A DNA stretch of 28,540 nt from Pseudomonadota bacterium (GTDB taxonomy: Bacteria; Bdellovibrionota_B; Oligoflexia; Oligoflexales; CAIYRB01): the NCBI GenBank assembly GCA_031416315.1, contig JANOTL010000055.1, positions 1-28,540 of the forward strand. The letters are read 5' to 3'. Under the pieces are notes generated by a model. The model did not search any database. It had not been told where the DNA came from and saw nothing but the letters and a program-made list of their open reading frames with translations. A program made the translations under genes and the position numbers. How positions within the stretch are numbered: the stretch's first letter is position 1; each line of letters begins with the position of its first letter. This document shows positions 1 to 28,540 of the stretch, in pieces.

Positions 1-644
1 GTCGGGGGGGCTTCCTTGCTGGACGGAACAGCGGCTTTGATCGAGTGCGGCGCGGAGGCCCCCGCGGCGGGCTTTGTCGCATTCTTCCCGGCCTCGAGAC
101 GGAGGACGTCGGCGTCGTAGCAAGCGATCACTTCATCGAGCGAAGGGAACTCTTTGCCGCATTTGCGGCAGACGAGCTTGCGGCCGTCGCGGAGAAATTT
201 GTGCATCTGGTCGCGGCGGACCGCGGTCTTGGGCTTGGGGTCCGAATGCGGCGTGCGCGCGATCGGTCGCGAGGGCTCGGCACCGGTGGCGACCGGGGCG
301 CGGACGCCAAAGACTTCGCGTTCTTCCTCCACGGCTTGCATGGTTTTGGCGCGACAAGCGTTGGAGCAGGCCTGCGCTTCGGTGCGCACCTCGTAGACTC
401 GCCGGCAGATCCCGCACCGGAAGCGTTTGGCCTCGCCGGCCGTCGGGGCGTCAGCGGCGGCCCCGGCGTTGGAGGCGAGCCACTTGTCGAGGCAGCTCGC
501 TAGACAGGCTTCGGCTTGAGCCTCGCGGGCGTGATCTTTTCTACAGACGCCGCAGGTGAATAGGGTCCCACGGCGCAGGACGCGCTTGATGGGGACGCCG
601 GGCCCAGCTTTCACCGGACGGTTTGCGGGTGGCCGAAGAGGCAT
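1..644 (-). CDS. Hypothetical protein with three tandem zinc-finger-like motifs (partial, runs off the left edge)
   Basis: Translated by hand; not in the ORF track because no stop lies in the window. ATG at 644-642, open for 214 codons: MPLRPPANRPVKAG...FTCGVCRKDHAREAQAEACLASC...FRCGICRRVYEVRTEAQACSNAC...LVCRKCGKEFPSLDEVIACYDAD... Confidence 0.85.
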   Translation of the reverse strand, partial: MPLRPPANRPVKAGPGVPIKRVLRRGTLFTCGVCRKDHAREAQAEACLASCLDKWLASNAGAAADAPTAGEAKRFRCGICRRVYEVRTEAQACSNACRAKTMQAVEEEREVFGVRAPVATGAEPSRPIARTPHSDPKPKTAVRRDQMHKFLRDGRKLVCRKCGKEFPSLDEVIACYDADVLRLEAGKNATKPAAGASAPHSIKAAVPSSKEAPP

Positions 645-650
645 GCGCCC

Positions 651-677
651 CTTTCGGCGAAATCAGGACCGACATGA
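651..677 (-). promoter_or_regulatory. Putative sigma-28 (FliA)-type promoter of the zinc-finger gene
   Basis: Minus strand TCAT-N15-GCCGAAAG versus consensus TAAA-N15-GCCGATAA; ATG follows 6 nt later. Confidence 0.4.
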
Positions 678-712
678 GACGATCTGACAGAATTTCAAGT
701 AATATTATATAG

Positions 713-2098
713 TTACCTGAACTGATCCTGGTCGAAGCCGTAGCGGTTCATCAGGCGGTAAATGTCGGCACGATAGCGGCCGGAGATGCGGGCGGCCTCG
801 CTGATGTTGCCGCCGCTGACCTTGAGGAGGTTCTCCAGGTACGCCTTCTCGAAATGTTGCTTCGCTTCGGTGAGGGGCAATGAGAAGACCTGCGAGTCGA
901 CGCCGGCGGCGGAGCTGCCTTGCATCGGACGCGTCTGGAGATGCTGGAACATGTGCTCGAGCTTGAGTTGGTCGTCGGTCGCGAGAACGACGGCGCGCTC
1001 GATCGCGTTCTGAAGCTCGCGGACGTTGCCCGGCCAATCGTAGGCCATGATGCGTGACATGACGAGGTTGGTCGGGTAGCGGACGTCGCGGCTGAAACGC
1101 TTGTTGAATTGCTCGAGGAAGCAGCGCACGAGGAGCGGGATGTCCTCGGAGCGGTGGCGAAGCGGCGGCAGGTGCAGCACGACGACCGAGAGACGGTAGT
1201 AGAGGTCTTCGCGGAAGCGCTTGCTCTTGGCTTCGTCGAGGATGTCGCGGTGGGTCGCGGCGATGACGCGCGTGTTGATCGGGATCGAGGTGCCCGCGCC
1301 GATCGGCGTGATGTGCCTTTCCTGGAGGACGCGGAGCAGCTTGGTTTGCAGAGAGATCGGCATGTCGCCGATCTCGTCGAGGAGGAGGGTGCCTTGCGAG
1401 CAGATCTCAAAGATGCCCTTGCGGTCGGCTTTGGCGTCGGTGAACGAGCCCTTTTTGTGGCCGAAAAGCTCGCTTTCGAGCAGGTTCTCCGGGATGGCCC
1501 CGCAGTTGATCGCTTCGAAGCGTTGTGTGGCGCGGGGCGAGGTGTTGTGGATGGCCCGCGCGACGACTTCCTTGCCGGTCCCGGATTCGCCGAGGATCAG
1601 CACCGTCGAGTCGACGTTGCGAATCTTTTCGATGGTCGCGATCAGCTCCTTGATGGCGAGGCTCTCGCCCGTGAGACCCAAGGACGACAGACCGGCGAGG
1701 TCGCCGGCGGTCGACGCGGGCTTCTCCGGCGTCAGGTGCTTGAGGATCTCGCCGACGATCTTGTCCGGCGCGAGGTCTTTGGTCAGAAAGCCAGTAGCGC
1801 CGCGCTGCATCGCGTCGACGGCGCGCTCGATGGAGGCGTTCGACGTCAGGACGAACACCTTGGCGAAGGGCGCTTGCTTCAACAGGAAGGGCAGCCCGTC
1901 CATGCCGTAGTCCTCGCCCAGGTTCAGGTCGAGCACGACTGCGGTGAACGAGAACTGACTGACGAGGTCCCGCATTTGGCGCAAGTCGTTCGCCGTGCTG
2001 ACGACGAACCCGGCGTGGGCCAAGGTGGCTTCGTACAGGCGACCGATGATCGGATCGTCGTCGACGATCAGGATGCGTCCGAAATAGCGCGAGCTCAT
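713..2098 (-). CDS. Sigma-54-dependent response regulator, NtrC family (REC-AAA+-HTH)
   Basis: Receiver ILIVDDD...VVLDLNL; Walker A GESGTGKE; ESELFGH; GSFTDA loop; Walker B LLLDEIGD; FREDLYYRL; WPGNVREL; C-terminal GNISEAAR HTH. Start set at ATG 2098 because AAGGAG lies upstream (ORF track start 2155). Confidence 0.95.
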   Translation of the reverse strand: MSSRYFGRILIVDDDPIIGRLYEATLAHAGFVVSTANDLRQMRDLVSQFSFTAVVLDLNLGEDYGMDGLPFLLKQAPFAKVFVLTSNASIERAVDAMQRGATGFLTKDLAPDKIVGEILKHLTPEKPASTAGDLAGLSSLGLTGESLAIKELIATIEKIRNVDSTVLILGESGTGKEVVARAIHNTSPRATQRFEAINCGAIPENLLESELFGHKKGSFTDAKADRKGIFEICSQGTLLLDEIGDMPISLQTKLLRVLQERHITPIGAGTSIPINTRVIAATHRDILDEAKSKRFREDLYYRLSVVVLHLPPLRHRSEDIPLLVRCFLEQFNKRFSRDVRYPTNLVMSRIMAYDWPGNVRELQNAIERAVVLATDDQLKLEHMFQHLQTRPMQGSSAAGVDSQVFSLPLTEAKQHFEKAYLENLLKVSGGNISEAARISGRYRADIYRLMNRYGFDQDQFR

Positions 2099-2265
2099 GC
2101 GGGGGGAACTCCTTGGGGGAGAATGCTTTGCGGCGTGTGTCGCGATTCCATGCAAAATAGTAGTTGGTTTTCAGTCCCACAAGGGAAGAATGGCGGCCGA
2201 GGAAAGGTGCCTGTATGGAATTTCATACAGTTAACCGCCATACGTGTCTCGAGGAGGATGCAGGG

Positions 2266-3108
2266 ATGTTTCGGTCGTTCGTCGTCGGCCCGGTCGGTTC
2301 TGTGATTGCTTTCGTGCCCTTACTCGTCATCAACCTGCTCCAGACCCTGAGCGTTCCGGTGGCTTTGGTTTCCAGGCCCTTGTTTAGACGCTTGAATACG
2401 GGATTCGCGGGTTGGATTTGGACCTACTGGACGCATCTCCTCGGCGGCTTGATCGGCTGCGACGTACGGTTCACGGGCGACGCGATGAAGACCCACGAGA
2501 ACGCGATCGTCATCGCCAACCACCAGAGCATGGCCGACATTGTCGTCCTGATCTTCGCGGCGAAGCGCGTCGACATGGTCGGGCACATGAAGTGGCTGGT
2601 GAAGGACGTCGTCAAGTACGTGCCTGGAGTCGGCTGGGGGATGCTCTTTCTGGACTGCATCTTTCTGAAGCGGAACTGGGCGAAGGACGAGAAGTCCGTG
2701 CGCGAGACGTTCGGACGGGTCGTCAAGAACAAGCTGCCCGTGTGGCTCGTGTCGTTCCCGGAAGGAACGCGCGCGACGGCGCCGAAGCTAGAGCGAAGCC
2801 GTCGCTACGCGCTGAACAAAGGTCTCGTGCCGACTGAGCACGTGATGATCCCACGCACCAAAGGATTCACGGCGTCGTTCGCGGGCATGCGTGAGCACGT
2901 GACGGCTGTGTACAGCTTCACGATCCGATATCACGATCCGAAGCATGAGGTCTGGGATCTGCTTTGCGGGCGGGTGAAGAGGGTGTCGGTGCATGTGAAG
3001 AGGTTGGGGGTGGAGACGTTTCCGACGGATGAGGCGGGTCTCGCGGCTTGGCTTGGGGAAGAGTTTCGGGAAAAGGATCGGACGTTCAAGAGCCTCGATT
3101 GGTCCTGA
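2266..3108 (+). CDS. Lysophospholipid (1-acyl-sn-glycerol-3-phosphate) acyltransferase family protein
   Basis: NHQSMAD (HX4D), FLKR, FPEGTR and PRTKGF motifs; GAGGAGG at 2251-2257 supports ATG 2266. Confidence 0.9.
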   Translation: MFRSFVVGPVGSVIAFVPLLVINLLQTLSVPVALVSRPLFRRLNTGFAGWIWTYWTHLLGGLIGCDVRFTGDAMKTHENAIVIANHQSMADIVVLIFAAKRVDMVGHMKWLVKDVVKYVPGVGWGMLFLDCIFLKRNWAKDEKSVRETFGRVVKNKLPVWLVSFPEGTRATAPKLERSRRYALNKGLVPTEHVMIPRTKGFTASFAGMREHVTAVYSFTIRYHDPKHEVWDLLCGRVKRVSVHVKRLGVETFPTDEAGLAAWLGEEFREKDRTFKSLDWS

Positions 3109-3112
3109 TCCG

Positions 3113-3138
3113 GTCAAAGCCGGCCGGCCGGCTTTGAC
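3113..3138. terminator. Perfect 26-bp palindrome between convergent genes, probable bidirectional terminator
   Basis: GTCAAAGCCGGCCGGCCGGCTTTGAC is its own reverse complement; 4 nt after the stop at 3108; no long U-tract. Confidence 0.6.
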
Positions 3139-3165
3139 GCTGAACCTCCGAGACGCCGAGCTGCT

Positions 3166-3951
3166 TTATGGGCAGCTCGGAACGAGCTCGGTCTCATACT
3201 CCGTCGTCGCCGGATTCGGCACGATCGCATCGAACCGTGCCTGGATCGCCGGCAGCCGCGTCGACGGCACGAAGTCGTCCAATTGGATGCAGCTGTGCTC
3301 GCCTCCCTCGACCCCGTGGCCGTTCACGATGTATTTGCCGAGTGTGAAGTCGGCGACCAAGGCGGCGATGAGGGCGCGCATTTGCCGGTACGCTTCGGCG
3401 TCCACGGCCGCGCCGTTGCCGGTCATTTTCAGGATCAGCGCGCGCGCTTCGACGGAGGTGGGCAGGGCGAAGGTGCAGGAAACGGCGTGGGCGGCAGGCT
3501 CCGTGCGATCGGGCGTAGCGACGTCGAGGGCGGCGCTGAGCCAGCGGCCGGGGGCCGTGGGGGGCGTCTGCTCGGCGCCGAGGTCGGCGTACAGAGTCAT
3601 GGGCTCGCTATATAGACGGAGCTGGTAACGCGGCCCCATTTGGACGATGGCGTAGCTCATGGAGACCGGCTCGCCGATCGGCATCGGGCCGCGGATGGTG
3701 ATCTCCGAGAGACGGCCTGTGGCCTTGCCGTCGGCCTCGAGATCCGCCTCGAAGCCGTACCCGGCGTCGGCGATGCCGTTTTCCCGGCAGGAGAGATGGC
3801 CCAGCGCGCCAAGGATGCCGCCGCTTGAGGTCGTGCCTTGCTCCTTGCTCGGCGCCTGCGGCTTGGGAAAGAGGGTCTGGGGATTGGGAAGATTGCCGCA
3901 GGCGGCGGTGACGAAGGCGAGGGCGAGGGCGATGGTGACGAGACGTTGCAT
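3166..3951 (-). CDS. Hypothetical lipoprotein
   Basis: MQRLVTIALALAFVTAAC signal with lipobox; AAGGAG RBS upstream; 261-aa ORF with no family recognised. Confidence 0.8.
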   Translation of the reverse strand: MQRLVTIALALAFVTAACGNLPNPQTLFPKPQAPSKEQGTTSSGGILGALGHLSCRENGIADAGYGFEADLEADGKATGRLSEITIRGPMPIGEPVSMSYAIVQMGPRYQLRLYSEPMTLYADLGAEQTPPTAPGRWLSAALDVATPDRTEPAAHAVSCTFALPTSVEARALILKMTGNGAAVDAEAYRQMRALIAALVADFTLGKYIVNGHGVEGGEHSCIQLDDFVPSTRLPAIQARFDAIVPNPATTEYETELVPSCP

Positions 3952-3980
3952 GGCGTGCGCTCCTTGAAAGTTCTCTTCGA

Positions 3981-3996
3981 GGCTAGCGTCGAGCCA
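3981..3996 (-). promoter_or_regulatory. Putative sigma-54 -24/-12 promoter of the 3951 lipoprotein gene
   Basis: Minus strand TGGCTC-GACGC-TAGCC with correct GG-N10-GC spacing, about 30 nt before the ATG; overlaps inverted repeat GAGCCA-N4-TGGCTC (3991-4006). Confidence 0.55.
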
Positions 3997-4015
3997 CGTT
4001 TGGCTCTAGATGTTA

Positions 4016-4056
4016 GATATGAACTTATGAACGTTTGGATATGTTTTTATGAACGT
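4016..4056. repeat. Direct repeat GATATG-N3-TTATGAACGT x2 with 22-bp period
   Basis: Copies at 4016-4034 and 4038-4056, 16 of 19 positions identical; the second copy contains the ATG at 4049. Confidence 0.8.
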
Positions 4057-4849
4057 CTTCGACGCCGACGACTACAAAGATTTTCTCCGGGCCGCGATTG
4101 CCGGGCAAAAAGGCACGCGCGGCTATCAAGCGCGGCTCGCGGAGGCGGCCGGCTGCCAGAAGACGTATCTGTCGCAAGTGCTGCACACCGAGGTGCAGCT
4201 GACGCCCGATCATGCGGCCGGACTCTGCGCGTTCTGGGGCTTCGACGCGGACGAGACGGCGTACTTCCTCGACCTCGTAGGAGTGGCGCGCGCCGGGACG
4301 AAGGCATTGCGCGACGTTCTTTCCGCGCGGCTCGCGCGGACGCGGGCGGCGTCAGAGAATCTCGCGCGGCGCTTCAAGAAGCCGGCGCTGGTGAGCGAAA
4401 GCGATCAGCTCCGCTACTATTCGGCCTGGTATTGGAGCGCGATCCACGTCTTGTGCGGGATCCCGGCCGGGTGGACGGAGAAGTCGATCGCGGCACGACT
4501 GAAGCTCCCGGTCGATCTGGTGCAGGAGGTTCTCGCGGCGATGACTGAGATGCGGCTCGTCGCGAAGCTCCGGACGGGGTGGACGGCGACGCAGCGGGAC
4601 CTGCACTTGCCGGGGGACTCGGCCCTGACGACGATCAACCATTTCAACTGGCGGCAGCGCGCGATGGCGCGCTTGCAAGAGCGGGAAGCGGGCGGCCTGC
4701 ATTATACCGCGGTGCACTCGGTGAGTCGGGCGGACGCGAAGAAGATGCGCGAGGTGATCCGAGCCTGCGTCGCGGAGACGCGCGCAATCGTGGGGCCTTC
4801 CCAGGAAGAAGAGATGGTGGCGTTCACGTGCGATTTTTTCGTGGTGTGA
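4049..4849 (+). CDS. TIGR02147-family protein (N-terminal HTH, DUF4423-like C-terminus), probable transcriptional regulator
   Basis: DYKDFL start, LAEAAGCQKTYLSQVL HTH, YFLDLV, YYSAWYWSAIH, IAARL, HFNWRQRAM and terminal FTCDFF fit my recollection of this family. Confidence 0.8.
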   Translation: MNVFDADDYKDFLRAAIAGQKGTRGYQARLAEAAGCQKTYLSQVLHTEVQLTPDHAAGLCAFWGFDADETAYFLDLVGVARAGTKALRDVLSARLARTRAASENLARRFKKPALVSESDQLRYYSAWYWSAIHVLCGIPAGWTEKSIAARLKLPVDLVQEVLAAMTEMRLVAKLRTGWTATQRDLHLPGDSALTTINHFNWRQRAMARLQEREAGGLHYTAVHSVSRADAKKMREVIRACVAETRAIVGPSQEEEMVAFTCDFFVV

Positions 4850-4974
4850 AAAGCCGCGACCAAGCGACCCATGGTGCGAGAATGCTGCATCGAGCGAGCC
4901 TAAAGCCTCGGTAGAGCGTCGCCAAGCTTGGAATGAAAAATGCTTACGTGAAGGCGAAGCATTGGGAGGCACTC

Positions 4975-5424
4975 ATGGAAATCGTTCTTGCGGCAGCCGT
5001 AGCCTGGCTCGTCGGCGACCTCGCGATGGAAGGCTTGCTCTGGGTCGGACGGCGGACGCACATCATGCGGACCGACGCGGTGCGGAGCCTCGGGTCGCTT
5101 TACCGGCATTCGTTTCGGAATGCGATGGTGCCGGGCCTGGTGATCCATTTGCTCATCGGAGCCGCCTTGACCGGCGTGCTGGCGGTCGTGGTCGCGGGCC
5201 TGCCGGTCCCGACGCTCTGGAACCACATCGGCCTCGGCAGCTTCTTTGGCGTCGTCGTCGGCGTGGCCGTCTGCTTGGCGCTCTCCGAGCTGCTGCCGTC
5301 GGAGCCGTTTTTCCGACAGTTTCCGGCACGGGCGTTGGAAGTCGCGGTGTCCACCGTGCCCGGCTACCTGATGTATGGAACGATCGCCGGGGTGGTCTTT
5401 TTCTACGTCGCCCAGTACGCTTAG
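4975..5424 (+). CDS. Hypothetical membrane protein (about 4 TM)
   Basis: Four hydrophobic stretches; GGAGG at 4965-4969 supports ATG 4975 rather than 4933. Confidence 0.75.
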   Translation: MEIVLAAAVAWLVGDLAMEGLLWVGRRTHIMRTDAVRSLGSLYRHSFRNAMVPGLVIHLLIGAALTGVLAVVVAGLPVPTLWNHIGLGSFFGVVVGVAVCLALSELLPSEPFFRQFPARALEVAVSTVPGYLMYGTIAGVVFFYVAQYA

Positions 5425-5458
5425 GGGAAATTCCCAAGCGTTTTAGGGTGGGGCAGAC

Positions 5459-7564
5459 ATGAGAGCGCATCTTCTGTTGGCGGTCGGCGTCGTATCGTTG
5501 GTCGGATTGGGAGCGTGCAAGCCGCGCCGAGATCAATCGGGCCTCCAAAGCCTGCCTGCTGAAGATGAAAGCCTGCCCGCCGGGGTCGAGCCGCCGAAGG
5601 CCGAGGACTTAAGCGACTACGCTTGTCCGACCGGCGCGGGCGACGTGAAGGTGGCTTTCTTCGACGCCGACTCGACCCTGCGCGTGTCGAAGTCAGGCGC
5701 TGTGTCGGCGAACTCGGCGGACGACGTGAACGTCCTGCCCTTCGTCGGGAAGAAGATCGGCGAGCTGCGGCGCGACGGCTTTTTGACGGCGATCGTGTCG
5801 AACCAGCTCGGCGTCAGCAAAGGCATCGTCAAGCGTGAGGACGCGGAGGCGGCGTTGCGCCTAGCGGCGCGTCACGTCTCGGCGCTCGGCGGCGGCTTCG
5901 ACTACATCGGATTGGCGACCGCCGAGGACGAGAAGCGCAAGCCCGGCGTCGGCATGGCGACCCTGCTCGAAAGTTTGCTCCGCGAGAAGTGCAAGAAGGG
6001 CATCGACAAGTCGAAGAGCCTCATGGTCGGCGACTCCGGCTATAAGCTCGGGGTCGACGGGCCGCATCCGGACGGGCGCCTCGCCGACGACTTCAGCAGC
6101 GCGGACCGGGGCTTCGCGGAGGCTTACGGCATTCCGTTCCACGAGCCGACCGACTACTTCGGCTGGAAGGCGTTCTCCGTCTTCAACATCGAGAACGAGG
6201 GCGAGCTGCGCGACTTTCTGCGTGAGATCGCCTTCTCCGGCACCGACGAGCAGAAGCAGGACGGGCTAAACGTCGCGAAGCTCAATCGTTTCGAGGGCGA
6301 GCTGACGTTTCGCTTCGCGCATTACAACATCAAGGAGCTGACGACCGGCAAGATCGTCGACCAGCAGAACGAGCAAATCAAGAACGCGACCGAGATCGTC
6401 CGGGGGCTCGAGCCCGACATCCTGTCGATCAACGAGGTCCAATACGATTTGCCCGACACGCCGACCACCGGGCTGCCGGGGACCGGCGAGAACATGAAGC
6501 GCCTCCTGCAGCGCATCGCGCCGGCGAACGTGGCACAGTGGGAATCCAATCTGGCGCCAGCGAACACGGGTAAGCGGGCGAAGAAGAATGCGCAGGGGCA
6601 ATACGCGGTCGACCCGAACGGGCCGGGAGCCGACCAGCTCGTGGACACGGTGAGCTTCGGGACTTTTCCAGGCCAGTATTCGACGGGCTTCGCGACGCGG
6701 TTTCCCGTGAAGAACCGGATCGTGCACACCAATACGACCTGGGCCGACTGGGACACCGGCGTCGATCTCCAGGCCCTGACGCTGCCGAACGGCGCCAAGC
6801 CCCCGGCGGACATGGAGCTCTTCGACAAGAACTTCAACGACGTCGTCATCGACCTCGCCGGCCGCGAGGCGCACATGGTGACCTTCCACACGGTGCCGGC
6901 GTTCGGCTTCGGCGGCTCGGCGGCCCTCAACATCGCGCGGAATCGGTCACAGCTGGAGTTTCTCGAGTGGTACTTGCTCGGGAGCTGTGACCCGGCAGCA
7001 GCGGCAAGCAAGGTGAAGCGCTGCGAGACGGACGTGAAGCCGCTCGAGGGGAATGCGCCCTTCATCGCCGTCGGGGACTTCAACGTCGATTTGACCTCGG
7101 GGAGCGGCGGCGCCGACGTCTTGCGCCGGGTCTTGGCCGACAAACGGGTGAACAACTGGCGGGCGGTCAATCACGACCCGGCGATGCGGATGGATCCCGA
7201 CACGAAGCGCTCGCACATCACGTACGCGAGCGACGGCGTGGACCTCGGGAAGCTGCAGAGCGAGCTCGACTATTTTCTGGTGTCGAAGCATTTCCGGGTC
7301 GACGGCGGGCGCGTCGTCGCGCCGCTGAGCGGTTACCGCCAGATCGCCTGCCATCCGACCAAAGCGATGGCGGATGCGGCGAAATCGGGAGCGACCGCCG
7401 GCGCGGGCAAAGTGCTGCAGGTCTCGACGCGTTATGGCGAGAATAACGTGAAGAGCTTCTGCGCCATCGAGGTCAACGAGGCTTGGGTGTCGGCGCGTAA
7501 GGGTAGCGATCACTTGCCGATTTACGTGGCGTTCCGTTGGGCTCCGGAGCCGAAGAAGAATTAA
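5459..7564 (+). CDS. Lipoprotein: HAD-IIIA polynucleotide 3'-phosphatase-like domain fused to an endonuclease/exonuclease/phosphatase (EEP) domain
   Basis: Lipobox LGAC; HAD motifs FFDADSTL, IVSNQ, RKPGVGM, MVGDS, DFSSADRGFA; EEP motifs HYNI, PDILSINEV, TFH, VGDFN, LDYFLVS, GSDHLPI. Confidence 0.85.
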   Translation: MRAHLLLAVGVVSLVGLGACKPRRDQSGLQSLPAEDESLPAGVEPPKAEDLSDYACPTGAGDVKVAFFDADSTLRVSKSGAVSANSADDVNVLPFVGKKIGELRRDGFLTAIVSNQLGVSKGIVKREDAEAALRLAARHVSALGGGFDYIGLATAEDEKRKPGVGMATLLESLLREKCKKGIDKSKSLMVGDSGYKLGVDGPHPDGRLADDFSSADRGFAEAYGIPFHEPTDYFGWKAFSVFNIENEGELRDFLREIAFSGTDEQKQDGLNVAKLNRFEGELTFRFAHYNIKELTTGKIVDQQNEQIKNATEIVRGLEPDILSINEVQYDLPDTPTTGLPGTGENMKRLLQRIAPANVAQWESNLAPANTGKRAKKNAQGQYAVDPNGPGADQLVDTVSFGTFPGQYSTGFATRFPVKNRIVHTNTTWADWDTGVDLQALTLPNGAKPPADMELFDKNFNDVVIDLAGREAHMVTFHTVPAFGFGGSAALNIARNRSQLEFLEWYLLGSCDPAAAASKVKRCETDVKPLEGNAPFIAVGDFNVDLTSGSGGADVLRRVLADKRVNNWRAVNHDPAMRMDPDTKRSHITYASDGVDLGKLQSELDYFLVSKHFRVDGGRVVAPLSGYRQIACHPTKAMADAAKSGATAGAGKVLQVSTRYGENNVKSFCAIEVNEAWVSARKGSDHLPIYVAFRWAPEPKKN

Positions 7565-7873
7565 GTGGGCGACGCGCTCAAACTCGTCCTACCGCGTCTG
7601 CTGGGCGTGCCGCTGCTCGTCTTCGCCTTTCGCCTGTCCGGGCTCGGGCACGGGTGGCAGCATGCCGATCGCTACGAGTTTACATTTGCGTGCCTGTTGG
7701 CGTTTCTAGGCGTCGGCTTTTGCGCCTGGGGCGTGAATTTCATTCACTATCTGGTCGCGGCATTCGGCAACCAGAAGAACCCCGAAAATCCCGCGCCTTC
7801 GGCCAAGTCCGGGCTCGTCTGGGTCTTGTTCGTCTTTGTCGTGCTGGTGGACTGGGTGCGCGACTGTGGCTGA
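7565..7873 (+). CDS. Small hypothetical membrane protein (about 3 TM)
   Basis: GTG directly abuts the upstream stop; three hydrophobic segments. Confidence 0.65.
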   Translation: MGDALKLVLPRLLGVPLLVFAFRLSGLGHGWQHADRYEFTFACLLAFLGVGFCAWGVNFIHYLVAAFGNQKNPENPAPSAKSGLVWVLFVFVVLVDWVRDCG

Positions 7874-7881
7874 GGTCCTGA

Positions 7882-8193
7882 ATGGGTGACGCGTTCCGCA
7901 TTATGGCGACGCGCAGCTTCGGCGCGATCTGCTTGTGGATCGCGTGGTGGATCGCGGGGCCAACCGTCGCGCCGAAGTCCGAGGTCATAGCGGTGATCGT
8001 CGCGTTAGGCGGCTTGCTGGCGACATCCGTCGGCATCGGCTTCATCCATGACGGGCGGCGCGGAGCGCAGCGGGGGATTCTATGGTTCATCGACCCAGAA
8101 GATGGTGGAGGGACCTTCGGCGAATTTCTCGTGACCGTCGGCGCGCTCGTGGTTTACGGCGGCATGATCTTCATTCAACATAAACCGGGTTAA
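7882..8193 (+). CDS. Small hypothetical membrane protein (about 3 TM), likely related to 7565-7873
   Basis: 8 nt after the previous stop; three hydrophobic segments; shared MGDA start. Confidence 0.65.
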   Translation: MGDAFRIMATRSFGAICLWIAWWIAGPTVAPKSEVIAVIVALGGLLATSVGIGFIHDGRRGAQRGILWFIDPEDGGGTFGEFLVTVGALVVYGGMIFIQHKPG

Positions 8194-8201
8194 AGCGGTA
8201 C

Positions 8202-8288
8202 CGCGATCACGTCGCCGACCGCATTGCCGAAGCCGCTGCTGAACGAGACCCAAAGTCCGCCGCCTTCCTGCTTTTCTTCAGGCTTGGG
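8202..8288 (-). pseudogene. Diverged fragment of the 13082-14902 gene (copy of 13757-13843)
   Basis: Hand alignment: 87 nt, ungapped, 11 mismatches, same orientation. Confidence 0.95.
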
Positions 8289-8291
8289 GCG

Positions 8292-8338
8292 GACCACCGG
8301 GGCTTCCGGGGACGGGCGAGAACATGAAGCGCCTCATG
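8292..8338 (+). pseudogene. Diverged fragment of the HAD-EEP gene (copy of 6463-6508)
   Basis: 8300-8338 matches 6470-6508 at 36 of 39 nt (GLPGTGENMKRL); GACCACC precedes both, with one extra G in the copy. Confidence 0.9.
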
Positions 8339-8413
8339 TTCGGGCAAGTCCGCGCCCATATGAGTCCTCTTCGTCTTTTTTTGCTGGTCGCCTTGGTGCG
8401 TGACTCTGAGTGA
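8339..8413 (+). pseudogene. Degenerate fragment of the 3' end of the 7565-7873 gene (copy of 7798-7873)
   Basis: About 58 of 76 positions identical; ends on the equivalent TGA; carries a TGG>TGA nonsense change and a 1-nt deletion. Confidence 0.85.
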
Positions 8414-8458
8414 CGCGCTCGTCGTCGCGGGGCAGGCGGGGACCACCTTTTGAATCGA

Positions 8459-8481
8459 TAATCAAATAATAATATTGATTA
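8459..8481. promoter_or_regulatory. Inverted repeat TAATCAA-N9-TTGATTA in an AT-rich island upstream of the cassette
   Basis: Perfect 7-bp arms within a markedly AT-rich stretch (8448-8490). Confidence 0.45.
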
Positions 8482-8507
8482 AATTTTTGAGACACGGAGC
8501 TTCGCCC

Positions 8508-8534
8508 TAAGGCGATTCGAGTAGTTGCCGATTC
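8508..8534 (+). promoter_or_regulatory. Putative sigma-28 (FliA)-type promoter of the acylation cassette
   Basis: TAAG-N15-GCCGATTC versus TAAA-N15-GCCGATAA; ATG 7 nt downstream with no Shine-Dalgarno. Confidence 0.55.
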
Positions 8535-8541
8535 GTTCGAT

Positions 8542-9717
8542 ATGCAGGCTCTTCACAAACCCCACGCCCCGGCCGCGGCTCCGCGCGAAGCCACGCTCGC
8601 TCCTAGCTTTTGGCGGCGCGTTCGGCGCAGTAGCTTGCCACTCATGCTCCTCCTTCTCGTCGCCGTAAATGCTCTTTGTTGGTACGCGGAATCATCGTTG
8701 GTGAAGCACCGCGCGGAGAACCTACTGCAGACCGGGTCGAGCGCGAACGTCGACGCGCCACCGACCGGCGATCTGTCATTCGGCGGGGCACCGGCGAGCT
8801 ACTGGCCCTTCATTCCCGACGCTCGCCACACGCGGCTAACGATCCTCGCGGGCATGTCGCAGTTGATCGTCATCAACGATCGGCAGCCCGGCGACGCCTT
8901 GGCGGTCGACGTTATGGATTCCGAACTCCGGCGTCGCGGTTCGCACCGCGCGTTCGGCTTGACGGCGCCGAACATGGCGAACGAGGAAGCGCTCTTCCTT
9001 TTGCTGGCGACCGCGGCACGGCCGGAGACAACGCCGACAAACTTCGTGTTCGGCGTATGCTTCGACAAGTTCCGCAACGTCGACCTCCGCGCGGCATACG
9101 GCCAGTTCCTCCGCGGCGATCCGGTGCTTTCGAACGCCTGGCGCCAGGCGATCGCGACGTATGGCGCGAAGTACCCCCTCGCGACCGAGAAGATGCGGCA
9201 GACGCTGGAGGCCCCGGTCGCCCTCGCAGCCGAGGCTACCCTCGACGGTACGCTCCGCGAGGCGATCGGTAAAGTCGTGCCGCTCGTGCGGCTGCGCCAG
9301 GAGTTGAACGCCGAGTTGATGACGCAGTTGTTCACGCTGCGGAATTTCGTCCTGCGCATCAAGGCCTCGAGCAAGCGTCGGATGCTCGCGGCACGCTACG
9401 CGACGAACCAGGAGTTCGTCGCGTTGATGATCGACTTGGCGCGGCAAAAGGGGATCGAGCCGCTTTTCTATGTTAACCCCTTGAATCGCATCGCCGAGAC
9501 GCCTTATGTCGACGAGGAGTACCGCGACTTCAAGACCTGGCTTTTGCGCCTCGCTTCGCGGGAGAAGACGCAGGTGGTGGACCTCGACGCCGTCGTGCCC
9601 GACGCAGCGTGGGGCGAGGTCGACGGCGAGCCCGACTTCAAGCATTTTCGCGGCGAAGGCCACCGGATCTTGGCGCGAGCCCTGCTCGAGTCGTTCGCGG
9701 GGGCGTTCGTGCCATGA
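8542..9717 (+). CDS. Membrane-anchored SGNH-like (DltD/AlgJ-type) acyltransferase
   Basis: N-terminal TM helix; ILAGMSQ (GxS nucleophile block, 8851-8862); C-terminal DFKH (DxxH, 9634-9645); stop overlaps the MBOAT start (ATGA). Confidence 0.7.
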   Translation: MQALHKPHAPAAAPREATLAPSFWRRVRRSSLPLMLLLLVAVNALCWYAESSLVKHRAENLLQTGSSANVDAPPTGDLSFGGAPASYWPFIPDARHTRLTILAGMSQLIVINDRQPGDALAVDVMDSELRRRGSHRAFGLTAPNMANEEALFLLLATAARPETTPTNFVFGVCFDKFRNVDLRAAYGQFLRGDPVLSNAWRQAIATYGAKYPLATEKMRQTLEAPVALAAEATLDGTLREAIGKVVPLVRLRQELNAELMTQLFTLRNFVLRIKASSKRRMLAARYATNQEFVALMIDLARQKGIEPLFYVNPLNRIAETPYVDEEYRDFKTWLLRLASREKTQVVDLDAVVPDAAWGEVDGEPDFKHFRGEGHRILARALLESFAGAFVP

Positions 9718-11111
9718 TGTTTGTGAGCTACTCGTATCTCGTGTTCCTCCTGGTCGTGGTCGGCCTTTTCTGGAGCCTCCCCACCCGCACACGGCTGCCG
9801 CTTCTGATCGCGGCGAGCATCTTCTTCTACGCCAGCTGGAGCTGGCCTTACGCTTTCCTCCTGCTGGCGACGGCCGCCTTCAACTGGAGTTTCGGGCGCT
9901 ACGTCCTGGCGCGGCCGGCCGGCGCCCCGCGGCACGCGCTGGCGCTCGGCATCGGCGCAAACGTGCTCCTCCTCGTCTACTTCAAATACACTGCGTTTAT
10001 GTTCGCGAACGTCACCTCGCTCCTCGGGCTCCTCGGCCTCGAGGTCGCTTTGAGCTGGACGTCGCCGGCTTTGCCGCTCGGAATCTCATTCTTCACGTTC
10101 CAGGGGATTGCCTACCTCGTCGACGTCGCCGCCGGCGAGAAGCCGATGCATCGCTTTCGCGATTTCGCACTTTTCAAGGCGCTGTGGCCGCAGCTCATCG
10201 CCGGACCGATCGTGCGGCTGGACGAATTCCGCGATCAAAAAGTCGCGGAGCGTCCCGATTTCGATCAGATCGCGGCCGGCGGCCTGCGGGTCCTGCAAGG
10301 TTTCGCGAAGAAGGTGATGCTCGCGGACCAGCTGGGGCCGTTCGTCGACCAAGTTTTCCAAAAAGGGGTAACGCCGAACGCGGTAGACGTCGTCTGCGGG
10401 ACCTTGGCCTTCGGCATGCAGATCTACTTCGACTTCAGCGGCTACACCGACATCGCCATCGGCTCGGCCAAGCTCGTCGGCTACGAGCTGCCGGAAAACT
10501 TCGACTGGCCGTACCGGGCAACGTCGCCGCAACAATTCTGGGCGCGCTGGCACATGTCGCTATCACGCTGGATCCGCGACTACGTGTTCACGCCGTTGGC
10601 CTTTACGTTCCGGCGTCGAGTCTACGGCACGATCGCGACCCAGATCGCGGCGATGGCGCTATGCGGCCTGTGGCACGGCGCGAGCTGGACGTTCGTCATC
10701 TGGGGAGCCTGGCACGGTGTATGGCTGACGCTGTCGTCGCGGATCGGCCTCTTCTCGGCGAAGGCGGATGGCAAGGTCGCGCTCCGCCTCGCTGCCTGGA
10801 CCGCCACAATGGTGATCGTGGCCCTCGGTTGGCTCGCCTTCCGTGCGCCGACCCTCGCATGGCTCGGTACCGCGCTCCAGAGCCTCTTTACGGCTCGTGG
10901 AGGGCTGCAGCCGGCGATCCTGCGCGAGAACGTCATCCTGGTGGTCGGACTTTATTCACTCGCGGTTTACGGCTCGGCGCTCGGATTGATGTTATGGCCA
11001 GCGAAAGAGCGGCCGCGTCTGCGTTTCCGCGCCTTCGTGTTCGCCGCGACGATTGTACTGATCGTGATCCTCGACCGCGAGGCACAGCCCTTCATTTATT
11101 TTCAGTTCTAG
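9714..11111 (+). CDS. MBOAT family O-acyltransferase (AlgI/DltB-like)
   Basis: LPLGISFFTFQ, PQLIAGPI, QIYFDFSGYTDIAIG, FWARWHMSLSRWIRDYVF, GLWHGASW (catalytic His), C-terminal FIYFQF; start set at ATG 9714. Confidence 0.95.
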   Translation: MMFVSYSYLVFLLVVVGLFWSLPTRTRLPLLIAASIFFYASWSWPYAFLLLATAAFNWSFGRYVLARPAGAPRHALALGIGANVLLLVYFKYTAFMFANVTSLLGLLGLEVALSWTSPALPLGISFFTFQGIAYLVDVAAGEKPMHRFRDFALFKALWPQLIAGPIVRLDEFRDQKVAERPDFDQIAAGGLRVLQGFAKKVMLADQLGPFVDQVFQKGVTPNAVDVVCGTLAFGMQIYFDFSGYTDIAIGSAKLVGYELPENFDWPYRATSPQQFWARWHMSLSRWIRDYVFTPLAFTFRRRVYGTIATQIAAMALCGLWHGASWTFVIWGAWHGVWLTLSSRIGLFSAKADGKVALRLAAWTATMVIVALGWLAFRAPTLAWLGTALQSLFTARGGLQPAILRENVILVVGLYSLAVYGSALGLMLWPAKERPRLRFRAFVFAATIVLIVILDREAQPFIYFQF

Positions 11112-11136
11112 CCCTTTCAATCTCAGAGTCGAGTCG

Positions 11137-12831
11137 ATGACCAACAAGATTCCGCTGGTGTGGAATGAATGGCGACGCCATGCGGAGGCGCGGCCGGATG
11201 CCGAAGCGTTCGTGCACCTCAGCGCGGAGAAGCCGGCGGTGCGCGTGACGTGGCAAGAGCTGATTACGAAGTCCGAAACGTATGCGGCGGCCCTCGTCGC
11301 TCAAGGCGTTGAGGTGGGCGACGTGTGCGGCCTGATGGTGCGGCACATTCCTGAGTTCTACGCGCTTTACCTCGGCATCTGTCGTGCTGGCGGCGTGCCT
11401 TCGGTCCTTGCCTACCCGAATGCCAGGCTCCATGCGGAGAAGTTTTGCGCCGGCCTCTCCGGGATGGCGCGGCAATCCGGCCTGCGTTGGCTCCTGATCG
11501 AACGTGAGCTCGAGGCGAAGGTCGCCCCCTTGATCAACGGGCCCGAGAGCACGATCCGTGGCCTGATCTTTCCGCTGGAGGCGCCGCCGACGAGCGAGCG
11601 CGTCGCTTGGCCGCTGCTCGCGCCCGAGGCGGTAATGCTGCTGCAGCACTCCTCGGGGACGACCGGTCTGCAGAAAGGCGTCGCGCTTTCCCACCGAGCG
11701 GTGCTCGAGCACGTTCGCGCCTACGGCCGCGCACTCGGCATCACGCCGCGCGACAAAGTCGCGTCTTGGCTCCCGCTGTATCACGACATGGGGCTGATCG
11801 CCGCGTTTCACTTGCCGATGGCGACCGGCATTCCCGTCGTCATGCTGGACCCTTTCGAATGGGTCATGGCACCCTGGCTTCTGCTGAAGGCGATCGCCGA
11901 CGAACGCGCGACGCTCACTTGGCTGCCGAACTTCGCCCTCAACTTGATGGCCGACCGCATCCGTGAGGAGGACGTGGCCGGACTGGACTTCTCGTCCTTG
12001 CGCTTGGCGATTAACTGCAGCGAGCCCGTTCGGGCGGAGAGTCACGCGCGTTTCTTGGATCGCTTCGCACCACACGGTCTGCGCCGTGAGGCGCTCGCGA
12101 CTTGCTACGCGATGGCTGAGACGACGTTCGCCGTGACGCAGAGTCGGCCTGGCATCGCGCCATCGGCCCTTCCCGTCGACCGGGAGCTCCTGACGCAAGG
12201 GCTCGTTTGCAGCCCGCAATGGGGCGCTGAGACACGCGTGTGCCTTTCCTCGGGTCAGCTCCTCGAGGGCGTGGAGATGAAGGTGGTCGGCGAGGGCGGC
12301 GAGCTCTGCGGCGACGGGCGCGTCGGCGAGCTCGTCGTGCGCTCCCCGGCCTTGTTCGACGGCTATCACGCGAATCCGGACGCGACGGCTCGCGTCCTGA
12401 TCGACGGCTGGTTCCACACGGGCGACATGGGTTTCTGCCGCGACGGGGACGTATTCGTCGTCGGCCGCAAGAAGGACTTGATCATTGTCGCGGGCAAGAA
12501 CATCTATCCCGAAGATGTCGAGATCGCATTGACCGACGTCGAGGGCGTCGTGCCGGGTCGCGTCGTCGCGTTCGGGGTCTTCGATCAGGCGCTCGGCACC
12601 GAGCAGATTTGGGTCGCTTTCGAAGCTCGCCCCGACGCCGACCTCGCGAGCCTTCCCCTCGCCGTCAAGCGCGCGGCGATGGCCATCGGCATCACCATAG
12701 CGGAGGTCGAGATCGTGCCGGCTCGCTGGTTGGTCAAGAGCTCTTCCGGTAAGCTCTCTCGGAGCGCGAACCGCGACCGCGTCCTCGAACAACGCATGCA
12801 GGGAGGCAAGACGTGGTTTCTCAGCGCCTGA
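11137..12831 (+). CDS. Fatty acyl-AMP ligase (FAAL)-like adenylating enzyme
   Basis: LQHSSGTTGLQKGV, SWLPLYHDMGLI, CYAMAETT followed by a FAAL-type insertion, TGDMGF, GRKKDLIIVAGKNIYPEDVE, KSSSGKLSR. Confidence 0.9.
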   Translation: MTNKIPLVWNEWRRHAEARPDAEAFVHLSAEKPAVRVTWQELITKSETYAAALVAQGVEVGDVCGLMVRHIPEFYALYLGICRAGGVPSVLAYPNARLHAEKFCAGLSGMARQSGLRWLLIERELEAKVAPLINGPESTIRGLIFPLEAPPTSERVAWPLLAPEAVMLLQHSSGTTGLQKGVALSHRAVLEHVRAYGRALGITPRDKVASWLPLYHDMGLIAAFHLPMATGIPVVMLDPFEWVMAPWLLLKAIADERATLTWLPNFALNLMADRIREEDVAGLDFSSLRLAINCSEPVRAESHARFLDRFAPHGLRREALATCYAMAETTFAVTQSRPGIAPSALPVDRELLTQGLVCSPQWGAETRVCLSSGQLLEGVEMKVVGEGGELCGDGRVGELVVRSPALFDGYHANPDATARVLIDGWFHTGDMGFCRDGDVFVVGRKKDLIIVAGKNIYPEDVEIALTDVEGVVPGRVVAFGVFDQALGTEQIWVAFEARPDADLASLPLAVKRAAMAIGITIAEVEIVPARWLVKSSSGKLSRSANRDRVLEQRMQGGKTWFLSA

Positions 12832-13052
12832 AGGATCTGATCTTGCGCGAGCTCAAGCTAATCGGCGTCGCGATCGAGGCCACGACGGTGGCCGACGACG
12901 TGCCCGGTTGGGATTCCTTAAGCCATCTCAAGGTGCTGACGGCCGTGGAAAACGACTTCGGGATCCGCTTTGTGGGCATGGAGGTGCTGCGTCTGAAGAA
13001 CGTCGGCTCTTTGCAAGCACTGGTCGACCGTAAGCTCGCGGAACGCAAGTGA
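12813..13052 (+). CDS. Acyl carrier protein
   Basis: 79 aa, WDSLSH phosphopantetheine motif, VENDFGI; GGAGG upstream of the GTG; overlaps the ligase stop. Confidence 0.92.
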   Translation: MVSQRLKDLILRELKLIGVAIEATTVADDVPGWDSLSHLKVLTAVENDFGIRFVGMEVLRLKNVGSLQALVDRKLAERK

Positions 13053-13081
13053 GGGCGGCGACGCCGTGACGCCGAGCTCGG

Positions 13082-14902
13082 TCAGAGCGGGTACTTCGCC
13101 ATGACCTTGATCGAGTTGAAGCCGAGGTGCGGGCGCCGGTTGTTCTTGTTCTTCAAAGTCATGCGCTCGTCCATGATCTCGATCTGGCCGCCGAAGGTCA
13201 GCGTCGCGGTCGGGTCGTACTGCCAAGCGCCGACGGCGAGCGACCAGCCGAGCGAGGACTCGATCAGGTAGCGTGTGCCCTTGCCCGTCGTGGCGTAGCC
13301 GACGCGGCCGATGTTGAGCGGATAGAGCGTGTAGTCGGCGAACCAGTCGTAGCGATGGACGCCGCCCGCGTCGATGCGGCCGCCGAGGCCACCGAAGAGG
13401 CCGCCGCGGATCCAGTCGCCGCCGCCGTACTTCTGGCCCTTGCCCTCGACCGACATGCCGGAGAAACGGCCGAGGCCGCCGGCCTTCCAACTGGAGAGGA
13501 TCGCTGCGGGGTTGGCGAGGTAGTCTTGCCAAAAGAGCATGGCATAGGCGTCGTAGCCGAGCCATGTGCCCTTGTTGGCTTTGCCGAAGCCGCCGCCGCC
13601 GCCGAAGGCGACCTTGAACTTCGCGAAAGAGTGACGCTCGACGCCGCCGCCGATCGAGTTGATCAGCCACAAGGGGAACTTGCCAGTGGCGTTGACGGGG
13701 CCCTTAATCGACCACCACTGTGGGCCTGCGTAAAGGCGCAGCTCGTCCACAGGATTCGCGATCACGTCGCCGACGGCGTTGCCGACGCCGCTGCTGAACG
13801 AGTCCCAGAGGCCGCCGCCTTCATTCTTCTCTTCGGGCTTTGGCTCTTCCTTCTTCTCTTCTGCGATAGGCTCGCCAGCTTCGGCCGGCGGCGCGTCGAC
13901 GACCTTGGCCTCGGGTGGCACGGGGATCGAGCCGTCTTCCTGCGGTGGCATGCTCTCGGCGAGCTTCGGCGAAGGTTTGGCGGCGGCGACTCCAGCAGCC
14001 TTCGGCACCACCTTCGCCGGCGGCGTTCCAAGGTAGAGCGGCGGCACCACGATCGGACCCTGAGCGCCGGAGTCCTTCATGCTCTCGTCCTGCGCCTGGC
14101 GCGCAAACTTCACTCGCCCCGCGATCGCGGGGATGCGGGCGCCGTCACCGACTTCGACGGCGTTGTCGTAGGTCAGCTTGATCAACCGGGCGACCGAGGT
14201 GAAGTTCTTCACTTCGATGACCTGCGCCTTGCCTAACGGTTGCTTCTTGAAATCGAGCCAGGTGCCGTTGGCGGGATGCAGGGACTCGATGGTCGTTCTT
14301 ACGAGGTCGACCTCGTCGCCGACTTGCACGCCTTGCTCCACGCCGCCGGATAGGGTCGCATACTGGCCCTGGACCGAGGTGACGCTGACGTCGACCGGCA
14401 TGCGGTTGAAGAGGCGAAAGACGAGGTCCTGGACCTTGTCCTTGAGCTCGTCCGAGGAGGCTGCGGCGGACCAGGCCCTAGGCAGAGTCTCGGTCTCGAG
14501 CAACTGCGACTTCAGGTCTGGGTCGAGGAGGCGGGCGGTGAGGATGACGGTGTCGCTGCGCGGCGTCACAGTAAGTGAAGCGAACGAGTGGAGCTCGAAT
14601 TGCGATTGCAGCTCCCCGCGCCCTTCCTTGTCTTGCCAGAGGCCGGAGACGAGGTCGTCGGAGAGGACGCGGAAACGGTGCGCAGCGCGGACGGCGGCGG
14701 GGAAGCCTTCGCCGAAGGCGGTGCGCGCGGTCTCGAGACCAGACGCGTCGTCGCCTTCCCATTGTGCGGGGATGACGCCGACCTGCTGGATCACGGGCAA
14801 TTTCGGCCCGACGGCGGCTCCGAGGAGGGGAGCCGAGCCGACCGCAAAAAGCAGTGATATTAAAGTTTTATAGCTTTTCGATCTGATGGTTTGTCCCGTC
14901 AT
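13082..14902 (-). CDS. Secreted or outer-membrane hypothetical protein: FlgT-C-like domain, Pro/Glu-rich linker, beta-barrel-like C-terminus
   Basis: Signal-like N-terminus; VTSVQGQYATLSGGVEQGVQVGDEV resembles the FlgT C-terminal pattern; Gly/aromatic-rich strands ending KVMAKYPL; start overlaps spoVR by 35 nt. Confidence 0.75.
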   Translation of the reverse strand: MTGQTIRSKSYKTLISLLFAVGSAPLLGAAVGPKLPVIQQVGVIPAQWEGDDASGLETARTAFGEGFPAAVRAAHRFRVLSDDLVSGLWQDKEGRGELQSQFELHSFASLTVTPRSDTVILTARLLDPDLKSQLLETETLPRAWSAAASSDELKDKVQDLVFRLFNRMPVDVSVTSVQGQYATLSGGVEQGVQVGDEVDLVRTTIESLHPANGTWLDFKKQPLGKAQVIEVKNFTSVARLIKLTYDNAVEVGDGARIPAIAGRVKFARQAQDESMKDSGAQGPIVVPPLYLGTPPAKVVPKAAGVAAAKPSPKLAESMPPQEDGSIPVPPEAKVVDAPPAEAGEPIAEEKKEEPKPEEKNEGGGLWDSFSSGVGNAVGDVIANPVDELRLYAGPQWWSIKGPVNATGKFPLWLINSIGGGVERHSFAKFKVAFGGGGGFGKANKGTWLGYDAYAMLFWQDYLANPAAILSSWKAGGLGRFSGMSVEGKGQKYGGGDWIRGGLFGGLGGRIDAGGVHRYDWFADYTLYPLNIGRVGYATTGKGTRYLIESSLGWSLAVGAWQYDPTATLTFGGQIEIMDERMTLKNKNNRRPHLGFNSIKVMAKYPL

Positions 14903-16364
14903 AAGAGATTCTACGCCTCACCTCTTCGATGATGGTTTCGATATGAACGGGGCGCTTCCAGATCCGGTGCAGGTTTTTCAGCGTTTCCAGCGTGGTGTCG
15001 TGCTTGAGGTCGGTGCCTTCGTGGAGATGCTGGAGGAGCAGCTCGCCGCGATTCTTGAAGTTGCCGTCGGTGACGCGGATGATCGGCTGCCCGAAGTTGG
15101 TGAGCTGCTGCAGGAGCCGCTTCTTGATTTCCTTGAAGTCGCGGCTCGAGATGACGTAGCGATTGTTGCGACGGTCGAAGTCGTAGAGAAACATCTTCGA
15201 CTCGTGGCAGAAATCCTCGTCGAGGAACGCGTCGAGGAAGGTCACGTCGTTGTGAATGCGCCGGACCTCGAAGAGCTTCTCTCTGCCCTTGCCGGTCTTG
15301 GTGTTCCACTCGGAGCGGATCTTGGGGTCGTCGATGCGCAGGTACTCGAGGCCGAACTTGCCCGTGTCCCAGCGGCGCTCGATGTGGCGTAGCAGCTCGA
15401 CGCCCAATTTGTAGGGGTTGAGGCCCCCGGGCTGCGAGGCGACGACGCCGGCGAAGTGGTCGCAATAGTCGATGATCTCGCTCTCGTGCAGGGGCGCGAG
15501 CTCGGTCATCATCTTGCTGTGCCAATAGGTGGCCCAACCTTCGTTCAGGATCTTCGTCTGGCCTTGCGGCGCGAAGTAGTAGGACTCGTCGCGGGTCATG
15601 GTCAGGATGCGGCGCTCCCAATGGGCGAGCGGCGCGTGGTCGAGGAGGAACTTGAGAATGTCGCGCTCCGGATTCTCCGGGAAGCCTTTGGCCTTCTGCG
15701 CGTCCTCCTCCATCTTCTTCGACTGCCAGTCCATGAACTCCTGCGGGTTGATGTAGGAGTCCATGTATTTTTTGGCGCGGATCTTCGGCACGCTCTTCGA
15801 GCGCTGGTGGTCGTCGAGGTCGTCGGAGCGCTTCGGGATCGAGCGGAAGGGCGCGTTGATGTCGATCAGGTTCTCGACCGAAAGGCAGGTGTCGATGAAC
15901 GCCTCGACCTCGTCGTGACCGACCTCGTTGATCAAGTTGCGAACCGCGGTGGCGTTGTTCGCCATCTGGTTCAGCATCTTGCGGTTGGTCTTCGAGAAGT
16001 AGTAGTTGTTCTTGAAGAAGTCGCAGTGGCCGTAGACGTGCGCGATGACCGTCTTTTGGAACACGATGTCGTTCGCCCGAAGCAGGTACGCATAGCAAGG
16101 GTCGTTGTTGATCACCATCTCGTAGATGATCGACAGGCCGTACGTGTAGCTCTTGGCTAGGCGCTCGTACTCCATGCCCCAGCGCCAATGTGGGTAGCGG
16201 GTTGGGAAGCCGCCGTAGGCAGCGATCTCGTTCAGCTGCTTGTAATCGACCAGCTCGAAGATGGTGTCGAAGATGTCGAGCCCCGCCTCACGCGCCACCG
16301 CTTCGAGGCGGCGGGCGATGTCGAGGAGCTCGGGCGTGAGCTTTGTGTCGTAACCTTGCATCAC
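14868..16364 (-). CDS. spoVR: SpoVR family protein
   Basis: GFPTRYPHWRWG, IYEMVINNDPCYAYL, AHVYGHCDFFKNN, YYFAPQGQTKILNEGWATYWH, NPYKLG; follows yeaH and prkA. Confidence 0.96.
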   Translation of the reverse strand: MMQGYDTKLTPELLDIARRLEAVAREAGLDIFDTIFELVDYKQLNEIAAYGGFPTRYPHWRWGMEYERLAKSYTYGLSIIYEMVINNDPCYAYLLRANDIVFQKTVIAHVYGHCDFFKNNYYFSKTNRKMLNQMANNATAVRNLINEVGHDEVEAFIDTCLSVENLIDINAPFRSIPKRSDDLDDHQRSKSVPKIRAKKYMDSYINPQEFMDWQSKKMEEDAQKAKGFPENPERDILKFLLDHAPLAHWERRILTMTRDESYYFAPQGQTKILNEGWATYWHSKMMTELAPLHESEIIDYCDHFAGVVASQPGGLNPYKLGVELLRHIERRWDTGKFGLEYLRIDDPKIRSEWNTKTGKGREKLFEVRRIHNDVTFLDAFLDEDFCHESKMFLYDFDRRNNRYVISSRDFKEIKKRLLQQLTNFGQPIIRVTDGNFKNRGELLLQHLHEGTDLKHDTTLETLKNLHRIWKRPVHIETIIEEVRRRISYDGTNHQIEKL

Positions 16365-16366
16365 GG

Positions 16367-17476
16367 CTACTTGCCTTTCCCGAGGAAGGTCTTGATCGCA
16401 TCGATGATGGCGTCGCGGTCCTTGACCTGAGCCAGGGTGATTTTTGGGTTCTGCTCGCCGAAGTGCTTCTGCAGGTCGCGCAGGAACTGGCCGGAGCCGT
16501 AGCGCGACTCGACCTGGCCGTAGCAGAAGAGGTTAGAGACAGGGAGCAGGGTGCCGTCGAGGAGCTTCATGCACTCGGCGGTGTCGTTGCCCGACCAGTT
16601 GTCGCCGTCGGAGAAGTGGAAGAGGTAGATGTTCCACTCGTTCGCCGGGTAGTGATCCTCGATCAGCTTGATCGCCAGGCGGTAGGCGGAGCTGATCAAG
16701 GTGCCGCCGGACTCTTTGGTCCGATAGAAGGTGTTCTGGTCGACCTCGCGCGCCGTCGCATCGTGGATGATGTAGCGGCGGTCGAGGCCGGCGTATTGGG
16801 TCGAGAGCCAGGTGTCGAGCCAGAAGCTCGTGAGGCGCACGATTTCCTTCTGCTCGTCGCCCATCGAGCCGGAGACGTCCATCATGTAGATGATGGCGGC
16901 GTTGGCGACCGGCTGGTGGATGACGCGGTAGCTGCGGTAGCGCTTGTCTTCCTTGATGGGCACGATCATCGGGTTCTCGGGGTCGTAGGTCCCGAGGGAG
17001 ACCGCGCGCTTCAGGGCCTCGCGGTAGGTGCGCTTGAAGTGCTTCAAGCTCTCCGGGCCCTGCTTCAGGATGCCGGTGTACTTGTACTGCTTGTCGTCGA
17101 TGTTCTTTTTGCCCTTGTTCTCGATGTTCGGGAGCGCGAGCTCCTCACCGAGAATGGCCGCCAGCTCCTCTAGCGAGACGTCGACCTCGAGCGTGTGCTG
17201 GCCTTCGCCCTCGCCCGCCTTGCCCTCGCCCGGCTCCGGCTGGCCTTGACCCATGGGGTCGCCGACGTCGCCTTCGCCCTGCCCGACGCCGCCCTGCTGG
17301 CCGTTGCCGAATTGGAAATGCGGGATATCGATGCGCGGCAGGGGGATCGTGACGCTCTTCTTCCCCTGACGACCGATGAGGTCGCCAGAGGAGATGAAGC
17401 GGCGAAGCTCCTTCTTGATCTTGCCTCGGACAATTTTCCGGAATCGGTTTAGGTCCGATTCCATGCGCATCGGCAT
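16367..17476 (-). CDS. yeaH: YeaH/YhbH (DUF444) family vWA-like protein
   Basis: Gly-rich GVGQGEG linker, [45 protein letters not shown]. Confidence 0.93.
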
Positions 17477-17496
17477 CGTGGGCCTTTCGGAGCTGC

Positions 17497-19569
<2,073 letters not shown>

Positions 19570-19904
19570 TCGAACTCAACTCCTTTAGTCGTCAACTGGT
19601 CCGTTCGGTCCAGGAAGTGTCTTTGGCGGTACGTTCAGTACAGATATTAGAGTAAGGCATGGGAACGGGGTGGTCAAAGCAGCCTCCCGCGCCGTGTTTG
19701 GGGGGAAGTGAGCCGTATGAGTCGAGTTCGCACGAGCTCCGCGCCGTGCGTCGAGCGGCCGAAGCGCTCTTGATGAGCTCGGCTCGTGGGTCGTTCTCAC
19801 GCAAGCGAGCGCGCTTGGTACTTTGAAAAGTGACGGCTCGAAAGGTGCGGCCCTTCCGGTTTTCACGATCCGAGCGTCTGCATTCATGGCGACGAAGTCA
19901 GTCA

Positions 19905-19920
19905 GTGCTTACGTAAGCAC
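19905..19920. promoter_or_regulatory. Perfect 16-bp palindrome, candidate transcription factor site upstream of prkA
   Basis: GTGCTTACGTAAGCAC is self-complementary; lies about 340 bp upstream of the prkA ATG. Confidence 0.55.
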
Positions 19921-19964
19921 CCGTGATAACTGATCGGCGCTTGCGCCTCAAGTACCTGAAACAT

Positions 19965-20003
19965 AAAAGGAAACCCCCGATCCAACGGCCTTTGCGGGGG
20001 CTT
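19965..20003 (-). terminator. Possible intrinsic terminator after the ferritin-like gene
   Basis: Minus strand AAGCCCCCG...CGGGGGTTT stem with a long loop, followed by CCTTTTAT. Confidence 0.4.
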
Positions 20004-20083
20004 GGCTGGAGCGGGGGACCGTGAAGCTGCGCGAACCGTAGGTAGGATCCGGCGCGCGCCGCTGGCGGGGCGAAGGGGGAAAC

Positions 20084-20641
20084 TCAGTGGGTCGACTTCT
20101 CGCGGGGATCGAAAGCGGCGAGCAGGTCTGCCAGCTCGTCCGCATGCTCTTCTTCTTTTTCGAGGATGTGCTCGAGGAGACGGCGCGTCGTCGCGTCTTC
20201 GTCTCCGACGTAGCGCACCATGCGTGAATACGTGTCGATGGCGACACGCTCGGCGTAGAGGTTCTCCTTGATCATCTCCGCCAAGGAGTCGGCTTCCTTG
20301 TACTCGGAGTGTGCCCGCTTCTGCAGGGTCGCCGGGTCGAGGGAGGGCGTTCCGCCGAGCATCTTGATCCGGTTCGCGAGCGCCATCGCATGGCGACGCT
20401 CCTCCTCGGCGTGCTCGCCAAAGTGGCTGGCGACCGTCTCGGCGTGAATGCCTTCCGCGACGATCTGGTGCTGCGTGTAGCGCAGCACGCAAATCCACTC
20501 GGTCGCCAGGGCCGAGGAGAGGAGCTCGATGACCTTGGCCTTGTCCGCCTTGTAATTCTCGGTGACCGCGCCATCGCCCATCTGTTGACGAGCGAGCTTG
20601 CGGATCTCTTCAAGGTCCATGACGAATTCGGTGGTGGCCAT
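20084..20641 (-). CDS. Ferritin-like protein (bacterioferritin/DpsL-like)
   Basis: Di-iron ligand pattern ATEW..RY, EERRHA, ENLYAE, EEEHADEL; RIKMLGG. Confidence 0.9.
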   Translation of the reverse strand: MATTEFVMDLEEIRKLARQQMGDGAVTENYKADKAKVIELLSSALATEWICVLRYTQHQIVAEGIHAETVASHFGEHAEEERRHAMALANRIKMLGGTPSLDPATLQKRAHSEYKEADSLAEMIKENLYAERVAIDTYSRMVRYVGDEDATTRRLLEHILEKEEEHADELADLLAAFDPREKSTH

Positions 20642-20658
20642 CGGCTGCCTCGGGATTG

Positions 20659-20862
20659 CTAGTGCAAAGTTTTCGTGAACTCTTCGACTTCGCGGCGCGC
20701 TCGCTCGACGTTGTAGCCGTAACGCTTCTGTAGCGCGCCGACGAGCTGTTCCTGGTCGCCCTGGATCGCGACCCAGTCGTCGGGCGTGAGCTCCGACCAG
20801 TGGGCAAGGATCTTGGGCTTCATCTCTTCCCAGTGGGATTCGATCGCGTCCCAGGTCTTCAT
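20659..20862 (-). CDS. CsbD/YjbJ family general stress protein
   Basis: WSELTPDD..I.GD.EQLVG.LQKRYG pattern, 67 aa. Confidence 0.9.
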   Translation of the reverse strand: MKTWDAIESHWEEMKPKILAHWSELTPDDWVAIQGDQEQLVGALQKRYGYNVERARREVEEFTKTLH

Positions 20863-20873
20863 ACGTGCTCGCT

Positions 20874-21482
20874 TTAGTGGGAAGCGTAGACCGATGCGTC
20901 TCGACGCATCACGACCACGACTTTGCCGGCGCCACCGTCACGAGTGAGGAGGCGGCCCAGGCTTTCGTAGAAGGAGTCGTCCGCGGTGACGCTCCCGACC
21001 TTGTCGTGCGCTTCATTCTTGATCTGCGCGTCGTTGGTGACGAACGTCTTCTCGAACCAGTTGGCCTTCTCGGCCATGTTGTAAATGGTGATATTCTTGG
21101 CGCCGAGGCCCTCGAGCTTGGATTTCGTGGCGTCGCCGCGCTTTTTCGCCAGGGTTTGGTCGGCGGAGGCGAGGCTGTCCTTCTGGTCGCGCGGATACGG
21201 CTTGTCGGCGTAGGAGATCACGAGGATCTCCTTGATGCCGGCGTCGTCCTTCACCGCGTCCATCGTCGCGCGCAGCTCGCGAACGTCGTTGTCCGTCAGG
21301 GTCGTCGAGCCCTTGTTGAAGCCGATCGTGGCGCTGTCTTTGTCGGCGATGTCGTAGACGGTGCGCTTGACCGCTTCGACGGCATTTTTCGCTTTGCCGG
21401 TGACGGTATCTTCGGCGAGCGCAATCGGCGCCAGCGTGAAAGTTCCGAGCAGTGCTGCGCTGATGAGGTTGCTACGTTTCAT
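20874..21482 (-). CDS. Secreted protein with a divergent OmpA-C-like domain
   Basis: Signal MKRSNLISAALLGTFTLAPIALA; FNKGSTTL, ILVISYAD and LAKKRGDATK parallel the OmpA-C motifs; AGGAG supports ATG 21482. Confidence 0.75.
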   Translation of the reverse strand: MKRSNLISAALLGTFTLAPIALAEDTVTGKAKNAVEAVKRTVYDIADKDSATIGFNKGSTTLTDNDVRELRATMDAVKDDAGIKEILVISYADKPYPRDQKDSLASADQTLAKKRGDATKSKLEGLGAKNITIYNMAEKANWFEKTFVTNDAQIKNEAHDKVGSVTADDSFYESLGRLLTRDGGAGKVVVVMRRDASVYASH

Positions 21483-21529
21483 GCGGTTTCTCCTAAACAC
21501 ATTGCGAGATCGGGTGACGCCGACCTCAA

Positions 21530-21545
21530 AGCAAGGCTCGTGCCG
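21530..21545 (-). promoter_or_regulatory. Sigma-54 -24/-12 promoter
   Basis: Minus strand CGGCAC-GAGCC-TTGCT, near consensus TGGCAC-N5-TTGCW, 47 nt before the ATG. Confidence 0.8.
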
Positions 21546-21563
21546 CGGCAAGAATCGCACAGC

Positions 21564-21576
21564 AATCGAGGACTTA
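21564..21576. promoter_or_regulatory. Possible IHF site
   Basis: AATCGA-GGAC-TTA, one mismatch to WATCAR-N4-TTR, just upstream of the sigma-54 promoter. Confidence 0.4.
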
Positions 21577-21646
21577 CGGTGTCTGGGAGTCGCGGAACCG
21601 AGACGCTTCGGAGGGAATCTGAGACAGGTCCTCGCTCTTCACGGCT

Positions 21647-22763
21647 TCAGCGCCCGGGTTTCCGCGACTGCGCCAGAAACTCGTTGATGAAGGGCTCAAC
21701 CATGCCGTCGAGCACCCCCTGCGTGTCCGAGGTCTCGAAGTCGGTGCGATGGTCCTTCACCAGCTGATACGGATGCAGAACGTAACTGCGGATCTGGCTG
21801 CCGAAGGAGATGTCGCTCTTCGTGGCCTCGAGCTTGTCGGCTGTGACGCGACGAGCTTCCATCTCGCGCTCGTAGAGGGCGCTGCGGAGGAGCTGCATCG
21901 CCTTGTCCCGGTTCTGGTGCTGCGAGCGCTGCGTTTGGCAGGCAACGACGACGCCTGTCGGCATGTGCGTGATGCGCACGGCGGATTCGGTCTTGTTGAC
22001 GTGCTGACCGCCCGAGCCGGAGGCGCGATAAGTGTCGGTTTTGAGGTCGGCCGGGTTGATGTCGATGACGACGTTGTCGTCCACGACCGGCGTGACGAAG
22101 ATCGAGGCGAAGCTCGTGTGGCGGCGCGCGTTCGAGTCGTAAGGGCTGATGCGCACGAGACGGTGGACGCCCGATTCGGCTTTGAGGAGGCCGTAGGCGT
22201 AGGGGCCGGAGACGCCGAAGGAGACGTTCTTGATGCCGGCTTCCTCGCCCTCGACGAACTCGTAGATCTCCGCGGGCCAGCCCTTACGCTCGGCATAGCG
22301 CAGATACATGCGATAGAGCATCGACGCCCAGTCCTGCGACTCGGTGCCGCCGGCTCCGGAGTTGATGGTGACGACGGCGTCGTTGGTGTCGAGATCGCCG
22401 GAAAGGAGCGCCTGCACCTCGAGCGCTTTCAGCTCGACGCGCATCCACTTCAGGACTGTTTCCGCCTCGACGAGGTAATCTTCGTCGCCCTCCGCGGCGA
22501 GCTCTAGCGCGGCCGTGAGGTCGTCCCAGGTCGACTGCAGCTTGGTGGCACGATCGAGCGCGTTCTCGAGGACTTTCTTTTCTTTCAGGACCGGTGCCGA
22601 GGCTTCCGGGTTTTCCCAGAACTTGGGGTCGGAGGCGACCTTGTCCTCGATGCGTTTCAGCTTTTCCGACTTGGCAGGGATGTCAAAGGAACCCCCATAC
22701 GCGGTCGAAATTCTCCCGCGTTAGTCTGGCTTCGTTGGCGAGCTGCGCATGGTCCAGGGCCAT
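21647..22763 (-). CDS. prfB: Peptide chain release factor 2, with programmed +1 frameshift (about 371 aa)
   Basis: 26-codon leader MALDHAQLANEARLTRENFDRVWGFL (22763-22686), then CTT TGA C; +1 frame continues DIPAKSEKL... into GGTESQDW, SPYD, RRHTSF, GGQHVN, GSQIRSYV. Confidence 0.97.
22682..22697 (-). other. RF2 frameshift cassette
   Basis: TGGGGG TTC CTT TGA C: internal Shine-Dalgarno-like element, 3-nt spacer, slippery CTT-TGA-C. Confidence 0.95.
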
Positions 22764-22822
22764 CGGCTTGGTCCTTTGCTGAGGGCTTTCAGAGGGTTGA
22801 AACCATACCTGATCGGGGCGAT

Positions 22823-22850
22823 TCACGCAGCGGCAAGTTTTCGCCGAGAG
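22823..22850 (+). promoter_or_regulatory. Possible sigma-28-type promoter ahead of lipoprotein-flbD-motA-motB
   Basis: TCAC-N16-GCCGAGAG, ATG 6 nt later; weak -35 and spacing off by one; overlaps a GAGGAG RBS. Confidence 0.3.
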
Positions 22851-22856
22851 GAGAGA

Positions 22857-23864
22857 ATGCGCAACTCCCTATTTATCATGACGATACTCTGCTCCGTCGC
22901 CTGCGGTTCCAGCGGCAGCGATGCGAAAAAGGCCACGGCTCCGGAGACCGGTTCCGACGAGACGATCGTCGACGCCGCGGCATCGGCCGACGTGACGGGA
23001 AGCTACCTCGTTGCCTGCGGCGAGACGTCCGAGGCGCCCACGACGTTCGCGACCGAAGGTTTTAAGACCTACGGGTGCGCGCTCGTCGACAAGAACAATC
23101 AGAAGGTCTCGGGCGAGATCTCGGATTTTCAGGTGAGCGTCACCTACTCTGGCGGCGAGCCGGTGGCGCCAGAGTCGATTCCGGCGACCGGAAGCGCGAA
23201 GTGGCTGGTCTTCGTGCGCGTGCCGGTGGAGAAGGTGGCGACGGTCTCGACGTTCTCGGGCAAAGCCGTCGTTGCCGGAGCGTCAGTCACCATAGCGAGC
23301 GCGCCGAAGGGCGCCTACGCGCCGGAGCCTGCGGTCGTGGCCGCGCCGCCCGCAGCGGCGCCGACGGGCGCGCCGATCCGGATGTTCGTGACGCCCGGAA
23401 ACTATCCCCGCGCCACCGATTCGGCCAGGTTTCTGGAAGAGGCGGCAACGGCCTGCCAATCAGAGGCGACGAAGGGGGCGATCGCGCCGACCGCAGGGCG
23501 CGCGTGGACGGCATTCATCGCGACGCCGACGCAGGGGCCGCGGGACCGTCTCGTGCTCGATGGCCCCCTCGTGAACCTCAAGGGCGAGTCGCTCGGATCT
23601 TCGGACTCGTTGTGGAACGGCACGTTCGACGAAACGAAGGTGACGTTCTCGAGCGGCGCGGCCGCGGTCCAGGTGTCGTTCTGGTCGGGCGCGACCGGTA
23701 CCGGGGCGCTCGGCGCGACCTGCGAAGGCTGGGCCGCGACCGCCGCCCCCGCGAACTTTGCACTCGGCCGCATCCATTCGGCCCATTCGACGGTCTGGCT
23801 CGAGTTCCTGGTAAAGGTCTGTGACGGGGACACCCAAGCCGCCTTCCTTTGCATCGAGCAGTAA
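22857..23864 (+). CDS. Lipoprotein with C-terminal DUF1554/endostatin-like (C-type lectin fold) domain
   Basis: MRNSLFIMTILCSVAC lipobox; Ala/Pro linker; RMFVT...AATACQ...WTAFI...FWSG...TCEGW...C...FLCIEQ; GAGGAG supports ATG 22857. Confidence 0.75.
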   Translation: MRNSLFIMTILCSVACGSSGSDAKKATAPETGSDETIVDAAASADVTGSYLVACGETSEAPTTFATEGFKTYGCALVDKNNQKVSGEISDFQVSVTYSGGEPVAPESIPATGSAKWLVFVRVPVEKVATVSTFSGKAVVAGASVTIASAPKGAYAPEPAVVAAPPAAAPTGAPIRMFVTPGNYPRATDSARFLEEAATACQSEATKGAIAPTAGRAWTAFIATPTQGPRDRLVLDGPLVNLKGESLGSSDSLWNGTFDETKVTFSSGAAAVQVSFWSGATGTGALGATCEGWAATAAPANFALGRIHSAHSTVWLEFLVKVCDGDTQAAFLCIEQ

Positions 23865-23878
23865 GCTACGCTCAGGTC

Positions 23879-24100
23879 ATGATCTCCCTGACCCGCTTGG
23901 ACAATACGACGCTTCTTGTGAACCTCGAGGTGGTGAAATACGTGGAGTCCACGCCGGACACGCTGATCACCTTCATCAACGGGGACACCCTGATCGTCCG
24001 TGAGCCGCTGGAAGAGTTTCAGCGGCGCGTGCTAGACTACAGAGTAAGCACCCTGAAAAAGCTGCGTCTCGAGCCCCTCGCCTCTCCCGTCCCGACCTGA
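23879..24100 (+). CDS. flbD: Flagellar FlbD family protein
   Basis: MISLTRLD...LVN...KYVESTPDTLITFING..LIVRE; directly before motA. Confidence 0.9.
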   Translation: MISLTRLDNTTLLVNLEVVKYVESTPDTLITFINGDTLIVREPLEEFQRRVLDYRVSTLKKLRLEPLASPVPT

Positions 24101-24147
24101 CCCCCAATTCCCGCATCCCAATTTACTTCGCGCGGAGCCCATCCCGA

Positions 24148-24906
24148 ATGGACTTAACGAGCATTATCGGCCCGATCCTCGCTATCGGCTCGATCCTCCT
24201 GGGCCTCTTCCTCGAGGGCGGGCACATGAGCTCGATCGTCGCGCCGACCGGCGCCTTGATCGTGTTCGGCGGCGCGTTCGGCGCCATTTTGGTCGCGTAT
24301 CCGATGCCGGACGTGATCTACGCCCTCAAGGCGATCAACATCTTCATGAAGAATCCACCCTCCAATCCGGACTCGATCCTGGCCGACATCGTCGACCTGG
24401 CGCAGACGGCGCGAAAGGAATCGATCCTGGCCCTGGAAAAGAAGCGCGACAGCATCAAATTCGCCCCGCTCGCGACCGCCATCCGTCTCGCCGTCGACGG
24501 CACCGACCCCAACATCATCCGGGACACCCTGGAGACCGAGGCGCATCTCACCTTCGAGGAGGCCGAGGTCGGCGTGAAGTTCTGGGAAGACATGGGCGCC
24601 ATCGCGCCGACGATCGGGATCTTGGGCGCCGTGCTCGGTCTGATCCACGTCATGGAGAACTTGGACAAGCCCGACCTGATCGGCCCCGGCATCGCCATCG
24701 CCTTCTGCGCGACGCTCTACGGGGTCGGCGCCGCCAACATCTTCTTCATCCCCATCGGCAAGAAGATCAAGCGCAAAGCCGTGCTCGAGGGGCATGCGCG
24801 CCTGATGGTGCAGATCGGCGTCGAAGGCATCCTTTCCGGACTGAACCCAAAGGTCATCGAAGAGAAGCTGTCGGTGTTCTGTCACGGGAAGAAAGCCGAA
24901 GGGTAA
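24148..24906 (+). CDS. motA: Flagellar motor stator protein MotA
   Basis: EGGH, ALIVFGG, ARKESILALE, LAVDGTD, APTIGILGAVLGLI, IAFCATLYGV. Confidence 0.95.
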   Translation: MDLTSIIGPILAIGSILLGLFLEGGHMSSIVAPTGALIVFGGAFGAILVAYPMPDVIYALKAINIFMKNPPSNPDSILADIVDLAQTARKESILALEKKRDSIKFAPLATAIRLAVDGTDPNIIRDTLETEAHLTFEEAEVGVKFWEDMGAIAPTIGILGAVLGLIHVMENLDKPDLIGPGIAIAFCATLYGVGAANIFFIPIGKKIKRKAVLEGHARLMVQIGVEGILSGLNPKVIEEKLSVFCHGKKAEG

Positions 24907-24909
24907 GCG

Positions 24910-25728
24910 GTGGGGATCAAGCAAAAGTGCCCCGAATTCGAGAACCACGAGCGCTGGCTGGTCAGCTACGCCGACATGGTCACGTTGCTCTTCGCCGTCT
25001 TCGTCGTCCTCTACGCGATCCAGATCGCGAGCCATAAGAACGAGGAGAAGAAGCTCGCGGGCTCGATGCAGGAAGCGTTCAACACGCCCTTGCCCGACAT
25101 CCCGGTCGACCGCCGCATCGGCCCGGTCGAGCAAGGCTTCGGCATCTTCGACCACTTCAAGGGGCAGTCGATCCGCCCCTCCCTGATCCAGAAGTACCCG
25201 TCGAACACGCAAAAAGTGAAGATCATCGACGACGAGATGAACGCGATCAAGACGAAGCTCGAAGAGCGCCTCTACGGGCCGAACAAGTTCCGGGAAGAGA
25301 CGAAGCCGGGACAGGAGCGCATCATCAACGTGCAGCGCACGAGCAAGGGCTTCAAGCTGCAACTTCTGGCGCGCCACTTCTTCGAGGCCGGCAGCGTCGT
25401 CGTCGCGCGCGGCGCGATGAAGGAGCTCGACGTGGTGACCGAGATGCTGAAGGAGCTCGGCCGCCCGGTCACCGTCGAAGGGCACACCGACTCCCTCCCG
25501 GCGAAGGGCGAGCGCACCAATTGGGAGATCTCCGGGATGCGCTCCGCCAACGTCCTGCGCTACATGATCTCGAAGCACAATTATCCGTCGACGATGCTGG
25601 CGATGGCCGGATACGCCGACACGCGCCCGATCGCGAGCAACGGCACCGAGTCGGGGCGCAACTTGAACCGGCGCATCGAGATCCACATCGACTACGACCA
25701 GGAAACGGGCGGCACGCCTCCGGAGTAA
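24910..25728 (+). CDS. motB: Flagellar motor stator protein MotB
   Basis: ERWLVSYADMVTLLFAVFVVLY TM segment with the conserved Asp; OmpA-like VEGHTD, NWEIS..RS, GYADTRP, NRRIEI. Confidence 0.95.
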   Translation: MGIKQKCPEFENHERWLVSYADMVTLLFAVFVVLYAIQIASHKNEEKKLAGSMQEAFNTPLPDIPVDRRIGPVEQGFGIFDHFKGQSIRPSLIQKYPSNTQKVKIIDDEMNAIKTKLEERLYGPNKFREETKPGQERIINVQRTSKGFKLQLLARHFFEAGSVVVARGAMKELDVVTEMLKELGRPVTVEGHTDSLPAKGERTNWEISGMRSANVLRYMISKHNYPSTMLAMAGYADTRPIASNGTESGRNLNRRIEIHIDYDQETGGTPPE

Positions 25729-25731
25729 GCG

Positions 25732-28017
25732 ATGCGCGCCGGGCGGATCAGCCTTCTTGCCGTTTTGGCGACGGGTGTTTCCGGCGCCGGTAAGACCCCA
25801 CGCCCCCTGCACGAAAAATCCTTCGCCGAGATCCTGAAGAGCTACACCTTCGTCGGCGACTTCGAGATGAAGGATCCGGAGCGCCCGATCTCCGACGAGC
25901 TCTTCTGGCGCTACCCCTACCCGCTCCCGAAGGTCGAGTTTCCGCTCATCCCCGGTCTGCAGGACGCCAAGATCGAGATGCCCGCGACCAAGGGCGAAGG
26001 CCGCGCCATCGACCACCTGAACCGAGGCCGCATCCTCTACCTCGAGGGGAAGAGGGAAGAGGCGAAAGCGACTTGGCTCTCGGCGCGCGCGCGCTACGGC
26101 AAGGAATTTCCCTTACACCGGCGCAACGACTACTTCATCGGCCAGGTCTTCATGGGACTGGCGGACGCCGACATGAAAGCGCGGGGCGTGCCGTTCGCGG
26201 ATGCCGCGGTGAAATCGGCTTACGGCAACGCCGCGACCTTCCTGAGCTGGGCTTTCATCGTCAAAGAGGATCAGCCGGATCCCCTGGTCGATCTCATGGC
26301 GCCGAAGGGCCTCTACAACCTCGCCGCGATCTACTGGAAGTATGACCGCTACGCCGGCGCGTTCGGCGCGGCCGAGAAAGCGCTCAACTTCCTGCGCCGG
26401 ACCGGACGTCGCGAGCTGCGCCCGCAGTTCCGCCGCTTCGCCGCCGAGGCCTACATCAAGAACCGGACTTATCTCGAGGCGGTGCAGGAGCTCGATGCCG
26501 CGATTCGCCAGGATCCGGACCCGAAGGAAGCGGCGGCGAGCTTCGCGCGCGTCGGTGACATCTACTTCGACCTCAACAACTACGAGCTCGCCGAAGACTC
26601 GTACGCTTTGGGCGCTAAGATCGACGAAGACGAGCGGCGGATCAATCCGGCACAGCTCGTCCTGCGCGGCGAGTCGCTTTTTTGGCTCGGGAAGTTCTCC
26701 GAGGCGCAGAAGATGTTGCATTTCGCGCTGGAAGGCGGGCTTTACCGCGACGCGTCGAACCCGATCCCCGACGAGATGAAAAGCTACGCCGCGCTCCGGA
26801 TCGCCGACAGCTATCTGGCGTTGAAGGACTACGAGCACGCGCGCCTGGAGTACTACAAAGTGCGCCACGCTTGGCGCAACTCCGCGGCGGGCCGCATGGC
26901 GGCGATCCGGGAGGCTTGCCTCGAGCTGCCTTACTACAAGGGCAACAACGTCAAGCACGCGCGCGAGTTGCTCGAAGGCGCGAAGGCCGGCCCCGAGATC
27001 CCGCCCTTGGCGCAGGAGCTCGCCTGGGCCTGCCAGGTGGGCTCCTACACCGATCGCGAGCGCACGCCCGACATGCTGGACCGCGTCGCGACGTTCGCAG
27101 GGTCCTACCCGGAGTCGCGGTTCTTGCGCTCGTTCACGGAGCCGGTGCGCGAGTTCCAGGCCTCGCGGATCGATGAGTATTTCACGGCAGGCGACGGCTA
27201 TCGCGCGCTGAGCTTCTTCGAGAAGAATCGCAAGCTGCTCTTTCCGAAGGTGAATTCTGAGCTGGCGAAGCGCCTCTTCGAGGCCTACGTCGACGTGCAC
27301 CGCTCGCAGCAGGCGGCCGAGTTCTGGGATGTCGCCCACAAAGAGACGGCCGACACCGACGTCCGGTCGCTGCGTGAGGCCGTGGTCGCGGCCGAGCTGG
27401 CCGGCAAGAAGGGCGCCGGCTCGATTTGGGAGAAGCGCGACAAGGCACACGCCCTCGCGCTCGCCAAACGCGAATGGAAGCTCGCGCCTTCGAAGCTCGC
27501 CGCAGAGTATGTCACGCGCATCGTCCAGTCGGAGAACGGCGACCGTCACCTTCCGTGGCTCACGAGCTTGGCCAAGGGCTGGGGAGCGAAGGAAACTGAC
27601 TACGTCTGTGATCTCGAATATCCACTGCTGTCGAAAACCTACGAATTGCGGCCGGAGGCGCGCGGCAGAGTGACGGCCCGGATCACCGAGCTGATCACGC
27701 AAACGCTTCCCGCCCTCTTCAAGCAGGACGAATCTTGTGCCTTATCCCTGCTTGAGCTGGAGGCGCGCGCTCTTAGAACGGTCCCCACCGAGCTGGCGGA
27801 CCGCTACGTGAAGCGCGCCGGTTGGCCCCTGGTCGGCGGGTTTCTCCATACGTTTTGGACGGTTTCAGAGCATCTGCACGACGACGGCGACAAAGCGTCG
27901 GCAAAGAAGATGTGGAACGTCATCAAGGACAAGGGTCCGCCCGAGTCGCCGGAGGTTCAGTTCGCCAAGGCGCGTCTGGATCCGGAGAAGACCGAGTTCG
28001 AGCGTCTCTGGGATTGA
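25732..28017 (+). CDS. Exported tetratricopeptide-repeat protein
   Basis: Signal-like N-terminus; TPR-like helices (GLYNLAAIYW, RVGDIYFDLNNYELAEDSY, RGESLFWLGKFSEA, RIADSYLALKDYEHA); 3 nt after the motB stop. Confidence 0.85.
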   Translation: MRAGRISLLAVLATGVSGAGKTPRPLHEKSFAEILKSYTFVGDFEMKDPERPISDELFWRYPYPLPKVEFPLIPGLQDAKIEMPATKGEGRAIDHLNRGRILYLEGKREEAKATWLSARARYGKEFPLHRRNDYFIGQVFMGLADADMKARGVPFADAAVKSAYGNAATFLSWAFIVKEDQPDPLVDLMAPKGLYNLAAIYWKYDRYAGAFGAAEKALNFLRRTGRRELRPQFRRFAAEAYIKNRTYLEAVQELDAAIRQDPDPKEAAASFARVGDIYFDLNNYELAEDSYALGAKIDEDERRINPAQLVLRGESLFWLGKFSEAQKMLHFALEGGLYRDASNPIPDEMKSYAALRIADSYLALKDYEHARLEYYKVRHAWRNSAAGRMAAIREACLELPYYKGNNVKHARELLEGAKAGPEIPPLAQELAWACQVGSYTDRERTPDMLDRVATFAGSYPESRFLRSFTEPVREFQASRIDEYFTAGDGYRALSFFEKNRKLLFPKVNSELAKRLFEAYVDVHRSQQAAEFWDVAHKETADTDVRSLREAVVAAELAGKKGAGSIWEKRDKAHALALAKREWKLAPSKLAAEYVTRIVQSENGDRHLPWLTSLAKGWGAKETDYVCDLEYPLLSKTYELRPEARGRVTARITELITQTLPALFKQDESCALSLLELEARALRTVPTELADRYVKRAGWPLVGGFLHTFWTVSEHLHDDGDKASAKKMWNVIKDKGPPESPEVQFAKARLDPEKTEFERLWD

Positions 28018-28035
28018 GCCCGAGCGTTGCTGGCT

Positions 28036-28051
28036 TGGTGCGAGCCTTGCA
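28036..28051 (+). promoter_or_regulatory. Sigma-54 -24/-12 promoter
   Basis: TGGTGC-GAGCC-TTGCA with GG-N10-GC spacing; GGAGG at 28072-28076 and ATG at 28087 follow. Confidence 0.7.
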
Positions 28052-28086
28052 TCCTCGGCAGCGGACTGCTGGGAGGCTCACGACTC

Positions 28087-28540
28087 ATGCTCGAGAGCAT
28101 CAAGACGCGCCAGACGCCGCCCAAAGCGCGTCCACGCGCCAATCAATTTCGCGACGACATCTTGCAAGGCCTGCGCGCCATGCCGAAGGCCATTCCGGGG
28201 TATCACCGGATCGACGCGCGCGGCTCCGCCTTGATGGAGATGATCCTCGCGACTTACGACCAAGCGCCGGAGCGGTGGGAGCTCGAGCTGCTCGAGGAGC
28301 ATGGCCGAGAAATCGCGCAAATCGCGGGTCCAGGCGTCGACGTCGTCGAGATCGGCGGGATGACGGGCGCGCGGGCCCGCCGGATCGTGAGTAAGCTCGC
28401 GGCACCCCGGAGCTATATTCCGGTCGGCCCGGGGCACGAGGGCGTCTCGGCGGCGGGGGGGCGACGGGCGGCCGGCGAGACCACAACAGCCTGGGTCTTC
28501 GGATGCTACCGGTGGTCGCGGGTGCCCGCCCCCGCGCGCC
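28087..28540 (+). CDS. Degenerate EgtD-like (histidine methyltransferase family) protein, partial, possibly frameshifted
   Basis: Translated by hand: FRDDILQGL..PKAIP....DARGSALME...ELELLEEHGREIA..GPGVDVVEIG...PRSYIPV follows the EgtD N-terminal pattern; runs off the right edge. Confidence 0.7.
   Translation, partial: MLESIKTRQTPPKARPRANQFRDDILQGLRAMPKAIPGYHRIDARGSALMEMILATYDQAPERWELELLEEHGREIAQIAGPGVDVVEIGGMTGARARRIVSKLAAPRSYIPVGPGHEGVSAAGGRRAAGETTTAWVFGCYRWSRVPAPAR

Follow-up and report, generated by a model that had tools for sequence, protein, structure and literature searches.

A spacer of diverged gene pieces ahead of an acyl-transfer cassette in an Oligoflexia genome, probably the scar of a gene gain

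How a spacer made of gene pieces came to lie ahead of an acyl-transfer cassette, and whether it does anything there, are the questions raised by this locus of an Oligoflexia genome. The spacer (8190-8413) is 224 nt long and consists of four trimmed and diverged pieces of the neighbouring genes (Table 1). In what follows, the window is the whole 28,540-nt stretch of DNA that was analysed, the gene at 13082-14902 is called A, and other genes go by their first position. When 8100-8700 was compared with the window by blastn, 8202-8288 matched 13757-13843 (76 of 87 nt identical, E 6e-26), 8289-8338 matched 6460-6508 (90% over 50 columns, E 7e-13) and 8339-8408 matched 7798-7868 (77% over 71 columns, E 1e-9). 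All three pieces are direct, that is, on the same strand as their sources, and neighbours among them are not separated by any gap. Thus, the three same-orientation copies that an earlier note on this DNA had claimed at 8202-8288, 8292-8338 and 8339-8413 are borne out at 77-90% identity. Searched against the entire 6.36-Mb genome, the A, 5459 and 7565 pieces gave E values of 9e-24, 1e-10 and 2e-7, respectively, and the sources in the window were the best matches. When the third piece was aligned as a whole with 7798-7873, 58 of 76 columns were identical, with 17 mismatches, one 1-nt gap and one premature stop, exactly the nonsense change and 1-nt deletion claimed before, and its stop (8411-8413) was aligned with the stop of the 7565 gene. 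A repeated unit between acquired pieces, as in a CRISPR-like array, was not detected in 8100-8700 by blastn; the pieces abut directly.

The fourth piece is short, and the likeness of 8190-8201 to the end of the 13082 gene, which had been called weak, is stronger than stated. Among the 9402 positions in 5459-14902, the 13-mer 8189-8201 scored highest at 13081, at the stop of gene A (7 against 5 for the next position). Without the bases that overlap the 7882 stop this signal is lost, as the last 8 nt of the 13-mer alone tie among five places. From left to right, the order is the 7882 gene, the end of A, the middle of A, the joint, the middle of 5459, the end of 7565 and the cassette. The overlap of the remnant A stop with the 7882 stop shows the empty-site arrangement inside the scar. 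On the minus strand, the remnant A stop closes an open frame of 48 codons, for which no support as a gene was found.

Table 1. Features of the spacer and its surroundings (positions in the window)
Feature	Position	Strand	Remarks
Polynucleotide 3'-phosphatase-like plus exo/endonuclease/phosphatase gene, intact	5459..7564	+	PF08645, PF03372; source of one piece
Small hydrophobic protein gene, intact	7565..7873	+	No Pfam match; source of one piece
Small hydrophobic protein gene, fills the site in the left-hand version	7882..8193	+	In 0 of 11 relatives
Remnant of last codons and stop of second 13082-gene copy	8190..8201	-	Reads ...VPL(stop) vs ...KYPL(stop); stop overlaps 7882 stop
Internal piece of second 13082-gene copy	8202..8288	-	Source 13757-13843, frame intact; ~660 nt deleted between it and previous piece
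Novel joint between left-hand and right-hand locus versions	8289..8291	.	2 nt common to source ends; bridged by X1 and X2 contigs
Internal piece of second 5459-gene copy	8292..8338	+	Source 6463-6508; 3 substitutions, 1 gap
Perfect 8-bp inverted repeat, 8320-8327 / 8334-8341	8320..8341	.	Right arm crosses 8338/8339 joint
3' end of second 7565-gene copy	8339..8413	+	Source 7798-7873; stop 8411-8413; premature stop, 1-nt deletion
AT-rich stretch upstream of cassette, likely promoter region	8414..8541	+	Genome-wide search: not copied from elsewhere
Four-gene cassette: SGNH-like, MBOAT acyltransferase, fatty acyl-AMP-ligase-like, acyl carrier protein	8542..13052	+	PF03062, PF00501
Gene A, intact, family-conserved	13082..14902	-	Behind prkA-yeaH-spoVR; source of two pieces

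The cassette is predicted to acylate a surface polymer. In addition to its Pfam matches, it gave DltB-like and FAAL-like matches below the cut-off, and the carrier protein is ACP-like. Homologues of its first protein are about 41-49% identical, some of them with PF13472, and the named ones are from other phyla. In the AT-rich stretch between spacer and cassette, no match to the sigma-70 consensus was found. The protein of gene A (about 600 aa) has no Pfam or NCBIfam match, and its gene is found family-wide behind prkA-yeaH-spoVR; it has a likely signal peptide, a proline-rich linker and a glycine-/aromatic-rich C-terminal part that is barrel-like by eye. The protein of the 5459 gene is a two-domain fusion behind a lipoprotein-like signal and is patchy in the family. 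A perfect 26-nt palindrome (3113-3138) lies between the convergent plsC-like and 3166 genes and is likely a shared terminator. No integrase or transposase families were found among the 27 window proteins scanned (13 + 14), as had been claimed from the sequence.

It could be argued that the spacer results from an assembly chimera or from chance similarity, since the assembly is metagenome-derived and lies in 226 contigs. This can practically be dismissed. The genome-wide E values go down to about 1e-23, and the pieces differ from their sources by 10-23%, with a bias in codon position. A contig from run X1, which is possibly the source sample, covers 6812-9476 with no differences, and a 151-nt contig from run X2, of another study, covers 8238-8388 with no differences at a depth of just 2. 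The X2 contig spans both inner joints with at least 50 nt on each side. Because contigs from two studies carry the sequence unchanged, the spacer is not a misassembly, barring a contamination common to X1 and X2, and the chimera that the earlier note had wanted excluded is thereby set aside. Among the 15 joints listed out of 21, there was no long-sided joint leading from 7882 to gene A.

We consider it rather probable that the spacer is an inert scar of gene gain, left when two strain versions of the locus were joined in tandem. One version would have had 5459, 7565 and 7882 facing gene A and the other 5459, 7565 and the cassette facing gene A. The DNA of a close relative is likely to have paired by homology at one end and to have been joined without homology at 8288/8292; alternatively, it may have been circularised and have entered by a single crossover, so that neither version was lost. 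Most of the spare gene sequence then likely went in two or more deletions, one of about 660 nt inside the spare A copy and one of about 1290 nt from the spare 5459 into the spare 7565, and the remaining 224 nt would since have decayed. The earlier note had the cassette arriving at this place. The joining of two versions is supported; as the layout is symmetric, either the cassette or 7882 may have been the newcomer. Codon use gives no decision here, with 7882 at the 6th percentile and the cassette genes at the 19th-46th.

The joints were examined for the way in which the pieces came together. At the central joint (13843 to ~6463) the source ends have 2 nt in common. Because 2 nt are too few, homology alone does not explain this joint, and the claim that acquisition was homology-driven falls short in this respect. 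The two deletion joints have microhomologies of 5 nt and 6 nt, which are reached by about 10-11% of random pairs; they are not significant and the joints are not clean, so that microhomology does not serve as proof of the deletion mechanism. One arm of the inverted repeat in Table 1, the right one, needs one change from its source. A hairpin across the 8338/8339 joint could be the trace of fold-back template switching in that deletion; 0.45-0.59% of positions sit in such 8-bp arms, and the hairpin is a post hoc observation.

The same order of pieces would be obtained if at least 6463-13843 had been duplicated in tandem inside one genome, after which the cassette replaced 7882 in one copy, or the reverse, and the spare copies decayed. 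Tandem duplications triggered by transformation are documented in the part of a pneumococcal study that we draw on (PMC3784515). We regard such a duplication as a possible but unlikely origin, and what bears on it is the way in which the copies have diverged. If a duplicate dies at once beside a living twin, the expected pN/pS is about 0.55 (by our own model, with the living copy at 0.1). The A piece has 7 synonymous and 4 non-synonymous differences (pN/pS 0.17, pS 0.36) with its frame intact, the 5459 piece has a pN/pS of 0.20 and the 7565 piece one of 0.84. Since synonymous changes prevail in two of the three pieces, the copies would be working alleles that diverged in different strains, with some later decay. 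Taken jointly, the window pieces do not reject internal duplication, as 13.5 of their 30 differences are synonymous and the excess over duplication followed by decay has a P of 0.19; the P of 0.036 for the two best pieces is that of a selected subset. A pool of 10 pieces from six local scars, namely, the window scar, C74, C138, C146, C208 and that of the congener G001, gave a pN/pS of 0.35 with 53.5 of 110 differences synonymous (P 0.008 against about 0.55). With the living-copy value set from 0 to 0.3, the expected pN/pS is 0.50-0.65 and P goes from 0.028 to 0.0005, which argues against internal duplication, with the caveat that blast detection may favour conserved pieces. The pool left out two C34 pieces, which are not local, and C219-C104, which was recognised later and whose three copies have 31/54, 19/25 and 30/47 of their differences at third positions.

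The C208 pieces have a pN/pS of 0.53-0.56, and they and the 7565 piece look like plain decay. Changes in the fragments also lean from G/C to A/T (16 against 6), as in neutral decay, which would suit internal duplication. Tandem copies of working genes are unstable, and under internal duplication the pS of the A piece together with its intact frame would need a long joint survival of two such copies. Where the earlier note had put duplication and integration side by side, the synonymous bias favours an allele from another strain, although the window pieces by themselves do not decide this.

If strain versions were joined here, the question arises of what is found at this place in relatives. Eleven other genomes of the family, none of them conspecific, were compared. 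The 7882 gene, the 7565 gene and the first gene of the cassette were each found in 0 of the 11, and none of the three lies beside gene A in any relative among those examined; the 5459 gene has a full-length relative in 1 of the 11, at a different locus. Gene A, on the other hand, is conserved across the family, its nearest full-length orthologue being 56% identical in protein, and behind its 3' end most relatives carry differing genes. Since the cargo there differs in most relatives, the 3' end of A is an insertion hotspot. The distance from plsC to A is about 1.8 kb in the congener G001 and about 10 kb in the source genome. In G001 (C388:3823-5615, L021), a gene for an Uma2 putative nuclease and a copy of A lie between plsC and A. 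This copy is 159 nt long, 93% identical and from another part of A; it lies beyond the Uma2 gene, has a pN/pS of 0.14 and is fused to the end of a probable helix-turn-helix gene (by eye; no Pfam match). The G001 scar at this hotspot is independent of that in the window. The G001 contig (L056) is the sole case of a copy of A at the A hotspot among 20 loci, the other 19 representing about 13 lineages, with less than 1.3 kb downstream in three and the gene end not located in one. In G004 (L029:10343-11271), gene A is directly followed by a transposase-like gene that by eye is RAYT-like and has short repeats, both inverted and direct.

The spacer could also have been kept as a regulator, either by read-through from the left operon that is antisense to the A mRNA, as the earlier note had suggested, or by a junction hairpin in control of the cassette. 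The orientation permits an 87-nt duplex of 87% with the A mRNA, a simple scan gave no terminator-like site after 7882, a perfect 8-bp hairpin lies over one joint and the sequence is identical in two studies. However, the spacer folds no better than shuffled sequences (z -1.47 and -0.46), an Rfam search at E up to 1 gave no match, one of the pieces is interrupted by a stop and a frameshift, and the sequence is not conserved in G001, the scar of which has another part of A. The suggested role found no support in these results and we hold it to be very unlikely. Still more improbable is that the spacer is an attachment-site relic of a lost site-specific integrative element. An attachment core would be a single short repeat, nearly identical at the two cargo ends. 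The genome does have such sites, for a 30-nt copy of the groEL 3' end lies beside a phage integrase on C188. In the window, no integrase was found among the 27 proteins, and the pieces are from three genes, 77-90% identical and mostly internal, with none repeated at both ends of the cargo. The C188 element itself (198-7003, L142), an integrase element at the groEL 3' end with a 30-nt direct repeat, is an ordinary att-type island.

Scars of this kind were searched for by comparing intergenic DNA with the genome and each contig with itself. Of 455 intra-contig repeat pairs, 29 (25 direct and 4 inverted) had one member, and not the other, inside a long predicted gene; 24 rows passed the filters for length, distance and E. 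Six scar loci in the 6.36-Mb genome were kept by hand: C55 (the window scar), C74, C138, C146, C208 and C219-C104. The gene caller was home-made and these counts are therefore rough lower bounds. C74 has a 267-nt repeat of 91% around a 15-kb island, which also has a gene with a transposase domain; in C138, a 66-nt copy lies on the far side of an O-antigen-ligase-like cassette; and C146 has a 179-nt gene-end copy of 98%. In C208 (11814-19921, L065), genes for an ABC-2 transporter and three glycosyltransferases are inserted between two copies of a 2-hydroxyacid dehydrogenase gene, one intact and one decayed; the decayed copy is internally deleted and ahead of the cassette. The empty site of C208 is present in the congener G001. 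C219 (7262-12424) and C104 (1-6985), which overlap by 37 nt (L144/L145), hold three diverged (68-75%) alleles of a lipoprotein-like gene of about 600-720 aa, each followed by trimmed 3' copies of the right-flank ABC-ATPase-like gene (named by eye). Once, a piece of the left flank is present as well, and there the order of right flank, joint, left flank and cargo is as in the window. By its layout, C219-C104 would have received additions at the same place three times or more. The proposal made before, of an empty-site version and a cassette version in tandem that later collapsed, thus gains from the piece order and the overlapping stops in the window, from the same order in C219-C104 and from the empty site of C208.

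In addition to the six, C34 (5579-6081, L069) holds a third trimmed version of 5459-7565, in which window positions 7139-7347 (85%) are joined to 7579-7873 (72%); it ends at the 7565 stop and is synonymous-biased. A candidate on C131 (57 nt, 301 nt away) was not counted. Other candidates were rejected as scars: C16 (an unpredicted gene, chance match), C75 (a palindromic repeat), C188 (the groEL end with an integrase), C95 (a piece of an integrase gene), C72, C202, C153 and C205 (paralogues), C168 (IS-like copies), and C123 and C217 (internal repeats). The palindromic repeat of C75 (48733-48823, 60118-60197 and ~63920-63953) is about 80 nt long, dispersed and REP- or MITE-like, and is also on C223, C202, C172, C28 and C181. 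C95 (41259-41314 and 43530-44552, L143) has an island by selB that carries a phage integrase gene and, in decayed form, 56 nt copied from a part of that gene. In G001, an MFS-transporter-like gene (by eye; C8, L078:1690-2180) has apparently collapsed by internal deletion and lies directly behind a 5'-nucleotidase gene, the orthologue of which borders the C138 scar. As a control, G003, from another genus of the same family, was searched over 1.10 Mb of its approximately 4.7 Mb. One scar was found, a copy in three pieces that has lost internal sequence and lies about 3.3 kb from its gene. Because this control holds one too, the scar type is not special to the source genome. A lineage-specific rate of scars had to be given up, as 1 in 1.10 Mb is close to 6 in 6.36 Mb and counts this low do not allow rates to be tested.

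These features can be compared with systems already described, each taken here from the portion of the source that deals with it. Insertion with long target duplication was defined for restriction-modification genes, as an insertion of less than 20 kb with a repeat of more than 30 bp and no other mobile element, and was found mostly in naturally competent species (Furuta et al. 2010, PMC2853133). The window is similar in that 5.5 kb without a mobility gene separate the A piece from its source, and that a direct 87-nt A piece (87%) and a 13-nt gene end are present, fragmented and not contiguous. In the text drawn on, the repeats of such insertions are mostly near-identical and contiguous, whereas in the window a unit of several kb survives as three-gene pieces of 77-90%. 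The window locus works like an insertion with long target duplication but is not strictly a member, its cargo being SGNH-like, MBOAT, AMP-ligase and ACP genes and not restriction-modification genes. At the same hotspot in G001, the scar borders a gene for a putative restriction nuclease (Uma2), like insertions of this kind. For the capsule island of Neisseria meningitidis, which has an intact galE1 and a truncated galE2, the passages used propose illegitimate capture en bloc into the gene at the empty site (PMC5349592). There, the divergent copy that is Region D' is traced to another species, and an earlier duplication is kept as the alternative (PMC6619384, PMC5349592). As far as those passages go, the galE2 case resembles ours in that cargo for a surface structure was taken up en bloc without an integrase and that the gene beside the cargo is intact at one end and truncated at the other; the truncated meningococcal copy is phylogenetically distinct. 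Region D' is described there as kilobases long, inverted and still driving inversions, whereas the window copies are direct, amount to 224 nt and include pieces from both flanks.

For the effector-immunity arrays of the Vibrio cholerae T6SS, repeated one-sided capture through homology-facilitated illegitimate recombination is described in the sections cited (PMC5361080). In those sections, anchored capture shifts the old alleles and leaves gene-end remnants, and the arrays grow by rounds, as may be compared with C219-C104. The retained immunity genes are described there as useful and selected, whereas no such benefit was seen for the remnants in the window. Merodiploids of Streptococcus pneumoniae carry tandem duplications after transformation (PMC3784515, in the part considered), and the likeness lies in intact and cassette-bearing locus versions in tandem. 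As described in that part, they need pre-existing repeats, span 100-900 kb and have identical copies; in the window, no bordering repeat was seen. The window scar is thus an ordinary, already described kind of gene gain, and it points to no new system or function.

The source genome encodes ComEC-family and DprA-family proteins. These do not show transformation because most control genomes have them too (over the cut-off in 10 of 14). It has also been considered whether these Oligoflexia have a dedicated, integrase-free way of stacking alleles, by which the DNA of kin would be anchored in a conserved gene end and joined by fold-back template switching, so that diverged versions of a locus would be piled up in tandem. 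The perfect hairpin over one joint would then be the footprint of a replicative switch, and the stack of three rounds on C219-C104 an example of such piling up. We think this doubtful. In a literature search on gene transfer, no reports of such scars in Oligoflexia were found. What the window offers is a compact record, in Oligoflexia, of an integrase-free cassette and its alternative ending side by side. It indicates that gene gain at a hotspot can keep both alleles rather than swap one for the other, and that sequence of relatives not sampled in any other way is preserved in short scars. If allele stacking were true, such scars would be an archive of alleles from these relatives.
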